NCBI GenBank assembly: GCA_036574205.1
Contig: JAINCQ010000037.1
Location: forward strand, 19,541-83,540
Reading direction: 5' to 3'
DNA: 64,000 bases
Source: Elusimicrobiota bacterium
GTDB lineage: Bacteria; Elusimicrobiota; Elusimicrobia; Elusimicrobiales; UBA9959
Shown here: in pieces, positions 1-64,000 of the stretch
How positions within the stretch are numbered: the first letter of the stretch is position 1
How the letters are laid out: each line of letters begins with the position of its first letter
Made by a program: the position numbers and the translations under genes
The notes under the pieces: model-generated
Database searches by the model: none
Told to the model about the DNA's origin: nothing
What the model saw: only the letters and a program-made list of their open reading frames with translations

Positions 1-99
1 GTAAACTAATTAAGGATTTGACATTATTTATGTTCCACTCCAAACTATATTTTACAAAAAAACGAAACAGCTACTTATTATATTGGATTTTTCTGGGGA

Positions 100-951
100 T
101 TATTGTTCTGTAAAATTTGATATTTCAACTCTTGTTTTTCGCCAGTTTTTTGCTTTAGCGGTTATCGCAAATGTTTTTCCGTCACTTGCAAGTTCAAGTG
201 AGCCTTCAGCTAACGTTTTTGAAATTTCGTATCTTACAGCTTTAATATTTCCGGTTAATTCTGCCAGCCTTTTTATATCATTTGTATAAAACCCATATTT
301 TCTATAGTGAATCTCTTCAAGTTTTGCCAGTTTGGCAAGAGTTCTCTTTGCTTCATTAATTTGTTTTTGTTCAGTTGGCGTTATTTTAAGAATTGTTTTA
401 TTTGCCCATTGTCCAATAAAAAATGCCATCAAACCCCATGACAAAACAAGTATTAGCCCTTCACTGAACATTGATTTTTGTCTTGTTTTTATAACAATGG
501 TTGAAGCCATGATGTCATGTAAAGCCCTTTTGTTTTTATTAAATGCAGCAATTATATATCCTAAATTTAATGTCAGATAAGATCCTATAAAATACCCCAG
601 TACCCTTATAAATGCCTTAAAAAAAGAAAGATTTTCTCCGTTTTTGTTTATAACTCTTATTCCCATTATTTTTTTGCCAAGAGTAACTCTTCCACCAGAT
701 GTAAAAATAATTTCATAAATTATAAAAAGTGCTGTCCAGAAAATTTTCCATTTAATTTCAACTGAATGTGAATTTATTACATAATTATATTTTATAGCGT
801 ATGTAAGGGTATAATAAGCTGGAAAAATAAATAAAAAAACATCTATAAGATATGCTATAAACCTTTCATTAAACCCGGCTATTTCATAGACTTTCTCTTC
901 ATCAGATTTGTCTTTTTTAAGATCGTTCAAATCCAAATCCATTTCATTCAT
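100..951 (-). CDS. RDD-family membrane protein with a C-terminal pilin-like soluble tail
   Basis: 283-aa ORF. The N-terminal half has an RDD-family look (FNERFIAYLIDVFLFIFP..., several hydrophobic helices). After a further TM helix, the tail (EQKQINEAKRTLAKLAKLEEIHYRKYGFYTNDIKRL...) resembles the globular part of a type IV pilin or pseudopilin, but there is no prepilin cleavage motif. Confidence 0.5.
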   Translation of the reverse strand: MNEMDLDLNDLKKDKSDEEKVYEIAGFNERFIAYLIDVFLFIFPAYYTLTYAIKYNYVINSHSVEIKWKIFWTALFIIYEIIFTSGGRVTLGKKIMGIRVINKNGENLSFFKAFIRVLGYFIGSYLTLNLGYIIAAFNKNKRALHDIMASTIVIKTRQKSMFSEGLILVLSWGLMAFFIGQWANKTILKITPTEQKQINEAKRTLAKLAKLEEIHYRKYGFYTNDIKRLAELTGNIKAVRYEISKTLAEGSLELASDGKTFAITAKAKNWRKTRVEISNFTEQ

Positions 952-1017
952 AAATTATCCCTCCAAAACCTGATGGTTGTTATTCTTAGCTAATATTATA
1001 TAAAATAAGAAATATTA

Positions 1018-1455
1018 TTAGCTATTTTGTTTTATCTGGCATTTTATACAGTATCTTGCATAAGGAATTGCTTTTAAACGTTTAGCCCCTATACTATTTT
1101 TACACAACTCGCAGATCCCATAAGTTTTATTATCAATTTTCTTTAAAGCCAACTCTATATCTTTAAGTATGGTTTTTTCGTTAGAAGATAAATCAAAAGT
1201 CGTTTCTTTTTCAACTGTATGTTCTACATCATCCATCTCATCACCTATATCTCGACTCATATCATATTCTGCCTGACTTTTTATATTAGAGAGAATGTTA
1301 TCTCTCATTTTTATAAGTTCGTTTTTGATTGATTTTATATCAGACTCTGATAATTTTGATTCCGTTTTTGTTTTTTTAGATATAACTTTTTTTACAGCGC
1401 TTTTTTTAGAGGACTGTTTTTTGTTCTTGACTGTAAGTTTTTTGCCTTTTTCCAT
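1018..1455 (-). CDS. DksA/TraR-family C4 zinc-finger protein with a Lys-rich N-terminal extension
   Basis: 145-aa ORF. The C-terminus has CELCKNSIGAKRLKAIPYARYCIKCQ (CxxC-17-CxxC), preceded by a coiled-coil-like acidic region, as in DksA. Confidence 0.7.
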   Translation of the reverse strand: MEKGKKLTVKNKKQSSKKSAVKKVISKKTKTESKLSESDIKSIKNELIKMRDNILSNIKSQAEYDMSRDIGDEMDDVEHTVEKETTFDLSSNEKTILKDIELALKKIDNKTYGICELCKNSIGAKRLKAIPYARYCIKCQIKQNS

Positions 1456-1474
1456 ATTGTCTCCTTTTTATTCT

Positions 1475-2431
1475 CTAATACCTTGATGTGGAAAAAAATA
1501 TTGGTTTTTTTTCTGTTATTACCCTTTTGTTTTCATTAATAGCGTTATTAATATAGCTTGGAATATTGAAAAGAGTAGAGATTGTTTGTTCGCTTACAAA
1601 TTTGGGTTTATTTATAAAATATTTATCTATTTTATTTTTAATTTTTTTAAGTGAAAAATTATGTATATTCGAATCCGATGCGATTATATAATTCCAGGGC
1701 ATATCATAACTTGGTATAAAATAACTATAAACCCCTACATTTTTAAAAACCATAGAAATAGTTTTATAAATAGCTGGTGTAAGGTTTAATTGTAGAATAT
1801 GGCCAGGTCCTGCCTGCATTGCAAATATACCATTATTATTAAGGCGTTTTTTTAGTTTTTTGTAAAATTCAAATGTATATAAATTATAAGCTGGACCACC
1901 TTCTATTGGACTTGGAAGATCTGAATATATTATGTCAAATTTAAGTTCTGTATTTTCAATAAATTTTCTGGCATCTTGAATTAGAAGAATAGCTCTTTTA
2001 TCATCAAAGCTTCCTTTATGCCAGCTTCTGAGATATCGTTTGGCAAATTTTATTATATTATGATCTATATCCACCATTATCACTTTATTTGTATTCTTAT
2101 AATTTAAAACCTCTCTTAATGTTGCCCCCTCTCCCCCACCAAGTATTGCAAAGTTTTTAGGATTTTTATGTATCAATATTGCTGGTATAACAAGTGACTC
2201 ATGATATATAAATTCGTCAAGTTCGCTGGATTGTGTCTCTCTGTCTATTATCAAAACCTTTCCAAAAGAATAAGTTTCAACAAGAGTAGCAGTCTGAAAC
2301 TCAGTTTTATAAGAAACTATATGCCTTTTTATCTGGTGAGCGTGAAATTCTCCTTTTGTGAAGTATTCCACAAACCATTCACCTTTTGGAAAATTATCAT
2401 GGTTTGTTTTAATCCATTTCAATTTAGTCAT
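1475..2431 (-). CDS. speE: Spermidine synthase (polyamine aminopropyltransferase)
   Basis: 318-aa ORF with the LGGGEGATLREVL SAM/dcSAM-binding motif and the DIIYSDLP segment typical of SpeE. It overlaps the upstream speH by 8 nt. Confidence 0.8.
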   Translation of the reverse strand: MTKLKWIKTNHDNFPKGEWFVEYFTKGEFHAHQIKRHIVSYKTEFQTATLVETYSFGKVLIIDRETQSSELDEFIYHESLVIPAILIHKNPKNFAILGGGEGATLREVLNYKNTNKVIMVDIDHNIIKFAKRYLRSWHKGSFDDKRAILLIQDARKFIENTELKFDIIYSDLPSPIEGGPAYNLYTFEFYKKLKKRLNNNGIFAMQAGPGHILQLNLTPAIYKTISMVFKNVGVYSYFIPSYDMPWNYIIASDSNIHNFSLKKIKNKIDKYFINKPKFVSEQTISTLFNIPSYINNAINENKRVITEKKPIFFSTSRY

Positions 2432-2780
2432 CTAAGAGTATTCCTCTCTGCATTTTTGTGACACTGAAATGTTTTGCCTTCATTCTTTTTTTTATTATTT
2501 TAAATGACTTCCATGGGTCTGAATGATCTCCACATGTAAAAAAATCAACAGATGCAAATTTATGTTCTGGCCATGTGTGTATTGATAGATGAGATTCTGC
2601 TACGACTATAACTCCTGAGACTCCATAGGGATTGAATTTATGGAAGATAGAGTCTATAACTGTTGTATTCGCCTCTTTGGCGCATTGCATCATTACATCC
2701 TGAATGAAGTCAACATTTGACAAAAGCTTTGAATCACAGTCATATAGTTCTACTATTAAATGTTTTCCAAGAGCTTTCAT
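2424..2780 (-). CDS. speH: S-adenosylmethionine decarboxylase proenzyme (small, pyruvoyl type)
   Basis: 118-aa ORF with the self-cleavage and active-site motif VAESHLSIHTWPE. Confidence 0.85.
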   Translation of the reverse strand: MKALGKHLIVELYDCDSKLLSNVDFIQDVMMQCAKEANTTVIDSIFHKFNPYGVSGVIVVAESHLSIHTWPEHKFASVDFFTCGDHSDPWKSFKIIKKRMKAKHFSVTKMQRGILLDD

Positions 2781-2863
2781 AATATAATTATTTTATCATA
2801 ATTTTTTTATTTTTTTCCCTCAGTAATTGCTTTAATCAAATATTTTTTTGTAAACTTTATATT

Positions 2864-3685
2864 ATGTGCAGGATGCTGGCAATAATATCAGATAGAGAAA
2901 TAGATAAAGAAGCTATATTGTATCATCTTCTGAATTCGCCAAAATCTATTTTAAAGCAGTCAGCTTATAATGAAAAAAGGCTTCAGAAGGATGGATGGGG
3001 TATTGGTTTTTTTTCAGGTGAAAAAGCTAAGATTTTTAAGTCCCCTAATGCGGTTTATGATGAACAAAATCTTCTAAGAGATAAATCCCTAAAAGCAAAT
3101 TCAAAAATATTTATTGTTCATGTAAGAAATGCTTCAAATCCCAGAAAACTTCCACATAAAGAATTGATATCCTATTATAACACACAACCTTTTTCAGCTG
3201 GCAATATAATATTCGCTCATAATGGAACATTGTCTATAGTTGATGAGATATACTCAAATCTTGGTAGTTATTCAAAGTATGTTCGCGGAGTAAATGACAG
3301 TGAAATATTGTTCTGGAATTTTATAAAGCATCTTGATTCTTATGGAGATATAAAAAAAGCATTGATTATGGTAAGGGATGAGATAAATACTGTCTGGGTT
3401 TCTGTCAGAAAAGACTATTCTGATATAAATACTCCATATAAAGGGTTGAATATATTTGTGTCTGATGGAAAGTCTTTTTATGCGCTTTGTGATTTTGCTA
3501 TGAAGAAAGAAATTTACTCTATTATGACGCCTGGATGGGAATATGGAAAAATGGCTTTAAAAAGAGAAAATAAAATGGTTATAATATCAAGTGAGCCTAC
3601 TGATAATTCAAAATGGACTAAGATAGACAATTTGAGTGTTATAGAAGTTAATAACTTATCTATTAAATTATCAAAAGTGGGGTAA
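2864..3685 (+). CDS. Class II (Ntn) glutamine amidotransferase, YafJ/EgtC-like
   Basis: 273-aa ORF starting MCRMLAIIS (Cys2 nucleophile). Also has the GWGIGFF, VHVRNAS and FAHNGTL motifs. Confidence 0.7.
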   Translation: MCRMLAIISDREIDKEAILYHLLNSPKSILKQSAYNEKRLQKDGWGIGFFSGEKAKIFKSPNAVYDEQNLLRDKSLKANSKIFIVHVRNASNPRKLPHKELISYYNTQPFSAGNIIFAHNGTLSIVDEIYSNLGSYSKYVRGVNDSEILFWNFIKHLDSYGDIKKALIMVRDEINTVWVSVRKDYSDINTPYKGLNIFVSDGKSFYALCDFAMKKEIYSIMTPGWEYGKMALKRENKMVIISSEPTDNSKWTKIDNLSVIEVNNLSIKLSKVG

Positions 3686-3689
3686 GTTT

Positions 3690-4316
3690 ATGTTTAGAAC
3701 TTTTATTCTTTTGTTAGTATTTGTTGGTGGGATTTATCTTTTGATTCATCAAAGAAAAGAGCAAAAAATGGAACAACAAAGGCTTGCTGAAATAAAAAGA
3801 CAAGAAATAAAAGAAATAGACCCTACTTTACCAGAGATGGTTGCTAATGAGTATATGCTTAGTTTTTCTAAACAGACTATAGAGACATTAAAATTCCTTG
3901 TTTCTGATACTAATGAAAATGTTAGATTTTCAGCTATTGAACTTTTATGGCAGCTTAAAGATAAAAGTATTCCAAAAATAATAAGAAAAAGTTTTGATTC
4001 AGAATCGGAGTCAGCGATAAAAGTAAAAATTGTGGAGATGCTTTCCAAAGAAAAATCCAAACTTTCTCTTCATCTTATTGCTTATGCTCTCAATAATTAC
4101 GATAAACAAACCAAAATAAGGGCTTGCGAGGTCCTTGGAGATTTTATAGACAAGGAAACAATAAATCTTTTAACTCCGGCCTTAAAAGATTATGATGAAG
4201 ATGTGAAAATAAAAGCGCTTGAGTCTATAAATAAAGTCAAAAAAGCAATAGAGCAACACAGGGAACAAAAGGTAAAAGAGATATTTGAGCCCAAGCCGGT
4301 TTTTAAAATAGAATAA
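3690..4316 (+). CDS. Membrane-anchored HEAT-repeat protein
   Basis: 208-aa ORF with an N-terminal TM helix, followed by repeated 'D.(N/D).VR..A...L' HEAT/PBS-lyase-like units (NENVRFSAIELL, QTKIRACEVLG, DEDVKIKALESI). Confidence 0.5.
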   Translation: MFRTFILLLVFVGGIYLLIHQRKEQKMEQQRLAEIKRQEIKEIDPTLPEMVANEYMLSFSKQTIETLKFLVSDTNENVRFSAIELLWQLKDKSIPKIIRKSFDSESESAIKVKIVEMLSKEKSKLSLHLIAYALNNYDKQTKIRACEVLGDFIDKETINLLTPALKDYDEDVKIKALESINKVKKAIEQHREQKVKEIFEPKPVFKIE

Positions 4317-4452
4317 GGTTCACTAAAAAGAATAAGTATATAAAATAGTAAAAATTAAATACCTGATTAATTAATATTATTTATTTATTACTTTTTTACC
4401 TGATTTTTTTCAGAAATATATTTTCAGCAAGTGGTATTTAGATAGTTTTTAT

Positions 4453-5253
4453 ATGTTTAATTTTTTCCAAAAAAAAATAATTTGTGGTATTTTAAATATT
4501 ACCCCTGATTCTTTTTCTGATGGTGGGCTTTATAATACTTTGCCTAAAGCGCTTAAAAGAGCTGAAGAGATGATAGATGAGGGGGCAAGCTGGATTGATA
4601 TAGGTGGACAATCATCAAGGCCATTTTCTGAACCTATAAGCGAAGAAGAAGAGTTAAATAGGATTTTACCTGTTATTTCTGGCGTAAAAAAATTAAAAAA
4701 AGATATTATTATTTCAGTTGATACATATTATCCTGTTGTTGCGGATAGAGCAATTGAGGCTGGCGCTGATATAATAAATGATATAACCGGCGTTAGGAAT
4801 CAGAATATGGCGGATATTATTTTAAAGCGCAGAAAGCCAGTTGTAATAATGCATATGAAAGGAACGCCCAGGGATATGCAAGTTAATCCTTATTATGATG
4901 ATCTAATAGGTGAGATTTATGAGTTTTTTTACGATAGGATAAGATTTTTAAATTCAAAAGGATTTAGAGATATAATACTGGATCCAGGTATAGGCTTTGG
5001 TAAAACTGTTGAGCATAACATTTTAATTTTAAAAAATCTCAAGCAATTCAGACGATTGGGCTATCCCATTATGATAGGACCTTCAAGAAAATCATTTATA
5101 GGAAGCATCTGTGGAGAAAAAGATCCTAAAAAGAGAGTCAGTGGAACTATTGCAACCTGTCTTTTTTGCTATGATAGTGCGGATATATTCAGAGTTCATG
5201 ATGTATATGATTTAAGACAGGCTTTTTCAATTTTTGAAGAACTTAAAAAATGA
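4453..5253 (+). CDS. folP: Dihydropteroate synthase
   Basis: 266-aa ORF with GILNITPDSFSDGG, IDIGGQSSRP and ILDPGIGFGK motifs. Confidence 0.9.
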   Translation: MFNFFQKKIICGILNITPDSFSDGGLYNTLPKALKRAEEMIDEGASWIDIGGQSSRPFSEPISEEEELNRILPVISGVKKLKKDIIISVDTYYPVVADRAIEAGADIINDITGVRNQNMADIILKRRKPVVIMHMKGTPRDMQVNPYYDDLIGEIYEFFYDRIRFLNSKGFRDIILDPGIGFGKTVEHNILILKNLKQFRRLGYPIMIGPSRKSFIGSICGEKDPKKRVSGTIATCLFCYDSADIFRVHDVYDLRQAFSIFEELKK

Positions 5254-6944
5254 TTTATTCTTTCATCTCAATAGGGACAAACATCGGAGATAGAATTTAT
5301 AATATAAAAAAAGCGATAGATTTTATATCGCAAAAGAATCAAATAATAGATATTTCCTCTTTATATATAACAAAGCCTATGTATTATTTAAATCAACCTT
5401 ATTTTATAAATTGCGCTATCAAGATAAAAACGTCTTTGTCACCCTATAATCTTCTTAATTTTATCCTGGAGATTGAAAATAAAATGGGCAGGAAAAGGAG
5501 TTTTAAAAATTCACCGAGAATAATAGATCTTGATTTAATATATTATGGAGATTTGATTATAAAAAGCAAAAAACTTTTTATTCCACATCCAAAATTATAT
5601 GAAAGGGCTTTTGTTCTTATTCCTTTATCAGACATAGATAAGAATTTTTTAGATCCGCTTAAAAATAAAAAAATTGGAGATTTAGTAAAAAATTTGAGTT
5701 TTAATAACGATGAAATATTAAAGATTCCATCCAATTTTAAAGAAACTTTAAATTTTATTTCAAAAATTCCTCCAAGAAACGCTAATGATTTTAATACAAA
5801 ATACATTAAAAAAACTATAAAGTTGCTTGGAACTTCTCAAAATGATTGTGGAAAAGTTATTCATATAACAGGTTCATGCGGAAAAACTGCAACCGCTTTC
5901 TATATTGCAAAATTAATTCAAAGACTTGGATATAATGTTTGTATTTATACAAGTCCGCATATAATGGATATAAGAGAAAGAATTATTTTTAATGGAAAGA
6001 AGATTCCTAAAAAAATTTTTTATAAAAAAATTATTAAGGTAATCTCAGTAGCTCAATATTTGCATTCTTCATTTGAGTATATGACATTGATTGCTATAGA
6101 CTGGTTTTCAGAGTTAAAACCAGATTTTTCAATCATTGAAGTTGGCATGGGAGGAAAAAACGATGCTACAAATATATTTGAAAAAAGTATTTCTGTTTTT
6201 ACATCAATAACATTAGAACATAGTAACTGGCTTGGAAAAAATATTGAAGAGATAGCAAAAAATAAATCCGGGATAATAAAAAGCGGAAGTTTTGTTTTTA
6301 TTTCTGGATTTAATGAAAAGAAAGTGATTGAAGTGATAAAGAATATTGCAGATGCAAAAAAATGTGTTACTTATATATTTAACAGAAAAAACCTGATTGA
6401 AAATTCAAAAACAAATTCTTTTAAAAATATTAATCTTTCCTATGCTTTCTTTATTGTTAAAAAGTTACTAAATAAACTTCCTTCTTCTTTCATTATACCT
6501 CAGCTTCCTGCAAGACAAAAAGTTTTATCTTATAATGGAATAAAGTTTTTTTTCGATGGAGCTCATACAACTCTTTCAATGAAAATACTTTTAGAATATT
6601 TAAAAAAATTAGATTATAGAATTTGCCTGGCTTCTTTTTTAAAAGATAAAAGTCATAAAGATATTATAAATCTGATTTTAGAATCTGGAATTTTTGATAA
6701 AGTAATTCTTGTTAAAGGTACTTCCCAGAGGACTTTTAACCCTTACGATTATAGAGGCATTTCAAATGTAAAAATCTTTTCAAATCAGTTAAATGCTTTA
6801 AATTTTGCCCTTTCTTTTAAAAAAAACATAGTAGTTACTGGAAGCCTTTATTTTTGCGCCGATATCCTTGCTTTAATTAACGGTAAAAAGCCTTTACATC
6901 TTTTAGAACTTGCTATAGATCCTCAAAAACTAATAGCCAATTAA
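5250..6944 (+). CDS. Fusion of HPPK (FolK) and folylpolyglutamate/dihydrofolate synthase (FolC)
   Basis: 564-aa ORF. About the first 160 aa carry HPPK motifs (IGTNIGDR, PRIIDLDLIYY, IPHPKLYERAFVLIPL). The remainder is a Mur-ligase/FolC-type domain (IHITGSCGKTATAF P-loop, YTSPHIMDIRERI, EVGMGG). The start overlaps the folP stop by 4 nt. Confidence 0.8.
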   Translation: MIYSFISIGTNIGDRIYNIKKAIDFISQKNQIIDISSLYITKPMYYLNQPYFINCAIKIKTSLSPYNLLNFILEIENKMGRKRSFKNSPRIIDLDLIYYGDLIIKSKKLFIPHPKLYERAFVLIPLSDIDKNFLDPLKNKKIGDLVKNLSFNNDEILKIPSNFKETLNFISKIPPRNANDFNTKYIKKTIKLLGTSQNDCGKVIHITGSCGKTATAFYIAKLIQRLGYNVCIYTSPHIMDIRERIIFNGKKIPKKIFYKKIIKVISVAQYLHSSFEYMTLIAIDWFSELKPDFSIIEVGMGGKNDATNIFEKSISVFTSITLEHSNWLGKNIEEIAKNKSGIIKSGSFVFISGFNEKKVIEVIKNIADAKKCVTYIFNRKNLIENSKTNSFKNINLSYAFFIVKKLLNKLPSSFIIPQLPARQKVLSYNGIKFFFDGAHTTLSMKILLEYLKKLDYRICLASFLKDKSHKDIINLILESGIFDKVILVKGTSQRTFNPYDYRGISNVKIFSNQLNALNFALSFKKNIVVTGSLYFCADILALINGKKPLHLLELAIDPQKLIAN

Positions 6945-7004
6945 AATCAAGTATTTAAATAATCTAGTTATTGTTTGTGTTTTGTTAAATCTATATGATA
7001 TGTC

Positions 7005-8012
7005 TTATTCTGCTTTTGCTTTTGGTATATGGGTGTATATAGATTTTTCTTTTCTATCAAAAACCGGTTGTTTTATAGGAAAGTCAAAAGAAATGGATAT
7101 ATTATGTGTGTTCCCCAGATCTTTCATTTGCGCAAAGGAATAGTCTATGCTTAAAAATTTAAGATTTAATCCAAACCCAAAAGAAAATCCTCCAACATCG
7201 TTTCTTGATTTCTGGGTGTTTAACCCCCCTCGTATTAGAAAAGATGTATTTTCGCTTGTTTTAAGAGTTAGTTCTCCCCCTAAGTTTATGTAAAGGCTGT
7301 CATTTTTTGGAAGAACCAAATCCGTCGCAAGTAAAAGATTTGGGAAAGGATATATTGCTCCGCCTATTTTAAATTTAAGTGTTATAGGAACAGATTCTTC
7401 ATCGTATCTTAAACCGCTTCCAAGATTTTGCATAAGAAAGCTTAATTTATAAGGTATATATGCAAATTTATATGCTCTTATCCCGAGATCAAAAGCTGTT
7501 GCCTTTGCGTTATGGTATATCCTGGAGTTTATATATTTATAGGCTATTCCCATGGAGACATCAGTTTCTCTATCTGAAAATTCCGTTATTCCTCTTGAAT
7601 ATCCTAAGGTTATAACAGTATCTTTAGGCGAAAATTTCCCTATTATACTCTGGTTTATATCAGTATGTTCTATGGTCCCGATTTCATTCATAAACGCTGA
7701 TATAGCTATAACTGAATCATAGCTTAATCTCTGGGCATATGATATAAAATGGTAATTTATATCTTCAACATATTGAGTTCGTGAAAGCATTATTGAAAAA
7801 CGAGGTATCTCCATAAGTCCAGCTGGATTTGAGTATATGGCTGAGGCGTCGTCTATAACAGCAGATTGCGCGCTCCCCATAGCTATAGCTCTTGGGTTTA
7901 TATCAAGATTTAAAAAATCCCCTGAAGTTATTCCCTTTGAATCTCCAGAAAAATAATCACTAGCATTTAAACTTTCTAAAGCAATTATCAATATTGTTAT
8001 AATCTTTATCAT
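7005..8012 (-). CDS. PorV/PorQ-family outer-membrane beta-barrel protein
   Basis: 335-aa ORF with a signal peptide. It has the N-terminal motif GDFLNLDINPRAIAMGSAQSAVIDDASAIYSNPAGL that I associate with the PorV/PorQ (UPF0164-like) family, and alternating beta-strand patterns through to the C-terminus. It sits directly downstream of a T9SS-type cargo gene. Confidence 0.6.
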   Translation of the reverse strand: MIKIITILIIALESLNASDYFSGDSKGITSGDFLNLDINPRAIAMGSAQSAVIDDASAIYSNPAGLMEIPRFSIMLSRTQYVEDINYHFISYAQRLSYDSVIAISAFMNEIGTIEHTDINQSIIGKFSPKDTVITLGYSRGITEFSDRETDVSMGIAYKYINSRIYHNAKATAFDLGIRAYKFAYIPYKLSFLMQNLGSGLRYDEESVPITLKFKIGGAIYPFPNLLLATDLVLPKNDSLYINLGGELTLKTSENTSFLIRGGLNTQKSRNDVGGFSFGFGLNLKFLSIDYSFAQMKDLGNTHNISISFDFPIKQPVFDRKEKSIYTHIPKAKAE

Positions 8013-8014
8013 AA

Positions 8015-11000
8015 TTATCTTTCAATTGCCAGCTTTATTGTTTTTTTGCCAACCCTTGATTTTATAACACATAAATAAACTCCACTTCCAACAAGTTGTC
8101 CGCTTGAATTTTTCCCATGCCAGTAAGCTGTTCCAGTTGCATCTGCTGCTGTCTCATAAACTTTTTGTCCGCTTATTGTATATATTGTTAGTTTTGCATC
8201 ATCTGGAAGATTTGTTATCGTTATCATCCCCTGTCCTGGTCTATTTGGATAAAATGGATTTGGAAAAACTTTTATGTTATTTAAGTCTGAAGATGGCTGA
8301 ACTAAAATAAGCTGATATATGCTGAAATGATTTAATTCAGCAGTTATTTTCCTTAATCCTTCGTTTATTGTTGTTTTAACAGGTAGACATTGACCAGTCT
8401 GGGGATTATATCTTGCTAGAACAACTCTTGATTTATTTGTATGTATATCTGGTGGAGAGCTTGGATTTACTGCTTCTGATGAAAAGTAATCAAAAGTAAA
8501 GGTAATGGGAACATATGGTTGCTCATTTGCGTATATCCCAAATGTTATTGTACTTCCACCAAAAGTGTATCCACAGTTATTTGAATCTAATTTTGCTATA
8601 GCAATTGGTTGCGGGGTAGTAAAAGATTCTTTTGGAATAAATAATACAACAGGCCTGTTGTCTATTAAATTTCCGCTTATAGTTGTGTCCTCAGATGGGC
8701 TTGTAAGTCCTGATATTGAAGCAGGTGGGGCTCCTTGTGGCCCGGGAAGAGTTACAGCTGGCGTGGTTGTTTGTATCCTTGCTGTTTCAACTCCTTCAGC
8801 ATTTCTTGCGGCAACATCAAAATAATATGTAGTTCTTATCCATAATCCATTTACGGTGTAACTAGTATCTTTGTATTCACTTCCAAAAGGAATAGGGGTT
8901 GAGATAAAAGGCGATTCAAAACTTACACTCGTAGCTCTTAATTCGTATATTGTTTCAGGAGAATTTTCCTGAGGATCCCAGTTGACTGTTACACCGGTCA
9001 AAGAAACAGAAGATACATAAACCCTGGCAACTTCTTGAGCAAGAGTGTATTTTGAGCCAAGAGATGCTGCTTCCTCTGTCATCCTTCCCTCTTTATTTAT
9101 AGCATAAACTCTTGCGTAATATCTACGATTTGGTTTTAAATCTCTGGCATACTCTGAAACTATTGGCAGTGTTGTTGAATCAGGAGTAACCTCATAACTG
9201 GTATAATTTGAAAATGTTGGTGTTTCAGATATATCAAGCCTATATCTTGTATTTATGCCTTTTTCTATATCTGCATCATTTCCATTTGAATCCCAGCTTA
9301 CTTTAAAACTTCCTGTTGTTATGTATGTAAAAACATTTGGTTGAGCTGGGGATGGAACTGCGGCAAGCGTATAGACTGGCTCTGATATAGAAAAAGGTCC
9401 ATAAACAAGTTCTCCATATGTCTGGGCATCCTGTTTGTATGACCTTACTTTTACCTGATATGCGGTGTTGGTGGAAAGTCCAATCTGAGTATAATAAGGA
9501 TAAGATGTGGAACTTAAAAAGACTGAAACATCTATTGTAGATTTAAAAATAGGGTCATTTGGATCTATTCCTATACGGTATTCATATATTTCATATCCGC
9601 TAGCGCCACCGGCTTTGTTCCATGACCATTTGATTGATGTAGTTGTCATTGGTGTTCCACTGAGTCCAACTATATTTCCAACTGTTATTGTTGATACGGG
9701 AGTATTAAACGTTGACGACACCCCTGTACAGTTTTGATTTGGATTTTGAGTGTCATAAACAGTTTCTACTCCATTTCCATTTCTTGCCTTAACTCTGAAA
9801 TAATATCGGTTATTTGGTTCTAAGTTTCTTATAGTGAATTTTGTGTCTTTATAATTATTTACAAAAGACAATGCTACTGAATACTCTGAAAAATTAGGAT
9901 ATGTTGATATATCCACCCTATATGGTGTAAAATCTGGATTGTTCCCGTTTGAATCCCATTCTATTTCAACAGTGTCAAAACTGGCGTAATTTACCCTTGT
10001 ACATGAAGGCGGATTGGCTTTAGTATATACCGTACTTACTGCTACTGCAAATGTTGATGGATCTGAAAATCCGCCTATGTTATAACAACCAACTTTTATG
10101 CTTGATGGGGTATTTGGTAAAAGTCCCTGCTGGTAATATGTTGCAGGGGCGCTTAAAGGAGATGGAAATGGAACAGTTGTTATAAAAACATTTGAAGCAG
10201 AAAATATTGCAAAACCATTAGAATTGCCTTCAGTTTGTAAATTCCAGTTCCATCTTATACTGGTTGTGCTCGCTGATTCCTCTGCAACAAGGTTTGTTAT
10301 GGTGCAGATTGGTCTTGGTGTTGAAGCCTGAACCATATATCCATCAGAACAAATTCCAGCATTACAAACATAGAGATAATACCAACCATATGGAAGTTCT
10401 TGAGGAGTTGTTGGTGTTTTAACTATTATAGTTGAAAGAGTTACGTTCCAGTTTAATGCATTAAAAGTTGAGATATAAATCTGAGAAGAGAGATCTATCA
10501 TAAATTCATTATTTATTCCTCTTAAAATAACCCTTGGCTTTCCAAAATCTGATTGATGACCACCTGAACCTGAATTTGATGCATCTGAAACTGAATGTAG
10601 ATTTGAATATGAACTATAAATAGTAATATAATCTCCTCTATCAAATCTTAAGGTTGCGCTTGAGATATGAGGTTTTCTTGTTGTTAATGTGTCATAACCA
10701 TATATATCTGGTTCATCAAAAAGATAATATTTTCCTTTTACATTGTCGGTATAGTCTGTTCCAGTCCATCCGCCAGTAACCATAACATAATTGGATGGCA
10801 GAAGAACGCTTGAATGTCTTATTAATTTTTCGGTATCACCGAAAAGCGCTTCATTTCTTGAGTAATAAAAATCGGTTATAAAGTTTTTAGCCGTATATTC
10901 AATAAGGCTTCCAGATGTGATTTTTTCTCCTCCAGTAATTAATATCCTTTTATTTGGTAAAAGTATACTTGAATGGTTTGATACTTCTGCTGCAGATATA

Positions 11001-13996
11001 TCATCTTCTCCATCACCAAGTACTTGCCATGTAGATCCATTAAAAACCTCAACCTTATCTATTGTCCATTCGCCTCTATTTCCGCCAAAGATAAGGACCC
11101 GTCCATCATCCATTAAATGAGCGGTATGGGAATGTCTTTTATAATTTATACTTCCTGGTGAAGAAAATGTATTTGTGGCTGGATCATATATTTCATAACT
11201 TGATAAAACATCTGTTGCATTTATTCCACCAACTATTATAACTCTTCCATCTTTCATCAAAGTGGCGGTATGTTTTGTTCTTGGATTTGCCATGGAGCCA
11301 ACTGGAATAAAAATATTTGCTGTAGTTATAAAAAGCTCAGCTGAGCTCAAGTATGTTCCAGAAGAAACTCCGCCGGTTATAAGAACATTCCCATTTGGAA
11401 GGAGGGTTTGAGTGTGTCCAGCTCTTTTATAATTCATCCTGGCTGTTGGGACAAAGGTTTTAACTGAGGGATAATATATTTCTGCTGAATCAAGTGCTTG
11501 AGACTGATTGACATCTCCCTGAACTCCGCCTGTTATAAGAACAGTTCCATTTGGAAGAAGTGTGTCTCTATGATATGCTCTTGCTTCGGTCATTGTTGAG
11601 ACAATTGTCCATAAGTCAAGATATTTGTTATATTCTTCACAGATATCAAGGCTTTGTTTCCCGTCAGTTCCTCCACATACAATCACAGTCCCGTCGTTTA
11701 GAACTGTAGTTGTGTGATTAGCTCTTTTAACTTTAAGTCTTGAGAAATCCTTCCATTTATCAGATAATTGTTTAATAAGTAGGAAAGCTATGTTAGATGA
11801 ATAAAATGTCGGGTCAGTTCTAAGACAGTCATTAGCTGGATCTGATTCGCAGTTTCTTCCACCTCCTATAATTGGTGTCCCGGATTCTGATATGTTTCCA
11901 GTATGATCAAATATTGGGTATGGCTTAAGATAATCTAGAGTAAGTATTTCATCTGGATCAAAATAAAATTGATTAGTTTTTGGATTAAAGTATGTAATAT
12001 CAGAGAAAAGCATATCCCTTACAACAGCTCTTGATTCACCTGTATTTATTGTAACACCTTCACTAGGAGTATTGTAATAAATACCATCTGAAATAAAAGA
12101 AAGTTTTACTGTTAAAGAATTTATATTATTTCCGATAAGGCAGTTTTGTATTTCTGTGTTGTCTAAGGTATAATCTGTAGTATTGGATATCACTCCTGTA
12201 AGATTTGAAAATGTTGCACCTGGAAATAAAATATTTTGTCCTGAAACCGGTGCAATGGCATCTGAACTCATATCTCCTGCCGATAGTGTTAAATTGCATA
12301 AATCACTTGAAAAAGAAAGAGATTTAATAAACATTCTTCCTGTTATGTTATAGCCATTAAACATTTTTAATTCTTCAGGAAGTTGGAGCGTTGTGTTCCC
12401 AAGAGTTATACTACATCCCGCACAGTCAGAAAACTCTAAAATTTCTCCGCTTGGAATGCTCGGGGTTAAAGAGCTAAAATCAGCAGTTGAAATTTGAGGG
12501 GAATTTAAATTGGTTAATTCTAAAGGATAAAAATAAACTGTAGCGTTTACTTGTAATGGATCGGGGGAACTTTTAAGAACAAGATCAGCTTTTAATCTTC
12601 TTATTAAATTTCCATTTTCATCATAATATCCAACTGAGGCACCATCTAATTCTGCAGTAGTCTTGCCTAAGAATATATCCATATTTCCTATTTTTATTGA
12701 TGGTTTAGGTGGATTAGTAGGTGTGGGTGGTTCATAAAATATATCTCCGTTTATTATTCTTCCAGTAACTGGTCTTGAAAGTTCTAAATCTTCCTCAAAG
12801 CTTACTGTTCCAGATATTGGACCTGTTAGTATCCTTACATCAGACATATCTCCACTCATTTCCATAGATGAATAATCAAATGTTATAGGCGAGTATGAAG
12901 TCAATGAACGTGGCTGAAAGTATGTTACCGGTATATTTCCTCTTCCGCCAAATAATACGAGTATTCCATCAGGTTTTAACATGGAAAATTGATTTGAAAT
13001 TCTATATGGTAGAAGTTTATATTGATTGGCTTCTACTGGAACCCTTGCCCCATTTTTATCAAATATTTCCATAGCATCAACAAATCCCCATGTCCCATGA
13101 TTTTGTCCTTCTTGTATTTCTTGAGAATCATTATCTTTGCTTTCTATATCATAACCATTATATTCATTATAACCACCTATTATGGCAACATTGCTGTTAT
13201 TTAAAACAACAGCTGAATGATAGATTCTTGAAAAAAATAGAGGTTCTGGAGAAGGAGTAAAGCTATTCGTTATAGGGTCATATATCTCTTGAGTCGGAGT
13301 AAAAGTTGCTGGATTTCCAAGCTGGGTTATTCCACCTGACATCAATACCTTTCCATTAGAAAGAAGTGAAGCCGTGTGTCCAAACCTTGAAGATGTCATA
13401 TTTGGTCCAGATTTAAATTGAGTGGTTGATGTTATAAATATTTCACAAGAATTTGTTACAGTTCCAGCATTAGATTGTCCTCCACATATCAAGACATTTC
13501 CTGACTCAGGACCTACAGTTAAAAGCGTTGCTGTGTGCCCTGCTCTTTGCAATAACATAGTATTGACTATTGGAGAGCATGTATATGGTGGTGATGAAAG
13601 ACATATTTCAGCTGAGTTTGTTGGTGTTCCGGTTGATATTAGATTTTTTGGGAAGTTATTGGTATACGGTGAAGGTGGATTGGTTGGATAATGAAAAGAA
13701 ATTGATGTATAACCTCCTGCTACAAGAATTCTGCCATCTGGAAGCAATGTCATAGTATGATTTGTTCTTGAAGTATTTAGAGTTTTTGTCAGGAATGGTG
13801 TTCCACCTGCTGATGTTATTATAGGTGTTGAAATTTTTATTAAACATTGATTTGTAACAGTATTTATACCTGTAACCCCACCACATGTCATTGTATTTGC
13901 ATTTGGAAGAAGAACTGAAGCAGTGTTAAATTGAGAAAAAAGATTAACTGAACATAATAAGATAAACAGAAATAAAATATCCTTCATATTTTTCAT
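8015..13996 (-). CDS. Giant secreted Kelch-repeat / fibronectin-III protein with a T9SS-type (FlgD-Ig-like) C-terminal sorting domain
   Basis: 1993-aa ORF with a signal peptide. There are two blocks of Kelch-like blades (recurring R..HT.TLL.DGRVL..GG). Several FN3-like modules follow (W....GA..Y.., YYFRVKA.N..G). The last ~85 aa (VFPNPFYPN...LTIYTISGQKVY...GVYLCVIK...KLAIER; about nt 8018-8275) match the por-secretion C-terminal domain pattern. Confidence 0.75.
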   Translation of the reverse strand: MKNMKDILFLFILLCSVNLFSQFNTASVLLPNANTMTCGGVTGINTVTNQCLIKISTPIITSAGGTPFLTKTLNTSRTNHTMTLLPDGRILVAGGYTSISFHYPTNPPSPYTNNFPKNLISTGTPTNSAEICLSSPPYTCSPIVNTMLLQRAGHTATLLTVGPESGNVLICGGQSNAGTVTNSCEIFITSTTQFKSGPNMTSSRFGHTASLLSNGKVLMSGGITQLGNPATFTPTQEIYDPITNSFTPSPEPLFFSRIYHSAVVLNNSNVAIIGGYNEYNGYDIESKDNDSQEIQEGQNHGTWGFVDAMEIFDKNGARVPVEANQYKLLPYRISNQFSMLKPDGILVLFGGRGNIPVTYFQPRSLTSYSPITFDYSSMEMSGDMSDVRILTGPISGTVSFEEDLELSRPVTGRIINGDIFYEPPTPTNPPKPSIKIGNMDIFLGKTTAELDGASVGYYDENGNLIRRLKADLVLKSSPDPLQVNATVYFYPLELTNLNSPQISTADFSSLTPSIPSGEILEFSDCAGCSITLGNTTLQLPEELKMFNGYNITGRMFIKSLSFSSDLCNLTLSAGDMSSDAIAPVSGQNILFPGATFSNLTGVISNTTDYTLDNTEIQNCLIGNNINSLTVKLSFISDGIYYNTPSEGVTINTGESRAVVRDMLFSDITYFNPKTNQFYFDPDEILTLDYLKPYPIFDHTGNISESGTPIIGGGRNCESDPANDCLRTDPTFYSSNIAFLLIKQLSDKWKDFSRLKVKRANHTTTVLNDGTVIVCGGTDGKQSLDICEEYNKYLDLWTIVSTMTEARAYHRDTLLPNGTVLITGGVQGDVNQSQALDSAEIYYPSVKTFVPTARMNYKRAGHTQTLLPNGNVLITGGVSSGTYLSSAELFITTANIFIPVGSMANPRTKHTATLMKDGRVIIVGGINATDVLSSYEIYDPATNTFSSPGSINYKRHSHTAHLMDDGRVLIFGGNRGEWTIDKVEVFNGSTWQVLGDGEDDISAAEVSNHSSILLPNKRILITGGEKITSGSLIEYTAKNFITDFYYSRNEALFGDTEKLIRHSSVLLPSNYVMVTGGWTGTDYTDNVKGKYYLFDEPDIYGYDTLTTRKPHISSATLRFDRGDYITIYSSYSNLHSVSDASNSGSGGHQSDFGKPRVILRGINNEFMIDLSSQIYISTFNALNWNVTLSTIIVKTPTTPQELPYGWYYLYVCNAGICSDGYMVQASTPRPICTITNLVAEESASTTSIRWNWNLQTEGNSNGFAIFSASNVFITTVPFPSPLSAPATYYQQGLLPNTPSSIKVGCYNIGGFSDPSTFAVAVSTVYTKANPPSCTRVNYASFDTVEIEWDSNGNNPDFTPYRVDISTYPNFSEYSVALSFVNNYKDTKFTIRNLEPNNRYYFRVKARNGNGVETVYDTQNPNQNCTGVSSTFNTPVSTITVGNIVGLSGTPMTTTSIKWSWNKAGGASGYEIYEYRIGIDPNDPIFKSTIDVSVFLSSTSYPYYTQIGLSTNTAYQVKVRSYKQDAQTYGELVYGPFSISEPVYTLAAVPSPAQPNVFTYITTGSFKVSWDSNGNDADIEKGINTRYRLDISETPTFSNYTSYEVTPDSTTLPIVSEYARDLKPNRRYYARVYAINKEGRMTEEAASLGSKYTLAQEVARVYVSSVSLTGVTVNWDPQENSPETIYELRATSVSFESPFISTPIPFGSEYKDTSYTVNGLWIRTTYYFDVAARNAEGVETARIQTTTPAVTLPGPQGAPPASISGLTSPSEDTTISGNLIDNRPVVLFIPKESFTTPQPIAIAKLDSNNCGYTFGGSTITFGIYANEQPYVPITFTFDYFSSEAVNPSSPPDIHTNKSRVVLARYNPQTGQCLPVKTTINEGLRKITAELNHFSIYQLILVQPSSDLNNIKVFPNPFYPNRPGQGMITITNLPDDAKLTIYTISGQKVYETAADATGTAYWHGKNSSGQLVGSGVYLCVIKSRVGKKTIKLAIER

Positions 13997-14048
13997 CTAT
14001 ATATATAATAGCAAAATTTTATTAAAAAAATATTAAACTTTTGTAAAA

Positions 14049-14555
14049 TCATTTAACTTCTAAAATTGAGTATTTCCCATCTTTTGTTTTATTTGCTTTT
14101 GGATCTAAAACTTTATTCCCGTCAACAATAAAAAAATATCTATACTCGCCAGGATCTTTTATAAAAACTTCATACTCCCACTCTCCCGCATTTACTTTCT
14201 TCATATCTTTTTCTTTCCATCCGAAAAAACTTGCATTTATTTTTACTTTTTTAGCCTTTTTATTCTGATATTTGATTTTTATTTTTTGTGACTTTAAGGT
14301 GTGATTTTGCTTCTGAGCTTCAGGAGTTATTTGCTGATTTATTGGAGAAGTATCGGTTTTAACTTCGTTTTTTTGATCTGCTGTTTCATTTAGCTTAATT
14401 TGTTCGGCTGGTGAGTTTTTTTTAACAATTTTCGCCTCAGATATTTCAATCGTATCACCATAAAGATATACACTAACTCTATTATAAATCATTTTTCCCG
14501 AAAAAACCATCAATATTACAGTTATAATTATTTTTAAAATTAATTTATTTTTCAT
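14049..14555 (-). CDS. Secreted or anchored protein with a C-terminal CBM48/AMPK-beta-like (E-set) glycogen-binding-type domain
   Basis: 168-aa ORF with an N-terminal TM/signal segment. The C-terminal ~80 aa (VKINASFFGWKEKDMKKVNAGEWEYEVFIKDPGEYRYFFIVDGNKVLDP) fit the AMPK1_CBM pattern. A GAGG ribosome-binding site lies upstream. Confidence 0.45.
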   Translation of the reverse strand: MKNKLILKIIITVILMVFSGKMIYNRVSVYLYGDTIEISEAKIVKKNSPAEQIKLNETADQKNEVKTDTSPINQQITPEAQKQNHTLKSQKIKIKYQNKKAKKVKINASFFGWKEKDMKKVNAGEWEYEVFIKDPGEYRYFFIVDGNKVLDPKANKTKDGKYSILEVK

Positions 14556-14631
14556 ATTTACCTCGCAAGCTTATATATAGAAACTCCCCTTTGCATAAAT
14601 ATTACCTTCCGTGACGATTTAATTGCTATAT

Positions 14632-14654
14632 CCTCTCTCCTTTTTTGGAGAGGG
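14632..14654. other. Imperfect hairpin: cctctctcc / tttttt / ggagaggg
   Basis: Read directly. It has 6 perfect base pairs (ctctcc/ggagag) plus partial extension around a T6 loop. Confidence 0.5.
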
Positions 14655-14692
14655 TTAGGGGGAGGAAATTTATTTTTCACCCTCATCCTTCA

Positions 14693-14715
14693 CCTTCCCC
14701 CATCAAGGGGGAAGG
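14693..14715. other. Perfect 9-bp G/C hairpin: ccttccccc / atcaa / gggggaagg
   Basis: Read directly. On the plus strand it is followed by aattttaatat, so it could act as an intrinsic terminator for plus-strand read-through, but no plus-strand gene lies upstream. Confidence 0.5.
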
Positions 14716-14756
14716 AATTTTAATATCTCAAAAGAACTCTCTCAGAGATAAATTTT

Positions 14757-15012
14757 GCTCACCGCTCATTTTTTCTCAAACCCTTGCTCCTCGCAAAACT
14801 GTAAGCGCAAGTTTTGCTGCGGACTTTCAAGTCACGCATAACCTTGTCGGCTTGCGCGACCCCGCCTCGTTCGCCTGCATTGCCCAAAGCGAACTGCGGC
14901 CTTGCGAACAGCACGCGAAACCGTTTGAGGTTTCGCTCTAAAGGCAGTCCTCACCCGTGCAAAGCCAAACCATTGGGTTTGCTCAGAACCAGCAAGCGGG
15001 CGATGGGAATCG
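14757..15012 (-). repeat. GC-rich composite repeat unit L1 (256 nt)
   Basis: L1 shares two identical boxes with unit L2: a 19-nt box gctcaccgctcattttttc (14757-14775) and a 35-nt box tttgctcagaaccagcaagcgggcgatgggaatcg (14978-15012). The 35-nt box ends in an 18-nt copy of the tRNA-Gly 3' end. L1 contains two copies of the two-hairpin module. Confidence 0.8.
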
Positions 15013-15028
15013 GTTGCAAATAAAATTC

Positions 15029-15157
15029 GCTCACCGCTCATTTTTTCGCAACCCGCCCCTCGTCCGACTGTATAGCCAAAGTCGGACTGCGGGCTTTCGA
15101 TTCCCACGCAAAGCCTATCGGCTTTGCTCAGAACCAGCAAGCGGGCGATGGGAATCG
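15029..15157 (-). repeat. GC-rich composite repeat unit L2 (129 nt)
   Basis: L2 has the same 19-nt box (15029-15047) and 35-nt box (15123-15157) as L1, with one copy of the two-hairpin module between them. Confidence 0.8.
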
Positions 15158-15251
15158 AACCCTATGCCGCTATGGTTGCTCAAATAGAGCTTCCCAGCGG
15201 GCGATGGGAATCGAACCCTGTGCCGCTATGGTCGCTCAAATAGAGCTTCCC
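15140..15251 (-). repeat. Two tandem 56-bp units, each carrying a copy of the 3'-terminal 23 nt of tRNA-Gly
   Basis: Units 15140-15195 and 15196-15251 differ at 2 positions. Each has agcgggcgatgggaatcgaaccc (identical to tRNA positions 15252-15274) followed by a 33-nt segment ending in agagcttccc. Confidence 0.85.
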
Positions 15252-15322
15252 AGCGGGCGATGGGAATCGAACCCACGTCTAAAGCTTGGGAAGCTCTCGT
15301 TCTACCATTGAACTACGCCCGC
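15252..15322 (-). tRNA. tRNA-Gly (anticodon CCC), 71 nt, no encoded CCA
   Basis: The reverse complement reads GCGGGCG-TA-GTTC-AATGGTA-GAAC-G-AGAGC-TTCCCAA-GCTTT-AGAC-GTGGG-TTCGATT-CCCAT-CGCCCGC-T. This is a full cloverleaf, nearly identical over the 5' half to E. coli tRNA-Gly(CCC) as I remember it. The 3' flank is GGG, not CCA. Confidence 0.92.
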
Positions 15323-15327
15323 ATCTT

Positions 15328-15333
15328 ATTATA
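15328..15333 (-). promoter_or_regulatory. Candidate -10 box (TATAAT) for the tRNA-Gly transcript
   Basis: The minus strand reads ...TAGTATAATTTTATAAAGGTATAATAAGAT|GCGGGCG. A perfect TATAAT ends 5 nt before the mature tRNA 5' end. No convincing -35 box. Confidence 0.3.
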
Positions 15334-15357
15334 CCTTTATAAAATTATACTAAAAAA

Positions 15358-15903
15358 TCATCTATTTTTTATTAAACTCAAAAATTCATTTCTTATTTTT
15401 TCGTCTTTTTCAAAACAACCAAGCATTGAACTAGTTATAGCTATTGATGTTTCATTCCTTACTCCTCTTGATGTCATGCACAGATGTTGAGCCTCTATTA
15501 TAACTCCAACCCCTTTTGGTTTTATTTTCTCAAATATAGTTTTTGATATTTCAACAGTAAGCCTTTCTTGAATTTGTAGCCTTCTTGAAAAAACTTCTAC
15601 AATTCTAGGAATTTTGGAAAGGCCTATTATAACTCCATCTGGAATATATGCAACATGTGCCTTGCCAAAAAATGGAAGAAGGTGGTGTTCACAAGTCGAA
15701 TAAAATGTTATGTCTTTTACTATAACCATCTCTTTATAATCAACTTTGAAAAAAGCGCCGTTTAAAACTTTATCTATATCCTGAGAATACCCACTAAAAA
15801 TTTCACCCAATGCCTTCCTTACCCTTTCCGGGGTTTTTATAAGACCTTCCCTTTTCGGATTATCCCCTATCTTTTTAATTAGTTCTTCTATGTTTTTTTC
15901 CAT
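15358..15903 (-). CDS. folE: GTP cyclohydrolase I
   Basis: 181-aa ORF with STCEHHLLPFFGKAHVAYIP and EAQHLCMTSRG motifs. Confidence 0.9.
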   Translation of the reverse strand: MEKNIEELIKKIGDNPKREGLIKTPERVRKALGEIFSGYSQDIDKVLNGAFFKVDYKEMVIVKDITFYSTCEHHLLPFFGKAHVAYIPDGVIIGLSKIPRIVEVFSRRLQIQERLTVEISKTIFEKIKPKGVGVIIEAQHLCMTSRGVRNETSIAITSSMLGCFEKDEKIRNEFLSLIKNR

Positions 15904-15968
15904 AAAATAATTTTATCAAATTTAAGATATTATTTTAAACTTTTTTATTATTTATTTACTATTGGATT

Positions 15969-16505
15969 TTATTTTTTACCAGAGTTTGCTATGTAAAGCC
16001 ATTTTGAAGAGGCAGATACTTTATTTGAAGCCTTTAAAGCTTCGTCAAGGGATTTGTTAATTTCAATAAAATTTTTATTTAATATAATTAACTCCTTTCC
16101 TTTTGATTTTTTGTTTGAGGGAGACATCCTGTATTTTGGTGTATTTTTTTGTGAAATTAGCTTTTTTACCTTTAATAATTTTACTCTTATTTTGTTAGAA
16201 TATAGTTTCATTAATTTAAAATACTTTAAATTTTCTTTATCTACTTTTAAATCTATTAGCATAGCACGTTGTTTTAACGCTATTTTTTCCATATCATTTT
16301 TAGCACATATTAATTCTTCTGCTGATATTTTGCTATTTGGATTTGATAATATTTTATCAAGAGCATTATCTACCTTTACAAAATCAAATAAGATTGCTTC
16401 AAATTCATTATCATAAGTATTAGTTTGGATGTTTTTAGAAAAAGATGTTTTTACAAATAAGAATGTTGTGGCAGATAATATTATAATAATTTTTATAACT
16501 TTCAT
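15969..16505 (-). CDS. Hypothetical secreted helical protein
   Basis: 178-aa ORF with a signal peptide (MKVIKIIIILSATTFLFVKTSFS). Lys-rich, no motif I recognise. Confidence 0.4.
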   Translation of the reverse strand: MKVIKIIIILSATTFLFVKTSFSKNIQTNTYDNEFEAILFDFVKVDNALDKILSNPNSKISAEELICAKNDMEKIALKQRAMLIDLKVDKENLKYFKLMKLYSNKIRVKLLKVKKLISQKNTPKYRMSPSNKKSKGKELIILNKNFIEINKSLDEALKASNKVSASSKWLYIANSGKK

Positions 16506-16621
16506 AAATTACTCCTATAAATATTACTCGATTAATAAAAAAGCTTAGTGAACTCTAATTATTTTATATATCATCTTTTTTGATTATAAAAGGGGCAATG
16601 GTTTTAAGAAAAAATGGGACC

Positions 16622-18079
16622 TTAGGGTATCTTAAGAGTTTTTATATAGTTTATTGCTTGTTTCTGAGTTTTTATTTTACCTTCAAGTTGTAGATTTATT
16701 AGTTTTTTCAGTATTTTCCCAACATTCGGTCCAGATGGTATATTAAGATTTTTCATTATAGTATCCCCATTTATAAGAGGCTTTATATCGGATTTTGAAT
16801 TATATTTTTCATAATTTTTAATTATTGAGTTTACAACCTGTAAAAATCTTAATGTTTTTTTAAATCCAGTCCTAGGTAATTTGTTTGTTATTGCAAATGG
16901 CTTTGCCTTTGTTTTTTTATAAGATTTTTCAAGTTTTTTTTCACTTATATAACTTGAATGATCACCCCATGATAATATCAAAAGTCCAAGTGCTGCCTCT
17001 TTTAAATCATAAAATATTCTCAATATAGCTTTTTGCGTTATTATATTATTATGTGCAATATTGCCTATCCTGAGATGATTTGCTATTATTGTTTTTATAT
17101 ACTTTATTTCATTATTTGAAAACCTATAATCTCTTAATATTCTTTCTGCAAGTATTGCCCCATATTCTTCATGACCAAAAAATCTGAGCCTGTTGTCTAT
17201 AACCTTTGCTTTATGAGGCTTTGCAATATCATGCAAAAGAGCGGCCATTTTTATTTCGTTTTTTCGGTTTTCTATTTCTTCTATAACTTTTTTTGAAGCA
17301 GATAAATACTTTTTTGGTGAAAGATAAAGTATATCAAGTCTTTTCAGGACATTAAAGGTGTGTTTTAATACACCTCCCTTACCATAATAGATTTCAGCGC
17401 ATTTTATCTGAGATTTAAGAATAGGTAGAATTTCAAATAAAACTTCACTTTCAGCCATTTTTTTAAATACTGAAGATGAGTTATCAGATTTAAGTATTTT
17501 TAAAATCTCTTCCCTTATCCTCTCCTTAGCGGAAAGAGAAATAAGCTTCTTACAGTCAACTATTTCTTTATGTGTTTTTGGGCTTATTTTAAAGCCCCAA
17601 GACATAAATCTATATGCTCTTAAAATTCTCAAAGGGTCATCATGAAAACTTTCTGGAGTAATAGTTTTTATAATTTTATGTTTTAAATCTTTTATCCCTC
17701 CAGTTAAATTTATTATGTTTTTTGGGTTTAGCCTTAAATTAAATTTTTCATTTGTTATCTTTATGTTGGAGTTTTTTAATGGCACGGTAAGAGAATTTAT
17801 TGTAAAATCCCTTTTGAATATGTCGGAGTTTATATCGTCTATGCGGGAAATATCTACAGTGAGATTTTTGAAGAGATTTATTCTGTATATTCCTCTTTCC
17901 TTATCAAGAGGAAAGATGTTATATTTGTTTGATATTTTTTTTAGTATCTCAAAAAAAAATTTTGGGTTAGCGGATATAACAATATCAATATCGTATATAT
18001 CTTCTTTAAGAAAATAATCTCTTATGGCTCCGCCAACGAGATAAGTTTCATAATCTCTTAATAAATAAAACAAATCCAT
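16622..18079 (-). CDS. cca: CCA-adding tRNA nucleotidyltransferase with HD domain
   Basis: 485-aa ORF with the class II polymerase-beta N-terminus (LVGGAIRDYFLKEDIYDIDIV, RDFTINS) and an HD-domain region (LLHDIAKP). Confidence 0.8.
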   Translation of the reverse strand: MDLFYLLRDYETYLVGGAIRDYFLKEDIYDIDIVISANPKFFFEILKKISNKYNIFPLDKERGIYRINLFKNLTVDISRIDDINSDIFKRDFTINSLTVPLKNSNIKITNEKFNLRLNPKNIINLTGGIKDLKHKIIKTITPESFHDDPLRILRAYRFMSWGFKISPKTHKEIVDCKKLISLSAKERIREEILKILKSDNSSSVFKKMAESEVLFEILPILKSQIKCAEIYYGKGGVLKHTFNVLKRLDILYLSPKKYLSASKKVIEEIENRKNEIKMAALLHDIAKPHKAKVIDNRLRFFGHEEYGAILAERILRDYRFSNNEIKYIKTIIANHLRIGNIAHNNIITQKAILRIFYDLKEAALGLLILSWGDHSSYISEKKLEKSYKKTKAKPFAITNKLPRTGFKKTLRFLQVVNSIIKNYEKYNSKSDIKPLINGDTIMKNLNIPSGPNVGKILKKLINLQLEGKIKTQKQAINYIKTLKIP

Positions 18080-18107
18080 ATTTTTAATTTTAACATTTTT
18101 AAAAATG

Positions 18108-19007
18108 CTACTTTGCTATTCCTTTGTTTCTTGGGTCAAATATGTCTCTAAAAGCATCTCCTACAAGATTAAATCCAAGGACAAAAAAGAATATAAAAGC
18201 AGATGGTATTAATACAATATGCGAATATTCAGCCGGGTTTGAAAAACTTTGTATTATCCAGTTTCTTGACATAGAGATAATCTGTCCCCAATCAGAATAT
18301 CCCGGGGGAGAACCAAGTCCAAGAAAGCTGAGAGAAGAAGCCATCAAAACTACATTTGCAATATCCAGCGAAGCCATTATAACGATTGTATATACTGAAT
18401 TTGGTATTATGTGTTTTTTTAGTATCCACCAGGAGCTTGCACCAAGTATTTTTGGATATAAAACAAAATCCATAGATTTTATTTTTAATATTTCGCTTCT
18501 AAAAAGTCTTGCATAAGAAGGCCATGAAACAAGAGCTAAAGCAATGATTATTTTATTTATCCCGGGTCCTAAAACACTTGCTATAACCATTGCAAGAACA
18601 AGTGATGGTATTGAAAGAACTATATCGGTAAATCTCATTATAATTTCATCAAGCCATCTGCCATAATATCCGCTAATCCATCCTAAAATTATCCCTATAA
18701 AAAATGAAATAATTATTACTACAATGCTTATTTTAAATGCGAGCCTTGTTCCCCATACCATTGCATAAAAAATGTCATATTGATTTTGGGTTGTGCCAAA
18801 GATAGCTTTTGAAGATGGCTTTTGGGGCTCAATGGAAAATCCATGTTGATTGGTTATGTAAGGGTCTATGTTTTGAGGTTTTGCGATAAGAGGAGCTAAA
18901 ATGGCGATAATTATATAAGCTGATATAATAATTAATCCTATCGTAGATTGCTTATTGGATAATAATTTTTTTATAATTTCATTCATATCGTATTCTTGGA
19001 TCAACAA
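18108..19007 (-). CDS. Peptide ABC transporter permease (OppC/DppC type)
   Basis: 299-aa polytopic ORF with the BPD-transporter EAA-like loop (SMDFVLYPKILGASSWWILKKHIIPN). Confidence 0.8.
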   Translation of the reverse strand: MLIQEYDMNEIIKKLLSNKQSTIGLIIISAYIIIAILAPLIAKPQNIDPYITNQHGFSIEPQKPSSKAIFGTTQNQYDIFYAMVWGTRLAFKISIVVIIISFFIGIILGWISGYYGRWLDEIIMRFTDIVLSIPSLVLAMVIASVLGPGINKIIIALALVSWPSYARLFRSEILKIKSMDFVLYPKILGASSWWILKKHIIPNSVYTIVIMASLDIANVVLMASSLSFLGLGSPPGYSDWGQIISMSRNWIIQSFSNPAEYSHIVLIPSAFIFFFVLGFNLVGDAFRDIFDPRNKGIAK

Positions 19008-20010
19008 TAGCGTATAAAATATCTATAATAAAATTTCCAACAACAAATAATAAAGAAATAACTATAGCAAAACCCATAACCCCGCTTATATCAAGCTGGC
19101 TTGCTGCTTTAACCCCCCAGCTTCCTATACCTGGCCAGTCAAATATAGTTTCGGTTATCACCACTCCTCCTAAAAGCCTTATAAGCTGTAGTCCCCCTAT
19201 CGTTATCTGCGGTATAAGTATATTCTTTTTTATATGTTTATTTATGATATATTTTTCATCAAGTCCCTTTGCTTTAAGGGTTCTGACATAGTCCTTATTA
19301 ATCTCTTCAATAGCCGATGTCCTTGTTATTTTTATAAAAACTGCGGATGTTCCAAGAAATATAGAAAAGGCAGGAAGAAAAAGATGTTTTAATGAATCTA
19401 TAAAAATAAAAAAGTTTAAATTTAAAATTGAGTCTATCAGCATAAAATTTGTATATCTAATAAATTTCCCGCTTGATATAATTATGTCAGTTTCCACTGA
19501 ATATCTCTGTGGCTCAAATATTCCCAGTATTCCATAAAAAATCAACAAAAGCATTATGCCTATTATAAAAGAAGGCATTGAGTAAAAAAATGACGAAAAA
19601 AATCTTACAGTTTTATCTATCCATAAACCCTGTTTTAGGGCAGAGATAAGTCCCAGAAAATTTCCTATTAAGAATATTGGAATTATTGAAAAAAGAGCAA
19701 GTTCTATAGTTGCGGGTAAATACGTTTTTATGGCATCAGAAACTTTCATCCTTGCAGTTTGAGAATATCCTAAATCTCCTTTAAGCATTTTTGAAAGCCA
19801 TTTCAGATATCTTATAGGTATTGGTTTATCCAGATTATATTGGGTTATTAGTTCATTTATCTCCTCTGATGTAAGTTCTTTATCGGAGGTAGAGTATGAG
19901 ATTGCAAGTGTTGATGGTGGAAGTATGTTTATTATTGTAAATAATATGAATGTTATCCCCAAAAAAGTAAGTGGAAGTAATAAAATTTTTCTCAAAAAAA
20001 ATTTTTTCAT
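18979..20010 (-). CDS. Peptide ABC transporter permease (OppB/DppB type)
   Basis: 343-aa polytopic ORF with the KDYVRTLKAKGLDEKYIINKHIKKN EAA motif and a DPRIRY C-terminus. Confidence 0.8.
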   Translation of the reverse strand: MKKFFLRKILLLPLTFLGITFILFTIINILPPSTLAISYSTSDKELTSEEINELITQYNLDKPIPIRYLKWLSKMLKGDLGYSQTARMKVSDAIKTYLPATIELALFSIIPIFLIGNFLGLISALKQGLWIDKTVRFFSSFFYSMPSFIIGIMLLLIFYGILGIFEPQRYSVETDIIISSGKFIRYTNFMLIDSILNLNFFIFIDSLKHLFLPAFSIFLGTSAVFIKITRTSAIEEINKDYVRTLKAKGLDEKYIINKHIKKNILIPQITIGGLQLIRLLGGVVITETIFDWPGIGSWGVKAASQLDISGVMGFAIVISLLFVVGNFIIDILYAIVDPRIRYE

Positions 20011-21128
20011 TCTTTTGCCATCTCCGCTATTATTGATTTTGCAACATCCTTTGAAATTATAGCCTCTTTTATATTTAGTTTTTCATAAGGTGTATGAACA
20101 TTTTTCATCCCTGTGGGGATATTTGCTGTCTTTATTCCCATTTTAAAAAAATTATTTGCGTCAGTTCCGCCAAAACTTTTTATAAATTTGGCTTTTAATC
20201 CAATCTTTTTATATGAGTTTTCTATATTTTTTAATAATACCTTATCTTTTTCTATTGAAAAGCTTTCAAATCTTTTTCTTATATTAATTAAACATTTTGA
20301 TTTTTTATACTCTTTTTGACTGGATACAAAGTCAACTATCTGCTTTATTTTGCTTTCAACTTTAATTATCTCTTTTAAATCAAAACTACGTATCTCTCCC
20401 TCAGCTTGCGCAAAAGGTGGAACTATGTTTATTCCTGATCCTCCTTTTACAAATCCAATATTTATAGTAGTGTTTTTTGAAATCCTTCCCTGTGTTATTT
20501 GGGATATTATTTTTGAAATTATAGATATAGCTGAAACTCCTTTCTCTGGTTCTACCCCGGAATGTGCCGCAATCCCTTTAACATCTATTGTGAAATTATC
20601 CACTCCGACTGATGATATAACCACTTCATTTATTTTCTTTTCATTATCAAATACAAGTCCATATTTAGATTTTAAGAGATCTTTTTTCATAAATCTTGTC
20701 CCTAAAAGCCCTATTTCCTCGCATACCGAAAATACCAGTTCAAGTGGAGGATGATTAATTTTTTCTTTTATTAACTCTTTTACAGCATGGATTATTATTG
20801 CTATACCAGCCTTGCAATCAGCTCCAAGTATTGTTTTGTTAGCTGTTGTTATAAAACCGTTTTTTACAATTATATTTGGTTTTGTTTCAGTTGATACTGT
20901 GTCAAGATGCGCTGAAAGAAGGAAAGGCTTTAATTTTTTGTCACCAGGTATTTTGACTATAAGATTACCTGTTTCGCTTTGAGTAAACTTTTGAGTTTCA
21001 TCTATTATAATTTCAGATGAAATTTCACTTAATTCTTTTTTTACATATTCGCATATTTGTTTTTCTTTTCTTGAAGGAGATATTATCTCAGCCATTTCGC
21101 AAAAGGTTTTTATCATTGGACTAATCAT
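20007..21128 (-). CDS. M20-family metallopeptidase, PepT-like
   Basis: 373-aa ORF with SAHLDTV, GADCKAGIA and the EEIGLLG metal-ligand region. It is embedded between the permease and ATPase genes. Confidence 0.7.
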   Translation of the reverse strand: MISPMIKTFCEMAEIISPSRKEKQICEYVKKELSEISSEIIIDETQKFTQSETGNLIVKIPGDKKLKPFLLSAHLDTVSTETKPNIIVKNGFITTANKTILGADCKAGIAIIIHAVKELIKEKINHPPLELVFSVCEEIGLLGTRFMKKDLLKSKYGLVFDNEKKINEVVISSVGVDNFTIDVKGIAAHSGVEPEKGVSAISIISKIISQITQGRISKNTTINIGFVKGGSGINIVPPFAQAEGEIRSFDLKEIIKVESKIKQIVDFVSSQKEYKKSKCLINIRKRFESFSIEKDKVLLKNIENSYKKIGLKAKFIKSFGGTDANNFFKMGIKTANIPTGMKNVHTPYEKLNIKEAIISKDVAKSIIAEMAKE

Positions 21129-22009
21129 TTACTTACCTCTATGCATTTGTAATAGTGATTTTTTCCTGCGGATGAGACTTTTCCATCAAATTTAAGGCAT
21201 GCTTCTGAAAATTCTATACAGATATTTGAGAATACACAGGCTGAATTTACTTCTCTTTCAACTATGGATATTTTCTCATTTTTTTTGTCAGTTGAAAGTA
21301 TAGATGATATGAGAAGTTTTGTGTATGGATGCGCTGGTTTTGTTATAACAGCCTGAGTATCCCCCCATTCAAGCATCTCTCCTTTATAAAGTATTATAAC
21401 TTTGTTTGTTAAATAATATATAGATGATATATCGTGTGAGACAAAAATTAGCGTAAATTTATACTCTTTCAAAAGATCTTTTAATAAATTTAGAATCTGA
21501 GCTGAAATTGATATGTCAAGGCTTGAAATAGGTTCATCGCATATTAATAAATCAGGTTTTGTTATTATAGCTCTTGCTATAGCAACCCTTTGTTTTTGTC
21601 CACCTGAAAGTTGATGTGGATATTTATGTGCCAGATCATAAGAAAGTCCAACCTTTAAGATTGTTTCAGTAAATAACTTATCCAGGTTTTTTTTGTCTTT
21701 TGGTTTTTGGAGTAGAAGTGGTTCCAATACAATATCTTTTATTTTCATTCGTGGATTAAGACTTGACGCAGGATCCTGAAAAATATACTGTATATGTATA
21801 GTGGGAGAATTTTCGTTTGTATTGAATTTGATCTCCCCCTTAGTTGCTTTTTCAACTTGAGCTATAGCCTTACATAAAGTAGTTTTCCCGCTTCCAGACT
21901 GGCCCGCTATCCCAAGGGCATCGCCTTTTTCAATATCAAATGAGATATTTTTTAAAGCGAAAAAATTTTTATATTTTACGCTCAGGTCTTTTATTTCAAG
22001 TATTTTCAT
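21125..22009 (-). CDS. Peptide ABC transporter ATP-binding protein (OppF/DppF type)
   Basis: 294-aa ORF with Walker A GQSGSGKT, signature LSGGQKQR, Walker B LLICDEP, and a Cys-containing oligopeptide-type C-terminal extension. Confidence 0.85.
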
Positions 22010-22947
22010 ACATTCCAGCAGCTATAAAAACCACTCTCAGTTTTATTTGATGGCGGCTTTTTCATACATTTTTCATTTGCGAAATTGCATCTTGTCATAA
22101 ATCTACATCCCCGGGGCATTTCAAATATTGATGGCATTATGCCTTTTATTGTTTTAAGAGTATCTTTCTTTTCTAATTTTACTATTGATTCTATAAGCGA
22201 TTTTGTGTAAGGGTGTCTTGGATTTTTTATTATATCCTCTGTTTTGCCTTCTTCCATAATCTCGCCTAAATACATAACATAAACATAATCTGAATACTGC
22301 GAAACTATGGCAAAATTATGTGTAATAAGCATAACGGAAAGTTCTTTTTCTTTTTTCAGTTTTTCAAGCAGGTTTAATATTTCTATCTGAGTAACTACAT
22401 CAAGCGCTGTTGTAGGTTCGTCAGCTATTATAAGCGAAGGGTCGGTTAAAAGTGAGGTGGCTATTAGTATTCTTTGCCTTTGTCCTCCGGAGAAATTGTG
22501 AGGATACATTTTTATTTTATCTGGTGGTATTCCTACTGTTTTAAGTAATTCTCTGGCTTTATTAATAGCATTTTTTTTATCGGCTAATTTATGCTGGATT
22601 AAAACTTCTATCATCTGTGTCTGAATATTGACTACTGGATTTAATGCAGTAAGTGGTTCCTGAAAAACAAATGAAATTTCTTTCCCTCTCAACTTTCTTA
22701 TTTCATTTTCTCCCAACTGAGCTATGTTTTTACCTTTAAATATTATCTCCCCGCTTTCTATAAATATGTTTTTATCAAGAAGCTTTATTATTGAAAGAGC
22801 GGTAAGTGTTTTCCCGCTTCCAGACTCCCCTACAATAGCAACTGTTTGACCTTTTTCTATTTTTATTGAAACATTATTTACTATGTTGTATTTTTTTGAG
22901 TTTATATTGGCGGAAAGAGAAAGATTTCTTATTTCAAGCGTATTCAT
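22006..22947 (-). CDS. Peptide ABC transporter ATP-binding protein (OppD/DppD type)
   Basis: 313-aa ORF with GESGSGKT, FSGGQRQR, IIADEPTTALD and an HPYT C-terminal domain. Confidence 0.85.
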   Translation of the reverse strand: MNTLEIRNLSLSANINSKKYNIVNNVSIKIEKGQTVAIVGESGSGKTLTALSIIKLLDKNIFIESGEIIFKGKNIAQLGENEIRKLRGKEISFVFQEPLTALNPVVNIQTQMIEVLIQHKLADKKNAINKARELLKTVGIPPDKIKMYPHNFSGGQRQRILIATSLLTDPSLIIADEPTTALDVVTQIEILNLLEKLKKEKELSVMLITHNFAIVSQYSDYVYVMYLGEIMEEGKTEDIIKNPRHPYTKSLIESIVKLEKKDTLKTIKGIMPSIFEMPRGCRFMTRCNFANEKCMKKPPSNKTESGFYSCWNV

Positions 22948-23399
22948 TTAGAATTTAATATGATAGTTACCGGTCCATCATTTTCAAGAGCAACAACCAT
23001 CTCCTCTTGAAAAACCCCGGTTTTTATTTTTTGGGGATTGTAGTTTTCCTTTAATTTTTTTACAAAAAGATTATAGAACTCAAGGGCTTTGTCAGGAGGC
23101 ATTGCTTTTGAAAAATCGGGTCGTCTTCCTTTTGAGGCGTCGCCTATGAGGGTAAACTGAGAAACAGCAATAATTTCTCCCTCTATGTCTTTTATTGAAA
23201 GGTCAAATTTTCCTCTGTCATTTGAAAATATTCTGAGATTTAATATTTTATTAACCATCCACTCTATATCTTTTTCATTATCATCTTTGGCAAATCCACA
23301 TAAAACAAGATATCCTTCAGCTATTTGAGAGTAAATCTGGTTGGCTATTTTGACATTTGATTTTAAAACCCTTTGAACTACACAAATCATATTTTCCAA
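22944..23399 (-). CDS. dtd: D-aminoacyl-tRNA deacylase
   Basis: 151-aa ORF with MICVVQRV..., SQFTL and GPVT motifs. Confidence 0.9.
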   Translation of the reverse strand: MENMICVVQRVLKSNVKIANQIYSQIAEGYLVLCGFAKDDNEKDIEWMVNKILNLRIFSNDRGKFDLSIKDIEGEIIAVSQFTLIGDASKGRRPDFSKAMPPDKALEFYNLFVKKLKENYNPQKIKTGVFQEEMVVALENDGPVTIILNSK

Positions 23400-23447
23400 G
23401 ATAATTGCCCAATTTTATGATCTTAGATAAAGATCTTATATTATCTG

Positions 23448-24572
23448 TTATTGTTCAAGCAATTCAACATTTGCTCTTGGGACAATAACTTTTTCTCCAG
23501 TTTCAAGTTCAACCTCAAGAATTCTTACATGACTTTCTGTCTGGATAATTGTTGGTTGTGGTGGAAGATTTGAGACTCTCCCAATGAGACCAAAATAAGG
23601 TTCTCTTATTATTCTTATCCTATCGCCTATCTCCATCCATGTTCTTGATTCATCTTTTCTTTTAACATCCATATTCTTTGGCGCTCCGCAAATTATTATC
23701 TCTGGCCTCATTACCCCCGCTCTTATCTGAGTTGCACCGCTTACAGATGCTTTTTCTCCTTCCCTTGCCTTTAATAGTTTAAATGTATATTCAGCCATTC
23801 TTATCTGCCCAAATCCTTCAGTTGTGATAATAGTTATCCCTATTTTTTCTGTGCCGGTTACAGCAACACCTATATCATAACCCAGTAATTGTCTTAAGTC
23901 TTTATCGTGTATGCCGGCAACCACTATTGCATTTACACCTATTTTAATTGCTTTTTTTATTGTTTCAATTCCCGCATGTTTTCCGCCAACTATTATCTTT
24001 TCTCTATCTGAATCCTTTATGTGCTCTGGAAGTAGTTCTTCGTCAGGAGTGTCAACGGCAACCCTTATCTCTCCGTTTGTCTCTCCGCCTATTCCAAATA
24101 TTCCCTGTATAAACGTCCCTTCAGTTTCTATTTCAACCCCAAAGTTTTGTTCAACTTTCACAACTTTTCCTTTTATATAAGCTTTTAACGGAAGTATTTT
24201 TGGAGGTTCTCTAAATAAAACCTGTCCTGTTACTTCAGAAATTGAATCAAGAGTGCCTGTTATCGGGGAGACAACCTGCGAGCGGAGAAATCTTATAAAG
24301 GGTTTTGTCTCGGCTATAACCTCTCCCTTTTTTACACTATCCCCAGGTTTTTTGATCAGGTAATTTTTCATTTCAGCTGGCGTAATTCCCAGTCTGTTTG
24401 CTACATTAACAGAGTATACTTTTCCAGGAATCTGAGCTTCAGCTACAACATCAAGCGCATCAACCTCTTTCCCCTCAGATACAAGAACCTTGCCAGGTAT
24501 TGGTAACGTCCTTTTTTTCTTTATTAACGTTAGTGGTAAAACTTTTAATCCGGGAGTATACGCATGAGCCAT
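23448..24572 (-). CDS. Conserved hypothetical protein (hybrid-barrel-like N-terminus, KOW/SH3-like C-terminus), partner of the GlmL-like ATPase
   Basis: 374-aa ORF starting 10 nt after the upstream gene. It has a PGDSVKKGEVIAE lipoyl/hybrid-motif-like turn and a C-terminal GDRIRIIREPYFGLIGRV KOW-like segment. I cannot name a family. Confidence 0.4.
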   Translation of the reverse strand: MAHAYTPGLKVLPLTLIKKKRTLPIPGKVLVSEGKEVDALDVVAEAQIPGKVYSVNVANRLGITPAEMKNYLIKKPGDSVKKGEVIAETKPFIRFLRSQVVSPITGTLDSISEVTGQVLFREPPKILPLKAYIKGKVVKVEQNFGVEIETEGTFIQGIFGIGGETNGEIRVAVDTPDEELLPEHIKDSDREKIIVGGKHAGIETIKKAIKIGVNAIVVAGIHDKDLRQLLGYDIGVAVTGTEKIGITIITTEGFGQIRMAEYTFKLLKAREGEKASVSGATQIRAGVMRPEIIICGAPKNMDVKRKDESRTWMEIGDRIRIIREPYFGLIGRVSNLPPQPTIIQTESHVRILEVELETGEKVIVPRANVELLEQ

Positions 24573-24582
24573 TTTTCCCTCC

Positions 24583-26379
24583 TTATTTTTCAGGATACAT
24601 TTTTATTTTACTTAACCATTTATTAAGGTTTTCTATCCTCTTTGATTCGCTTTTTGAAATTTCTAAAGGTCTTCCTCTTCCATCAAAGAGTATTCCTCCA
24701 ACCCCACCCTGTATCTTTGCTTTTACCTTTGCATTTTTCCCTTCTCCTGCATTAAATCCTTTCATTGGTTTAAGGATTATCTCAGCTTCATCATCAGGTA
24801 ATTCCACAAGGTATATTTCTCCAAACCTTAACTCTCCATTTATAACTTTCCCTTCTTTTGTTTTTATCTCCCATTCTAAAATTAACTCTCCTTCCTTTGC
24901 AACTCCGACTGGGGCAATAGTTGTACCAAGTTTTATAAGGCAGTCATTATAAAAGACGTCCAGCGCAGCTTTTTCGCTTATCTGAGATAATACCCCAAGA
25001 TGAGGCATCATAAATATTGAATCCACTGCAAGCATTGTTATTCCTTCAAGTTGATAGGAGTCTGTCATTAGAACCATTGACTGAACTCTTCTTGGAGAAT
25101 GAGCCAATACCCCGCCGGACCCTATAACATAATTTAGTTTCATCATATTTATCAAAGATTGACCGGTGGATGTCTGTTCAAAGGCGTCTGAGATAGACCT
25201 TTCCTGTTGCACACCTTTAAGTCCAACAGCAAGAAGTTTATGCTGTTCTAAAGCAAGCCTTAATGCTTCTCTTGCCACGGCGTGTTCTATCATCAGGTCT
25301 TCTATAGTTTGTGGTATGGTCGTTGGTCGTATCATTTTGTTTTTCAGTCTATTTCTTATGTCCTGCTCGTCAATTTTAAAAGGAAGCCATCTCATTATAT
25401 TCTGAACCCCGGCTTCGGCCATCACATTTGAAACCGAATAGCTCATTCCAAGATTAGCGCTTACGGTTCTATTGAATATACCGTCAAATATTGAAAAAAC
25501 ATCAGTTGTTGCTCCACCTATATCTACTGCAAGAACATTGTATCCCTTTGCCTTTGCGAATTTTTCAGTCATAAGGCCTACAGCCATTGGGGTTGGCATT
25601 ATAGGAGCGCCAACCATTTTCATTAATTTGGGATAGCCCGGAGCCTGTTGCATAACGTGTTCAAGAAAAACGTCATGTATTTTATGCCTTGCTGGCATAA
25701 GATTCTCTCTTTCAAGAACTGGCCTGATATTTTCGGTTATCATCAAAGCAGTTTTTTGATCAAGTATTTCTTTAACTTTATCTCTTGCGGCATTATTGCC
25801 GGCGTATATAACTGGAAGCTTATAAGAGGCTCCAAGCCTTGGCTTTGGATCTGCGGCTTTTATAAAATTTGCAAGTTCAACGACATGTGTAATTGTTCCC
25901 CCATCAGTTCCGCCTGATAGAAGTATCATATCAGGTCTGAGCTGTCTTATTCTTTCTATTTTTTCATGATCCGCCCTTCCGTCATTTGAGGCTATTATAT
26001 CCATTACTATTGCTCCAGCGCCAAGGGCGCATCTCTGAGCGGATTCTCCTGTCATTGATTTCACAGCCCCGGCAACCATCATCTGAAGTCCTCCTCCAGC
26101 AGAGCTTGTTGAAACATATATATCTACTCCTGTATTATCTTTATTTGGTGTAATAACTTTATCTCCATCTAAAATTTTTCTACCTGAAAGTTCTTCAACC
26201 TCTGTAATCGCGTTTTTTACTCCGCAGGTAACATCCTCAAAAGGGGCTTCAACTGTCGTTGGAGCTTCTCCTCTAAAAGTTTGTCTATATGTATCGCCTT
26301 TTTTTTCTATTAAAATTGCTTTAGTTGTGGTGCTTCCGCAGTCAGTAGCTATTATAACATTTAAATCCTTATCACTCAT
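24583..26379 (-). CDS. GlmL/MutL-like ASKHA-superfamily ATPase (glutamate-mutase-L family)
   Basis: 598-aa ORF with N-terminal IIATDCGSTTTKAILI and central VDIGGATTDVFSI phosphate-binding motifs, characteristic of the glmL family and of mutase or dehydratase reactivase-like proteins. Confidence 0.65.
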   Translation of the reverse strand: MSDKDLNVIIATDCGSTTTKAILIEKKGDTYRQTFRGEAPTTVEAPFEDVTCGVKNAITEVEELSGRKILDGDKVITPNKDNTGVDIYVSTSSAGGGLQMMVAGAVKSMTGESAQRCALGAGAIVMDIIASNDGRADHEKIERIRQLRPDMILLSGGTDGGTITHVVELANFIKAADPKPRLGASYKLPVIYAGNNAARDKVKEILDQKTALMITENIRPVLERENLMPARHKIHDVFLEHVMQQAPGYPKLMKMVGAPIMPTPMAVGLMTEKFAKAKGYNVLAVDIGGATTDVFSIFDGIFNRTVSANLGMSYSVSNVMAEAGVQNIMRWLPFKIDEQDIRNRLKNKMIRPTTIPQTIEDLMIEHAVAREALRLALEQHKLLAVGLKGVQQERSISDAFEQTSTGQSLINMMKLNYVIGSGGVLAHSPRRVQSMVLMTDSYQLEGITMLAVDSIFMMPHLGVLSQISEKAALDVFYNDCLIKLGTTIAPVGVAKEGELILEWEIKTKEGKVINGELRFGEIYLVELPDDEAEIILKPMKGFNAGEGKNAKVKAKIQGGVGGILFDGRGRPLEISKSESKRIENLNKWLSKIKMYPEK

Positions 26380-26674
26380 TTTTACCTCCTTCTAATTGTT
26401 GCTTTAAATATTCTATACCCTTTGGATTTTCAATAATACTTGAAAGTTTGGTTAGCTCTTGCTTTGAAAATATAAATCCTAATGTTGGTTCTATAAAATA
26501 CATAATGTTTGAGGCTATTGTATGAATAGGTGTTGTTGCTTCAAGAGCAAATATTGCAATATCTTCCATCTTGCGTTTTTTTATTTTTATTGCTGCTCTT
26601 AAAATAAAATCCTTCTCATCCTCAGAAAGTTGTCTTCCTTTATTTATCTTAAAAGCATTTGACCATATGCTCAT
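26372..26674 (-). CDS. Hypothetical small protein, translationally coupled to the GlmL-like gene
   Basis: 100-aa ORF with an 8-nt overlap with the downstream gene. No recognised motif. Confidence 0.4.
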   Translation of the reverse strand: MSIWSNAFKINKGRQLSEDEKDFILRAAIKIKKRKMEDIAIFALEATTPIHTIASNIMYFIEPTLGFIFSKQELTKLSSIIENPKGIEYLKQQLEGGKNE

Positions 26675-26715
26675 AACTAAATTATATTATTTTTTTTCTA
26701 ACTTTTCCATTTGCT

Positions 26716-27180
26716 TTATTTTAACCATCTTAATTTGATTTTCTCTCCTTTTTTGATTCCAATTTTTCTAGCCATCCCGGCATTTAATTCTATTACATAC
26801 ATAGCATTTGAACTAACCCTTGCAATTTTTTCATTAGGTGTTGTATCTCCAGAGGCGGGCGTTTCGGCAAATATTTCATTTACCTTAAAATTTTTTGAAA
26901 CAAAAATTATGTCAAGCGGAATGTACGTGTTTTTCATCCAGAATGTCCTTTCTGTCTCTTCTTCAAAAATAAATATCATGCCGCATTTTTCACAAAGGTT
27001 CTTCCTGAACATTAACCCAAGCGTTCTTTCGTGTTCAGTTCTGGCTATCTCAAGAGATATCTCAACCCCATTTGCTTTCAATATGGCTTTTTTTGCGTTT
27101 TTTATAGAATTGTTATTCATAGAAAAAAATGCTATTAAACACAGTATAATTATTAAAGCTGTTATAAAAATTTTTTTCAT
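26716..27180 (-). CDS. DUF192-family protein
   Basis: 154-aa ORF with a signal/TM N-terminus and GLMFR...GMIFIF...FWMKNTYIPLDIIFV motifs. Confidence 0.7.
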   Translation of the reverse strand: MKKIFITALIIILCLIAFFSMNNNSIKNAKKAILKANGVEISLEIARTEHERTLGLMFRKNLCEKCGMIFIFEEETERTFWMKNTYIPLDIIFVSKNFKVNEIFAETPASGDTTPNEKIARVSSNAMYVIELNAGMARKIGIKKGEKIKLRWLK

Positions 27181-27629
27181 TTTGGGAAGTTTTTCTTTAT
27201 AATTTGTTCAAGATATTCAGTATCTGATATGTCTTTTTCAATTTCTTTTTTGATTGCTAATGAGCGTTCAAAATTCAGGTTTATATTATAACCCATAGCT
27301 CTTGCTATATCAAAAACTGATTTTTTTTCTTTTTCCATTTTTTTAATCAGATCGCTAAGAGTGATTTTATTATCAACGCAAAATTTAAGAGCAAATATGA
27401 TTTCAGTTCTATAAAATCCGTTTTTTTTCAAATAGAAGATTTCTTCAATGCTTTTTGTGGATTCTGCTATATCATAATTAAAATTTTTTTTAAAAAAATC
27501 CATGGTTTTTTCCATAAAAACTCTATCATAGAAAGATTCCGCGAGTGTGATATTAAACGAAGAAATTTTACTGTCGTATAATGTTTGTGAATAAGCTGGG
27601 TTTGAGAAAAATAAAAACAAAAAAAACAT
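27177..27629 (-). CDS. Hypothetical secreted protein
   Basis: 150-aa ORF with a signal-like N-terminus. It overlaps both neighbours (1 nt upstream, 4 nt downstream). Confidence 0.4.
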   Translation of the reverse strand: MFFLFLFFSNPAYSQTLYDSKISSFNITLAESFYDRVFMEKTMDFFKKNFNYDIAESTKSIEEIFYLKKNGFYRTEIIFALKFCVDNKITLSDLIKKMEKEKKSVFDIARAMGYNINLNFERSLAIKKEIEKDISDTEYLEQIIKKNFPK

Positions 27630-27862
27630 TAGATGGAAGTTGTTACAAGTGTTTCTGTAGATAAAACCCCTGGTATGTTTCTTATTTCATTTACCACAAC
27701 CTGTGAAAGCTGTTCAAGATCAGATGTCTCCATATCAAGAACAAGATCCCACCTTCCAAATACCGCGGACATATGAACAACTTCTTTGATCGCTCTGAGT
27801 TTTGGTAAAACCTGTTTTTCCTTTCCTGGAATCATTTTAACTAAAACAAGTCCCGTTACCAT
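27629..27862 (-). CDS. Stand-alone Lrp/AsnC-type ligand-binding (RAM) domain protein
   Basis: 77-aa ORF. The pattern (V.V....G.......L......V......G.WDL.L.......EL......IR.I.GV..T.T) matches the AsnC C-terminal domain. There is no HTH. Confidence 0.6.
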   Translation of the reverse strand: MVTGLVLVKMIPGKEKQVLPKLRAIKEVVHMSAVFGRWDLVLDMETSDLEQLSQVVVNEIRNIPGVLSTETLVTTSI

Positions 27863-27871
27863 AGAATCTCC

Positions 27872-28618
27872 TTATGCAGTTTTTCTGGATTGAAGTTTTT
27901 TCATCAGGATTTTTTCTGCTATGAAATAAATTATAAGCCCGGCTATTACCCAGTTTGTTGCATAAAAGTATTGAGCCGAAGAATATCTTACAAGAAGGTC
28001 AAACCTTCCGTAAAGAAGTGAAAATCTTGCCATAACAGTGTTGCCAAATGATGCTCCAAAGTATATCATGAGAAAATAAACACCAAAGTTGGATATCTTT
28101 TTCACACTCCCCTTATGTTCAACAGAAAAGAAAAAATAAAATAAAACAGACAGTGTCCCAACTAAAAGTAATATGGAGTTAAACATTGCAATTCCAGTTA
28201 AGTTGAAAAATTTAGCAAACGGCTCTATTGTGCCAAGTATCTGGTTTGTGAAATCAGTTGCTATCCCCGCTGGTAACACAAGTCCGGCTGAATATCCCAT
28301 AAGAAATGTAAATCCATATCTTGATATCCATGATATCTTCGGGATAAACTGTGTTATTAATGAAAGTCCAAGTATTGTTGGTATTATCAACATCCATACT
28401 TCAAACCATCTTCCAGCTTTAATATGCTCTACAAGTGGCTGGTAAACATTTGGTATTATTATTTTATATATTGTTAGTTGTATATGCCAGGCAAGTCCAA
28501 CACCAACATAAAGATGTTCCGCTATCTTAAAGAACATATTATCCTTGTATAGGAAGGAGAATATAAAAAGAGTAAGTCCTGCTGCAACAAAAGCGCCGTA
28601 TATAGCTTGTATTTCCAT
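27872..28618 (-). CDS. Uncharacterised polytopic membrane protein (about 7 TM)
   Basis: 248-aa hydrophobic ORF, fourth gene of a tightly spaced four-gene set. No family recognised. Confidence 0.45.
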   Translation of the reverse strand: MEIQAIYGAFVAAGLTLFIFSFLYKDNMFFKIAEHLYVGVGLAWHIQLTIYKIIIPNVYQPLVEHIKAGRWFEVWMLIIPTILGLSLITQFIPKISWISRYGFTFLMGYSAGLVLPAGIATDFTNQILGTIEPFAKFFNLTGIAMFNSILLLVGTLSVLFYFFFSVEHKGSVKKISNFGVYFLMIYFGASFGNTVMARFSLLYGRFDLLVRYSSAQYFYATNWVIAGLIIYFIAEKILMKKLQSRKTA

Positions 28619-28621
28619 ATT

Positions 28622-29449
28622 TCACTCCTTTGTGAATTTAAGCGTAAGTAAAACTATATTTGAGAATATAATAAATGTTATAACTAAAAGGTGAGCTATA
28701 TTTAAAGCATCTATGCCACTTGTTCCTTTCCACGGCTCGGATATAAGTCTTTCATATTCCGCCGATCCTTTCATCCCGCCAATAAGCCCCTTAATCTGCT
28801 TTTTTTGAAGATATGGCCCATAGCCAACCTGGCTTATGGCAGTTACCCCACCTAAAATCGGAACTCCATATTTATCGCCAACATAGACCACCCAGTAATC
28901 AAGTATCGCTGTTCCAGTTATATCTATAATGCAGGATATATCTTTATAGTTTTTAATATTCTTCATCATCTCAAAATCCCTTAGCGGTTTATTGTTTACA
29001 TCTTTGTCATAAATAGCATATATATCTGAAGACATCTGGGTTAAAACTGCGGCAATATTAGGCATATATGGAAGAAGAACATAGTCTTTACCATATTCCT
29101 TCCCGAATTTTGGAGGTATTGTTCTGGTTAACTCATCTATTAAACCTCCTGATCCTGCAAGAAAGGTTAGTATAATAACTTTTATATTTTTTTTGAAAGC
29201 ATGCTTTAAAATAGCAGCTGCCTGAGGATGTAACTCAGGCGCGGTAGAGGGATCGTAGTCAAGTGAAAGAATTATCGTTGAATTTTCAGGAATCTTTTCA
29301 ATAAAATCATATACACTTTGAACCGATGTTGATATTGATTTAGATGTTATTCCAATTGGTTTTATGATTGGTATTAGAATTGAAAGCGTCAAGAGTAAAA
29401 AAAGCCATCTTCTGTCTATCTTCAAAAGCTTATTTAAATTTTCTTTCAT
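28622..29449 (-). CDS. Uncharacterised bitopic protein (N- and C-terminal TM helices flanking a soluble alpha/beta-looking domain)
   Basis: 275-aa ORF separated from the downstream gene by a 3-nt gap. No family recognised. Confidence 0.45.
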   Translation of the reverse strand: MKENLNKLLKIDRRWLFLLLTLSILIPIIKPIGITSKSISTSVQSVYDFIEKIPENSTIILSLDYDPSTAPELHPQAAAILKHAFKKNIKVIILTFLAGSGGLIDELTRTIPPKFGKEYGKDYVLLPYMPNIAAVLTQMSSDIYAIYDKDVNNKPLRDFEMMKNIKNYKDISCIIDITGTAILDYWVVYVGDKYGVPILGGVTAISQVGYGPYLQKKQIKGLIGGMKGSAEYERLISEPWKGTSGIDALNIAHLLVITFIIFSNIVLLTLKFTKE

Positions 29450-29462
29450 ACCCTTCTCCTTT

Positions 29463-30131
29463 TTATTCTTTACCCATATATCCGCGTTCTATTCCAAATA
29501 TTATTTTTAGTGAGGTAACAGCAGCTCCAATAGCTATTCCTATCATTATTCCTCTTTTGCCTGCTGTGGCTGGAACGTTCATTATCCAGTCTTTTATCTG
29601 GGCTATGGTTATTTTAGTCCATGCAAATAATTTATCCCAAATTATTTCTCCAAGTGGAATATTCCCAAGCATAAGTATCAGCCCTGCTATAAATAATAAA
29701 AAGGCAGAAAATGATTTTATTCTAAAAGACCTGTATGCAGTTGATATGATATAAAAAGCAAGAACCGAAAACATTGTGGCGCTTAAAGGATTGTATATAT
29801 TATTAAATGCCCAGCCTAATGCGGTAATATCTGTGCCTTTTGATATAACCCCTTTGCTTATAAAAGCAGCACCCATCATTATCAAAAACCCAAGGTATAC
29901 AAAAATACTATATCCCCAGCCATCTGCTTTTCTCTGGATTTTTCTGTAATGAGCATAAAATAAACTTATCATTCCAAGGAAAAGAGCAAATGCGGCAACT
30001 ATATTTTCCCATATATTTATTGTTTCAAGATATTTTTCAGACATTCTGTTTGGGACATAGTATGACGCAAGGGTCACCATGCCGAAGATAAAAACAATCG
30101 TAAGAGGTATGTGTTTTTTTATAAGATTCAT
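29463..30131 (-). CDS. Uncharacterised polytopic membrane protein (about 6 TM)
   Basis: 222-aa hydrophobic ORF separated from the upstream gene by a 1-nt gap. No family recognised. Confidence 0.45.
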   Translation of the reverse strand: MNLIKKHIPLTIVFIFGMVTLASYYVPNRMSEKYLETINIWENIVAAFALFLGMISLFYAHYRKIQRKADGWGYSIFVYLGFLIMMGAAFISKGVISKGTDITALGWAFNNIYNPLSATMFSVLAFYIISTAYRSFRIKSFSAFLLFIAGLILMLGNIPLGEIIWDKLFAWTKITIAQIKDWIMNVPATAGKRGIMIGIAIGAAVTSLKIIFGIERGYMGKE

Positions 30132-30132
30132 A

Positions 30133-31404
30133 TTATCTCACCTTTAATATATCCAGTATTTTTTCTATTATTATTGTATTATTCCACTTAGACATAATAA
30201 GCGCGGCTATTGAAAGAACAGAAGCAGTCAGTATAAACACAAGTTTGCCAAAATCCTGAACCTTAAGGGCGCTTACAAGCATAGGTTCTTTTGAAAGATA
30301 CGCTCCTGCGGCGTATAATTCCTCTCCTATTAATGTATAATCACAGGCTGTAACAAAAAATGGGAGCTGATGGTCTACGTCTGTTCCAGCTATTTGTATT
30401 GCTCCAGTTGAAGCGCCGACCTCAGCAAGCAACAAAGACTCAGCCATAAAATACCCCATATAAAAACATGCAGCTGGTTTCTCGCGGGATATCATCCCGT
30501 CTATTGCGGCGGCATACGCAAACTGATCCTGGGTTATAAACATATTTATATCATCTCTGAAAGAATCTGGCCTTTCCGCTTCTATATATGATTGCTTTAC
30601 GGTCTCTTTAGCTACAGTAAAAACTATCGGGTCATAATGGGGAACCTTTATTGTGGCGTCATATTGCGCTATTTTTTTTGAAACCTCGCCAAGTATAAAA
30701 ACTGAGGCTATAGTGGATATATTTGACATAGAACCTATTCCCGGGACATATATTACAGATTTACCCATCTCAGTAGCTCTTCCAACTGCCTCATCTATTG
30801 CGTCAAGCCCTGCTATTCTTCTTATAAACAACTCTCTTTTTTTAGCATGTGAAACAATAATAAAAAATACTATTGATATTATTAAAACTATAATAAAGTG
30901 ATTGATTCTATCCCACCTGAACCAATTTCCTTTTACAACACCTTCGACAGTTTGTGATTCGTAATTTTTCTTACCGTCTGATATGTGTATTTTAGAATAA
31001 ATTTTAAATCCATCTTTAAATTCATCAAAAAAATCTTCTTCTTTTAGGGAAAAAACTTTTAGAATTGGGACAATGACAGAGTAATTGTTTAATTTTTTAT
31101 CCCAGAGCCAGAAAGGGAGGTCTATATCTTTTGCAGTACTTTCTTTATATTTTATTTCCCTGAACTTTATCCAGTTTTTGCTATCCGATGAGAGGTAAAC
31201 GGTATAAATAGAATCTTTTTTTTCATCATCAACTGCCCATATAACTATTGCTGAATCTCCTCTATCACCTGGATAATCAATAAGACTAAAGTTTTTAATT
31301 TCAATATTTTCAAGCCCTGTCAAATCTTTTTTTACTTTAGGCAGAGCATTTAGTAAAGAGGAAGTCAAAATTAAACATACGAAAATATTTGTTATTTTTT
31401 TCAT
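30133..31404 (-). CDS. Uncharacterised membrane protein with an exported beta-rich N-domain and a conserved-looking C-terminal domain
   Basis: 423-aa ORF. It has a signal peptide, a ~150-aa beta-rich region, and a TM helix. A C-terminal region follows (RRIAGLDAIDEAVGRATEMGKSVIYVPGIGS...), ending in further hydrophobic helices. Confidence 0.45.
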   Translation of the reverse strand: MKKITNIFVCLILTSSLLNALPKVKKDLTGLENIEIKNFSLIDYPGDRGDSAIVIWAVDDEKKDSIYTVYLSSDSKNWIKFREIKYKESTAKDIDLPFWLWDKKLNNYSVIVPILKVFSLKEEDFFDEFKDGFKIYSKIHISDGKKNYESQTVEGVVKGNWFRWDRINHFIIVLIISIVFFIIVSHAKKRELFIRRIAGLDAIDEAVGRATEMGKSVIYVPGIGSMSNISTIASVFILGEVSKKIAQYDATIKVPHYDPIVFTVAKETVKQSYIEAERPDSFRDDINMFITQDQFAYAAAIDGMISREKPAACFYMGYFMAESLLLAEVGASTGAIQIAGTDVDHQLPFFVTACDYTLIGEELYAAGAYLSKEPMLVSALKVQDFGKLVFILTASVLSIAALIMSKWNNTIIIEKILDILKVR

Positions 31405-31451
31405 ACTATATTAAAAATATAACATTTTTCAAATATCAAATCAAGAAATTT

Positions 31452-32300
31452 TTATCTTATTTCTATTTTAGCAGAATTTTTTAGCTGATTGATTAATTGA
31501 TTTTTCCCTGATGTTAAAAGCGTAGCTGTAATTGATTGTTTTATTTTTTCTTTTACTTCTTCAAATTTAAGAGTTGTTTGCGGTCTTTTTTCTTCGACCT
31601 TAAATATTGAATATCCATTTCCTGTTTTAATTGGTTTTGTATATTTTCCGATTTCTGTTTCAAATATTTCTTTTTCTATTTCAGGAAGAAGCATGCCTTT
31701 AGATATAAATCCCAGTTCTCCTTTCGTTTGTTTGAGCCTTTCATCTGCGGATTTTAGTTCTGCTAATTTCTCAAAGCTTGCTCCTGCATCAAGCGCAATT
31801 ATTATATCATTTGCCTCTGCTTGAGTGTTTACAAAAATCTGTCTTATCTTAAGTGCTTCTGGAATCTGAAACTGAGCTGGGTTTGAATCATAGTATTTTT
31901 TTGCATCTTCATCTGTTACGTTTATATTTAAAATATTTATTATAGCTCTTTCTATTAAAAGATTGTTCTCTATCATTGCATAATAATCTTTTTCTGAAAT
32001 ATTAAGTCTTTTAAGTTCTTTCTTAAAATCATTTTCTGAGTTAAAGCGCTTTTTGATCTCTTTTATTAACTCATTAACTTCCTGCTTTAAGACACTTATC
32101 TTTCTTTTTTTTGCTTCCTGTATAATGAGCTTATCTGCCAGAACCTCATCAAGGGTTTTTGCAAAATAATTCAATGACATCCTGTTTCTTATTTCATTGA
32201 ATGTTATAGATTCTCCATTTATTGAAGCGACAACATTATCCTGAGAGTTAAGCAAAGCAGTTATGCTGCTGGTAATGATTATAAATAACATTTTTTTCAT
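31452..32300 (-). CDS. Parvulin-type peptidyl-prolyl isomerase (SurA/PrsA-like)
   Basis: 282-aa ORF with a signal peptide, a SurA-N-like helical region and a PPIC rotamase core (IRQIFV...GELGFISKGMLLPEIEKEIF...GYSIFKV). Confidence 0.75.
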   Translation of the reverse strand: MKKMLFIIITSSITALLNSQDNVVASINGESITFNEIRNRMSLNYFAKTLDEVLADKLIIQEAKKRKISVLKQEVNELIKEIKKRFNSENDFKKELKRLNISEKDYYAMIENNLLIERAIINILNINVTDEDAKKYYDSNPAQFQIPEALKIRQIFVNTQAEANDIIIALDAGASFEKLAELKSADERLKQTKGELGFISKGMLLPEIEKEIFETEIGKYTKPIKTGNGYSIFKVEEKRPQTTLKFEEVKEKIKQSITATLLTSGKNQLINQLKNSAKIEIR

Positions 32301-32302
32301 AA

Positions 32303-33400
32303 TTAGCCTCCTTGCTTTGAAATATAAAGTTTTTGAGTGGGATAGGCAAATTCAATCCCATTTTCCTGAAATTGTCTTGCTATTTCGCAAAGCACCTGTT
32401 CATTTAAGTTTATATAAAGAGAGTAATCTGCTGAAAGGATATAGTATACAAATTCAAAATCAATAGAATAATTATTAAATCTGATTAAATTTGCTCTGTC
32501 GAATCTTGTTTTTTCAACTTTTTCAACGGATTTTTTAATTATTTGTGGTATCAATTTTAGCTTTTCCATTGGAGTTTCATATATTACTCCGATTGTTTGA
32601 AGAACTCTTCTTTCTCTCATAAAGGAAAAATTTTGTATTATCTCACCCATTATTTTTGAATTAGTTATAAACGCAAGTTCTCCACTTAAGGTCCTTATCC
32701 TGATAGATTTAAGTCCTATTTCCTCTATCGTTCCAGAAATATTTTGCTGGGGAAGCGAGATAAAATCCCCGACTTTAAATGGCTTATCAAATATTATTAC
32801 AAAAAAATTGAATATATCTCCTAAAATTGTTTGAGAGGCTAATGCCAGAGCTACTCCGCCTATTCCAACTCCTGCAAGAAGTGAGCTTATATTGATGCCA
32901 GCATTTTGTAAAAGGAAGAGTATTGCTATAATCCAGACAAATATTCTAAAAAATATCCTGATTGCATTTAAGGACTTTGCGTACTCATTTCCTGATATCT
33001 GTGAAAACCAGAAATTGATGATAGCTTCAAGAGATGAGACTACTCTGTAAGTTATAATGATAACAAGGATCCAGTGTAATATTATTTGAATTTTGGGATT
33101 TAAATAAAGTGGTTTTAATGCTATATATAAAGCTATAAATTGGTATTCAAACCACTTTATTCTATTTATTAGATCTACTGTAAAATCATCAAATTTAGTT
33201 TCAGTTTTTTGGGATATCTCCTCTATTTTTTTGAGTATTTTGGATTTAAAGTAATAAAGAAGTTTTGTGGCTGTTATAAATATAGCTATGGAAATAATAT
33301 ATTTTAAAACGGTATTCCCAAATAAATTAAAGTCTAAAACTGAATTCATAAAAATATTATACAAATTAAAAAAATAATTTTTTAAAATATAAACTATCAA
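32303..33400 (-). CDS. MscS-family mechanosensitive channel
   Basis: 365-aa ORF with TM helices followed by the MscS beta-domain motif (FKVGDFISL...GTIEEIGLKSIRIRTLSGELAFITNS). Confidence 0.8.
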   Translation of the reverse strand: MIVYILKNYFFNLYNIFMNSVLDFNLFGNTVLKYIISIAIFITATKLLYYFKSKILKKIEEISQKTETKFDDFTVDLINRIKWFEYQFIALYIALKPLYLNPKIQIILHWILVIIITYRVVSSLEAIINFWFSQISGNEYAKSLNAIRIFFRIFVWIIAILFLLQNAGINISSLLAGVGIGGVALALASQTILGDIFNFFVIIFDKPFKVGDFISLPQQNISGTIEEIGLKSIRIRTLSGELAFITNSKIMGEIIQNFSFMRERRVLQTIGVIYETPMEKLKLIPQIIKKSVEKVEKTRFDRANLIRFNNYSIDFEFVYYILSADYSLYINLNEQVLCEIARQFQENGIEFAYPTQKLYISKQGG

Positions 33401-33476
33401 ACTAATTTAATATAAATAATATAAAATTTTTGTTAATTATACTTATGTTTTCCCCTTAAAGTTTTTTAATCAGTTA

Positions 33477-33878
33477 TTATTTATAGTGAAGTTTTAAATT
33501 TTTTCTGTTTAAATCAGCTAACTCAAACTCAGAGGTGAAAGCAAGTGCTTTTTTAGGGCATATCTCAACACATTGCGCGCAATATATACACCTATCTAAA
33601 TTCATTATGCAATCAAATTTTCTTGAAACTGGGGATGGTTTGCCGTCAGGTTGAATTTTGGGTTCTGGTTGATCAGGCGATAAAATTATTTCTATCGCTT
33701 TTGATGGACAGACTCTCATACACATTTTACATCCAATACATTTAGCGCTTTCAAAAACTACTCTTCCTCTAAAATTTGGATATGTTTTTGCTTTCTCAAA
33801 AGGGTATTTGGATGTAGCAGCTTTTTTTGAAAGATGTTTTATAGCCTGGGGAAAAAGTTTTAAAGGTTTTTTAGCCAT
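33477..33878 (-). CDS. Hydrogenase 2x[4Fe-4S] subunit (NuoI/MbhN/HycF-like)
   Basis: 133-aa ORF with CIGCKMCMRVCP and CIYCAQCVEICP. Confidence 0.8.
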   Translation of the reverse strand: MAKKPLKLFPQAIKHLSKKAATSKYPFEKAKTYPNFRGRVVFESAKCIGCKMCMRVCPSKAIEIILSPDQPEPKIQPDGKPSPVSRKFDCIMNLDRCIYCAQCVEICPKKALAFTSEFELADLNRKNLKLHYK

Positions 33879-33890
33879 ATTTCTTACCTC

Positions 33891-34829
33891 TTAAATTTTA
33901 ATTTTAATAAATAAATCTATGAGTATTTGTATCATTGAAACTGGAACAAGCCATTTCCATGAAAACTTTACTACCTGATCCACTCTTACCCTTGCCATAA
34001 GAACTCTAAATAATATTAGGATAAAGCATATAAAAAAAGTTTTTATCAAAAATACTATAAAAGCAGTTATCCCACTTAATTTAAAAACTCCACCCAAAAA
34101 AACAGCGTTTATTAAAGCGGCAACTACAACCATTTCTATATCTATTGAGAGTAAAAATAATGCAAGCAATCTTCCAGAATACTCAGTGAATTGTCCGCCC
34201 ACTACCTCATTTTTAGCATGAGGAGCGTCAAATGGAACTCTTTCTAACTTTCCTTCAGATGCAAGCAATGCTGCAAGAAACCCCGGGATATTTATTAATA
34301 TGTAGAGAGGATTATTTGCAAAGAAATTTGCTATCTCCTTAACTGACCAGCTCCCACTTAATATTGCACATCCAGCAACAGATAAAAAAAGTGGAACCTC
34401 ATACCCGAATAATTGCGTCATTACCCTCATAGAACCTATCGTTGAATATGGACTTGTTGATGACCAGCCTGCAAGGAAAAAAGTTACAGTTGGTATTGTT
34501 AGCAAATAGATTATAACTATCAGATCCCCTTCAAAGGATATAAGCGGATCTCCCCATATCGGCAACATAAATATGGTAGTTATTATACTTGCTATTGCAA
34601 CATATGGCAAAGCTTTAAATAAAATTATATCTGCATTATCAGGAACTATAACTTCTTTAGATATAAGTTTTATAAAATCTGCAACTGGTTGATATATCGG
34701 AGGACCAACCCTGTTTTGCATTATGGCTGCTAATTTTCTATCAACCCATTGAATACACATGCCGTATGTCCCTAAAAAAATAAATCCAGGGAATACGATT
34801 ATATATATTAAAGGCATTATAAGATCCAT
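33891..34829 (-). CDS. Hydrogenase membrane subunit (NuoH/MbhM/HycD-like)
   Basis: 312-aa polytopic ORF with RKLAAIMQNRVGPP and a PFD.P.A..E-like loop (RVPFDAPHAKNEVVGG). Confidence 0.8.
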   Translation of the reverse strand: MDLIMPLIYIIVFPGFIFLGTYGMCIQWVDRKLAAIMQNRVGPPIYQPVADFIKLISKEVIVPDNADIILFKALPYVAIASIITTIFMLPIWGDPLISFEGDLIVIIYLLTIPTVTFFLAGWSSTSPYSTIGSMRVMTQLFGYEVPLFLSVAGCAILSGSWSVKEIANFFANNPLYILINIPGFLAALLASEGKLERVPFDAPHAKNEVVGGQFTEYSGRLLALFLLSIDIEMVVVAALINAVFLGGVFKLSGITAFIVFLIKTFFICFILILFRVLMARVRVDQVVKFSWKWLVPVSMIQILIDLFIKIKI

Positions 34830-34838
34830 ATCTTCTCC

Positions 34839-36026
34839 TTATTTAAAGCTAATTCCTTTTCTCTTATAAAATTCTATAGAGTATTTTCTTAATTCTTCCC
34901 AGTCAAATACCTTCTTTTTCCCGGTTTTTTGATCATATACAATAGCTCTATCAGTGCAGCTCATACATGGATCAATGGCTGCTATGGTAATTATTGCATC
35001 TGCTAAATATCCATTTTTAAGACAATATGGAAGAGATTGAAAGTTTGCAAGCGTTGGGGCTCGAACTTTTACTCTTTCTGGATATTCTGTGCCATTTGCA
35101 TTTACATAATGTATATCTTCACCTCTTGGAGCTTCATATCTAAACACTGCCTCTCCAGGTCCTATTTTCCATGGAAGTTTAACTAAGATTGGTCCTTCTG
35201 GAAGGTTTTTCAATATCTGTTCTATCATCTTATATGATTCTATAGTTTCAAGAACTCTTACTACAGCTCTTCCAAAAACATCGCAAGAATTATAAGTTAT
35301 AACCTTCCAGTCAAGTTGATCATATATAAAATATGGCTCATCCCTTCTTACATCTATATCAACACCGCTTGCTCTTGCTGTAGGTCCAACAGCGTTTAGT
35401 TCAAGAGCTACTTCTTTTGGAAGTTTTCCAACATTCTGAGTTCTTGCAAGAAATGTAGGCTCTTCTGTAACGACCTCAACATAATAAGAAGTTCTTTCTT
35501 TAAGATATTTGACTTTTTTCAATATTTCATCAGCCTGTTCTTTTGTGATATCCCTTCTGACACCTCCGATTGTATTTATCCCGTAATGAACCCTGTTACC
35601 AGTTAAAAGCTCAAGACAATCAAGGATCTGTTCTCTATCCCTCCACGTATACATAAACAAGGTGTCATATCCAAGCTCAAATGCAGCTACCCCAAGCCAT
35701 AAAAGATGTGAGTGAATCCTTTCAAGTTCCGCTACAAGGGTTCTTATAGCTTTTGCTCTTTGAGGTATTTCAGCTTTTGCTATCTCTTCAACTGCGTTTA
35801 TATAACAACTTACATGAGAATGTGAACATATACCGCAAATTCTTTCAACTAAATAGATATCCTGAATAAAGTTTCTGTTTTCTGCTGCCTTTTCAACTCC
35901 CCTATGATTGTATCCAAGATTTACTGTCGCGTCAACAATCTGTTCTCCATTTAAAACCAACATAAAATTCTCTGGTTCTTTTAATGCTGGATGCTGAGGT
36001 CCAAGTGGTATTTGCATCTTTGACAT
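34839..36026 (-). CDS. Group 4 [NiFe]-hydrogenase large subunit (NuoD/MbhL/EchE-like)
   Basis: 395-aa ORF. Both Ni-Fe ligand motifs are intact: N-terminal RICGICSHSH and C-terminal DPCMSCTDR. About 35 aa follow the second motif. Confidence 0.85.
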   Translation of the reverse strand: MSKMQIPLGPQHPALKEPENFMLVLNGEQIVDATVNLGYNHRGVEKAAENRNFIQDIYLVERICGICSHSHVSCYINAVEEIAKAEIPQRAKAIRTLVAELERIHSHLLWLGVAAFELGYDTLFMYTWRDREQILDCLELLTGNRVHYGINTIGGVRRDITKEQADEILKKVKYLKERTSYYVEVVTEEPTFLARTQNVGKLPKEVALELNAVGPTARASGVDIDVRRDEPYFIYDQLDWKVITYNSCDVFGRAVVRVLETIESYKMIEQILKNLPEGPILVKLPWKIGPGEAVFRYEAPRGEDIHYVNANGTEYPERVKVRAPTLANFQSLPYCLKNGYLADAIITIAAIDPCMSCTDRAIVYDQKTGKKKVFDWEELRKYSIEFYKRKGISFK

Positions 36027-36517
36027 TATTCCTCCTTATCTGATTTTTCATTTAACATTTTGTTAAGTTCATCAAGCTTTACTTCTTTTCTAAGTGGATG
36101 AACCCCTTTTGGAAATCCATCCGGAAGGGGATAGTTTCTACCCTGGGGCAAGCCATCTATCTTTATTCCAAATAAGTCTTCCAGTTCCCTTTCATAAGAT
36201 GTTGCAACAGGATATACCCCTAAAACAGATTTTAAATGTGGATTTGATTTAGAAGTTCTCAACCTTATGTTTATAATAGTTTTGTGGTCTGTTATATGAT
36301 AAATTGCTCCTAATTTTTCCCCCTCATCAAAACCCGTTATAGTTGATAGATGATAATATCCTCTATTTTTTAGATATTTCATTAACTCAATAGCTTCTTC
36401 TCCTTTAACCTCTAACCATATTCTGTTTTTTCTTGAGATAATGGCATTTTCTATTTTATCAGAAAATTTCTCTTTTAAGTCCTTTAAAATTTCTTCTTCT
36501 TTTATCATCTCAGTCAT
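36026..36517 (-). CDS. Hydrogenase NuoC/MbhK-like subunit
   Basis: 163-aa ORF with a NuoC-like core (YHLSTITGFD, VYPVATSYERELEDLFGI). Its stop overlaps the large-subunit start by 1 nt. Confidence 0.75.
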   Translation of the reverse strand: MTEMIKEEEILKDLKEKFSDKIENAIISRKNRIWLEVKGEEAIELMKYLKNRGYYHLSTITGFDEGEKLGAIYHITDHKTIINIRLRTSKSNPHLKSVLGVYPVATSYERELEDLFGIKIDGLPQGRNYPLPDGFPKGVHPLRKEVKLDELNKMLNEKSDKEE

Positions 36518-36532
36518 AATTCACCTCGTTAA

Positions 36533-36976
36533 TTATTTTTTTGAAGATTTTTCAAGTTCAGTAATAAGTTTTACAACTGCATCTATTATTGCTTCTGGCC
36601 TTGCCGGACATCCTGGTATATAAGCTGAAACAGGTATAACTTTGTCTATCCCTCCAACTACGTTATAACATCCGTCAAAAACTCCTCCGGAACATGCGCA
36701 TGTCCCAACGGCAAGGACAAACTTTGGATTTGGAATTTGATCATATATCCTTCTAAATCTTTTTGCCTGCTGTCTTGTAAGAGGTCCGCTTACAACCATG
36801 ACATCTGCATGCCTTGGAGTTCCTTTCAACACTATTCCAAATCTCTCAAGATCATATCTGGGTGTTAATGCATCAACTATTTCTATATCACATCCGTTAC
36901 ATGCCCCTGTGTTGAAATGTATTATCCAGGGGGATTTGAGTCTTGACCATAGTACTATTTTGTCTTTTAATTTCAT
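36533..36976 (-). CDS. Hydrogenase small subunit (NuoB/MbhJ-like, one [4Fe-4S])
   Basis: 147-aa ORF with CNGC, GTCACSGG and PGCPARPE motifs. Confidence 0.85.
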   Translation of the reverse strand: MKLKDKIVLWSRLKSPWIIHFNTGACNGCDIEIVDALTPRYDLERFGIVLKGTPRHADVMVVSGPLTRQQAKRFRRIYDQIPNPKFVLAVGTCACSGGVFDGCYNVVGGIDKVIPVSAYIPGCPARPEAIIDAVVKLITELEKSSKK

Positions 36977-36986
36977 AAAGCCGTCC

Positions 36987-37310
36987 TTATATAAAAAGAA
37001 TTGAAATTATTAAAAGAACCGTTATTATATATATCAAAGGAACTGCAAAGGAAACTCCACTTGAGAAAGCTAAAGTCATTAGCATAAGCGCCGCAACATG
37101 CAAAATCGTAAAAAAAATAGCATATGGATAAAACTCTTCATAGCCAGCTGAAACCTTTTGAGCCGGAAAATCTTCGCCACAGGCATATGTTTTTGATGTC
37201 TCTGGCTTTTTTGTAATGGCTGGTTCAAAACTTTTTATCATTTTGCCAAATAGCAAAATAAGCACCAGCGTTATCAAAAAAGCAAAAGGTGGATAGAGAA
37301 GTATTTGCAT
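36987..37310 (-). CDS. Small membrane subunit (NuoA/MbhI-like)
   Basis: 107-aa ORF with 3 TM helices. The loop KTYACGEDFP...YEEFYPYAIFFTILHVAALML resembles the NuoA YECG...FYL.A.LF pattern. Confidence 0.55.
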   Translation of the reverse strand: MQILLYPPFAFLITLVLILLFGKMIKSFEPAITKKPETSKTYACGEDFPAQKVSAGYEEFYPYAIFFTILHVAALMLMTLAFSSGVSFAVPLIYIITVLLIISILFI

Positions 37311-37313
37311 AAA

Positions 37314-37616
37314 TTACCCCTTTAAGTTCATCAGTTTTTTAATATCTACACTTTGATTTAAGTTATAGGATTTTACAACAAGAGCAAGACCGCTTGCTAT
37401 CACTACAACCTCAACCAGTATCATAACTATTATTATATTCTGGGCAAGGTTTATATTATTGGTTGCCTGTCCAGCCGTAATTACCGCTATAAGAGAAGAT
37501 TTTGATATTATCTCAAAGCCTATAAGAAGTTTTATAATATTTCTTGAAACTGTCATGCAATAGGCGCCTATAAAAAAAAGTATTATCACAAAAAACCAGT
37601 CAAGAGGAAAATTCAT
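37314..37616 (-). CDS. NuoK/MrpC/MbhG-like membrane subunit
   Basis: 100-aa ORF with 3 TM helices and conserved membrane-embedded Glu residues (GFEIISK..., VEVVV). Confidence 0.65.
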   Translation of the reverse strand: MNFPLDWFFVIILFFIGAYCMTVSRNIIKLLIGFEIISKSSLIAVITAGQATNNINLAQNIIIVMILVEVVVIASGLALVVKSYNLNQSVDIKKLMNLKG

Positions 37617-38131
37617 TATTTTACCTCCTTTGTAAATATATGCTTTATTACAAAAACACTTGCCGCAAGGAGTGTTAACTGTCCTATTATGTCAACTCCC
37701 CTATAAATCCATATAAATTTTCCAAGAGGGTCTTGATTGGAAGTATTAAAGGTTGAATATTTAAGTAGTTTTGAAAAATATTCTGGAACAAAAATAGATG
37801 TAGCTATAATAAATCCTACAAGAATAATCGGAAAAACAATATATTTTACCCTGTTTTCCTTTAAAGATTCTTCATCATTCTTAATTAAGTTAACTGCGCT
37901 TATAAATAATACAGTTATAAGCCCGGCGCAGACCGAAAGTTCAAAAACTGCCGCCCACGGAGCTGAATACGCGAAAAGCAATATGGAGACTCCTATGCTT
38001 AGAACTGCAAGCATTATTGCCGAATTTATCAATTTTTTTGAAATAACACTTGCAGCAGCTGCAACAATTATTATAAAAAATATTAGAAGATAGTATATCA
38101 TTAATCCTCCATTAAATCGGTATTTTTTCAA
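37616..38131 (-). CDS. NuoJ/MrpB-like membrane subunit (MbhD/E equivalent)
   Basis: 171-aa ORF. The N-terminal half resembles NuoJ (NSAIMLAVLSIGVSILLFAYSAPWAAVFELSVCAGLITVLFISAV). The C-terminus has the YRGVDIIGQ motif seen in MnhB-type proteins. Confidence 0.55.
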   Translation of the reverse strand: MKKYRFNGGLMIYYLLIFFIIIVAAAASVISKKLINSAIMLAVLSIGVSILLFAYSAPWAAVFELSVCAGLITVLFISAVNLIKNDEESLKENRVKYIVFPIILVGFIIATSIFVPEYFSKLLKYSTFNTSNQDPLGKFIWIYRGVDIIGQLTLLAASVFVIKHIFTKEVK

Positions 38132-39512
38132 GATACAAATATATTTTATTGAAGAATAATCCTGTTATTATTATAAAAAAGCTTATTATAACTACAGGAA
38201 TTAGAAGTTGAAATTTTGCTTCTTTAATATCTTGAAATTTTTCAGGCAATTTTCCAAAAAAAACCTTTTTTTGCATTATCATAAAATAAGCAAGGGTTAC
38301 TATGCTAAAAATAAGTGCGGATGTTGCATAATAAACATTTCCTTTTTCCCATAAAGCTATTATAATAATCAGCTTACTCCAGAACCCTGAAAGAGGAGGA
38401 ACTCCGGCGGTTGAAAGAAGCGCTACTATTGATGTCCAGGATGTATATGGCATTCTATGTTCCAATCCCTTTAACTCATCCATGTTGGTGGTTTGAGTTG
38501 CTTTTTCAACGCAGGCAGAATTTAAAAATAAAACAGTTTTAAAAGTAGCATGGTTTATAAGATGAAAAACAGCAGCCATAATTCCAAGCGGTGTAAAAGT
38601 CCCCGTTGCCATTATTATGTATCCCATCTGGCTTATACTTGAATATGCAAGCATTCTCTTAAAGTCTCTTTGAACAATTGCACCAACTGCACCAAGTATT
38701 ACTGATAAAAGTCCAGTAAATAAAAGCAAGGATGAAATTTTTGATATGATTGGAGAATTTGAAATCATTATGGATATTTTGATTATGGCATATATCCCAC
38801 CTACTTTTGTTATTATACCTGCAAGATATGCCGAAATTGGTGAAAATGCTCCTTGATATACATCAGGGGTCCAAAAGTGAAAAGGTGCGATTCCTGATTT
38901 TATAAGAAAACCAATTATTATAAGCGAAAATGCTATTATGGAAAGAAAATTAATATTTGTGAATTTGATGATCTCAAATCCAAACCCACCGTAATTCAAC
39001 ATTAAAAGAGATATTCCGAATATTATTAAAACAGAAGCTGGAAAGGTAAGAAAGAAATATTTTATTGCAGCTTCTACTGAAATATTTTTGCTATTTGAGG
39101 TAATGAGAGCAAAAGAACATACACTTAAAGCTTCCATAAAAATATATAAAGTAAAGAAATCCCTTGACATAACAAGGGAACACATTGCTGAAACAGAAAT
39201 AAGTATCAAAGAATAATAAGACACTACATTTGTTTCTTTTTCAACATCATAGTAGGTGGAGAAAAAAACTATTGCCAGTGCCACAAGATATATTATGAAT
39301 ATCATTGCTAAAGTTAAGGCATCATAAGTAAAAGTGGAATAATTCATTTTTATTACATAATAAAAAAGAATATATCCAACATTTATTAATCCGCTTAAAA
39401 GTGCGACATTCGCAAATATTTCTGTTATCCTTTTGCTTTTTCTTGATATAAAAGGAATAGCAAGCGCAGAAAATAGCGGAATTAAATTATAAGAAAGGAA
39501 ATCTGTTACCAT
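38112..39512 (-). CDS. Antiporter-like subunit (NuoN/MrpD-like)
   Basis: 466-aa polytopic ORF with APFHFWTPDVYQGAFSPISAYL and MLAYSSISQMGYI motifs. Confidence 0.8.
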   Translation of the reverse strand: MVTDFLSYNLIPLFSALAIPFISRKSKRITEIFANVALLSGLINVGYILFYYVIKMNYSTFTYDALTLAMIFIIYLVALAIVFFSTYYDVEKETNVVSYYSLILISVSAMCSLVMSRDFFTLYIFMEALSVCSFALITSNSKNISVEAAIKYFFLTFPASVLIIFGISLLMLNYGGFGFEIIKFTNINFLSIIAFSLIIIGFLIKSGIAPFHFWTPDVYQGAFSPISAYLAGIITKVGGIYAIIKISIMISNSPIISKISSLLLFTGLLSVILGAVGAIVQRDFKRMLAYSSISQMGYIIMATGTFTPLGIMAAVFHLINHATFKTVLFLNSACVEKATQTTNMDELKGLEHRMPYTSWTSIVALLSTAGVPPLSGFWSKLIIIIALWEKGNVYYATSALIFSIVTLAYFMIMQKKVFFGKLPEKFQDIKEAKFQLLIPVVIISFFIIITGLFFNKIYLYLEKIPI

Positions 39513-41395
39513 TTTATCCCTCCAAGATATATTAGATATATTGCTACAAACAGGAATATAAAAAACATATAGAGTGAATAACTTCCAGTATGAAGTTTTG
39601 AAATCTTATCACCGCTCCACACAGCAATCGCTGATGGAATATCATCTATAAGTTTGTCAAATCCTCTATCTACTTTGAATAAGAGTTTAGAAAACCAGGC
39701 GAAGAACTTTCTGAATATCTCATAAAGATCAAAAAAACCTTTCTCAGCCATATCATATATTTCCTTTAATATTGGGGCATGATGTATATGATCTGAAGCT
39801 TTATAAGACTTTCCTGATAACTTAAAGCCGATTATATGATTTGATACTGCTATTATAACTACTACCAGGAAAATAAGGAACATATTATCAAAATGAAAAC
39901 CACTTAATTCCTCTCTTGGGTAAAATCCAATGAGGGAAAAGAGAGAAGGAACTATGAACTTAGAGATAGGCAGATGAGCACCAAATCCAAAAATAATGCA
40001 TAATGCGCTTAAAGCGATCATTGATATAATCATAGAATAAGGAGCTTCTTTTGTGTCTTTTAAGTTTTCAGGTAGTTTTCCAAAAAATACGCTATGTCCT
40101 AATTTTAAGAATGAGGCAAGTGTGAGTATAGAGCCTATCTCTGCAGCATAGAAAAATATATTATATCCGCTTAATAATGCACCTTTATAAACAAGTTCTT
40201 TTGAAAAAAATCCGTTAAGAGGGGCTATACCGGAAATTGCCGCAGCGGCTATAAGATAACTTATCGCAGTTACTGGCATTTTTGAAAAGAGCCCCCCTAA
40301 TTTTGAAAGTTCGGTTGTTCCTGTTTGTTTCTCTACAGCACCTGCGGTCATAAACAAGCAGGATTTATATATAGCATGATTTATCATATGAAATAGACCA
40401 CCTACTATTCCTATAGGATTGAGAGTTCCTATTCCAAGAACCATATATCCAGTCTGGCTGACAGCATGATATGAAAGAAGTCTTTTATAATCTGTCTGTA
40501 TAAGAGCCATCATAACCGCTATTATTATTGTCAAAGCACCTATTGTCATAAGGATTATTTGCATTATGGTATTTAATTGATATAAATAAAGGCTTATTCT
40601 TGCAAAAAAGTATATTCCAAGTAGTTTATCAACTGCAGCCGGTACAAAAGCCATAAATGCCGCATTTGAGTTTAATGCTGCATCTGGTATCCAGGTATGA
40701 AATGGAAAAGCTCCGGCTTTTGTTAAAGCACCTATTAAAAGCATAACATATGCTATTGTCCCCCACCCACTTAGAATAAGCCTATTAGAATTTATTTCGG
40801 ACATTGAAAATGTGTCTGTTATGTATCCAACAATAATTATTCCTATCATCATGGCTATATCGCTTATTCCATTTATTAAAAATGTTTTAAGCGCAGTTTG
40901 CCTTGTTTGAGTTGAGTTTCCGGAAATAAATATATAAAGATATAGAAGTATAACCATTGACTCCCAGAAAAACAACATTGACAACATGTTATCGCTTGTA
41001 GCCGAACCAGCCGCCGCGGCCTGGGTCATTAAAAGCAAAAAGTAAAAAATCTTTGATGAACCACGATTTGGCGTAGATATTCCATATATTGAGATAAGTA
41101 GTGAAAAGATACTGACTGAAACAAGGATGAATGCGGAGATAGCATCTACCCTGAAACTAAGCATAGAAAAACTACCTAACCATTTAAACTTACATAAAGC
41201 CATTCCTTCTCCAGTGCCTGATATTTTAAGTAAAACGATCGCAGCTAAAAGAGAAACAAAGGATACCATAATCGCTACAGTTTCTTTTAGATATTTTGTT
41301 TTATCTGATATCAGAAGTATTAATATCGCTGATATCAGAGGAAGAAGAATCGGTATCATAATAAGGTCTGTGATTTGTGAATTAAATATGTTCAT
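39506..41395 (-). CDS. Antiporter-like subunit (NuoL/MrpA-like, long form)
   Basis: 629-aa polytopic ORF with FPFHTWIPDA, LLSYHAVSQTGYMVLG and a C-terminal extension carrying further helices. Confidence 0.8.
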   Translation of the reverse strand: MNIFNSQITDLIMIPILLPLISAILILLISDKTKYLKETVAIMVSFVSLLAAIVLLKISGTGEGMALCKFKWLGSFSMLSFRVDAISAFILVSVSIFSLLISIYGISTPNRGSSKIFYFLLLMTQAAAAGSATSDNMLSMLFFWESMVILLYLYIFISGNSTQTRQTALKTFLINGISDIAMMIGIIIVGYITDTFSMSEINSNRLILSGWGTIAYVMLLIGALTKAGAFPFHTWIPDAALNSNAAFMAFVPAAVDKLLGIYFFARISLYLYQLNTIMQIILMTIGALTIIIAVMMALIQTDYKRLLSYHAVSQTGYMVLGIGTLNPIGIVGGLFHMINHAIYKSCLFMTAGAVEKQTGTTELSKLGGLFSKMPVTAISYLIAAAAISGIAPLNGFFSKELVYKGALLSGYNIFFYAAEIGSILTLASFLKLGHSVFFGKLPENLKDTKEAPYSMIISMIALSALCIIFGFGAHLPISKFIVPSLFSLIGFYPREELSGFHFDNMFLIFLVVVIIAVSNHIIGFKLSGKSYKASDHIHHAPILKEIYDMAEKGFFDLYEIFRKFFAWFSKLLFKVDRGFDKLIDDIPSAIAVWSGDKISKLHTGSYSLYMFFIFLFVAIYLIYLGGIKW

Positions 41396-42822
41396 GGTAT
41401 ATTACTCCCCATATACATTATCTGGGCTGTCAACTCCGCATAAGCATAAGGGTAGGTTATGAATATTCCAAGAACCAACCCGACAAAAGATAAAAACAAA
41501 ACTGAAGCCACCATTGTGGAAGAGCCTTCTGATGGGGCATTCATCTTTTCGTTTCCAAGAAATATTTTATAGAAAAGACGTGTAAGATAAAGCATGGTGA
41601 GAATTGCGCCTATAAAAAATACAAAAGATATTACTATATCGTTTGTTTCTACCGCTCCCTTAAAGACAAGAAATTTTGCAAAAAATCCTCCAAATGGTGG
41701 TAATCCCATTACAGAAAACGATGAAAGAGCAAAGGCAAGAGCAGTAAGCGGCATTGTTTTAATAAGCCCTCCCATTTTTGTAATGTCTTTTGTATGAGTT
41801 TTTTGCTCTATTATACCAGCACAGAGGAACAACCCTGCTTTTGCCATGCTATGCATTAGAATATAAAGAAGGCCTCCTGTAAAAGCCAGTTTAGATCCGC
41901 TTGCCAGTCCCAGAAATATAAATGAAAGCTGGCTTATTGTTGAATATGCTATTATTCTTTTAATATCATTATCTATTAAGGCAGCTGCGCCTGAGACAAG
42001 AGCTGTTAATCCAGTTATTGCAAGGACCATATAATTGAAGTTCTCAGGTGTTATAAATACTGTTCCAAAAAGCTTAGCATAAACAAAAGTTCCTATTTTA
42101 ACAAGCACAGCAGCATGAAGTAATGCGGTAACGGTTGAAGGTGCTACACCTGCATCTGGAAGCCAGGTTGAAAATGGCAGTATTGCAGATTTGGAAAATA
42201 TACCGCATAATATTAAGAGGGCAGGAAGCATTGCTATTTCCTTTGATTTTAGCTCGGAGATATTTAATGTCTGGTTTGCGGCATAAATATATATTATTCC
42301 TATAAGCATTAATATCGCTCCAAATACAGTAACAAGTATTGTCTTATTAGCTTTTATAACATCTTTGTCGCTTCTGAAAAAACCAACCAATCTCCATGAG
42401 GCAAAAGCTGTCAGTTCCCAAAAAACATACATCCATATAAGATTATCCGAATAAACAAGTCCCATCATAGAACCCATAAAAAGTATAACCATGACATAAT
42501 ATTCTGTCTGATTTTCGTAGTGAGATATATAATCTATTGAGTATATCACTATTATAAGGCTTGTAAGTGATGAAATGGTGGCCATAAGAGCTGAAAGTGG
42601 ATCAAGACGGAATGCAAAGTCAAAACTCATAGGAAAACTTATGAGATATTTTGCTCCATCTATAAACGCGCTTTGCATTAAAGCGCAGTTTAAAATAAAT
42701 GTGATAGCGGTTATTAAAACGGTTATGGCGTTTCTTAAATCCTTTGATATTTTGTTAAAAAAAGGAAGCGTAAAAGACCCCACAACCGGTATAAGAACAG
42801 CCATCAAAACAGTTTTATCCAT
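41392..42822 (-). CDS. Antiporter-like subunit (NuoM/MrpD-like)
   Basis: 476-aa polytopic ORF with WELTAFASW, LPFSTWLPDAGVAPSTVTALLHAAVLVKIG and IIAYSTISQLSFI motifs. It is the first gene of the hydrogenase operon. Confidence 0.8.
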   Translation of the reverse strand: MDKTVLMAVLIPVVGSFTLPFFNKISKDLRNAITVLITAITFILNCALMQSAFIDGAKYLISFPMSFDFAFRLDPLSALMATISSLTSLIIVIYSIDYISHYENQTEYYVMVILFMGSMMGLVYSDNLIWMYVFWELTAFASWRLVGFFRSDKDVIKANKTILVTVFGAILMLIGIIYIYAANQTLNISELKSKEIAMLPALLILCGIFSKSAILPFSTWLPDAGVAPSTVTALLHAAVLVKIGTFVYAKLFGTVFITPENFNYMVLAITGLTALVSGAAALIDNDIKRIIAYSTISQLSFIFLGLASGSKLAFTGGLLYILMHSMAKAGLFLCAGIIEQKTHTKDITKMGGLIKTMPLTALAFALSSFSVMGLPPFGGFFAKFLVFKGAVETNDIVISFVFFIGAILTMLYLTRLFYKIFLGNEKMNAPSEGSSTMVASVLFLSFVGLVLGIFITYPYAYAELTAQIMYMGSNIP

Positions 42823-42905
42823 ATATACCTCTCAAGCTAAGTTTTAAATTTATTTTAACAAAAATTTTTTTTAAAAAAAATTAACAATTCTAAAAATAAA
42901 ATTAA

Positions 42906-44552
42906 TCATGCTAATATTAAAACAAAAAAAGGAAGATCAGTTAAAAACTCCGATAAGAGTATATCTGGTGTTTTTTTCTTTTTAAGTGCATATATTAGAA
43001 GAATGTAATATACAGGCAAAATTATAATAAATAAATTAAGCTTTATATAAAACATTATTGATGAGATGAGGATTACAAAAACTAATACATTAATTAGCAT
43101 AAAAGTTTTTTCCTCTCCAATTGCTGAATATATATTTTCATTTGATATTATCATATCATTATATTTCTGGAAAACACTTATTAAAACGCTTCTTAGAGTG
43201 GATACGACAAACACAAATAGGAAGGTAAGATAAAAAACTTTTGATCCGATCTTCCCGCATGATATTGCTGGAATAAATGTTGTCATATAGCACCATCCAA
43301 AAGCTATGAACATATCTTTTATACCCGGGATTTTTATTTTGTTTTTAATCTCTTTATATTTTACTCCCGCAAAAATAAAAATAAAAATCAAAAAAGAATA
43401 AAACACTCCTTTGGTGGTAGATATTGCAATTGAGATAAAAATTAAAAGATACGAGAAGTATTTTATCTCTTTTGAATATTTAAGAAAAATCATTTTTTTT
43501 ATATTATCTTCTAAAAATTCTTTTTCAAGGTTTCTATTTATTATGTGAATTACCATAACTGATATCGCAATTGCAGATGCAAGAGGAAATTCAATATGGT
43601 TTTTAAAAGATTTATATACGAGGGAAATCAGACCAAATGCGGCGAAACCGGTAAATATTCCAGTTGAAACAAGAACCCTGAATAATTTAATAAATTTTTT
43701 TTCCCTAAATACCATTTCTTTTATTTTCTTTTCTACTCTTTCAATCATCCATCCAGGGGTTGATGCGCCTGCTGTTATAAAAAGCAGATTTACATTCTCA
43801 AATATTTCTGGAGTTATCTCATTTTCATTTTCAACAAGAATTGATTTTTTGGAAAGGGTTTTCGTTATCTGGTAAAGCCTTTGTGTATTAGCTGAGTGTT
43901 TGCCCCCTATTATTATTACAAGATCTGAAATTCTGGAAAACTCAATTGTTTCTTTTTGTCTTAATTTTGTTGGCGTGCATATGGTATTTGAAATAATAAG
44001 TTCTGAAACCTTTGTCCTTATTATCTTCACAATTTTGAAGAATAATTCTTCTTCCTGAGTTGTTTGAGAGACAAGATTTGCTTTTTCTATGTTTGGCAAT
44101 CTTCTGGCATCTTCTTCAGATGTTATTATAAAATAGTTTTCACCTGCATATCCTTTAAGCCCTATAACCTCAGCATGTTCAGGATCTCCAAGTATTATAG
44201 TTGTATATCCTTTTTTAGAATATTTTGTTATTGTGTTATGAACATTTTTAACAAGAGGACAGGTAGCATCTACAACCTCTATGCCCGAGTTTCTGATTTC
44301 TTCTTCAATTTTTGGAGGTACACCATGCGCCCTTATAACAAGTATAGAGTTTTTCGGATCTTTTATTTCTTTTATATCATTGATTGACTCAATCCCGCGT
44401 TCTTTCAGGTTTTTTATAACATCATTGTTGTGAATTAATGGACCGAAAGTATAAATTTTTTTGGTTGTTTTTTGCGAAAGTTCTATTACCTTCTTTATAG
44501 CATCGTTAACCCCTGGACAGAATCCAGCGTTTTTTGCAACTATAATCTTCAC
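42906..44552 (-). CDS. ispH: IspH (HMBPP reductase) fused to a ~260-aa polytopic membrane domain
   Basis: 548-aa ORF. About the first 280 aa are a complete IspH with three cluster cysteines (GFCPGV, ATCPLV, NTICTPT) and the SANTQRL motif. Seven or eight predicted TM helices follow, in a distantly UbiA-like motif arrangement (IINRNLEKEFLED; KYKEIKNKIKIPGIKD; KYNDMIISNENIYSAIG). Confidence 0.75.
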   Translation of the reverse strand: MKIIVAKNAGFCPGVNDAIKKVIELSQKTTKKIYTFGPLIHNNDVIKNLKERGIESINDIKEIKDPKNSILVIRAHGVPPKIEEEIRNSGIEVVDATCPLVKNVHNTITKYSKKGYTTIILGDPEHAEVIGLKGYAGENYFIITSEEDARRLPNIEKANLVSQTTQEEELFFKIVKIIRTKVSELIISNTICTPTKLRQKETIEFSRISDLVIIIGGKHSANTQRLYQITKTLSKKSILVENENEITPEIFENVNLLFITAGASTPGWMIERVEKKIKEMVFREKKFIKLFRVLVSTGIFTGFAAFGLISLVYKSFKNHIEFPLASAIAISVMVIHIINRNLEKEFLEDNIKKMIFLKYSKEIKYFSYLLIFISIAISTTKGVFYSFLIFIFIFAGVKYKEIKNKIKIPGIKDMFIAFGWCYMTTFIPAISCGKIGSKVFYLTFLFVFVVSTLRSVLISVFQKYNDMIISNENIYSAIGEEKTFMLINVLVFVILISSIMFYIKLNLFIIILPVYYILLIYALKKKKTPDILLSEFLTDLPFFVLILA

Positions 44553-44554
44553 TG

Positions 44555-45760
44555 TTAGATTATTCCCAATTTTTTACCTATTTTTATAAACTTTGATATC
44601 GCAAATTCAAGATCTTTTATGGTGTGTCCGGCGGTGACTATAGTCCTTAGTCTTTCTTTCCCTTTTGGAACAGTTGGATATACTATTGAAAGAGCAAAAA
44701 CACCTTCTTCAAAAAGCATATTTGAAAATTTAGTTGCCTTTAAACTATCTTTTACCATTATTGGAGTAATTGGGGTTATGCTTTCACCGGTGTCAAATCC
44801 AGCTTTTTTTAATTCTTCTTTAAAGAATTTTGTATTTTCCCATAGTCTATTAAGATACTTAGGTTCATTTAATAATATGTCAAGTATTTTTAGGCAGGTT
44901 GCTGCAACTGACGGTGGTTGAGAGCTTGAAAATAAAAACGGTCTTGCTACAGATCCTAAATAATCTCTCAATTTCTTTGTTGTAGCCGCGTATCCTCCAA
45001 CAGCTGCAAAAGCTTTGGATAATGTTCCAATTTGTATTTCAACTTTTCCGTCAAGATTGTAATAATTTACCGTTCCCCTTCCTTGTTTCCCTATAACACC
45101 GCTTGCATGAGCGTCATCAACCATTACAATAGCGTCGTATCTGTTTGCCAATTTTACTATCTCAGGCAATGGAGCAATGTCTCCATCCATAGAAAAAACG
45201 CCGTCTGTAACTATTAATTTCCTTTTAGCTTTTTTTGATTCTTCGCTTTCAAGTATTTCCTTTAAATGAGCCACATCTTTGTGTCTATAAATTTTTCTTG
45301 GGGCCTTTGCCAATCTTGCTCCATCTATTATTGAAGCGTGATTCAGTTCATCTGAAATTAGAAGATAATTTTCGTCATTCATTAGGGTTTGACATACAGC
45401 CACATTGGTAGTAAAACCTGACTGAAACAATATAGAATCTTCAGTATTCTTAAATTTTGCAAATCTTTTTTCAAGTTCTCTATGTATTTCCATTGTTCCT
45501 ATTATGGTTCTTACAGCTGCGCTTCCAACCCCGTATTTTTTTATTGCTTCAATCGCCGCTTTTTTGACAAGAGGATTGTCAGCCATAGCAAGATAGTTAT
45601 TTGATGAAAGATTTATAACTTTTTTTGAGTCAATAATGGATACTGGCTTTTGCGCGGAGTTAAGGATTCTTGGAGTTATAAATCTATTTTCTTTTTTTAG
45701 GGTATTTATTTCCTCATCAATAAACTCTAGCTTCTTTGATATTTCATTTTGAATTTTCAT
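44555..45760 (-). CDS. Alpha-oxoamine synthase family enzyme (glycine C-acetyltransferase Kbl / 8-amino-7-oxononanoate synthase type)
   Basis: Motifs: NNYLAM, LNHASIIDG, DGVFSMDGDIAPL, VDDAHASG, and the PLP lysine in GTLSKAF. The ORF track starts at 45784. I prefer the ATG at 45760, which has AAGGAGG 4 nt upstream. Confidence 0.75.
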   Translation of the reverse strand: MKIQNEISKKLEFIDEEINTLKKENRFITPRILNSAQKPVSIIDSKKVINLSSNNYLAMADNPLVKKAAIEAIKKYGVGSAAVRTIIGTMEIHRELEKRFAKFKNTEDSILFQSGFTTNVAVCQTLMNDENYLLISDELNHASIIDGARLAKAPRKIYRHKDVAHLKEILESEESKKAKRKLIVTDGVFSMDGDIAPLPEIVKLANRYDAIVMVDDAHASGVIGKQGRGTVNYYNLDGKVEIQIGTLSKAFAAVGGYAATTKKLRDYLGSVARPFLFSSSQPPSVAATCLKILDILLNEPKYLNRLWENTKFFKEELKKAGFDTGESITPITPIMVKDSLKATKFSNMLFEEGVFALSIVYPTVPKGKERLRTIVTAGHTIKDLEFAISKFIKIGKKLGII

Positions 45761-46139
45761 TATTCCTCCTTGATAAAACCGCATTATTTATAGTTTTCAT
45801 CAAATCATCCAGGTTAAAAGGTTTTTGGACTATTTCATAAGCTCCGCTCATCTTTGCTATGCCTTTTTCAAACTGAGTGTCTCTAGAGGTTATTATTATA
45901 ATTATTGGTGGATTTTTAAGAGAGCTTGTTATTTGATGCGTTAAATGATATCCATCCATATAAGGCATCATTACATCTACAAGTATAACATCAAATGTTT
46001 TTTCACTAGCCACTCTAAGCGCATCTCTGCCATTGTTAACTACCTCGCATTCATGCCCCATAGATAAAAAATATGATTTAAGAAGATCTGTTATATCAGT
46101 TTCATCGTCTGCTACAAGAATTTTTAATCTATTTTCCAT
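45744..46139 (-). CDS. Stand-alone response-regulator receiver (CheY-like) domain
   Basis: 131-aa ORF with ILVADDE, DVILVDVMMPYMDGY, TSRD and K(P)F motifs, and no output domain. It overlaps the dnaE 3' end by 16 nt and the downstream gene start by 17 nt. Confidence 0.8.
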   Translation of the reverse strand: MENRLKILVADDETDITDLLKSYFLSMGHECEVVNNGRDALRVASEKTFDVILVDVMMPYMDGYHLTHQITSSLKNPPIIIIITSRDTQFEKGIAKMSGAYEIVQKPFNLDDLMKTINNAVLSRRNNENSK

Positions 46140-49100
46140 GAATTTACCCCCATAATCTCTTCTATTTTCTTTATTATATTTTTTGTAACTCTTATTCTCA
46201 TTGAGGTTTCTATTAAATATTGCAAACCGTTCATAGAATTTATTGAAAAATAAACTTTTGTATCTCCTGAATTATTTGGGTTTTCAAATATTTTTTTAAT
46301 TTCTTTAAGTTTCCTTGTATCTTCACTCATTACTGTTTTCCCATCAAAAAATATTATAAAACTTTTTGAGTGATTTTCTATATAGTCATATATCTCATAA
46401 ATACTATCTACTATAATTTCATATTTTTTTGAAGAAAAATCTGTTTCTTTCACAACTCCATTTACCACGACAATATTATCTATTTTTATATTGTTTTTAA
46501 ATTGATTGAACTGTTTTGGAAAAATAGTTGCGCTTATAGATTCACTTAAATCTTCAAGTTCAAATTTGCACATAATCTCATTTTTTCTAGTTGTTGTTTG
46601 TTTATTTGAAATTATTAATCCGGATATCACAACTTTAGAATTTTCCTTAACATTACCTTCTATTATCTCGCCTATGGTATGAGTTGATACCATTTTCATA
46701 ATCCTTCTAAAGTTTATCAAAGGGTTTCCTGAAAAATAAAATCCCAGAACTTCTTTTTCATTGTTTAATACCTCATGCTCTGTAAGAATTTTATCATCTG
46801 GGGATTCAAAAAGAGTATTTGTGGCAAAGGCAAGTATTGAGGCTTTTTCTTCTACCTGGCTTGCTTTTAGAGCTTTTGTCCTTTTTATATTTTTTTCTGT
46901 TTCACTAAAAAGACAATCAAAGGCTCCAGCTTTTGCAAGCGATTCAAGAACTTTTTTATTGAATTGCTTTGAATTATTTCTAGAAATAAAATCACTTATA
47001 GATTTATATTCACCGTTTCTTTCCCTTTCTTTTACTATTTCTTCAGCAACTGAGTCTCCTATGTTTTTTATCCCGGTAAGAGCAAATCTTATCCCATATT
47101 TTTCTCCATTTTTTTCTATTTCGAACAATGGGTATGAACGATTTACATCAGGCCCAAGCAACTCAAATCCCATGGATACTACTTCATCTATATATGTAAC
47201 TAACTTATTTTCTTTTTGATCAGAACCAATAGGATTATGCCCTATCTCGTTTGAAAGAAGTGAAACCATAAACTCAAGAGGATAATTTGCCTTTAAAAAA
47301 GCAGTTTGATAGGCAATTGTGGCATATGCAACAGAATGTGATTTATTAAATCCATAACCGGCGAATTTATACATTTGTTCAAATATTTTTACAGCAAGTT
47401 TTTGATGAATTGAATTTTTTTCGCAACCTTTTATAAATTGTTCTCTGACTTCTTCCATTTCCTCAGGTATTTTTTTTCCCATTGCTTTTCTTAACTTATC
47501 TGCCTCAGATGGCGAAAAACCTGCCAGTCTTTTGGATATTTCCATTACCTGTTCTTGATATATTATGGTCCCATATGTGTCTTTAAGTATATCTTCAAGC
47601 AAAGGATGATCATATATAACCTTTTCTTTTCCATGTTTCCTGTTTACAAAAGAGTTTAACATACCAGCCTCTATTGGTCCTGGCCTATATAACGCCACCA
47701 GTGCTGATACATCTGGGAAAACATTTGGTTTAAGGTTTCTCACCAATTTCTTCATTCCTTCACTTTCTAACTGAAATACGCCTGTTGTTTTGCCTTCAGA
47801 TAAAAGTTCAAAAGTTTTTTTGTCGTCAAATGGTATTTTGTCTATGTCAAATTGAGGTTCTTTAATTTTTATTCTATTTACTGTATCCTGTATAACGCTG
47901 AGTGTCCTTAATCCAAGAAAATCTATTTTTAAAAGTCCAAGTTCTGTAAGGGTATTTCCATCATATTGAGTTGTAATTATCCCATCTCTGTAGGCAAGTG
48001 GCACATATTTATATACTGGCTTATCTGTTATTACTTTACCTGCGGCATGGACCCCTGTTTGACGTTTAAGCCCTTCTATTTTTAATGCTACTTCAAAAAG
48101 CTTTTTATAATTTTCATTGCTATCTTTTAGCTTCTTTATCTCTGGGTTATTTAATGCTTCTAAAAGAGTTTCTTTGTTTATCAGTTTTGTAATTTTATTC
48201 ATTTCAGCTGCTGAAAATCCAAGCACCCTTCCAACATCTTTAATTGCTGTTTTAGCCATTATTGTGCCATAGGTTACTATATGAGCTACGTTTTCTTTCC
48301 CATATTTCTCTCTAACATACTCTATTACCAGATCTCTTCCCTTATCTGAAAAATCTATATCTAAATCTGGCATGCTTTTTCGCGAAGGGTTTAAAAAACG
48401 CTCAAATAAAAGATTATGTTTTATCGGATCAACTTTTGTTATATTCAAAGCATATGAAACAAGAGCTCCAGCCCCAGAACCTCTTCCAGGACCAACGGGA
48501 ATATTATGTTCTCTCGCATACTTTATAAAATCCATAACTATTAAAAAATAACTTGAAAATCCAGCATTTTTTATAACATCAAGCTCAAAGTTAAGTCGTT
48601 TCAGGTACTCATCAGGAATCTTACCGAATTTTTCAGTCAATCCTTCAAGACATAAGTCTCTAAGATATCTAAATTGAGGATTTTCATCATTTTCCTTTTC
48701 TTTTAGATATTTATCCGGGACATCAAAATTTGGAAAATAAATTTTATCTTTTGAGAGTTTAAAATTACATCTTTCTGCTATTTCAACAGTATTTGAAATA
48801 GCCTGGGGAATTTCATTAAATAGTTGAATCATTTCTTGTTCGGATTTGAAATAAAATTCGTCTGTTTCCATTTTAAGTCTATCTTTGTCTTCTATATTTG
48901 AGTTTGTGGATATACATATATGAACATCATGGGCAAAAGCATCCTGTTTGTTTTCGTAATGGCAATCATTTGTCGCAACCACCTTTAATCCAGTCTTTCT
49001 GGCTATTTCAACAAGAGGTTTTAAAACCTTTTTTTCATTTTCTATATTATGATCCATTAGTTCAATAAAAAAATCCTCAGCGCCACATATGCTTTTAAAT

Positions 49101-49606
49101 CTATCCGCTATTTCAGTGGCTTTCTGTATATTACCTTCAAGAATATACTGTGATATCAAAGATTGAATGCAACCAGAGAGGAAAATTATCCCTTTATGAT
49201 ATTTTTCTAGAAGCTCAAAATCTATTCGTGGATGGTAATAAAATCCCTCAATATAAGCCATTGAAAGCATCTCAACTAAATTAAAATAACCTTCATTGTC
49301 TTTTACAAGAGCTGTAAGATGTCCCACTTTTTGAGTTGAGTTTTTAGATCTATCTTTTCTGTCATTTTCCGCTATATATAATTCACAGCCTAAAATAGGT
49401 TTTAATCCAACTTTTATAGCATTGTTATAAAATGATATTGCTCCATACATATTACCATGGTCTGTGAAAGCCAGCGCTGGTATTTTCTCTTTTAGAAGTC
49501 TGTTTAAAAATCTTGAAGGTTTGCCATCTATCTCTGTAATTCTTAACATTCCATCAAGAAGAGAGTATTCCGAGTGATTGTGGAGATGTATGAATTTTGC
49601 CTGCAT
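46124..49606 (-). CDS. dnaE: DNA polymerase III alpha subunit
   Basis: 1160-aa ORF with a PHP N-terminus (FIHLHNHSEYSLLDG), polymerase core motifs (PDLDIDF, GLLKIDFLGLRTL, FNKSHSVAYA) and an OB-fold C-terminus. Confidence 0.95.
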   Translation of the reverse strand: MQAKFIHLHNHSEYSLLDGMLRITEIDGKPSRFLNRLLKEKIPALAFTDHGNMYGAISFYNNAIKVGLKPILGCELYIAENDRKDRSKNSTQKVGHLTALVKDNEGYFNLVEMLSMAYIEGFYYHPRIDFELLEKYHKGIIFLSGCIQSLISQYILEGNIQKATEIADRFKSICGAEDFFIELMDHNIENEKKVLKPLVEIARKTGLKVVATNDCHYENKQDAFAHDVHICISTNSNIEDKDRLKMETDEFYFKSEQEMIQLFNEIPQAISNTVEIAERCNFKLSKDKIYFPNFDVPDKYLKEKENDENPQFRYLRDLCLEGLTEKFGKIPDEYLKRLNFELDVIKNAGFSSYFLIVMDFIKYAREHNIPVGPGRGSGAGALVSYALNITKVDPIKHNLLFERFLNPSRKSMPDLDIDFSDKGRDLVIEYVREKYGKENVAHIVTYGTIMAKTAIKDVGRVLGFSAAEMNKITKLINKETLLEALNNPEIKKLKDSNENYKKLFEVALKIEGLKRQTGVHAAGKVITDKPVYKYVPLAYRDGIITTQYDGNTLTELGLLKIDFLGLRTLSVIQDTVNRIKIKEPQFDIDKIPFDDKKTFELLSEGKTTGVFQLESEGMKKLVRNLKPNVFPDVSALVALYRPGPIEAGMLNSFVNRKHGKEKVIYDHPLLEDILKDTYGTIIYQEQVMEISKRLAGFSPSEADKLRKAMGKKIPEEMEEVREQFIKGCEKNSIHQKLAVKIFEQMYKFAGYGFNKSHSVAYATIAYQTAFLKANYPLEFMVSLLSNEIGHNPIGSDQKENKLVTYIDEVVSMGFELLGPDVNRSYPLFEIEKNGEKYGIRFALTGIKNIGDSVAEEIVKERERNGEYKSISDFISRNNSKQFNKKVLESLAKAGAFDCLFSETEKNIKRTKALKASQVEEKASILAFATNTLFESPDDKILTEHEVLNNEKEVLGFYFSGNPLINFRRIMKMVSTHTIGEIIEGNVKENSKVVISGLIISNKQTTTRKNEIMCKFELEDLSESISATIFPKQFNQFKNNIKIDNIVVVNGVVKETDFSSKKYEIIVDSIYEIYDYIENHSKSFIIFFDGKTVMSEDTRKLKEIKKIFENPNNSGDTKVYFSINSMNGLQYLIETSMRIRVTKNIIKKIEEIMGVNSWKID

Positions 49607-49735
49607 ACATAAATTATATAATAAATAGTCAAACTCGTAAATTTGTTTTTACAAGCTATGATATGGTATAGGCAATAAGGATGATTGGATTTATTAAAAT
49701 AGAAATTATTTCTTTCTGTTTTTTATTTATGTTCT

Positions 49736-50317
49736 ATGTTAAAATATATTTGTATGAAAAAAATTATAGAAAAAAATTATAGAGAAAAAAGAATTTATAA
49801 AGGCAAAGCAATATCATTTATGGTTGATACTGTCATTTTGCCAAACGGAAAAAAAGCCACCAGAGAATTTATGGACCATCCTGGGGCGGTTGCTGTTTTG
49901 GCAGTCAACAAAAAAAATGAAATAATATTTGTGCAACAATACCGTTATCCTGTAAATAAAATAACTTATGAGATACCTGCTGGAAAGCTCAATTTTAAGG
50001 GTGATAACTTTTTAAAAAGAGCAAGAGCTGAGTTAATGGAAGAAACAGGATATACTGCCAGAAGATTAAATCATTTAATAGATTTCTGGCCAACCCCTGC
50101 TTTTTCAAATGAGATTTTAAGAATATATATTGCAAGAGATCTTAAAAAGGGGGCTGCATCTCCTGATGAGGATGAATTTTTGAATGTAAAAAAAATAAAA
50201 GATGTAGATGCGTTAAAAATGATTAAAAAAGGAGATATAAAAGATTCTAAAACAATCATAGCAGTTTTCTATTATTTTTTGTTTGTTAAAAAAGTTTCTG
50301 ATTTATGCGTAAAATAA
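49736..50317 (+). CDS. Nudix hydrolase (ADP-ribose pyrophosphatase-like)
   Basis: 193-aa ORF with the Nudix box GKLNFKGDNFLKRARAELMEETGY. The true start may be the internal MKKIIEK. Confidence 0.75.
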   Translation: MLKYICMKKIIEKNYREKRIYKGKAISFMVDTVILPNGKKATREFMDHPGAVAVLAVNKKNEIIFVQQYRYPVNKITYEIPAGKLNFKGDNFLKRARAELMEETGYTARRLNHLIDFWPTPAFSNEILRIYIARDLKKGAASPDEDEFLNVKKIKDVDALKMIKKGDIKDSKTIIAVFYYFLFVKKVSDLCVK

Positions 50318-51606
50318 ATCTTTCTGATATTCCCCATCTTCCAGGCGTTTATATAATGAAGGATATCCATGGACGAATAATATATATAGGCAAAGCAAAA
50401 GACCTTAGAAAAAGAGTTGGTTCATATTTTGGTGAAGGAAGCAAAAATTTTAAAGCTTTTAATATAAGCTTATTTATTCATAGAATAGATTTTATAATTT
50501 CAAACAGCGAAAAAGAGGCATTGTTGTTAGAGAGAAAATTGATAGGCGATATAAAGCCTTTTTTTAACACTGTATGGAAAGATTCAAAATCATATTCGTA
50601 TCTTGCAATTACGAAGGAGGATTTTCCAAGGATTTTTTTTACAAGAAATAGAAAAATAAATGCTTATTATTTTGGTCCTTATCCTAAGCTTGAGATTGTA
50701 AGGAGGTTTGTAGACGAATTACAATCTATAGGCCTTATTAATTTAAGAAGATGCAGATATAATTTTTCGTTTAAAAAACCTCTTAAAAGATCACAATTTG
50801 AAAAATGCATATATTATCATACCAAACAGTGTCCAGCTCCATGTGATGAATTGCGTATTTCAAAGAAGGAATATAAAAAACTTGTTAATAGAGCTATTGA
50901 TCTTTTTAATGGAAGAAGTAAAAAATTAATTGCAGAATTTAAGTCTAAGATGGAAAAAGCAGTAGCAAATCTTGAATATGAAAAAGCAATAAAATATAGA
51001 GATTTTATAAAAGCGATAAATCATATATATGAAAGGGTTTCATTATATAAAAGTGATATATGGGATATTGAATCAAAACTAAATATGACTAATACCCTAA
51101 TTGAACTTAAAAAGATTTTGCATCTTAAAAAAATTCCATATCATATAGAATCATTTGATATTTCAAATCTTTACAATAAATGGGCAGTAGGTGGATCTGT
51201 TTGCTTTATAAATGGAGAAAAAAATTATGAGCATTATAGGCGTTATAAAATAAGATTTGATGACTTAAAAGATGGTGGAAATGATTATAAGATGATTTAT
51301 GAGGTAGTATCAAGAAGGCTTAAGAAAGCATTGTTAGAGGGTGAAATTCCAGATTTAATCATAATAGATGGTGGCAAAGGCCAGCTATCTATGGCTTTAA
51401 AAGCAGCAGATGATATTGGGGTTAAAGTAGATATTGTATCTATTGCGAAAAAAAATGAAGAGATATATCTTCCCCAATCCAGCAATCCAATAATTCTGCC
51501 AAAAGATTCAAAAGAGCTTCTATTTTTGATTTCAATCAGGGATGAGACACATAGATTTGCAGTTAGCTATCACAGAAAATTACGAAGTATGGATTTTTTG
51601 ATATAA
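50305..51606 (+). CDS. uvrC: UvrC-like excinuclease lacking the C-terminal (HhH)2 domain
   Basis: 433-aa ORF with a GIY-YIG domain (PGVYIMKDIHGRIIYIGKAKDLRKRVGSYF) and a UVR motif (LEYEKAIKYRDFIKAI). It also has the RNase-H-like endonuclease domain (IESFDISN..., IIDGGKGQ, IRDETHRFA). It ends right after that domain. Confidence 0.7.
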   Translation: MRKINLSDIPHLPGVYIMKDIHGRIIYIGKAKDLRKRVGSYFGEGSKNFKAFNISLFIHRIDFIISNSEKEALLLERKLIGDIKPFFNTVWKDSKSYSYLAITKEDFPRIFFTRNRKINAYYFGPYPKLEIVRRFVDELQSIGLINLRRCRYNFSFKKPLKRSQFEKCIYYHTKQCPAPCDELRISKKEYKKLVNRAIDLFNGRSKKLIAEFKSKMEKAVANLEYEKAIKYRDFIKAINHIYERVSLYKSDIWDIESKLNMTNTLIELKKILHLKKIPYHIESFDISNLYNKWAVGGSVCFINGEKNYEHYRRYKIRFDDLKDGGNDYKMIYEVVSRRLKKALLEGEIPDLIIIDGGKGQLSMALKAADDIGVKVDIVSIAKKNEEIYLPQSSNPIILPKDSKELLFLISIRDETHRFAVSYHRKLRSMDFLI

Positions 51607-51613
51607 TGCTTGT

Positions 51614-53395
51614 ATGGTAATCTTAGGTAGTTTTAGAAATATTTCTTTGAGCTTTTTAAATAAAGTAATCTCTAAATTAAATTATTCAAATAGATTTTAT
51701 AAAATTCCATTTTGTTCTATATATTATTTGCTTGAAAATGAAGATGAAATCTATTTTGATGAGAAATTACGTGTGGGGGTTATATTTAACGGGGAGTTAT
51801 ATAATTTCTTTGGACAGAAGGTAGCAAATACAAATATTTCCAAAAAAATATATTCAATGTATATTGAGAACCAGGTTTTTGAGAAAAAACTAAATGGTTT
51901 TTTTAAAATAATTATAATAGATTGGCGTATAAAGAATATTATTCTTATTACTGACAGGCTTGGTTTTGGCAGTATGTATTATAGTTTCTGTGATGGATTT
52001 TTTTCGGTTTCAACAGAGTTTAGTTTTTATTATGATTTTTATCATAATAATTTTGTTGAAAAGCAAATAAATGATAAATTGATTCTGGATTATCTTGTTA
52101 ATAAGATTGATACTTCTTTATTTTATGGGAAAACTGTTATAAATAACGTATTTTGTGTGCGTCCTTCAAGCAAAGTTTTTTTAACTTCCAAAGGAATGTT
52201 TGAAAAGAAATATTTTATTCCTAAGCTTAATGATAAAATAGGAAGTTTCAATCCTGCTGATTTTAAAAATAAATCTCTTGAATTTTATGAAATTTTGAAA
52301 GATACAGTAAAAGCAAGAATCCCTCAAAAAGGCAGTTATGGAATTGAACTTTCTGGTGGTATTGATTCAACATCCATTTTATTTGTTATACTTGAGCTTA
52401 TAAAAAGCGGTGCTAATGACAGGCTGAGTATATTAAATGTATATCATGAAGATGAAAAAGGGTATATAGATGTGATTGATAGAAAGTTAAAAAGATATGG
52501 CTTTTCTTTAACTAAATTAAGTTATAGAGAACCTGATTTTGAAAAAGTTGTAAGACTTTTGTTAATAAGTTCAAAACTTTACACATCCTATAATTTTCTA
52601 AGCAGTTCAATTATCCTCAAAGAAGGAAAAGAAATGGGAATTAATGTGATGTTTGATGGAGATGGTCCTGATGAAATGATGGGAGGTTATGAGAATAAAT
52701 ACTTTAACCTTTATCTTATGGATTATTATAAGGAATTTGGACTAAAAGCTTTTTTAAAAGAATATAAATTTTATAAAGAAAAACTTTTTAATTTTAATCC
52801 TACGCTTAAATATAGTAAAAATATAAGTGATCTTCTTTTCCGGATTGATTATATGAGGCGTTCTCAAATTGATAGATTTGCTGAAAAGATTTTATCACAG
52901 CCTTATAAAGGGTATTTTAACGATGATCTTGTTATGAAAACGCTTACCTCGTCTTTTGTTTTTGATACCTATTATCAAATAGCAGTTGGAAGCGGGATGG
53001 AGTTTAAATATCGTCGTCCTTATCTTGATAATAAGGTTATTGATTTTATTTTTAGTTTACCTGTTTGTTATAAAATACATAATGGAGTCGGCAAATATAT
53101 TTTAAAAAGTGCCATACGTTCAAGAATACCATTAGAGATAATTTGCAGAGAAAAGTTTGGAGGAATGGTAAATTACAATTTTGTAAAAAATTTTCTTTTA
53201 AATAACAAAAATATAATTTTTGAGTTAATTAAAGATGGGTATGTGTCAAAATATATAGTTCTAAAACCCTTGATTAAAAACTTTCGATGGTTGATAGACA
53301 ACAAAAATCCTCATATAATATTGAGAGTATTGAATATTGAACTGATTTTAGAAGCATTGAATAAAAAAAGCTTTTATAAAAAATGGGTTGAATGA
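51614..53395 (+). CDS. Asparagine-synthase-family protein without the N-terminal catalytic Cys
   Basis: 593-aa ORF. A GATase-like N-domain is recognisable (VIFNGELYNF, ITDRLGFGSMYY) but the protein starts MVILGS, with no Cys2. The PP-loop ELSGGIDSTS is intact. Confidence 0.7.
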   Translation: MVILGSFRNISLSFLNKVISKLNYSNRFYKIPFCSIYYLLENEDEIYFDEKLRVGVIFNGELYNFFGQKVANTNISKKIYSMYIENQVFEKKLNGFFKIIIIDWRIKNIILITDRLGFGSMYYSFCDGFFSVSTEFSFYYDFYHNNFVEKQINDKLILDYLVNKIDTSLFYGKTVINNVFCVRPSSKVFLTSKGMFEKKYFIPKLNDKIGSFNPADFKNKSLEFYEILKDTVKARIPQKGSYGIELSGGIDSTSILFVILELIKSGANDRLSILNVYHEDEKGYIDVIDRKLKRYGFSLTKLSYREPDFEKVVRLLLISSKLYTSYNFLSSSIILKEGKEMGINVMFDGDGPDEMMGGYENKYFNLYLMDYYKEFGLKAFLKEYKFYKEKLFNFNPTLKYSKNISDLLFRIDYMRRSQIDRFAEKILSQPYKGYFNDDLVMKTLTSSFVFDTYYQIAVGSGMEFKYRRPYLDNKVIDFIFSLPVCYKIHNGVGKYILKSAIRSRIPLEIICREKFGGMVNYNFVKNFLLNNKNIIFELIKDGYVSKYIVLKPLIKNFRWLIDNKNPHIILRVLNIELILEALNKKSFYKKWVE

Positions 53396-53715
53396 ATAAA
53401 ACAAAATTTTTAAAAGAAATTAAAAAATATCCTTTATTTTTTCAAAAAGTCTGGTTTTGTTGTATGAGCATTCCCTGTGGCAAGACCCGAAGTTATAAAT
53501 GGATAGCTGAAAAAATAGGTCACCCAAAAGCTTATAGAGCAGTTGCGCTTGCCTTAAAAAGAAATCCTTTTGCCCCATATGTACCCTGTCATAGAGTTAT
53601 ACGATCTGATGGAAAAATTGGTGGATACTCCGCAAAAGGTGGAATAAAGAAGAAGAAAGAATTAATTGAGAAAGAAATGTTATTATCCAGAAGGAATAAG
53701 AATAAACTCAAATAA
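53392..53715 (+). CDS. Single-domain O6-alkylguanine-DNA alkyltransferase (MGMT/Ogt C-terminal domain)
   Basis: 107-aa ORF with IPCGKTRSY, the active site PCHRVI, and GGY. Its start overlaps the upstream stop by 4 nt. Confidence 0.8.
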   Translation: MNKTKFLKEIKKYPLFFQKVWFCCMSIPCGKTRSYKWIAEKIGHPKAYRAVALALKRNPFAPYVPCHRVIRSDGKIGGYSAKGGIKKKKELIEKEMLLSRRNKNKLK

Positions 53716-54599
53716 AAATTGTGGCTCTTTTATTTCTCTATTGTCGGATATTATTTTTTTTGTTTTATTTATCTTACTTATAATCTCTTTATCAAGGAAG
53801 GTTTTTGGAGCCTGCAGTATTCTTGGAGTTTCAAGTAAAAATTGAAATCCCTTTTTAGAAAAAATCTTTTTGCACTCAATTGGGGCAAATTCAAAGTCAT
53901 CTTTAAAAATAAAATATTTTGATAGTATTGTTTTTCTTATATAAGCGATTTTTGGTATATACATATTCATAAAGTTGTATATATTTTCACCTCTTTTTAT
54001 ACTTTTTTTGCAGTCATATGAACATGGATGCCAGGTAATAAATGGCTCAAAGCTATCCCTTTTTCAAAAAATGGCATATTATCATCAATATATTTTTTTA
54101 ACATATCCCTTGTTCCATAATTTTCATTAGGGATCCTTGAATAAAAATTTGTAATATTATTAAGCCAGAAAGGAATGTTTTCTGTTTTTTTAGTTTTTGA
54201 GAAAATGTGTTTTATAAGAGGGTAGTATCCCTTAAAAGTATTATCCTTCCATATCTTATATTCCTTTACGCAGCAATCAGGATATCCTAAATGAACCCCC
54301 CATTCTATAATCTTATTGTTAAGAAACATTTTCTTTGCAGCATTCATTCTTTTTAAATTGGTTCCTATAAGTATATCTGAATGTTCTTCCTTAAAAACAT
54401 TTTTACCATCTTCTTTCATCAAAAGCATCTTAAACCCAAACTTATCACAAAGTTCAGTCATGGCTTTCATATCTTCTTTTGTTTGAACTGCCGTATAAAC
54501 CACATCCTTATCCTGACAAAGAAGCGATACCAGATCGTTTATCTGAATGGTCCTTGGTCTTTTTTCTATAAGATACTTTTTTATCGTTTCTTTATCCAT
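53683..54599 (-). pseudogene. One gene split by a -1 frame change at an A5 run (ORFs 53997-54599 and 53683-53970)
   Basis: I translated the junction by hand. The 200-aa frame reads ...MPFFEKGIALSHLLPGIHVHMTAKKV*. The -1 frame opens at GAAAAAGGG (54057-54065). It reads KRDSFEPFITWHPCSYDCKKSIKRGENIYNF and runs straight into the 95-aa ORF (MNMYIPK...). The joined product would be about 305 aa. Confidence 0.6.
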
Positions 54600-54602
54600 T
54601 TT

Positions 54603-55598
54603 TTAAAACTCCGATTTTAATCTTCTTGACATAAGCGATTTTAACGCATCTTCTGGTTTTTTAGAATGATAGATTACATAATAAACCTCATTTGTTATTG
54701 GCATCTCTATTCCGATTTTTTTTGAAAGTTCATAAACTGCCTTGCTTGTCTTAATACCTTCTGCTATATGAGTTGTATTTTGAATAAATTCTTTTAATTT
54801 TTTACCTTTACCTAAGTTATATCCGACTGAGTAGTTCCTTGAAATTTTTGAGTTACAGGTAAGAAGCAGATCTCCTATTCCACTAAGTCCAAGAAATGTT
54901 ATATCTTTTGCTCCAAATTTTTTACCAAATTTCCTTATTTCGTTTAATCCTCTTGTTATCAATGCAGCTTTTGTATTGTTACCAAGACCAAGTGCGTCGC
55001 ACATCCCTGCTGCTATTGCAATGACATTTTTTAATGCTCCAGATAACTCAGTTCCTACAATGTCATCATTTTCATAAACTCTAAAATATTTGCAATTAAG
55101 AATTTTCTGTAGTTTTTTCCTTTCAGCTCTATCTGGTCCAGCTATTGTTGTCGCAGCTGGCATTTTGTTTGCTATTTCTATCGCAAAATTTGGTCCTGAA
55201 AGAACATATGTTGGTTTTTTAAATATTTGGTATAAAATCTCTGACGGCCTTTCAAATGTCTTTAATTCTATTCCTTTTGAAAGACTTAATATAATATTCC
55301 CTTTAAATGCTATCCCATATGAAGTAAGTGTAGTTCTGATATATTGAGTTGGGACTGCATTTATAAGTAATTTAGATTCGCTAATTGCATCGCTTATATT
55401 ATGTACTGCTTTTAGTTTTTTTGGCAGTTTTATACCTTTAAGAAAAATCTCGTTTTCGTGTTTTAAATTAATACTGTTTATTACCTCGGCTTCTCTTGCC
55501 CATATAACTACATTAAATCCTTTTTCTGAAAGTATTTTTGCAACAGTTGTTCCCCATGTCCCCGCGCCAATAACTGAAATTTTATTTATTTTACTCAT
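54603..55598 (-). CDS. gpsA: NAD(P)H-dependent glycerol-3-phosphate dehydrogenase
   Basis: 331-aa ORF with ISVIGAGTWGT, GPNFAIE, the LKNVIAIAAG motif, and GIGDLLLTC. Confidence 0.9.
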   Translation of the reverse strand: MSKINKISVIGAGTWGTTVAKILSEKGFNVVIWAREAEVINSINLKHENEIFLKGIKLPKKLKAVHNISDAISESKLLINAVPTQYIRTTLTSYGIAFKGNIILSLSKGIELKTFERPSEILYQIFKKPTYVLSGPNFAIEIANKMPAATTIAGPDRAERKKLQKILNCKYFRVYENDDIVGTELSGALKNVIAIAAGMCDALGLGNNTKAALITRGLNEIRKFGKKFGAKDITFLGLSGIGDLLLTCNSKISRNYSVGYNLGKGKKLKEFIQNTTHIAEGIKTSKAVYELSKKIGIEMPITNEVYYVIYHSKKPEDALKSLMSRRLKSEF

Positions 55599-55644
55599 AA
55601 AACTATTATATAAAATATGATTAATTAAAAACCTTAATTGAATA

Positions 55645-56256
55645 TTAGCCTTTTATATATTTTATGTAATCCTGACGAGTATCTATGTCTTTTAATATAT
55701 TTTTATCTGATACAACCAAATCCATTACCTTAACCTTCGGATGATGTGTTACCCAGTGCAACCCTTTTTTATATGGCGCATTAATAATGAGGGAAAGGTA
55801 TTTAGCTGGTATTATTATTGGGTGCCCGCGTTTGAAATAAAAATTATCTTTTCCCTCCTGTATTTTTACTTTTGGAATTATTATAGAATTTTTATTTTTT
55901 TTATAAAAATTTATTATTTTTTTATAAGTTGATAATTTTATTAAAGGCTGGTCTACAAGATTTATCATAATTGGAGTTTTAATATTTTTTGATTGTAAAT
56001 ATCTAACTGCAACTTTAAGCGAATTAAGTTGCTTTGAAAAATATTTAGGATTTAAAAGGATAATTGCATTTTCTATATTTAAAGAAGTTATCTTTTTTAT
56101 ATTTTGTTTTCCAGCTACTATTATGAGTTTATCTGAAACTTTTCTTAACTTCAGGGATATTTCTTCAATAAATGTTTTGTCTTTTATTTTTAATAATGCT
56201 TTATCTTTTTCTCCCATTCTTAGAGATTTTCCAGCTGCAAGTATTATGGAAATCAT
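55645..56256 (-). CDS. MobA/MocA-like nucleotidyltransferase (YgfJ-like)
   Basis: 203-aa ORF starting MISIILAAGKSLRMG..DKALL, the typical MobA-like NTP-transferase N-terminus. Confidence 0.65.
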   Translation of the reverse strand: MISIILAAGKSLRMGEKDKALLKIKDKTFIEEISLKLRKVSDKLIIVAGKQNIKKITSLNIENAIILLNPKYFSKQLNSLKVAVRYLQSKNIKTPIMINLVDQPLIKLSTYKKIINFYKKNKNSIIIPKVKIQEGKDNFYFKRGHPIIIPAKYLSLIINAPYKKGLHWVTHHPKVKVMDLVVSDKNILKDIDTRQDYIKYIKG

Positions 56257-56257
56257 C

Positions 56258-57619
56258 TTATATTTTTGAGATTATTTTATTTACTATTTTATCAGCTTGA
56301 TGTCTTAAATTTTCTTCATCTATCGTAGTTAACCTACCGTCTTTTACAATTATTTTTCCATTAACAATCGTATATTTAGCTTTCTGAGAAATTCCACAAA
56401 AAAGGGTGGAGGCTATTGTATCATAAGTAGAACCAGCATATTCAATTCCGCTTAAATCAAATATGGCTATATCCGCAGCTTTACCAACAGATATTTCTCC
56501 TATATCATTTCTCCCCAAAACAGTTGCTCCACCTTTAGTTGCAAGATATAAAGCATCTTTAACAGGCATTGAGGCAACTCCATCCTTAACCCTTGAGACG
56601 AGCATAGCCATTCTTGCTTCCATAAGCGCATTTGAGGTGTCATTTGAAGCTGAACCATCAACTCCTATTGAAACTGGAACTTTATGTTTTAAGAACATTC
56701 TTATTGGGGCAATTCCAGAACCAAGCCTTAAATTAGAGGAAGGGCAGTGTGAAACTCCAGTATTTGTTTTTCCCATCTTTTTGGCTTCTTCTTCATTTAT
56801 ATATACGCAGTGAGCAAACCATGAATTTCCATTTTCAACCCATCCTACGCTTTCCATATATTCAAGTGGCTTCATTTTATAAACTTTTAAACAATATTCT
56901 TCTTCATCAATTGTTTCAGCAAGATGTGTGTGCATCTTTACCCCCCATTTTCTTGCCATTTCAGCCGTTAGTTTAAGAAGCTCAGTAGTTACTGAAAATG
57001 GTGAACACGGGGCAAGAGCTACCTGGGTCATAGCAAATTTTTCATTTGAGTGATATTTTTTTACAACTCTTTCTGAGTCCTTCATAATTGTGTTTTCATC
57101 CTGTATTACATCATCTGGAGGAAGCCCACCTTTACTTTTTCCTCTGCTCATAGAACCTCTTGTAGCAACAAATCTTAAACCGACTTCTTTTGCAGATTCT
57201 ATTTCTCTATCTATTAAAAATTTAGATGATTTTTTTGGAAAAAGGTATAGATGATCTGAGGTTGTTGTGCATCCTGTTAATGCAAGCTCTGAAAGTCCTA
57301 CTTTCGTTGAAATATCAACCCATTCCTCATCAAGGTTTCTCCATATTTCGTATAAAAAAACAAGCCAATCAAAGAGCTTTGCATCTTGAACGGCCGGAAT
57401 ATTTCTTGTAAGTGTTTGAAATAGATGGTGATGTGTATTAACAAATCCTGGCAAAACCACACAGTTTTTTGCGTTTATAATATAATCTGCGTTTGCTTTT
57501 ATATTTTTACCTATTTTCTTAATTTCTGGACCTTCTATATATATATCACAATTTTTTAATTCTCTTTTTTTATCATCAGCGCAAAATATATCACCGTTTT
57601 TTATTAATATAGATTTCAT
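56258..57619 (-). CDS. Amidohydrolase-superfamily deaminase/hydrolase (8-oxoguanine-deaminase / AtzB-like)
   Basis: 453-aa ORF with PGFVNTHHHLFQT, the metal ligand region HTHLAE, and GVDGSASND. Confidence 0.7.
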   Translation of the reverse strand: MKSILIKNGDIFCADDKKRELKNCDIYIEGPEIKKIGKNIKANADYIINAKNCVVLPGFVNTHHHLFQTLTRNIPAVQDAKLFDWLVFLYEIWRNLDEEWVDISTKVGLSELALTGCTTTSDHLYLFPKKSSKFLIDREIESAKEVGLRFVATRGSMSRGKSKGGLPPDDVIQDENTIMKDSERVVKKYHSNEKFAMTQVALAPCSPFSVTTELLKLTAEMARKWGVKMHTHLAETIDEEEYCLKVYKMKPLEYMESVGWVENGNSWFAHCVYINEEEAKKMGKTNTGVSHCPSSNLRLGSGIAPIRMFLKHKVPVSIGVDGSASNDTSNALMEARMAMLVSRVKDGVASMPVKDALYLATKGGATVLGRNDIGEISVGKAADIAIFDLSGIEYAGSTYDTIASTLFCGISQKAKYTIVNGKIIVKDGRLTTIDEENLRHQADKIVNKIISKI

Positions 57620-57632
57620 AATATCTCCATTG

Positions 57633-60092
57633 TTACTTTTTTACTATTTCTCCCTTTTTTCTTTTTCTCATAAATATTGCCTGTGAAGGGCATTTTTTAG
57701 AGCATATGGAACATCCTACACATCTTTTAGAATCAAATTCCGGAATTTTTTCACTATTAAGTTTAACAGCTAAATATCCGCAGGTTGTACAGTTCCCGCA
57801 ATGTATGCATTTTTCTTTATCAACATCAGGGATCATTTTTATAGAATTTAATTTTTCAAAAGGAGTTATTATCTCCGGTAAAGCACAACCTATAAATTCT
57901 TCTACTGATTTATATCCTTTGTATTCAAGAAGGGAGGATAAACCCCATTCTAAATGATTTATTATATCATATCCATATTTCATTAATATTGTGCAAAACT
58001 GGACATTTTTTGCTCCCATCGCCAGAAAATGAGCGGCACTTTTATAATCCATTGCGCCTCCATTTGCAGATATTGGTATTCCTATTTTTACTGCCTTAGC
58101 CACAGTAAGATAACTTATTGGGGCTATACCAGCTCCACTTAATCCAATAACTACTCCTTCATCCCATTTGCCTTCTTTTCTTTTGTGCCATCCAAGCGCA
58201 GGAAAAGAATTTGCAAGGGTTATCCCCGCTTTTTTATGGGGATATTTATCTAAAACATCCTTTATTGCTTTAACAATTTGATAAATAGATGTAACTGCTC
58301 CTGTTAATTTAAATAGTTTTGGTATTTCTGGGTTAGATATTTCCATTATCCAGTCTACTATTTTAGCAGATAGCTCTGGATTTTGAGATACTATGTCGCC
58401 TTTTGTCCCATCTCCTCCCTGTGGGCAGGATAGACTATATTCAATAACCATAGCCCCGCAGTCTTCCAATTTTTTTGTGTTTGACTGCCATACTGATTTA
58501 TCGCGTTCTTCATTTCCTGTTACAGGGCCTCCGGTTGAAGCGCCGGTTATTCTGTCTGGATAAAGTTTTTTAATCTTTTCTATTTCCTTACATACTCTAT
58601 CAAGTGGATGGTCTGAAACATTATCGCAGTTTCCATAAGTTGATTTATTAAATAAGAACATATATTCAGATGGAATATGTATATCTACATTGTCAAAAGC
58701 GGTTTTCATTATTACACCAGGCCAACCGTTTTCATATGCTTTTTTAACTTGATCAAAACCATCTGAGTGTGGAGAAGCTGATATCATAAAAGGGGATTTC
58801 ATCTTATAACCAAAAAAATCTGTTTCAAGGTCTATTGGTTTCATATTTCTTGAAGCAAGTACTGTATTATTTTTTTTATTGTCTTTAATATTTACTTTTT
58901 CCCCTTTAAGATATGCATCTACGCTAATTGCTGCATTTTTCCCACTTGCAACACATTCTACAACAGTTGAAGCTCCATTTAAAACATCTCCACAATAAAA
59001 GAGTCCTTTTTCTTTTTCTATTTTTATTGAATTTACGTTTTTAATTGCAAGGATTATAAAATCCGCATCTGGCCTTAATTGTTGTGAGTTTTTTATTTCG
59101 TTGCCTTCCTTATCAAGTTTTACAAAAACAGCTCCGCAAACCTTTCTGTTTTTAACTATAATTTCTTTTATTTTCATCCTACCGTTTATATTTATTTTTT
59201 TATTAAATAGCTCTTTTATTTCCTTTTCTGGAATCTGAATCTCTGAAGAATTTTTCCTTGTGAAAATCTCAACAGATTTCGCTCCATTTTTAAGAGCTGT
59301 AATAGCACAATCACAAGCTACTGCTCCTCCGCCAGATATTAAAACAGTTTTATTTTTGAGATTATATTTTTTTTGATTTTTTAGATATTCTATCCCTTTA
59401 ATAGCAAAGTCTTCATTTGGTATTCCAAGTTGTAATTGTTTGTCCACTCCAGTTGAAACTATGACAGCGTCATATGAAGAAAGCAATTTTTTAGGATTTT
59501 TTATTTCTGATGAAAAGTAAAATTTTATATCTCCAAGATTTTTAATGAATTCAATATCAGTTTTAAGTATCTTTTTATCAAGTCTTTCTTCTGGAATAAT
59601 ATTAATAGATCCTCCCGCTTCTTTACTGCTTTCATAAATATCAATAGAATATCCAAGAGGTGCAAGTGTTGCCGCCGCGCCCAGACCAGAAGCGCCACAA
59701 CCTATAATGGCAACCTTCTTACCATTTGGAGTTAAAGGTTCAAAGTGTGGCATAAGATTTAGATCCTTTGCTTTTTGTATTATGGTTGCCTGAACTGCTG
59801 GTATGTTTATAGGTTTATCTAAAAGTTTTCTTGAACATGCATCCATGCAAAACCAATCAGGGCATACAGCTCCACATACACCTCCTAATGGGTTAGACCC
59901 CATTATTATTTTCGCTGAAGTTTTAAAATCTGATTTTTCTCTTGTCCTTATAGCCATTATAAAATCAGCTGGTGAACATCCGCTAGGGCATGCCTTTGCG
60001 CATGGTTTTTCCTGACAATAAAGGCACCTATCAACCTCATTATATAATTCTCCATCGCTTAAAAAAATCTTTCCTTCCATAAAAGCCTCCAT
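57633..60092 (-). CDS. Fused Fe-S flavoprotein, dihydropyrimidine-dehydrogenase-like (PreT + PreA in one chain; YgfK-like)
   Basis: 819-aa ORF. The N-terminal Cys-rich region and the FAD/NAD dinucleotide folds (VAIIGCGASG, LISGGGAVACDCA) resemble the GltD/PreT family. A DHOD/DHPD TIM-barrel follows. The C-terminus has 2x[4Fe-4S] (CIHCGNCTTC, CVGCSICSKKCP). Confidence 0.7.
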   Translation of the reverse strand: MEAFMEGKIFLSDGELYNEVDRCLYCQEKPCAKACPSGCSPADFIMAIRTREKSDFKTSAKIIMGSNPLGGVCGAVCPDWFCMDACSRKLLDKPINIPAVQATIIQKAKDLNLMPHFEPLTPNGKKVAIIGCGASGLGAAATLAPLGYSIDIYESSKEAGGSINIIPEERLDKKILKTDIEFIKNLGDIKFYFSSEIKNPKKLLSSYDAVIVSTGVDKQLQLGIPNEDFAIKGIEYLKNQKKYNLKNKTVLISGGGAVACDCAITALKNGAKSVEIFTRKNSSEIQIPEKEIKELFNKKININGRMKIKEIIVKNRKVCGAVFVKLDKEGNEIKNSQQLRPDADFIILAIKNVNSIKIEKEKGLFYCGDVLNGASTVVECVASGKNAAISVDAYLKGEKVNIKDNKKNNTVLASRNMKPIDLETDFFGYKMKSPFMISASPHSDGFDQVKKAYENGWPGVIMKTAFDNVDIHIPSEYMFLFNKSTYGNCDNVSDHPLDRVCKEIEKIKKLYPDRITGASTGGPVTGNEERDKSVWQSNTKKLEDCGAMVIEYSLSCPQGGDGTKGDIVSQNPELSAKIVDWIMEISNPEIPKLFKLTGAVTSIYQIVKAIKDVLDKYPHKKAGITLANSFPALGWHKRKEGKWDEGVVIGLSGAGIAPISYLTVAKAVKIGIPISANGGAMDYKSAAHFLAMGAKNVQFCTILMKYGYDIINHLEWGLSSLLEYKGYKSVEEFIGCALPEIITPFEKLNSIKMIPDVDKEKCIHCGNCTTCGYLAVKLNSEKIPEFDSKRCVGCSICSKKCPSQAIFMRKRKKGEIVKK

Positions 60093-60167
60093 TTTAAAGA
60101 CAACATTATCATTTTATAATTTAATTAATTTATTGTAAAATTGTATTTAATTTAAGGAGGAATTTTT

Positions 60168-61496
60168 ATGTCAAAGAGTTTACTTATAAAAAACGCTGTT
60201 GTTTTTACAGGACCTTTATCTTTAAAACTCTTGAAAGGATATAACATATATATTAAGGATGGAATTATATGTGATATTTTTAAAACATCTAATCTAAAAA
60301 ATATCAAAGCTGAAAGGGTTATAGATGCAAAGGGTGGGCTGGTTATGCCCGGGTTTATAAATGTTCATATGCATTTTTATTCTACTTTTGCGCGTGGACT
60401 TTCTAAAATAAAACCTTCAAAAAATTTTGTTGAGGTTTTAAAAAATCTGTGGTGGAAACTTGATAAAAAACTTGGATATGAGGCTATATATTATAGTGCT
60501 TTATCATCTGCTATCTCAGCAATTAGAAAAGGGACTACGACATTTATAGATCATCATGCTAGCCCTTTTTCAATAACTGGATCATTATTTGAAATAGAGA
60601 AGGCTATAAAAAAAGCTGGGTTAAGGGCATCATTATGTTATGAGGTTTCAGATAGAGATGGAGAAAAAAAAGCTGAAGAAGGTTTGAAAGAAAATTATGA
60701 ATTTATAAAATATGTTAGAAAAAATGGCGGAAATAAAATAAAAGCGCTTTTTGGATTGCACGCATCTTTTACTTTATCAAATAAAACCCTTGAAATAGCA
60801 AGTGATCTTGGAAATAGCTTAGATGCTGGATTTCATGTCCATTGCGCAGAAGCTGATAGTGATGAAAAAGACTGTGTTAAAAAACATAAGATGAGAGTAG
60901 TTGAAAGATTTGATAAATTTAAAATACTTGGACCAAAAACAATACTGGCTCATTGTGTTCATATAAATGAAGATGAAATTGAGTTAATAAGAAAAAGCGC
61001 TACTGTAGTAGCTATAAATCCTCAATCCAATGCAAATAATGCTGTTGGGATATCTGATATAATAGGATTTGCCAGAAAAGCTATCCTCTATGGTCTTGGA
61101 ACTGATGCAATGACTGTTAATATGCTTGAAGAGTTGCGCTTTGCTTTGTGGCTGTGCCATTTAAAAAACTCAAATCCTTCAGTAGGATTTAATGAAGTTT
61201 CAGCTCTTATAGCCAATAATGTTAAGATAGCGTTGAGACATTTTGAAAAAATAGGTGAAATACAAAAAGGATATTATGCTGATATGGTTATTTTTAATTA
61301 TTTTCCTCCAACACCTTTTGAAACAACCAATTTCTATGGCCATCTTATATTTGGAATATCCGCAATTGAGCCATCCTGTGTTATAGTAGATGGAAACGTT
61401 TTGATGGAGGATAAAAAATTGAATTTAGATATTGATGAAAGAGAAATATCCCGTAAATCTATTGAGATATCTAAGAAAATCTGGAAGAATTTTTAA
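60168..61496 (+). CDS. ssnA: SsnA-like amidohydrolase
   Basis: 442-aa ORF with PGFINVHMHFYSTFARG and HVHCAE motifs. AAGGAGG lies 8 nt upstream. It is divergent from the YgfK-like gene. Confidence 0.65.
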   Translation: MSKSLLIKNAVVFTGPLSLKLLKGYNIYIKDGIICDIFKTSNLKNIKAERVIDAKGGLVMPGFINVHMHFYSTFARGLSKIKPSKNFVEVLKNLWWKLDKKLGYEAIYYSALSSAISAIRKGTTTFIDHHASPFSITGSLFEIEKAIKKAGLRASLCYEVSDRDGEKKAEEGLKENYEFIKYVRKNGGNKIKALFGLHASFTLSNKTLEIASDLGNSLDAGFHVHCAEADSDEKDCVKKHKMRVVERFDKFKILGPKTILAHCVHINEDEIELIRKSATVVAINPQSNANNAVGISDIIGFARKAILYGLGTDAMTVNMLEELRFALWLCHLKNSNPSVGFNEVSALIANNVKIALRHFEKIGEIQKGYYADMVIFNYFPPTPFETTNFYGHLIFGISAIEPSCVIVDGNVLMEDKKLNLDIDEREISRKSIEISKKIWKNF

Positions 61497-61566
61497 CCAT
61501 CAAGTTTTGATAAAATATATTTTGTTTTTCTTGTTTATTTGAGTCCTCTTTGAATTTTAAATCAAA

Positions 61567-62898
61567 TTACATATACCATTCTATTTGAAGTGGATTTGGA
61601 CCTATTTCTTTTTCAGAATTTATGAATCTTTTAACCAGATCTTTGATTACAACTTCATTTTTATCTATTTCGAATTCAAAAATCTCATCCAATTTTATTT
61701 CTGATTCTGGCACAATCAGAATTGAGTTTTTGGCAAACTTACCCTTTATTGAAAAGTTTAATCTTATAATAACACCTGTTAATAAGTTAGTATAATTTTT
61801 TTTAGAAGTTAAAAAATCAATTGAAAGAATTTTAAAGTCATATATCTCAAAAATTATATTTTTGTCATTTTTTATTTTAAGTCTTTCCTGTTTTATTTTT
61901 TTAAATAGTTCCTGATTTATTTTAAATTTTTGCAGGGTTGTTGGATCTTTCCACCAGGAGTATAATCCAAAAATGTTTTCAGCTATAAGAATCTGAAGTT
62001 TTGCTTTTGAAAACTCATCTTGAGTTTTTGATTCTTTAGAAGATAAGTTTGTGAACTCTGATGTATTAGAATCTATTTGAAAAATATTTTGAAGATTTGC
62101 AACATAAGATTCTCCGTTATTTTCTATCAAAGATAATCTCCAGTTTCCATTGTCCATTATAAATGTTAAAAATAAAATCCTTTTAACCGGAAAATGGTCT
62201 TTAGAAATAAAACTTCCGTTTTTAGAGTTAAGATAATAATATTTTGAAGAAAACATTATATATACTGAAATGGCTTTTTCATAATTGGTATATCTTACAT
62301 TGACTATCTTAATGTCCTCTATTGAAAAGTCTTTAATCTCAGTTCGTATTCCTCTTTGATAAAGTTCTATAGATTGTTTCTCATATAGTTCGTAGAGATA
62401 TTTTGTCGCTATATCCTTAAAATTATTTTCTTGACCAGTTAAAAAAAGGAAATATTGTTTAAGACAATATCCTGCAAATTCTTTTATATCATCTGGATTT
62501 ATATTGATCTGATTTAAAATATTTATTGCTTCATTTTCCATTTCATAGAAGTTTTTGTTAGTAGTATTCTTAAAATTCTTTTCAGATTTTTTCCAAAATA
62601 ATATTAGTATACTTTTTATAATTTGAAATAAAAGTGGTGGATCTATATGATTGGAATATCTGTATCTCTGAGGAAAAAGCAAAACTACTATAAGGATTAT
62701 TATAATAAAGATTGCATTATTCCCTCTATAATATTCTTCTGGCTTAGAATAATCAGGGTTTGAGTAATTATCTGGATATGAGTTTAAGCTATCATTATAT
62801 GAAAATGGACTAGCGAGTCTGTCAATAAGATTAAAATTCGCCATCACAAGCGAATCTAACGTAAAAATAGCAAATATAAATATAATTCTTTTTTTCAT
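61567..62898 (-). CDS. Hypothetical membrane-anchored protein, possibly with Tim44-like domains
   Basis: 443-aa ORF with a signal/TM N-terminus and one internal TM helix. Two regions loosely resemble bacterial Tim44-like/SnoaL-fold domains. The call is weak. Confidence 0.3.
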   Translation of the reverse strand: MKKRIIFIFAIFTLDSLVMANFNLIDRLASPFSYNDSLNSYPDNYSNPDYSKPEEYYRGNNAIFIIIILIVVLLFPQRYRYSNHIDPPLLFQIIKSILILFWKKSEKNFKNTTNKNFYEMENEAINILNQININPDDIKEFAGYCLKQYFLFLTGQENNFKDIATKYLYELYEKQSIELYQRGIRTEIKDFSIEDIKIVNVRYTNYEKAISVYIMFSSKYYYLNSKNGSFISKDHFPVKRILFLTFIMDNGNWRLSLIENNGESYVANLQNIFQIDSNTSEFTNLSSKESKTQDEFSKAKLQILIAENIFGLYSWWKDPTTLQKFKINQELFKKIKQERLKIKNDKNIIFEIYDFKILSIDFLTSKKNYTNLLTGVIIRLNFSIKGKFAKNSILIVPESEIKLDEIFEFEIDKNEVVIKDLVKRFINSEKEIGPNPLQIEWYM

Positions 62899-63152
62899 TT
62901 CATAAGCGAAAAAGATATTATCAAAATAACTGAGAATATTATGCTTATCCCTATTATCGTAGCTGATATAATCCTTGAAAAATATTCGCTTACCGCTACA
63001 TTGCCTCTTAGGATTTCTTTTATCTCGTCTATATCCGGGGTTATAGCGTTTATTATATTAAAGGCTTTTTTTATTATAGTCATAAAAAAAGCAATTGAAA
63101 CAGCTGATATTATGATAGATATTATGATAATTCCTATTATCTTTATAAACAT
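62895..63152 (-). CDS. Small two-TM membrane protein
   Basis: 85-aa hydrophobic ORF that overlaps the downstream gene by 4 nt. Confidence 0.35.
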   Translation of the reverse strand: MFIKIIGIIIISIIISAVSIAFFMTIIKKAFNIINAITPDIDEIKEILRGNVAVSEYFSRIISATIIGISIIFSVILIISFSLMK

Positions 63153-63169
63153 AATTCCTCCTTTAAAAC

Positions 63170-64000
63170 TTAAAAATGCTTGAAATGCCTTTTTTTAGTA
63201 AAGAAAAGGGATATATTTGTTGAATTACATATTTTAATACATTCTTCATCTTCTTTATTTCCCCCAGTTTCTATTATTATTTTTATCGGTAACTTTGTTA
63301 ATTCGTTTAATGAATTTATATCAAGGGATCCATCTACGGCTATCATAAGCTCGCTTCTATCCAATTTTATTATATTTTGATAATTCATTTTGTAGATTGA
63401 AGTTTTTATAGCGTCTAATATAGTAGTTTCACTCTGTGATATAGATAACATTTTGTTGTGAGACATTATAATGGAGCTAAAAGTTTTTGAATGTTTTGAC
63501 AACGCAGTCAAAAAACTTATATTTTTTATTTCCTCTATTGAGGGTTTCCTTTTTGTCATGAGTTTTATGTTTTGAGACTCATCAAATATATCTTTGTCTT
63601 GAAAAACAAAATCACCATTGAAATAAAAGATATCATTTTCCTGCGGTGGATTTATTATGTCTGGCATTTTTATTATTTTTAATTTTATATTTCTATCTTT
63701 TATAAACTTATATACATCCTGGGAATATGAGCTGGCTATTACGGCTTCGGCGTTTAAAGAATTAAGTTTATTTATAATTTTTGAATCTATTTCACAGTTA
63801 AAAACAAATATTTCTCTTTCGCATTTTTTATTTGAAATCATATCATAAAAAGCTTCATAAATATTATCTGAGCTTGCAAATCCTGATATATTTGAGTGTC
63901 TTATTGAAAAACAAGCTGGATATCGTATATCTGTTTTTAATTCTGCCGCTTTGTTTATATCTATTATGTGATTAAGATTTAAACTTCCATTTAATATTTC
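63170..64000 (-). CDS. Divergent PurH (AICAR transformylase domain)-like protein, 5'-truncated by the window edge
   Basis: By hand translation the frame stays open upstream of the listed ATG to nt 64000 (..LNGSLNLNHIIDINKAAELKTDIRYPACFSIRHSNISGFASSDNIYEAFYDM..). It is collinear with PurH (LSYNN..D...A; KH.NPCG; C-terminal PGGS.RD...I......FT..RHF.H versus ETGGNKEDEECI...FFTKKRHFKHF). Several catalytic motifs are altered. Confidence 0.5.
   Translation of the reverse strand, partial: EILNGSLNLNHIIDINKAAELKTDIRYPACFSIRHSNISGFASSDNIYEAFYDMISNKKCEREIFVFNCEIDSKIINKLNSLNAEAVIASSYSQDVYKFIKDRNIKLKIIKMPDIINPPQENDIFYFNGDFVFQDKDIFDESQNIKLMTKRKPSIEEIKNISFLTALSKHSKTFSSIIMSHNKMLSISQSETTILDAIKTSIYKMNYQNIIKLDRSELMIAVDGSLDINSLNELTKLPIKIIIETGGNKEDEECIKICNSTNISLFFTKKRHFKHF

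Follow-up and report, generated by a model that had tools for sequence, protein, structure and literature searches.

The GC-rich island that follows tRNA-Gly(CCC) is best read as a partly decayed tandem array of small structured repeat elements that encode no protein, and these elements probably represent a new family of non-autonomous, presumably mobile structured elements of ~125-190 nt that home to tRNA genes. The elements share one architecture with covarying helices, match the particular tRNA that they follow and occur in many copies behind many tRNA genes; relatives have both empty and occupied sites, and the element is conserved above the trailer DNA of the same unit. Below, the window is the whole stretch of DNA analysed (64 kb).

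The array behind tRNA-Gly(CCC)

The tRNA-Gly(CCC) gene lies on the minus strand at 15322..15252 (ARAGORN, Rfam) with the island immediately 3' of it on that strand, which is where the first-pass annotation had placed it. G+C is 0.52 across 14632-15251 versus 0.317 across the window, and the island is the sole 400-nt bin in the 64 kb with G+C above 0.42; the hand counts given earlier (36/60 at 14821-14880, 34/60 at 14881-14940 and 13/60 at 14041-14100) are exact. The island had been described as lacking a credible ORF and built from nested repeats and hairpins, and these observations hold: its ORFs of 51-102 aa have no Pfam match, the 19-nt box is found in identical copies at 14757-14775 and 15029-15047, both large units contain the same 35-nt block, the 56-bp tandem repeat amounts to 2.4 copies of 97% identity (TRF), and the tRNA 3' end recurs three more times where chance would give no extra copy. 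At least nine discrete hairpins can be placed by coordinate, where at least seven strong ones had been claimed, and the 731-nt stretch folds with z = -8.5 relative to dinucleotide shuffles. That no intrinsic terminator intervenes is true of obvious ones but not strictly, because a terminator scan flagged two weak hairpin-plus-T sites at the tRNA/56-bp-unit junctions. Judged from the sequence, co-transcription of the island with tRNA-Gly(CCC) is plausible. In searches with Rfam 15 (including GOLLD, ROOL, HEARO, tmRNA and ribozymes), only the tRNA exceeded its threshold in the island, with other scores of at most 22 bits against thresholds of 37-128; the island outside the tRNA has no family match even at E<=10, in line with the initial failure to recognise it. 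The loose analogy with long noncoding RNAs such as GOLLD or ROOL does not hold; the island consists of small units (~125-190 nt) in tandem, which belong to a family found behind many tRNA genes.

From the tRNA outward, the array runs through two 56-bp units, unit A, a copy of tRNA nt 56-73 and a degenerate composite unit B. Its features are as follows (minus strand throughout).

15252-15322, minus: tRNA-Gly(CCC), array anchor (ARAGORN; Rfam tRNA, 71.6 bits)
15140-15251, minus: two 56-bp tandem units (TRF period 56, 97% identity; exact tRNA-end copies)
15218-15251 and 15162-15195, minus: 34-nt spacers in the 56-bp units
15196-15217 and 15140-15161, minus: 22-nt copies of tRNA nt 52-73 in the 56-bp units
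15013-15139, minus: unit A, intact ~127-nt element (covariance-model match 14998-15142, 146 bits, E 7e-41)
15128-15139, minus: unit A leader
15108-15127, minus: unit A P0 hairpin
15096-15107, minus: unit A T-loop-antisense segment GTGGGAATCGAA
15087-15095, minus: unit A AGCCCGCAG
15063-15086, minus: unit A P2 hairpin
15053-15062, minus: unit A CGAGGGGCGG
15013-15052, minus: unit A P3 hairpin with conserved loop
14995-15012, minus: copy of tRNA nt 56-73, CGATTCCCATCGCCCGCT (exact match)
14856-14994, minus: unit B1, 3'-truncated, altered element (35-nt start block common to unit A)
14983-14994, minus: unit B1 leader
14959-14982, minus: unit B1 P0
14915-14936, minus: unit B1 extra hairpin, in place of the expected antisense segment
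14894-14901, minus: unit B1 GGCCGCAG
14870-14893, minus: unit B1 P2
14856-14869, minus: unit B1 CGAGGCGGGGTCGC
14745-14855, minus: unit B2, degenerate element from another tRNA (covariance-model match 14726-14872, 69 bits)
14836-14855, minus: unit B2 decayed P0
14826-14835, minus: unit B2 antisense segment GTGACTTGAA, which fits the TTCAAGTCAC T-loop, not tRNA-Gly
14817-14825, minus: unit B2 AGTCCGCAG
14794-14816, minus: unit B2 P2
14745-14777, minus: unit B2 conserved loop
14693-14715, minus: hairpin CCTTCCCCC-TTGAT-GGGGGAAGG, between the array and the CBM48-like gene
14632-14654, minus: hairpin CCCTCTCC-AAAAAA-GGAGAGAGG, between the array and the CBM48-like gene

The window contains exactly two covariance-model matches, in units A and B2. 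The antisense segment of unit A is exactly complementary over 11 nt to TTCGATTCCCA of tRNA-Gly and pairs, in the model alignment, with the tRNA copy at 14995..15012 to form helix P1. Unit B1 gives no full-copy score with nhmmer or the covariance model; in unit B2 the P1 and P3 pairs are broken in the covariance-model alignment, just 3 nt of the antisense segment are complementary to the local tRNA-Gly, and no tRNA copy follows the element. The two hairpins at 14693-14715 and 14632-14654 are not part of the element family, their Rfam matches are at noise level, and a counterpart is absent from the syntenic contig L045. The 34-mer of the 56-bp units is not seen elsewhere in the window or in any fetched locus, and its similarities to the element are too weak for an internal-deletion product. 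A CRISPR array was also rejected, as there are only 2.4 units and the two 34-nt "spacers" are 94% identical, an identity which points to tandem duplication. The repeat-element array here broke an independent assembly.

A scaffold matched to its own tRNA

Scans for exact patterns, together with a covariance model, recovered ~35 further copies from one Elusimicrobium-labelled MAG and several metagenomes; all family members were recruited through one exact 19-mer, so that the breadth of the family and the invariance of the loop described below are biased by construction. The search with the 19-nt box that had been suggested for this island found 10 exact copies on six contigs of the one MAG and 18 further metagenome copies, all of them behind tRNAs. 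Every copy is on the tRNA strand (nhmmer and covariance model), and the complete copies with a tRNA in view lie 25-100 nt 3' of it, behind 14 different tRNA genes. The host clade has AT-rich genomes, its single named carrier being labelled Elusimicrobium. An Elusimicrobiota-like origin of the window is suggested by the title of this MAG and by synteny with contig L045, in whose sample near-identical counterparts of the loci of the MAG are present at similar coverage.

Read from its 5' end on the tRNA strand, the element begins with a short leader and the hairpin P0, followed by a segment of 10-12 nt that is reverse-complementary to the T-loop and the start of the T-stem 3' strand of the local tRNA, and then by a conserved junction (AAAG-UCC-GCAG), P2, CGAGGAGCGG and the hairpin P3, in which a 30-nt loop region is nearly invariant. 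The antisense segment pairs with the start of the downstream tRNA duplicate as helix P1, closing a three-way junction; at Val and Met there is additional pairing between the 6 nt preceding P0 and tRNA nt 65-70, and a tRNA-like stacked helix results. At helix positions 97.7% of cells are paired (86.7% in shuffles), double-change cells number 59 (18.3 in shuffles), and the covariation score is 0.33 (0.04-0.10 in slid controls). Four helices covary, with at least eight distinct complementary stems at P0 and at least nine at P2. In 17 of 18 units the sense strand has the more stable fold of the two strands, by 9.7 kcal/mol. The helices are preserved through compensatory changes, and the original description of the island as non-coding and structured is supported. 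A protein-coding gene or leader peptide was rejected: an ATG is conserved, but the ORFs that follow range from 6 to 100 aa and have only the first 10 residues in common, so there is no conserved frame, nor is there a Pfam match. The conserved letters do not fit a hammerhead or K-turn junction by eye. A group I or II intron was also considered, given that the antisense segment crosses the nt 56|57 junction much as an internal guide would; the element's core, however, is much too small for an intron and matches none of the intron models.

The complementarity between antisense segment and tRNA averages 10.1 nt for cognate and 5.4 nt for non-cognate pairs, and the observed sum was reached in none of 100,000 permutations, although T-loops are so alike that 1-2 substitutions retarget the segment, and the matching could thus persist merely to keep P1. 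After each element the local tRNA is duplicated from nt 57 (nt 56 in some copies) to its 3' end; the tRNA copies in the 56-bp units begin at nt 52 instead. The tRNA match is exact over 17-18 nt, and GTT (nt 53-55) is adjacent to it only if the match begins at nt 56. At Glu, His, Arg(TCT) and Val the duplicate extends 10-26 nt into the locus-specific trailer, indicating that the repeat was copied from the target and not brought in by the element. The target duplication is of variable length (17-43 nt). The insertion junction is always after TTC of the T-loop and the orientation always that of the tRNA.

Such repeats could also be scars of integrases, that is, remains of deleted genomic islands or prophages that targeted the tRNA T-loop and left attL/attR repeats. 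Direct repeats from the T-loop to the tRNA 3' end, as Williams is said to have described in 2002, are the classic tyrosine-integrase att signature, and the repeats here do start in the T-loop (at nt 57, and at nt 52 for the 56-bp units); elements also commonly accumulate in tandem at tRNAs. We consider this origin very unlikely for the elements, since one conserved scaffold stands at 14 tRNA genes and is accompanied at each of them by a tRNA end and an antisense segment that match, the repeats carry a locus-specific trailer copied from the target, and the scaffold is structurally constrained, unlike deletion debris. The 56-bp units, whose tRNA copies are of nt 52-73 and whose 34-mer is unique, agree better with this origin than with the element family. 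No integrase was found among the 37 window ORFs checked or as a recurrent gene of the family loci, and BLASTN of the island against plasmids and phages gave no match. Scans of viral contigs for the 19-nt box, for the start box of 17 nt and for the two 34-mer/tRNA-copy junctions gave no match or only chance matches in coding DNA, the junctions being absent, and a metagenome scan for the junction of tRNA end and start box returned 0 matches.

Turnover among relatives and routes of movement

In syntenic relatives, the site behind tRNA-Gly(CCC) is empty in L002 and L005 and carries one element of another subtype in L045. It is also evident that the Val locus has gained an element in tandem, that P2 has been swapped at one orthologous locus (L022 versus L053), and that copies decay, as in unit B of the window and the third copy in L022. 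Variable copy number, a degenerate copy and empty sites in relatives are the behaviour of a repeat or mobile element. Among close strains the observed changes are tandem duplication and unit loss by recombination, which demonstrates that arrays are remodelled by unequal recombination; no clean empty/occupied insertion pair was caught between near-identical strains. Because no enzyme is linked to the elements, it is from their distribution that we infer mobility. At the Met locus the trailers are ~65% identical, yet the element cores differ at one base, and within the duplicated unit the trailer has diverged far more than the core, the antisense segment or the tRNA copy. Near-identical cores at different tRNAs could be explained by gene conversion rather than recent transposition.

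The conservation at Met would also suit an RNA module serving the host, with one trailing RNA per tRNA gene and copies evolving in concert, which we regard as unlikely. Possible variants of it are a guide RNA whose 3' 17 nt (tRNA nt 57-73, immediately behind the universal GTTC) would direct an RNA-guided protein to the tRNA gene, or an RNA for tRNA maturation or tRNA protection. The four covarying helices, the better folding of the sense strand, the tRNA-like stacked helix of the Val and Met copies, a scaffold-plus-3'-target-copy layout like that of TnpB omega RNAs and the likeness to the 17-bp tRNA-matching truncated repeat-spacer of type V-K transposons are all consistent with such a module. 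However, the same tRNA carries none, one or an array in different relatives, several tRNAs on the same contigs are without an element, and decayed copies are tolerated; moreover, helix P1 would mask the seed of the supposed guide, and there is no candidate partner protein nearby.

A search for partner enzymes gave a negative result for the window and the family loci. The 37 window ORFs checked are all housekeeping genes or of unknown function and include no mobile-element enzyme (no TnpA or TnpB, no cas12k, tnsB/C or tniQ), and an all-against-all comparison of 303 ORFs from the family loci revealed only orthologous synteny, with no recurrent neighbour gene. In neither set could the elements be linked to a transposase, an integrase, a reverse transcriptase or an RNA-guided protein. 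Rfam searches of four other loci at E<=1 found only tRNAs and nothing on the element, and we did not find such an element described in the literature. The elements are no MITEs, lacking terminal inverted repeats (the ends are TGCT... and ...GCGGGAG) and having a duplication of 17-43 nt that is not short and fixed.

The hairpins near the two ends, P0 subterminal at the 5' end and P3 at the 3' end, raise a further alternative, a miniature, palindrome-associated IS200/IS605 derivative with an omega-RNA scaffold. Single-stranded DNA would then insert 3' of GGTTC in the T-loop and the left end would supply a replacement tRNA 3' end, of which the tRNA-end repeat could be a part, while the 3' flank would act as guide. 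This agrees with the strict specificity for one strand, with a fixed junction that directly follows a conserved pentanucleotide and with a guide-like segment, at the base of a terminal hairpin, that can pair with both junctions. Even so it appears highly improbable: an element that jumped to a different tRNA would leave behind a chimeric tRNA without function, a locus-specific trailer within the repeat is unexpected, the guide is 10-12 nt rather than 4-5 nt, TnpA and TnpB are neither in the window nor recurrent in the loci, and there is no Rfam match (window E<=10, four loci E<=1), the coverage of omega RNAs and IS605 in Rfam 15 being uncertain.

If the elements are tRNA-homing and mobile, as we favour, transcription from the tRNA promoter would continue through them and their sense RNA would fold, and they would be non-autonomous, moved by an enzyme encoded elsewhere. 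The tRNA-matched segments may provide target recognition through base pairing, and insertion would be coupled to duplication of the target from nt 57 on. The fixed 3' junction, the variable 5'-side duplication and the 3' tail complementary to the bottom strand of the target tilt the anatomy slightly, and weakly, towards an RNA-mediated target-primed route over a DNA recombinase; on the other side, array ends often carry 5' fragments of the element, which target-primed reverse transcription does not predict. It is quite doubtful that the elements are natural guide RNAs for DNA insertion at tRNA 3' ends. In that case the sense copy of nt 57-73, together with the antisense T-loop segment, would form a clamp on both strands of the tRNA gene beside the universal GTTC, and the clamp would program a putative enzyme (reverse transcriptase, recombinase or nuclease-derived) to insert the element there.

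Comparison with known systems

The elements resemble REP/BIME, ERIC, Correia and RUP-type repeats in being short, GC-rich, hairpin-forming, multi-copy, intergenic and ORF-less; those repeats are scattered and have no target-matched segments, whereas the elements here are exclusive to tRNA 3' ends. GOLLD and ROOL are likewise often near tRNAs and strongly structured, but they are single RNAs of 500-800 nt, unlike the small tandem units here, which have no Rfam match at E<=10. GC-rich, hairpin-dense islands behind tRNAs in AT-rich genomes can be repeat-element arrays. If the elements serve the host after all, they would be structured RNAs linked to tRNAs, each tRNA having a copy of its own, a class for which we know of no precedent.

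Integrative elements that target tRNAs (islands of tyrosine integrases, cis-mobilisable remnants and tycheposon-type arrays) sit at tRNA 3' ends between direct repeats from T-loop to tRNA end and form tandem arrays with leftover partial tRNA copies. Location, T-loop repeats and tandem arrays are common to these and the elements here, which differ in their size (125-190 nt), in having no genes, in using one scaffold for 14 tRNA genes, and in the locus-specific trailer within the repeats, the internal T-loop antisense and the covarying helices; an integrase was not found in the window or recurring in the loci. Like eukaryotic SINEs and other target-primed retroposons they are small, non-autonomous and linked to tRNA sequence, with a 3' junction that is fixed, a target duplication whose length varies and repeated insertion at a favoured site, but they have no A-rich tail, no 5'-truncated copies and no linked reverse transcriptase. 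To our knowledge, group II introns are the only target-primed systems in bacteria.

TnpB/IscB omega RNAs and IS200/IS605 miniatures also have a scaffold of ~110-130 nt whose 3' end runs into target-matching flank, terminal hairpins and protein-less copies; they differ in having no target duplication, a 4-5-nt pairing between guide and cleavage site and no tie to tRNAs. IS110/IS1111 bridge (seek) RNAs similarly contain segments matching both strands of a DNA target, in two internal loops, with the recombinase gene adjacent and no long duplication (Durrant et al. 2024, PMC11208160), and stand-alone RNA copies have apparently been reported for ISPpu9 (PMC12288879). A bridge RNA was rejected here, as there is no adjacent recombinase gene and the matching segments pair with each other in a helix instead of forming internal loops.

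The att guide of type V-K CAST is a truncated repeat with a 17-bp spacer matching a tRNA gene, and it lies inside 20-kb cyanobacterial transposons with cas12k and tnsBCQ that insert with a 5-bp duplication ~60 bp away (Hsieh and Peters, bioRxiv 10.1101/2021.02.06.429022). The elements here have no such genes, stand alone beside their own target and pair the would-be seed in P1. In both, a short structured handle precedes 17 nt that match a tRNA gene exactly. A GTN motif adjoins the match of the att guide; here the match is nt 57-73 (56-73 in some copies) after G53-T54-T55(-C56), with GTT directly adjacent only in the copies that begin at nt 56. In both, insertion is downstream of the tRNA in fixed orientation. 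If the guide reading were true, the family would be a new compact DNA insertion system programmed by base pairs, with tRNA genes as safe harbours. If the elements are mobile, they would be a bacterial counterpart of tRNA safe-harbour targeting strategies shrunk to ~130 nt, with target specificity held in base pairs rather than protein, the same property that made CRISPR transposons and bridge RNAs useful.

Anatomy of the island behind tRNA-Gly(CCC)

The first-pass annotation took the GC-rich island downstream of tRNA-Gly(CCC) for a probable structured RNA, and this is half right: the island is an array of structured repeat elements that trail tRNA genes and form a new family. Its predicted folding is much better than that of shuffles (z = -8.5). 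A recount returned exactly its hand-counted G+C values (36/60, 34/60 and 13/60), and no 400-nt bin other than the island exceeds 0.42 G+C, the window average being 0.317. It saw no credible ORF in the stretch separating the tRNA from the CBM48-like gene (which starts at 14555), and the ORFs there indeed span 51-102 aa without a Pfam match; no conserved reading frame was found in the elements. The nested repeats it described were all recovered, none being expected by chance: the 19-nt box, identical copies of a 35-nt block, a 56-bp unit repeated in tandem (97% identity over 2.4 copies) and three additional tRNA 3'-end copies. Contrary to its view that no obvious intrinsic terminator intervenes, two weak terminator-like sites were found at the tRNA/56-bp-unit junctions.

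Features of the island in window coordinates, in array order on the tRNA (minus) strand, with the 19-nt box last
15322..15252, minus strand: tRNA-Gly(CCC)
15140-15251: two 56-bp units, in each of which a 34-nt spacer is followed by a copy of tRNA nt 52-73
15013-15139: unit A
14995-15012: copy of tRNA nt 56-73
14745-14994: unit B
14632-14715: two hairpins unrelated to the element family
14757-14775 and 15029-15047: 19-nt box

Unit A is intact and consists, in order, of a leader, P0 (an 8-bp hairpin), GTGGGAATCGAA, AG-CCC-GCAG, P2, CGA-GGG-GCGG and P3, with the 19-nt box in the P3 loop. Within GTGGGAATCGAA lies the reverse complement of TTCGATTCCCA, a stretch made up of the T-loop of tRNA-Gly(CCC) and four bases of the T-stem 3' strand. 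Unit B is decayed and is a composite of B1, which has the leader, P0 and P2, an extra hairpin in the position of the antisense segment and no P3, and B2, a second element whose antisense segment (GTGACTTGAA) matches another T-loop and not the local one. No tRNA copy follows B2. The two 56-bp units, with a unique 34-mer and a repeat boundary at nt 52 that differs from that of the elements, may be a separate scar.

In each 56-bp unit (15140-15251), the 34-nt spacer opens, past the tRNA copy, with GGGAAGCTC, which is reverse-complementary to nt 28-36 of tRNA-Gly (GAGCTTCCC, in the stem and loop of the anticodon), and RNAfold pairs the two; this 9-nt complementarity may be due to chance. The strong hairpins at 14632-14715, between the array and the CBM48-like gene, carry polypyrimidine and polypurine runs (CCTTCCCCC/GGGGGAAGG and CCCTCTCC/GGAGAGAGG); nothing equivalent to them is present in the syntenic contig L045. 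Next to the CBM48-like gene, in relatives as well, lies a gene for a 1993-aa protein (8015-13996, minus strand; 49% identity in L045) that contains numerous Kelch repeats as well as fibronectin-III domains, and whose C-terminal match to CHU_C (type IX secretion) is weak and under the Pfam cut-off. Two apparent fusions lie elsewhere in the window: a single 564-aa ORF joining HPPK and a Mur-ligase-type (FolC-like) domain (5250-6944, plus strand), and a 548-aa LytB/IspH ORF (42906-44552, minus strand) whose Pfam match is limited to residues 3-278.

Distribution of the family

Relatives found via the CBM48-like protein retain the gene order folE, tRNA-Gly(CCC), CBM gene, and because only 21-75 nt separate the tRNA from the CBM gene in them, the island is an insertion. 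We collected family members by scanning species-representative genomes and metagenome contigs for the 19-nt box, and the invariance of this 19-mer is thus a consequence of the search. The former yielded 10 copies on 6 contigs of one MAG (labelled Elusimicrobium minutum TT109_36_37), the rest being chance hits in coding DNA, and the latter 18 further copies from several samples. Searches with nhmmer and with a covariance model of 18 units gave 35 matches in family loci, of which some are weak or incomplete; the window has exactly two matches and the empty-site relatives have none. The two large units of the window very probably belong to this family.

All copies share the strand of their tRNA, and the first element begins 25-100 nt past the tRNA gene wherever the latter is in view. 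The targeted tRNAs are Gly(CCC, GCC), His, Met, Leu(CAG, CAA, TAA), Glu, Arg(GCG, TCT), Lys, Val and Ser; 14 tRNA genes carry one common scaffold, and other tRNAs on the same contigs lack an element. Elements are either short (about 125 nt) or long (about 187 nt, with one extra hairpin), and at several tRNAs the short variant comes first and the long one second. Unlike other targeted tRNAs, the tRNA(CAT) with an element on two contigs (L020:3256-3332 and L048:4826-4902) has an encoded CCA end, and the duplicated segment there is 20 nt, CCA included. A weak covariance-model match (32 bits) behind the first element at tRNA-Gly(GCC) (L052:1514-1626, plus strand; also L015, about 5500-5400, minus strand) is probably a heavily decayed extra copy with leader and P0 intact and without the core. 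A short AT-rich repeat with the pattern AAAGTTCAATGTTTAAAGTT/GTTTAAAGTTCAAAGTTTAATGTT, not present in the window, recurs just downstream of several arrays (L024:1370-1460 and L015:5280-5390, minus strand; L020:3650-3760, plus strand, in opposite orientation; also just past the arrays of L046 and L051).

Rfam gave no family match at E<=10 in the window, in line with the first-pass annotation, and none at E<=1 in four other loci. The island had no plasmid, phage or viral-contig matches; integrase, transposase, reverse transcriptase and TnpB were absent among the 37 window ORFs checked; no recurrent gene adjoins the arrays in family loci; and the literature searched holds no description of such an element.

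Structure of the element and its match to the tRNA

RNAalifold and explicit pair counts support P1, a 3-bp helix, P2 and P3. In P1 the antisense segment pairs with the start of the tRNA copy; the 3-bp helix is UCC/GGA, alternating with CCC/GGG or UUC/GAA among copies. Paired cells (97.7% vs. 86.7% in shuffles), double-change cells (59 vs. 18.3) and the covariation score (0.33 vs. 0.04-0.10 in slid-partner controls) all exceed the controls, and at least 8 and at least 9 different complementary stems occur in P0 and P2, respectively. In 17/18 units the sense strand is the better folder, by 9.7 kcal/mol over the antisense strand, and this predicted difference, much of which comes from invariant positions, favours a sense RNA. 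For copies at Val and Met, the hexanucleotide just before P0 also pairs with tRNA nt 65-70, yielding a stacked helix like an acceptor stem plus T-stem.

Contiguous complementarity between the segment preceding the conserved AAAG and each tRNA, counted from T54, averages 10.1 nt for cognate and 5.4 nt for non-cognate pairs, and the observed cognate total was reached in 0 of 100,000 permutations. At the T-stem of tRNA-Val, which has a G-U pair, the segment follows the complement of the 3' strand and not the 5'-strand sequence, and it is therefore truly antisense. The tRNA copy after P3 invariably begins at nt 57 of the T-loop, or for some copies at nt 56, and runs to the tRNA end (17-18 nt, or 20 nt with an encoded CCA). 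Where a copy is the last of its array, the match extends 0-26 nt into the locus-specific trailer (Glu 26, His 22, Arg-TCT 22, Val 10), and thus the repeat is copied from the target and not carried by the element. Spanning the T-loop to the tRNA 3' end, these repeats resemble integrase att sites, but the single scaffold at 14 tRNA genes and the duplication of the trailer argue against that origin.

Turnover of elements and likeness to known systems

At the same tRNA-Gly(CCC) site, the syntenic contig L045 (FolE 80%, CCA enzyme 62% and CBM 48% identical) bears one element of a different subtype, so that the site was occupied independently or its occupant replaced. An exact extra unit is present at tRNA-Val in one strain. 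At tRNA-Met, two strains with flanks 97-99% identical hold two trailer paralogues (about 65% identical) in opposite order, which is explained by differential unit loss from a two-unit array. The Met element cores differ by one base, and therefore the core, antisense segment and tRNA copy are under purifying selection or homogenised. At tRNA-Leu(CAG), the P2 hairpin is the only difference between two strains, which indicates exchange between copies. Moreover, an independent assembly of the window's organism (L001:1-200, Logan SRR15502205) ends about 45 nt beyond the conserved loop of unit B, inside the hairpin 14693-14715 (window ~14700), suggesting that the assembly graph was broken by additional copies of the element at other genomic sites.

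We somewhat favour reading the family as a non-autonomous, mobile (selfish) element for which the tRNA-matched segments would supply target recognition, because copies are spread over many tRNAs, presence and subtype vary at one site, the window array itself holds a non-cognate copy, decay is tolerated and the target sequence is duplicated. An RNA serving the host, as the conservation at the Met locus might suggest, is a serious rival, though an unlikely one. The window copies are partly degenerate, yet the family is unusual enough to merit follow-up.

For such a mobile element, it is reminiscent of target-primed reverse transcription that the 3' junction is fixed at nt 56|57, that the duplication on the 5' side varies in length and that the 3' tail could pair with the bottom strand once this is nicked; however, no reverse transcriptase is linked to the elements, and array ends hold 5' rather than 3' fragments. 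Although P1 would cover the guide seed and no partner protein is in view at the elements, the combination of a scaffold with a 17-nt target copy adjoining GTT(C) is similar to that of TnpB omega RNAs and of the 17-bp tRNA-matching guide of type V-K transposons (bioRxiv 10.1101/2021.02.06.429022).

Follow-up and report, generated by a model that had tools for sequence, protein, structure and literature searches.

We propose, with a little more than even confidence, that the repeated unit lying behind the tRNA-Gly(CCC) gene in this 64-kb stretch of Elusimicrobiota DNA (the window) is a mobile element of the non-autonomous kind that enters tRNA genes at their T-loop/3′ end, duplicates 17 bp of the target, and is read through from the tRNA promoter; its movement is inferred, and has not been demonstrated. 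The unit family has no Rfam match (in Rfam 15 only the tRNA passes the gathering score, and even at E≤10 nothing covers the units on 14600-15400, which excludes known ribozymes, tmRNA, YrlA, and introns), no description of it could be found in the literature, and its exclusive tRNA linkage, T-arm-matching segment, and covarying three-way junction are shared by no known class.

The array is anchored by a minus-strand tRNA-Gly(CCC) gene at 15252-15322 (ARAGORN; Rfam tRNA, 71.6 bits; no encoded CCA), the single tRNA gene of the window and the only one behind which units occur there, and runs on the same strand through two mini-blocks, one intact unit, and three decayed unit fragments to about 14723, in a GC-rich region (52-59% GC versus about 31% for the genome). 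A 102-aa ORF (14832-15140) falls inside it; a CCA-adding enzyme is encoded elsewhere in the window, at 16622-18079. An earlier note had described three copies of a two-hairpin module here. The five hairpins are indeed present with perfect stems, at 14793-14817 (14793-14800 with 14810-14817), 14869-14894 (14869-14874 with 14889-14894), and 15062-15087 (hairpin A) and at 14915-14936 and 15108-15127 (hairpin B), but the extent of the module was underestimated, the unit being really about 145 nt long with five helices; and while three copies do exist, only one (14995-15132) is intact and the other two are decaying. The note had missed the tRNA gene, the strand, the direct repeats of the tRNA 3′ end, the third hairpin, and the closing helix; the relevant strand of the hairpins is the minus strand, i.e., the tRNA strand.

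Read away from the tRNA on the minus strand, the array comprises i) two 56-nt mini-blocks (15140-15251; 96% mutual identity), each consisting of a 33-nt insert (gggaagctctatttgagc[ga]accatagcggca[ct]a) and a 23-nt copy of tRNA positions 51-73, and containing a terminator-like hairpin TTCCCA..TGGGAA; ii) the intact unit, of the short "S" type (14995-15139), which scores 146.1 bits (E=1.1e-33) against our covariance model R1 over 14995-15132; iii) a unit fragment (14953-14994) in which a leader and a mutated hairpin B lead into the opening bases of a head before the sequence breaks off; iv) degenerate fragment 4a (14861-14940), with hairpin B at 14915-14936, a decayed head gtgctgttcgcaag, hairpin A at 14869-14894, and cgaggcgggg, which shares about 71% identity with the intact unit across 63 nt and lacks both hairpin C and the terminal repeat; and v) degenerate unit 4b (14723-14860; 67.7 bits, E=4e-14 against model R1), with a decayed hairpin B and head (gtgacttgaaag), hairpin A at 14793-14817, and the loop of hairpin C at 14757-14775, in which there is no terminal tRNA repeat, the last 17 nt matching the tRNA at only 7 of 17 positions. 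A search for further copies of the mini-blocks found none; they are a small insertion of a different kind from the units, and remain unexplained.

The intact unit opens with a leader, tgctggttctga (15128-15139), of a type (TGCT..CT[AG]AG) that opens units at other loci too and is missing from unit-free tRNA trailers. Hairpin B follows (15108-15127; 8 bp, gcaaagcc/ggctttgc), and then the head, gtgggaatcgaa (15096-15107), which corresponds, in reverse complement, to tRNA positions 54-65 (the T-loop together with the 3′ strand of the T-stem) and supplies the 5′ strand of helix P1. Arm A (15056-15095) is made up of a J1 linker (g)aaag, the 3-bp helix PA0 (CCC:GGG), an internal loop GCA/GA, and hairpin A itself (15062-15087; 8 bp, 15062-15069 with 15080-15087). 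Hairpin C (15012-15053) has a GGTTGC/GCAACC stem, an invariant G.U, an A6/U-rich helix, tandem GA/GA, and an apical loop GC-GGUGA-GC; its conserved string GCTCACCGCTCATTTTTTC is found at two places in the window. The unit closes with the direct repeat gattcccatcgcccgct (14995-15011), identical at 17 of 17 positions to tRNA positions 57-73, and the first 9 nt of this repeat form the 3′ strand of P1.

Comparison of units establishes that the tRNA-sense strand folds as hairpin B followed by a three-way junction, that the junction is closed by P1, in which the internal head pairs with the start of the 17-nt terminal copy of tRNA 57-73, and that it extends into two arms, hairpin A and the long hairpin C. 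In an alignment of 24 units made with MAFFT alone, 97.7% of pair cells hold standard pairs (versus 85.7 ± 0.8% in shuffles, and 31-58% when the same partners are slid against each other), and 13 of 29 pairs have changed on both sides; in a model-based alignment of 54 hits the corresponding figures are 93.2% paired versus 75.0% in shuffles, with double changes in 35 of 41 pairs, including all 8 of hairpin B and all 7 of hairpin A. None of 500 shuffles reached the observed pairing or covariation. The compensatory double changes proposed earlier between the two hairpin B stems of the window, two in number, are correct; PA0 varies from UCC:GGA to CCC:GGG or UUC:GAA, one U:A pair of hairpin C is C:G in other units, and orthologous units differ by G-C to A-U (L088 versus L205) or C-G to U.G (L140 versus L178). 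Since G.U pairs outnumber A.C pairs fourfold (96 versus 24), the tRNA-sense strand is the folded strand. Its minimum free energy for the intact unit is -70.4 kcal/mol (z=-6.0; MFE frequency 0.20, as against -58.4 kcal/mol and 0.026 for the antisense strand), and the predicted fold agrees with the consensus. The generic criterion for a structured non-coding RNA, compensatory changes supporting a conserved fold on one strand, is therefore met, and the inference that selection acts on a folded RNA or single-stranded DNA rather than on primary sequence is borne out, as is the expectation that the stems would stay complementary in a larger alignment.

The view that the copies merely resemble each other by chance, or are simple debris of duplication free of structural constraint, can draw on the decay of two of the three copies in the window, but we consider it virtually untenable: the conserved flanks of hairpin A, which read CCGCAG...CGAGG on the minus strand, yield three matches in the window to CCGCAGN{18,30}CGAGG where shuffles lead one to expect 0.01, the intact unit is recovered at E=1e-33, and no shuffle matches the real pairing or covariation. 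Other readings of the sequence were also rejected. A K-turn, C/D box, or H/ACA element at the hairpin A flanks was discarded on inspection of the sequence, G49-C77 covarying as a Watson-Crick pair and no RUGAUGA/CUGA arrangement being present; the region is not coding around aaaaaATGAGCGG, whose ATG is ACG in L004 and L041; and a promoter or terminator role lacks support, there being no sigma-70 excess and no U-tract at hairpin B or C.

We collected units from Elusimicrobia genomes and metagenomes with pattern scans and model R1, reaching relatives through P0003, P0005, P0006, P0018, P0024, and P0026; a search for contigs encoding the window's own FolE or P0001 gave no match. Unit-bearing metagenomic sources include Ga0067045, ERZ795060, and ERZ795046. 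The pattern-based genome scan gave 108 loci, most of them chance hits; a betaproteobacterial MITE-like family proved to be an accidental pattern match, and a repeat of Bacteroidota and Spirochaetota matches the pattern but gives no hit to model R1. Fifty units match model R1 at E≤2e-6, and of these 39 have a same-strand tRNA gene directly upstream, 10 are cut by the edge of a locus or contig, and one follows an unannotated tRNA-like 3′ end; thus every unit whose upstream sequence is known follows a tRNA gene, an adjacency that the earlier note had proposed as a check. The units, about 140-150 nt long with an ORF-free core of about 125 nt, stand singly or in head-to-tail arrays immediately 3′ of the tRNA gene and on its strand, behind 18 tRNA species, 8 of them in the one genome GCA_020723765.1; the trailers of tRNAs without a unit are unrelated, and the taxonomic range (Elusimicrobia) is narrow.

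Three aspects of the census bear on origin. First, in 30 units all 17 bases of the terminal repeat agree with tRNA positions 57-73, the repeat always starts after TTC, and the cores of units at different tRNAs of one genome are nearly identical (Leu-CAG, Glu, and Ser-GGA, for example) while each repeat matches the local tRNA. Second, the head follows the tRNA-specific bases of the T-stem, and in a tRNA-His unit it agrees with the tRNA and not with the mutated repeat. Third, the more distal members of arrays are the more degenerate, some arrays finish in partial units broken at hairpin loops, and the right edge of the duplication varies from 0 to about 80 nt past position 73. Among orthologous tRNA-Gly loci, one is empty (L009), two hold other sequence (L001 and L003), one holds a remnant (L002), three hold one unit (L004, L005, and L008), and the window holds an array; we saw neither a strict filled/empty allele pair nor a free or circular form of the unit.

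The most substantial competitor to a mobile element, a real if minority possibility, is that the unit is an RNA module serving the host, cis-acting or released as a non-coding RNA and co-transcribed with tRNAs: a structured 3′ trailer with control over the 3′ processing, stability, or read-through of the tRNA, or a mimic of the tRNA 3′ half that titrates a factor binding the T-loop or acceptor, with arrays arising by unequal crossing-over between the 17-nt repeats. Such a module would account for the covarying sense-strand fold with its G.U bias, for the compensatory changes between orthologous units, for the absence of a terminator between tRNA and unit, for the variant L036, in which the entire repeat is paired as an acceptor/T-stem-like minihelix, and for the retention of an intact unit behind tRNA-Gly(CCC) in three lineages so diverged that their FolE proteins share only 74-79% identity. 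It is harder to reconcile with units that only some tRNAs carry and that orthologous loci of close relatives lack, with decayed copies adjoining intact ones, with the narrow taxonomic range, and with near-identical cores at unrelated tRNAs of one genome, which imply recent copying.

We think it unlikely that the folded molecule is instead DNA, i.e., a single-stranded recombination site whose sense strand, through P1, mimics the duplex T-arm/3′ end of the tRNA in the manner of the CTX-phage attP(+) hairpin, a mimic of dif, or of folded integron attC sites, and which a host or trans-acting tyrosine recombinase integrates. P1 does present the duplex sequence of tRNA 57-65 (and of 54-73 in L036), stem structure is kept where sequence is not, as in attC, strand specificity agrees, and the unit also folds with DNA parameters (-37 kcal/mol, z=-5.0); one active strand and a helix able to mimic a duplex site are shared with attC and attP(+) alike. 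Yet the invariant G.U, the many further G.U pairs, and the tandem G.A motifs favor RNA, no recombinase could be linked to the units from the flanking ORFs, and strand exchange in the T-loop would swap the 3′ part of the tRNA for element sequence and so break non-cognate tRNAs, whereas near-identical cores are found at 18 tRNA species and their repeats match perfectly. Nor is the test for attC or CALIN arrays met, there being no R″/R′ consensus (RYYYAAC...GTTRRRY core sites) at aligned unit ends, no ORFs or cassettes between units, and no integron integrase.

P4-type integration classically leaves direct repeats of about 17 bp that match a tRNA 3′ end, and units could in principle be scars of integrase-bearing islands or prophages, fused attL/attR arms that have lost their interior, with the 17-nt repeat as att core. 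That signature, the tandem copies of the tRNA 3′ end in the window, and the accretion at one tRNA of repeats running from T-loop to 3′ end all recall islands and prophages whose tyrosine integrases use the T-loop sublocation, but we regard this origin as highly improbable: independent internal deletions cannot explain the same core of about 125 nt with precise ends in 50 copies at 18 tRNA species, the fold covaries, the units are 100-fold smaller than islands, no integrase recurs nearby, and no phage, plasmid, or viral contig with a unit was found (BLAST of phages and plasmids gave no copy, and what the unit patterns matched in IMG/VR and viral sequences was limited to chance hits within GC-rich coding regions). 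Of the att tests, tRNA-3′-end direct repeats are present and integrase genes or a phage or plasmid attP are not. Classical attP × attB crossover is likewise rejected as the origin of the repeats, as it would give non-cognate tRNAs foreign 3′ ends.

No other known system fits fully. Like REP/BIME, BOX, and Correia/NEMIS elements and MITEs, the units are short, non-coding, multi-copy, modular, hairpin-forming, and non-autonomous, with decayed copies; but those repeats lie scattered among genes and are bounded by terminal inverted repeats with duplications of 2-10 bp, or none, whereas the units are exclusively tRNA-3′-linked (39 of 39 assessable units, so that the REP/BIME/BOX dispersal test fails), always co-oriented, and possess a target-matched internal segment and a three-way junction. 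The MITE test fails as well, the ends TGCT..CTAAG and ..TTTGCGGGA not being inverted copies, the duplication being at least 17 nt, and no parent IS being seen. The junction of units after GGTTC is suggestive of IS200/IS605-type insertion; the test for a palindrome-associated element of that group is not met, a 17-nt flanking direct repeat being present. A palindrome downstream of tRNA genes in M. kandleri (PMC5217627) is unrelated.

Casposons offer a possible mechanistic parallel, in that a casposase inserts beside the T-loop-coding segment of a tRNA-Pro gene with a 15-bp duplication, polarized like CRISPR adaptation (PMC5137440). The target geometry of the units is similar: here too the palindrome encoding a tRNA T-loop would fix where insertion occurs, with duplication of an adjacent segment (15 bp for the casposon, 17 bp for the units). 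Repeated insertion proximal to the tRNA or leader would give repeat-insert-repeat arrays with the oldest members distal (PMC5137440), as the polarity of unit arrays suggests. Casposons, however, are kilobases long, with terminal inverted repeats, Cas1, and PolB, while units have a core of about 125 nt, no inverted termini, no protein, a conserved single-strand fold, and a duplicated segment lying entirely within the tRNA (57-73); no Cas1 was found in unit flanks.

Likeness to eukaryotic tRNA-derived SINEs, tRNA-targeting retrotransposons, and group II introns is a functional inference only: the proposed common features are non-autonomy, dependence on a strong small-RNA promoter, a safe harbor beside tRNA genes, target recognition by base pairing (EBS-IBS in group II introns), and target duplications of variable length, as produced by target-primed reverse transcription. 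The units differ in being bacterial and in lacking a poly(A), intron domains, and any Rfam intron match, and no reverse transcriptase could be identified for them. Retron msr-msd RNAs have a comparable inverted-repeat closing helix around a short variable hairpin and a long hairpin; the units have no adjacent RT gene and no Rfam hit, and tRNA linkage and a terminal tRNA copy are not retron features. The retron and group II intron tests are unmet, no RT-like ORF adjoining the arrays and a motif inspection of the window giving no convincing RT. One 201-aa ORF of the window carries YIDD. More generally, no transposase, integrase, or reverse transcriptase linked to units was found, and all-against-all BLAST of flanking ORFs from 24 loci revealed no recurrent protein.

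Under the mobile-element interpretation that we favor, the 17-nt repeat would be a target-site duplication with its left edge fixed between T-loop positions 56 and 57, and as such would always match the local tRNA despite near-identical cores within a genome. The element would have no promoter of its own and would be transcribed by read-through from the tRNA promoter (inferred; there are no expression data), its folded strand, most likely as RNA, may be recognized by an enzyme supplied in trans, and the head is a putative target-pairing segment for the T-loop. Insertion might proceed by target-primed reverse transcription, or by a casposase-like staggered cut measured from the T-loop; neither is established. 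We rejected extension of the tRNA 3′ end as a primer along an antisense template, which would explain ragged distal ends but not spread between tRNAs. A more specific and, we concede, speculative proposal is that the units are the bacterial counterpart of SINE-like, guide-bearing retroelements, in which the head of the read-through RNA pairs with the T-loop/T-stem of a tRNA gene and the RNA is copied back after the tRNA with a 17-bp duplication, arrays growing tRNA-proximally as CRISPR arrays grow at the leader; if so, one or two changes in the head would retarget the element to another tRNA.

We wish to stress that the variable right edge and the partial units fit unequal crossing-over or deletion equally well as insertion; that covariation of head and repeat could reflect selection on P1 in place, and not a guide function; and that conservation of the intact unit at tRNA-Gly(CCC) across diverged lineages could mean host function. 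Units break metagenome-assembled genomes at tRNA genes, several loci ending within arrays, and can be mistaken for ORFs. If they are indeed mobile, they would constitute a new class among small non-coding bacterial repeats, and a tractable case of a protein-less element that finds a safe harbor, the T-loop being recognized by pairing or by a ruler-type integrase; and the idea that tRNA genes can act as leaders for polarized arrays would become directly testable.

The five hairpins of the earlier note, which had described three copies of a hairpin A and two of a hairpin B whose stems change sequence but stay complementary, are correctly located and have perfect stems, but the tRNA context was overlooked: they lie directly downstream of a tRNA-Gly(CCC) gene (15252-15322, minus strand), the sole tRNA gene of the 64-kb window, and on the same strand as the tRNA. 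The hairpins fall within a GC-rich island (52-59% GC vs about 31% for the genome); the window has 3 occurrences of the hairpin A flanks, which read CCGCAG...CGAGG on the minus strand, where 0.01 would be expected; and the final 18 bases of the tRNA gene recur in 3 further downstream copies, at 15196, 15140, and 14995. Along the minus strand, the tRNA is followed by two mini-blocks, a 145-nt unit (leader, hairpin B, head, hairpin A, hairpin C, and terminal repeat), and some 270 nt of related decayed sequence extending to about 14723. The intact unit, of the short type S (14995-15139, minus strand), contains hairpin B at 15108-15127 and hairpin A at 15062-15087. Beyond it lie, all on the minus strand, a fragment consisting of leader and mutated hairpin B (14953-14994); a fragment, 4a (14861-14940), with hairpin B at 14915-14936, hairpin A at 14869-14894, and a decayed head, but without hairpin C; and a unit, 4b (14723-14860), with hairpin A at 14793-14817, a decayed head, and the hairpin C loop, but without the terminal repeat.

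The two tandem 56-nt mini-blocks (15140-15251, minus strand), in each of which a 33-nt insert is joined to 23 nt copied from tRNA positions 51-73, sit between the tRNA gene and the first unit; they differ in kind from the units and are unexplained. At the start of the insert is GGGAA, whose pairing with TTCCC of the T-stem yields a terminator-like hairpin, and no further mini-block copies were found in 216 loci or IMG/VR. At 14640-14720, two G/C-rich hairpins (cctctctcc tttttt ggagaggg and ccttccccc atcaa gggggaagg) separate the array from the downstream CBM gene; the second scores as a terminator on the plus strand. Across the repeat array runs an ORF of 102 aa that starts with TTG (14832-15140, minus strand); it is almost surely spurious and at risk of being wrongly annotated as a gene.

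A scan of GTDB species genomes, using a pattern based on the conserved single-stranded parts, found eight loci in GCA_020723765.1 (labelled Elusimicrobium minutum TT109_36_37) and one further MAG; the remaining matches, about 100, were chance occurrences in GC-rich DNA. A second pattern added about 25 loci from metagenome contigs, and 33 distinct units were gathered to build a covariance model (R1), which gave 50 matches at E<=2e-6 in 470 kb of collected sequence. The earlier note had proposed checking whether copies cluster next to tRNA genes, and they do: 39 of the 50 R1 matches have a same-strand tRNA gene directly upstream, 10 are cut off by a locus or contig edge, and 1 is preceded by an unannotated tRNA-like 3' end. 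Eighteen tRNA species bear units (Gly-CCC, Gly-GCC, Arg-TCT, Arg-GCG, Arg-TCG, Thr-CGT, Leu-TAA, Leu-CAG, Leu-CAA, Glu-TTC, Ser-TGA, Ser-GGA, Val-CAC, Val-TAC, Lys-CTT, His-GTG, Met-CAT, and Pro-TGG). The first unit begins 4-12 nt past the ARAGORN tRNA end in most loci, and every intact unit carries a terminal copy of local tRNA positions 57-73, starting always right after the T-loop TTC and identical at 17/17 positions in 30 units. Because the trailers of unit-free tRNA genes are unrelated, the leader (TGCT..CTAAG) and hairpin B are parts of the unit, not native trailer.

Units are of two types, S (about 140 nt) and L (about 200 nt, with an additional module between hairpins A and C), and a tRNA-S-L array is found at five tRNA loci of GCA_020723765.1 (four tRNAs and the L031 array at a contig end). 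Eight collected loci end within unit arrays (L031, L105, L109, L152, L178, L180, L190, and L209), and L031 and L105 (also L152 and L180) reach true contig ends, suggesting that unit repeats may cause short-read assemblies to break off at tRNA genes. The scan patterns also met other repeats: accidental matches in the betaproteobacterial MAG MFD06435 (L018, L052, L053, L077, L084, L090, L094, and L104) belong to a 230-330-nt interspersed repeat with terminal inverted repeats ctagggcctgttaacgctatatgcctg and at least 8 copies, and four loci in Bacteroidota and Spirochaetota MAGs (L023, L039, L045, and L051) hold a repeat, GAGCGGA[AT]AGCCCGCAG-hairpin-CGAGGACTTGGAGCGGATAGCCCG, that shares scan strings, is not near tRNA genes, is not matched by R1, and may be a separate structured repeat family.

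The structure was obtained with RNAalifold, followed by explicit pair counts, on the tRNA-sense strand. Hairpin B has 8 bp; helix P1 (7-9 bp) pairs the head G[UC]GGGAAUC with the first terminal-repeat bases (GAUUCCCAU) and closes a three-way junction; the linker GAAAG follows the 5' strand of P1; PA0, a 3-bp helix followed by an internal loop GCA/GA, lies below hairpin A (7-8 bp, with a 10-12-nt loop of the form ..UU..CAUAC[AG]); the linker GCGG separates hairpins A and C; hairpin C comprises a variable 5-bp stem, an invariant G.U, an A6/U-rich helix, a Y:R pair, tandem G.A pairs, and an apical GC-GGUGA-GC; and the 3' tail of 8-10 nt is the acceptor 3' strand. In a MAFFT-only alignment of 24 units, 97.7% of cells are standard pairs (85.7 +/- 0.8% when shuffled, 31-58% with partners slid), with double changes at 13/29 pairs (85 cells); in a model-based alignment of 54 hits the figures are 93.2% vs 75.0% shuffled, with double changes at 35/41 pairs (316 cells) distributed over hairpin B (8/8), hairpin A (7/7), hairpin C (11/13), P1 (6/8), and PA0 (3/3). 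PA0 switches from UCC:GGA to CCC:GGG in 3 units and to UUC:GAA in 1, U:A becomes C:G in 3 units within the otherwise constant hairpin C loop, and orthologous units of related genomes differ by G-C to A-U (L088 vs L205) and C-G to U.G (L140 vs L178). G.U cells outnumber A.C cells 96 to 24 (51 to 24 without the invariant pair). As RNA, the intact window unit folds exactly to this structure (-70.4 kcal/mol, z=-6.0, MFE frequency 0.20), whereas the opposite strand is 12 kcal/mol weaker with an ill-defined fold; the G.U excess and these energies indicate that the sense strand is the folded strand, RNA being the likelier form. Selection on a folded single strand, originally proposed from the window copies, is supported and extended by this family-wide covariation.

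The head reads as the reverse complement of two tRNA segments, the T-loop and the T-stem 3' strand; it includes tRNA-specific T-stem bases and tracks the tRNA: GGGAATC at Gly, Thr, and Arg-GCG; GGGACTC at Leu-TAA, Leu-CAA, and His; GGGATTC at Leu-CAG, Glu, and Ser; AGGATTT at Val and Met; and CAGGACTC at Lys. At tRNA-His the head agrees with the tRNA (GAGTCCC), not with the mutated repeat (GAATCCC). In the L036 variant family, there is a further match, between tRNA positions 1-7 and the sequence 5' of hairpin B, so that the whole repeat can pair as an acceptor/T-stem-like minihelix, with hairpin B in place of the D and anticodon arms and the junction in place of the T-loop. In the window, the second gene upstream of the tRNA-Gly array encodes a CCA-adding enzyme (16622-18079, minus strand), as does the gene adjoining the unit-bearing tRNA-Arg(TCG) in L036 (4345-5850), and neither tRNA gene encodes CCA; this proximity is probably synteny only.

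The FolE beside the window array is 100% identical to a protein of an Elusimicrobiota MAG, and the gene order (CCA-adding enzyme, small ORF, FolE, tRNA-Gly(CCC), CBM-domain protein, giant Kelch-repeat protein) is conserved in related MAGs. The spacer after the tRNA varies among them: it is empty in L009, contains other small repeats in L001 and L003, hairpin B alone in L002, one complete unit each in L004, L005, and L008, and the array in the window. Both hairpins of L004 and L008 again have new stems and conserved flanks. Another kind of hairpin element, cctgcc[ct]gccgaagc...gcgtag[ag]c[ag]gg, sits beside the same tRNA-Gly (L001 5815-5870 and 6035-6070, the equivalent in L003, and L010 4060-4110), and one copy splits a partial 5' tRNA duplicate in the D-loop; several kinds of small insertion therefore appear to be drawn to the tRNA-Gly loci of this clade. 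Upstream of the L002 tRNA is an insertion of about 275 nt (5669-5945) with terminal inverted repeats gggttcactgaaaaa, missing in L001 and L003 and therefore a MITE-like polymorphism, with an IS3-type transposase at a distance of 3 kb.

The units match no Rfam family, even at E<=10, and phage, plasmid, and IMG/VR collections yielded no copy; the two ends of a unit do not form inverted repeats, and attC core sites are absent; there is no ORF inside units, and other copies have ACG where the hairpin C loop has ATG; the flanks of 24 loci share no recurrent protein family; the window contains no convincing RT; and we found no description of the family in the literature. A classical attP x attB crossover in the T-loop was rejected, as the new tRNA would receive the element's previous 3' end and be destroyed. 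The unit family is new and well supported; its mechanism is inferred.

A mobile-element reading rests chiefly on near-identical unit cores at unrelated tRNAs of one genome (Leu-CAG, Glu, and Ser-GGA, for instance, share hairpin A as well as the core), yet with a terminal repeat that is always a perfect local copy. The terminal repeat would then be a target-site duplication, a process in which both copies are necessarily local. On the left, the duplication has a fixed boundary between positions 56 and 57; on the right, it stops at position 73 or only a few nt from it in many loci (such as L190, L088/L205, and the intact window unit), as a 17-nt distance constant in every tRNA would automatically ensure, and runs into the local trailer at others. 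The A. boonei casposase is a solved precedent: its upstream determinant is the T-loop-coding palindrome of tRNA-Pro, and it duplicates the adjacent 15 bp, polarised as in CRISPR spacer integration (PMC5137440). The arrays are consistent with this geometry, since distal members tend to be more decayed (146 bits proximal and 68 distal in the window; 103 for the second L unit and 68 for the third unit in L105; 147 then 133 in L178; 131 then 22 in L207), although L190 runs against the trend (62.2 proximal, 68.4 distal). Some arrays terminate in incomplete units that break off at hairpin loops; unequal crossing-over or deletion is another possible source of such ends.

No terminator or promoter was found, which together with the strict tRNA co-orientation suggests read-through transcription. 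A host function for the unit RNA, the main rival, is not excluded, though we consider it less likely. If the units are instead mobile, the covarying fold may be the feature recognised by a trans-acting enzyme, and the head is a candidate target-pairing segment; insertion could proceed via RNA (target-primed reverse transcription, which would also explain the variable duplication lengths) or via DNA, and the two cannot be distinguished here. No enzyme, free form, or strict filled/empty allele pair was seen. We conclude that the units are a tRNA-anchored, copy-number-variable, sense-strand-structured repeat family, and infer that they are most likely non-autonomous mobile elements.

Follow-up and report, generated by a model that had tools for sequence, protein, structure and literature searches.

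Why should a bacterial tRNA gene be followed by several copies of its own 3' end? Large islands borne by integrases classically insert at tRNA and tmRNA genes, and a sequence-only reading of a 64,000-nt stretch of an Elusimicrobiota genome (the window) had offered three origins for the copies found behind its tRNA-Gly(CCC) gene: serial integration followed by deletion, miniature non-autonomous elements mobilised in trans, or functional tRNA-like minihelices. Here we describe the units that make up this array, the family to which one of them belongs and the explanations that may account for both.

Two kinds of unit behind tRNA-Gly(CCC)

The host gene is intact and lacks an encoded CCA; its family, RF00005, was the only Rfam 15 entry above the gathering threshold in the window. 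The downstream repeats correspond to its last 17-23 nt. The 23-mer AGCGGGCGATGGGAATCGAACCC occurs three times exactly, at 15140, 15196 and 15252, with no match in dinucleotide shuffles, and there are four occurrences of the 18-mer AGCGGGCGATGGGAATCG, of which the additional one lies at 14995-15012, against a chance expectation of 0.01 matches. The exact 23-nt copies and the 18-nt version had been correctly described in the sequence-only reading, and the spacings of 56, 56 and 145 nt agree with its figures. Over 15140-15274, TRF reports a period of 56 nt with 2.4 copies and 97% matches. Proceeding 3' of the tRNA, two 56-nt units are followed by a 127-nt element (A) and then by a decayed relative (B). 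The repeats represent two unrelated kinds of unit, the 56-nt units on the one hand and elements of a family that we call E on the other. The entire feature extends over approximately 14748-15322, and element B falls outside the interval first reported. The features are as follows, all on the minus strand:

15252-15322, minus strand: tRNA-Gly(CCC), intact host gene (ARAGORN; Rfam RF00005, 71.6 bits)
15196-15251, minus strand: 56-nt unit U1, 33-nt spacer (15219-15251) plus an exact 23-nt copy of tRNA positions 51-73 (15196-15218)
15140-15195, minus strand: 56-nt unit U2, spacer (15163-15195) plus an exact 23-nt tRNA-end copy (15140-15162)
14995-15139, minus strand: element A, complete E member matching covariance model R1, 145 nt including the terminal tRNA fragment
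15108-15127, minus strand: helix H1 of element A, 8-bp hairpin with a GAUA loop; 8 of 8 pairs change on both sides
15096-15106, minus strand: anti-T segment of element A, TGGGAATCGAA, 11-nt antisense match to tRNA-Gly
15052-15093, minus strand: S2/H2 arm of element A, YCC...GGR helix enclosing CCGCAG-hairpin-CGAGG (motif match 15058-15092)
15013-15051, minus strand: long P/H3 arm of element A (GGTTGCGAAAAAATGAGC GGTGA GCGAATTTTATTTGCAACC), 15 pairs
14995-15012, minus strand: terminal sense copy of element A, tRNA-Gly positions 56/57-73 (the 18-nt repeat)
14748-14994, minus strand: element B, decayed or composite E relative (covariance model R1, 68.4 bits at 14723-14867)

U2 is a tandem duplicate of U1 that differs by two substitutions, and the identity of 96% points to one recent tandem duplication. 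We considered whether the 56-nt units are relatives of family E, but dropped this idea, as local alignment with elements A and B was no better than with shuffles and neither 110 loci nor the remainder of the window yielded a homologue. A CRISPR array with 23-nt repeats and 33-nt spacers (15140-15274) was likewise rejected because identity between the two 'spacers' reaches 94%, the supposed repeat is simply the end of the tRNA and cas domains are absent from the window ORFs scanned.

The minihelix proposal applies to these 56-nt units only, and it is very unlikely that U1 and U2 are tRNA-like acceptor/T-arm small RNAs independent of family E. Each unit is predicted to form two hairpins, GCUC-UAUUU-GAGC and AGCGG...CCGCU, the second of which encloses an intact T-loop; this pairing around the T-arm copy, and the 3-bp T-stem that comes with it, had been noticed beforehand. 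U1 also contains a terminator-like hairpin. The 5' end of the U1 spacer, GGGAAGCTCT, is the reverse complement of tRNA-Gly positions 27-36 in the anticodon arm, a 10-nt match equalled by 6 of 2000 shuffles, and TGGGAA in the same spacer could pair with the T-arm sequence TTCCCA. However, the fold barely beats that of shuffles (z close to -2: -19.9 kcal/mol and z -2.1 for U1, z -1.7 for the other unit), the T-stem is shortened and the discriminator is paired. The two substitutions are not compensatory, and comparative support is lacking, since homologues are absent from the 110 loci and from the rest of the window.

A family of elements at the 3' ends of tRNA and tmRNA genes

Element A matches covariance model R1 over its full length with 155.2 bits (E 3e-39). 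The 127-nt segment that the sequence-only reading took for a possible miniature non-autonomous element is thus a full member of family E, which is found at 11 tRNA species and tmRNA. A motif scan of metagenome contigs yielded at least 13 loci, each with the element immediately behind a tRNA or tmRNA gene (Arg-GCG, Met, Leu-TAA, Lys-CTT, Arg-TCT, His, Val-CAC, Thr-CGT, Leu-CAG and tmRNA); behind Gly-CCC it is present in the window, L019 and L100. Metagenomic and MAG loci gave about 20 copies, of which all taxonomically placeable ones belong to Elusimicrobiota, and in 1.18 Mb (76 loci) from other phyla the covariance model found no match. All complete copies lie directly behind their host gene and are co-oriented with it. 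Thirteen loci have a period of 144-149 nt, with an element proper of about 127 nt that starts with TGCTGG... and ends in ...TTTATTTGCAAC. Terminal inverted repeats are missing, and no inverted repeats were reported in 14500-15800. Contigs break at the junction between tRNA and E in at least six loci, as expected for a dispersed repeat.

The fold of E on the tRNA-sense strand comprises five conserved helices, in which 95.0% of cells are paired, compared with 80.2% in shuffles and 36-52% in slid-alignment controls. Double changes affect 22 of 38 pairs, which none of 500 shuffles reached; compensatory changes occur in four helices and one G.U pair is invariant. Among the cells there are 30 G.U against 8 A.C, the loops are of the G...A type, and the sense strand is the stabler one in 15 of 15 elements, with a mean difference of 9.7 kcal/mol (element A: -70.4 kcal/mol with z -6.0 on the sense strand and -58.4 kcal/mol on the antisense strand). 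Helix H1 varies in sequence across the family while its structure is kept, and the S2/H2 arm shows a U-A / C-G switch in S2 and compensation in 4 of 5 H2 pairs. The P/H3 arm, which holds the invariant G.U (alignment columns 101/130), is near-invariant in sequence throughout the family except for its five outermost pairs, which co-vary. An intrinsic-terminator reading of the H3 hairpin and U-tract was set aside, because co-variation of the enclosing P stem means that the strand must extend past both.

Element B has in common with A the 17-nt start TGCTGGTTCTGAGCAAA and the 3' block GAAAAAATGAGCGGTGAGCAAAATTTAT, and it contains two CCGCAG-hairpin-CGAGG modules (14865-14899 and 14789-14822). It is devoid of the P 3' strand, of a terminal tRNA fragment and of an anti-T segment matching tRNA-Gly.

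The anti-T segment of element A is the reverse complement of tRNA-Gly positions 54-64, i.e., the T-loop and the 3' strand of the T-stem, and in 13 of 14 elements this segment is antisense to the T-loop/T-stem of the element's own host over 10-12 nt. Even the deviant tmRNA loop TGCGAATCCC is matched by GGGATTCGCA in its own element. The terminal sense fragment always starts at host position 56/57 and ends at position 73, and is predicted to pair with the anti-T segment in helix S1. In L019, L081, L086 and L090 the direct repeat has a constant minimal length of 17 nt (57-73). The T-loop TTC (54-56) is missing at the distal junction of all copies, where identity starts at 57, and the boundary TTC|R57 is seen in every tRNA host, with TGC at that place in the tmRNA host. 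In both loci with a divergent terminal fragment (L085 His and L091 Met) the anti-T segment tracks the tRNA and not the fragment, as would be the case if the distal copy had been displaced and were decaying. The sequence-only reading mentions neither the antisense T-arm segment nor the conserved fold, nor element B as a decayed relative.

This arrangement resembles the layout of a TnpB omega-RNA or Cas12 crRNA, in which E would be a guide-RNA gene with tRNA positions 57-73 as a 17-nt guide and the near-universal T-loop GTTC as a TAM/PAM-like motif. Guides of IS200/IS605 TnpB and type V systems are typically 17-20 nt long, the end of the E scaffold coincides exactly with the start of the 17-nt match, and TTC precedes that match in all tRNA hosts. 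We nevertheless regard this explanation as highly improbable. The regenerated tRNA gene would be a perfect self-target, the seed of the putative guide would be sequestered in helix S1, and the tmRNA host has TGC in place of TTC. Moreover, no TnpA (Y1 HUH), TnpB or Cas12-like ORF was found in the E-bearing fragments (up to 64 kb per genome), no protein family is common to the flanks of the 15 loci compared, and Rfam searches of six E-bearing stretches with E values up to 10 returned neither IS605-orfB nor related models, nor anything else consistent besides tRNA/tmRNA. Weak matches to miRNA, snoRNA and tmRNA_permuted families were dismissed as noise or as caused by the T-arm. An archaeal-type T-loop intron (56/57) was also rejected, as the upstream tRNA is already complete; to our knowledge, no bulge-helix-bulge splicing endonuclease exists in bacteria.

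Elements that integrate at tDNAs, with tRNA and tmRNA genes among their targets, are recognised by an intact gene followed by a co-oriented 3' fragment (PMC4383910), a signature in line with the insertion element proposed below. In all complete E copies as well as in U1/U2 such a displaced fragment bounds the insert. Starting from the same signature, with fragments that begin in the T-arm, one could regard the array as attL/attR arms between copies of an att core, left when integrase islands or prophages that had entered tRNA-Gly one after another were deleted; tDNAs are known to carry tandem arrays (PMC4383910), and a displaced 5' tRNA fragment is present in L097-L099. This origin, the first of the three proposed, is extremely unlikely. 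Independent deletions would not produce one and the same 144-149-nt unit at 13 loci and 11 tRNAs, and the four compensatory helices, with 22 compensatory pairs and an invariant G.U, reflect selection on a single-strand fold and not on double-stranded protein-binding arms.

Enzymes of this kind were not encountered either. We scanned 53 of the 60 listed ORFs of the window against Pfam (at least 120 aa; the others are short and overlap larger ORFs on the opposite strand). All matches were to housekeeping families and nine ORFs had none; neither Phage_integrase nor any other recombinase, transposase or reverse-transcriptase family was matched, in agreement with the absence of an integrase noted earlier, and the inserts themselves measure only 33-127 nt. 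All-against-all BLAST of the ORFs from 15 loci (the window, L019 and L081-L093) identified no flank-linked protein family common to them, only synteny between pairs of related loci. BLAST of element A against INPHARED phages and PLSDB plasmids gave no match, and pattern scans of IMG/VR with E gave none or two chance matches in coding regions with no tRNA nearby.

Insertion element or host RNA

The orthologous folE-tRNA-Gly-CBM locus is polymorphic. L001 has an empty site, L019 and L100/L101 carry one E, L096 retains a 40-nt E remnant and L103 another remnant, whereas L097-L099 have unrelated sequence after tRNA-Gly although their FolE protein is identical to that of L096. An identical, non-polymorphic array in relatives, named in the sequence-only reading as an argument against mobility, is therefore not what the locus shows. 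Tandem or partial second E copies are present in L087, L090, L091, L084 and L085, and the two L085 copies have a P-stem variant that is found nowhere else. Some variants are shared by the E copies of one genome and absent from copies at the orthologous locus in other genomes. The three Gly elements have no H1 or H2 in common, whereas L100 (Gly) and the Lys elements L084 and L093 show 88% identity in H1, and the H2 of one Lys element is 100% identical to that of a Val element. On the other hand, E is kept at tRNA-Lys(CTT) in four genomes (L084, L093, L109 and L110), beside a protein that is 70-78% identical to that of L084, with no E at the tRNA-Leu(TAG) gene a few hundred nt downstream in L084 and L093.

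The explanation that we prefer, with the balance of probability roughly level, is that E is a non-autonomous, protein-less insertion element specific for the 3' ends of tRNA and tmRNA genes. The window locus would then be a pile-up of small insertion elements behind tRNA-Gly(CCC), with B as an older, decayed copy. On the tRNA-sense strand, E would adopt a three-way junction in which S1 joins the anti-T segment (54-64) to the terminal copy (57 to the discriminator). We infer that it enters in the T-loop/3'-end region of the tRNA gene, to leave an intact tRNA gene, the element and a 17-nt tRNA-end copy; this copy could be a 3'-end replacement borne by the element, as in tDNA islands, or a 17-bp target duplication (57-73). 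Catalysis would fall to an enzyme whose gene lies elsewhere and which acts in trans, and the anti-T segment would serve in target recognition. With the target regenerated, further copies could enter beside the tRNA body, and the flanking direct repeats would permit unequal crossing-over, tandem amplification and clean loss, so that arrays, remnants and empty sites would all follow. U1/U2 would stem from a separate event at the same tRNA end, followed by their one tandem duplication. The sequence-only interpretation is supported in part: of its three options, miniature elements mobilised in trans come closest, though mobility is a reading, for which we see about equal grounds to accept and to doubt.

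Several observations speak against an insertion element. No autonomous partner or vehicle was found in the scanned ORFs, the flanks or the phage, plasmid and IMG/VR sets. A host switch requires that both the anti-T segment and the tRNA-end copy change, for which a simple known mechanism is lacking. The missing TTC at the distal junction does not fit a classical 7-bp overlap in the T-loop; the overlap (crossover) region may instead lie within positions 57-63. In addition, persistence at tRNA-Lys(CTT) and the common remnants also fit old vertical inheritance with occasional loss, and the RNA hallmarks of the E fold would be expected from a host-useful RNA too.

As the main rival explanation, possible but rather unlikely, E may be such an RNA: a non-coding trailer RNA co-transcribed with the tRNA, vertically inherited and homogenised by gene conversion. 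It would start at the RNase Z cleavage position and act in cis or trans on its cognate tRNA, perhaps through T-arm pairing in maturation, quality control or decoying, and differences in occupancy would stem from loss by deletion between the flanking repeats, without any transposition. E abuts the tRNA, always in the same orientation, with a fold that is specific to the sense strand; its GC content is 50% in a genome of 31%, as is seen for structural RNA genes, and its 3' domain is near-invariant between genomes that have a FolE identity of only 72-82%. Retention at tRNA-Lys and, in three lineages, at tRNA-Gly, the L096 and L103 remnants that resemble losses, and the absence of a mobility enzyme from the scanned window ORFs and compared flanks also agree with it. 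Yet tandem arrays and truncated second copies are hard to reconcile with function. The clean empty site in L001, the unrelated sequence in L097-L099 beside the same FolE as in L096 and the lack of E at tRNA-Leu(TAG) also speak against a host RNA. Elements on the same tRNA-Gly differ in H1/H2 while elements on different tRNAs match, and spread over 11 tRNA species and tmRNA would still require a copying mechanism.

Returning to the insertion element, it is tempting to speculate, although we consider it doubtful, that E is a self-contained, nucleic-acid-guided targeting module with which a trans-acting enzyme inserts the 127-nt element at tRNA genes. A folded transcript or a single DNA strand would offer the anti-T segment together with the sense copy (57-73), and the two would pair with both strands of the tRNA gene at the T-loop/3' end. 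The enzyme would be of a type new to tRNA genes, and E would represent a retargetable class spread over at least 11 tRNA species and tmRNA.

Relation to known systems and implications

Our searches of the literature turned up no description of such a tRNA-end element, and family E is apparently undescribed both there and in Rfam. Islands and prophages inserted at tDNAs by tyrosine integrases likewise leave a displaced 3' fragment starting in the T-arm, target many tRNAs and tmRNA, form arrays at one tDNA and regenerate their target (PMC4383910). They are, however, several kb or more in size with attP arms of about 250 bp, whereas the E insert is 127 nt, has no integrase or gene, and consists in its interior of a conserved single-strand fold with an anti-T-arm segment; the absence of the T-loop TTC from the distal junction is a further difference.

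Among non-autonomous elements, CIMEs arise by deletion from recognisable ICEs or IMEs and are far larger than E, and MITEs are bounded by terminal inverted repeats and make short duplications of their target. Both att-flanked cis-mobilizable elements (PMC5704250, PMC7563491) and MITEs are gene-less, with direct repeats of the target and arrays, and are presumably mobilised in trans as E would be. E differs from them in having a covarying fold, no inverted termini and no known parent element. In CTX-phi attP(+), the XerCD substrate (PMC3442271), and in integron attC (PMC4792948), inverted segments about 90 nt apart pair as in E to form a one-strand duplex that mimics the chromosomal target, structure is conserved above sequence, and insertion is orientation-specific and gives arrays. 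These are DNA sites used by known tyrosine recombinases at dif or attI, while the target of E is a T-arm and no recombinase was found in the window ORFs scanned; the G...A loops and invariant G.U of E are also more RNA-like.

IS200/IS605 elements, PATEs and omega-RNAs have no inverted termini, carry strand-specific subterminal hairpins, insert 3' of a short motif, and combine an internal target-pairing segment with a structured 3' end and a subsequent flank-derived stretch of about 17 nt. E would be alike in its hairpins, its lack of inverted termini, its place 3' of the T-loop TTC at tRNA hosts (TGC at the tmRNA host), its putative target-pairing segment and its structured 3' end followed by about 17 nt. 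Its pairing segment is 10-12 nt long, however, against 4 nt in theirs, it would need to carry a tRNA 3' end, and it has neither TnpA/TnpB nearby nor an Rfam match. The bridge (seek) RNAs of IS110/IS1111 are structured RNAs encoded by the element that contain sense and antisense matches to the target, as E does. Theirs match the two target halves around a core, whereas the E segments cover the same positions and pair with each other; IS110/IS1111 elements also possess a DEDD recombinase gene, which E does not.

In practical terms, E breaks metagenome assemblies at tRNA genes and creates tRNA fragments that annotation pipelines may miscall; its covariance model is ready for use on public genomes. 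An island-like signature arises here from a gene-less 127-nt element with a conserved fold and two segments that match the host gene. If E is mobile, the choice of target would lie in the element's own nucleic acid, which would place it alongside bridge-RNA and omega-RNA systems and make it a compact, naturally retargeted scaffold for insertion specific to tRNA genes. As a host RNA, by contrast, E would add to the tRNA-linked RNAs a new one that occurs throughout the lineage and whose pairing partner, the T-arm, is normally buried in the tRNA elbow.

The array behind tRNA-Gly(CCC)

The sequence-only reading had pointed to copies of the tRNA-Gly(CCC) 3' end downstream of the gene, and the searches bear this out: exact copies of the last 23 nt lie at 15196-15218 and 15140-15162, with no match in any shuffle, and one of the last 18 nt at 14995-15012, against a chance expectation of 0.01 matches. 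The array has a 56-nt period with 97% matches (TRF), is ~50% GC compared with ~31% for the window, and lies in a chromosomal, housekeeping neighbourhood (folE, tRNA, array, CBM-domain gene, 1993-aa Kelch protein). A database FolE with 100% identity to that of the window bears the label of an Elusimicrobiota MAG. It comprises two 56-nt units, U1 and U2, and two members, the complete A and the decayed B, of a family of ~127-nt protein-less folded elements, here called E.

Features of the window locus, in tRNA direction (minus strand)
15322-15252, minus: tRNA-Gly(CCC), Rfam 71.6 bits
minus: U1, 56 nt (33-nt spacer and 23-nt tRNA-end copy)
minus: U2, 56 nt, 96% identity to U1
minus: element A, 127 nt plus 18-nt tRNA fragment
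minus: element B, ~247 nt, without a tRNA fragment behind it

Elements A and B have in common their first 17 nt and the 3' block GAAAAAATGAGCGGTGAGCRAAWTTTAT. A contains the motif CCGCAG-hairpin-CGAGG once and B has it twice, with three stems that differ in sequence and all pair. Between element B and the CBM gene (14619-14725) are two purine/pyrimidine-rich hairpins, CCTTCCCCCTTGATGGGGGAAGG and CTCTCCAAAAAAGGAGAG, which are the source of weak Rfam miRNA-model matches; the former (14693-14715) scored as terminator-like on the plus strand. The genes for a small AMPK1_CBM-domain protein (14049-14555) and the Kelch/fn3 protein (8015-13996), with a weak C-terminal CHU_C (type IX secretion) match, are syntenic with folE and tRNA-Gly in all Elusimicrobiales relatives with long enough contigs.

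U1 and U2 represent one unit duplicated once, with two substitutions, and have no similarity to A or B and no homologues in any sequence searched. The spacer start, GGGAAGCTCT, is antisense to the tRNA anticodon arm (equalled by 6 of 2000 shuffles), and TGGGAA within the spacer pairs with the T-arm as well, forming a terminator-like hairpin. The unit's order of antisense to tRNA, hairpin and sense tRNA end parallels the layout of E in miniature. The predicted unit fold, a small hairpin and an imperfect acceptor/T-arm hairpin, is weak (z ~ -2), and we give little weight to the proposal that the units are functional minihelices.

A structured element family tailored to its host tRNA

A composite motif scan of metagenome contigs yielded 13 loci, in all of which the element lies directly 3' of a tRNA or tmRNA gene (Arg-GCG, Met, Leu-TAA, Lys-CTT, Arg-TCT, Val-CAC, Thr-CGT, Leu-CAG, tmRNA). 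A further copy follows tRNA-His (L085); Gly-CCC carries E in the window, L019 and L100/L101, and Lys-CTT in L084, L093 and L110, and also in L109, decayed and as a long variant. The tRNA end and the end of the tRNA fragment behind it are 144-149 nt apart in 13 loci and, with extra spacer, 217-222 nt apart in the two tRNA-Met loci. A covariance model built on 15 copies gave scores of 155 bits for element A and 68 bits for B and found nothing in 76 loci of other phyla (1.18 Mb), in which no tRNA gene called by ARAGORN is followed by a repeat of its 3' end. All taxonomically placeable loci belong to Elusimicrobiota.

The long variant (L109 7331-7533; L090 ~3693-3870) has an extra domain of ~70 nt after helix H2, CGAGTGGACTTT...GGACAC followed by the hairpin GTGGCA...TGCCAC. 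The L109 copy has degenerate host-matching segments (anti-T segment and terminal fragment, described below). At L090 the variant is the distal copy, and its 5' half matches the standard proximal copy (3 mismatches in 80 nt). Three independent loci, L109 7610-7716 (Lys), L091 4422-4505 (Met) and L087 13996-14028 (Val-like), have arrays of 7-nt units (TTTGAAC / AACTTTA; also periods 14, 21 and 28) immediately behind E. The arrays are found nowhere else in the 110 loci and are absent from the window; they may be an accessory component of E or a satellite unrelated to it. Three short-read contigs (L105 3546-3616, L106 2366-2436, L107 2498-2567) end within 2 bases of the last tRNA-Gly(CCC) base, and other contig ends, among L092, L110, L087 and L108, fall inside E or just before tRNA-Lys; E behaves like a dispersed repeat, interrupting assemblies at tRNA genes.

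Two segments of E follow the host gene. In 13 of 14 elements, the anti-T segment (10-12 nt immediately 5' of AAAGYCCGCAG) is perfectly antisense to positions 54-64 of the tRNA that the element follows; the 14th has a 1-nt deletion. The match extends to the tmRNA host, whose unusual loop, TGCGAATCCC, is answered by GGGATTCGCA. The element ends in a terminal fragment of at least 17 nt that repeats, in sense orientation, the host sequence running from position 56/57 through the discriminator; behind it there is sometimes a further, truncated copy of E. In the two cases where the terminal fragment and the tRNA differ (L085 His, L091 Met), it is the tRNA that the anti-T segment matches. The distal copy at the tmRNA locus keeps an encoded CCA, which is absent from the regenerated gene end.

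RNAalifold on a MAFFT alignment of E copies gave five helices: H1, S1 (anti-T segment with terminal fragment), S2 (YCC/GGR), H2 and a long P/H3 arm. Paired cells amounted to 95.0%, compared with 80.2% in shuffles and 36-52% with slid partners, and 22 of 38 pairs changed on both sides, which was matched by none of 500 shuffles. S2 switches from U-A to C-G with the flanking purine changing along, and the five outer pairs of P co-vary around an invariant inner part. One G.U pair never varies, and 5 of 15 sequences have G.U at a second position; overall, 30 cells are G.U versus 8 A.C, and the sense strand is the stabler one in 15/15 elements (mean 9.7 kcal/mol). These counts and the strand stability therefore assign the fold to the tRNA-sense strand. 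We read the loops of the G...A type, in many H1 hairpins and in H3, as leaning towards RNA. No Rfam 15 family matches E. E might be a vertically inherited host RNA, the main rival reading, which we consider less likely than an insertion element.

Variation behind the orthologous tRNA-Gly

The folE-tRNA-Gly-CBM-Kelch synteny is conserved and the space behind the tRNA varies.

State behind tRNA-Gly in related genomes
L001: 10 nt, empty
L019, L100/L101: one E
L096: 40-nt E remnant (leader, H1, first anti-T bases)
L097-L099: unrelated sequence; FolE identical to L096
L103: degenerate H3-like remnant
L105-L107: contig stops at or within 2 bases of the last tRNA-Gly base

The sequence-only reading had held that an identical array in relatives would argue against mobility; with these varied states, the locus therefore offers no such argument.

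Shared parts cut across the hosts. One Lys and one Val element have 100% identical H2; one Leu-CAG and one Lys element have H1 96% identical and H2 just 42%; the three Gly elements have neither H1 nor H2 in common. The Gly element of L100 has an H1 with 88% identity to that of the Lys elements in L084 and L093, and L108, from the assembly of L100, holds the closest relative (78%) of an L084 protein. Both copies in L085 carry a private P-stem variant. Copies within a genome are therefore more alike than copies at orthologous loci across genomes; either transposition or gene conversion among dispersed repeats would be expected to leave such a pattern.

In L097-L099, the stretch from upstream of tRNA-Gly to just behind it (L097 10860-11060, L098 10810-11010, L099 8290-8480) also contains a displaced piece of the gene's 5' end (positions 1-12, gcgggcgtagtt) ~50 nt upstream of the intact gene, interrupted by a 43-nt GC-rich hairpin (ccctgcccgccgaagc...gcgtaggcggg), with a similar hairpin just 3' of the tRNA; L096 has neither fragment nor hairpin. 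These therefore represent a second kind of small element or a tRNA-fragment scar. L096 has an IS3-family transposase pair (HTH_Tnp_1 and rve; 6381-7548) between oppC-like and CCA-adding enzyme genes that is absent from L097-L099, so these very close genomes are unlike elsewhere in the region as well. In L019 (9768-10000), tRNA-Gly and E lie upstream of folE, whose start codon is 13 nt behind the terminal fragment, whereas the tRNA is downstream of folE in the window (15252-15357), L001, L096-L103 and L105-L107; the gene order around the tRNA is locally rearranged.

Mobility and nearest known systems

No protein family is common to the flanks of the compared loci, and E copies are absent from IMG/VR, phage and plasmid collections. 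IS200/IS605-type elements with omega-RNAs and IS110 bridge RNAs have adjacent genes and a guide geometry unlike E, and a guide-RNA gene of a TnpB- or Cas12-like system seems to us an improbable identity for it. Recombinase, transposase and reverse-transcriptase families had no match among 53 window ORFs scanned; we likewise rate integrase scars as a slight prospect. The genomic signature of E is that of tDNA-integrating islands (PMC4383910). E differs from these in being 127 nt long and gene-less, and from their gene-less derivatives in size, fold and the lack of a known parent element. CTX-phi attP(+) and integron attC (PMC3442271, PMC4792948) are folded single-strand sites, with another target, a known enzyme and none of the RNA-like features of E. 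We found no description of E in Rfam or in the literature searched.

Insertion would take place at the T-loop/3'-end region and regenerate the gene. Either the element carries positions 57-73 and would enter at 56|57, or it would enter behind the discriminator and duplicate a constant 17 bp of the target; the two descriptions are formally equivalent and both fit the data. The order full copy, fragment, 5' remnant, unrelated flank recurs in L084, L085, L088 and L091, and would fit cycles of insertion or duplication beside the tRNA followed by distal deletion, with the L096 state as a putative intermediate. Every mobile model is weakest on retargeting, which requires a change in both the anti-T segment and the tRNA-end copy. 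Altogether, E is a conserved, strand-specific, tRNA-tailored family of structured elements at tRNA and tmRNA gene ends that occurs in presence/absence, tandem and remnant states, and we would give it an even chance of being a non-autonomous insertion element.
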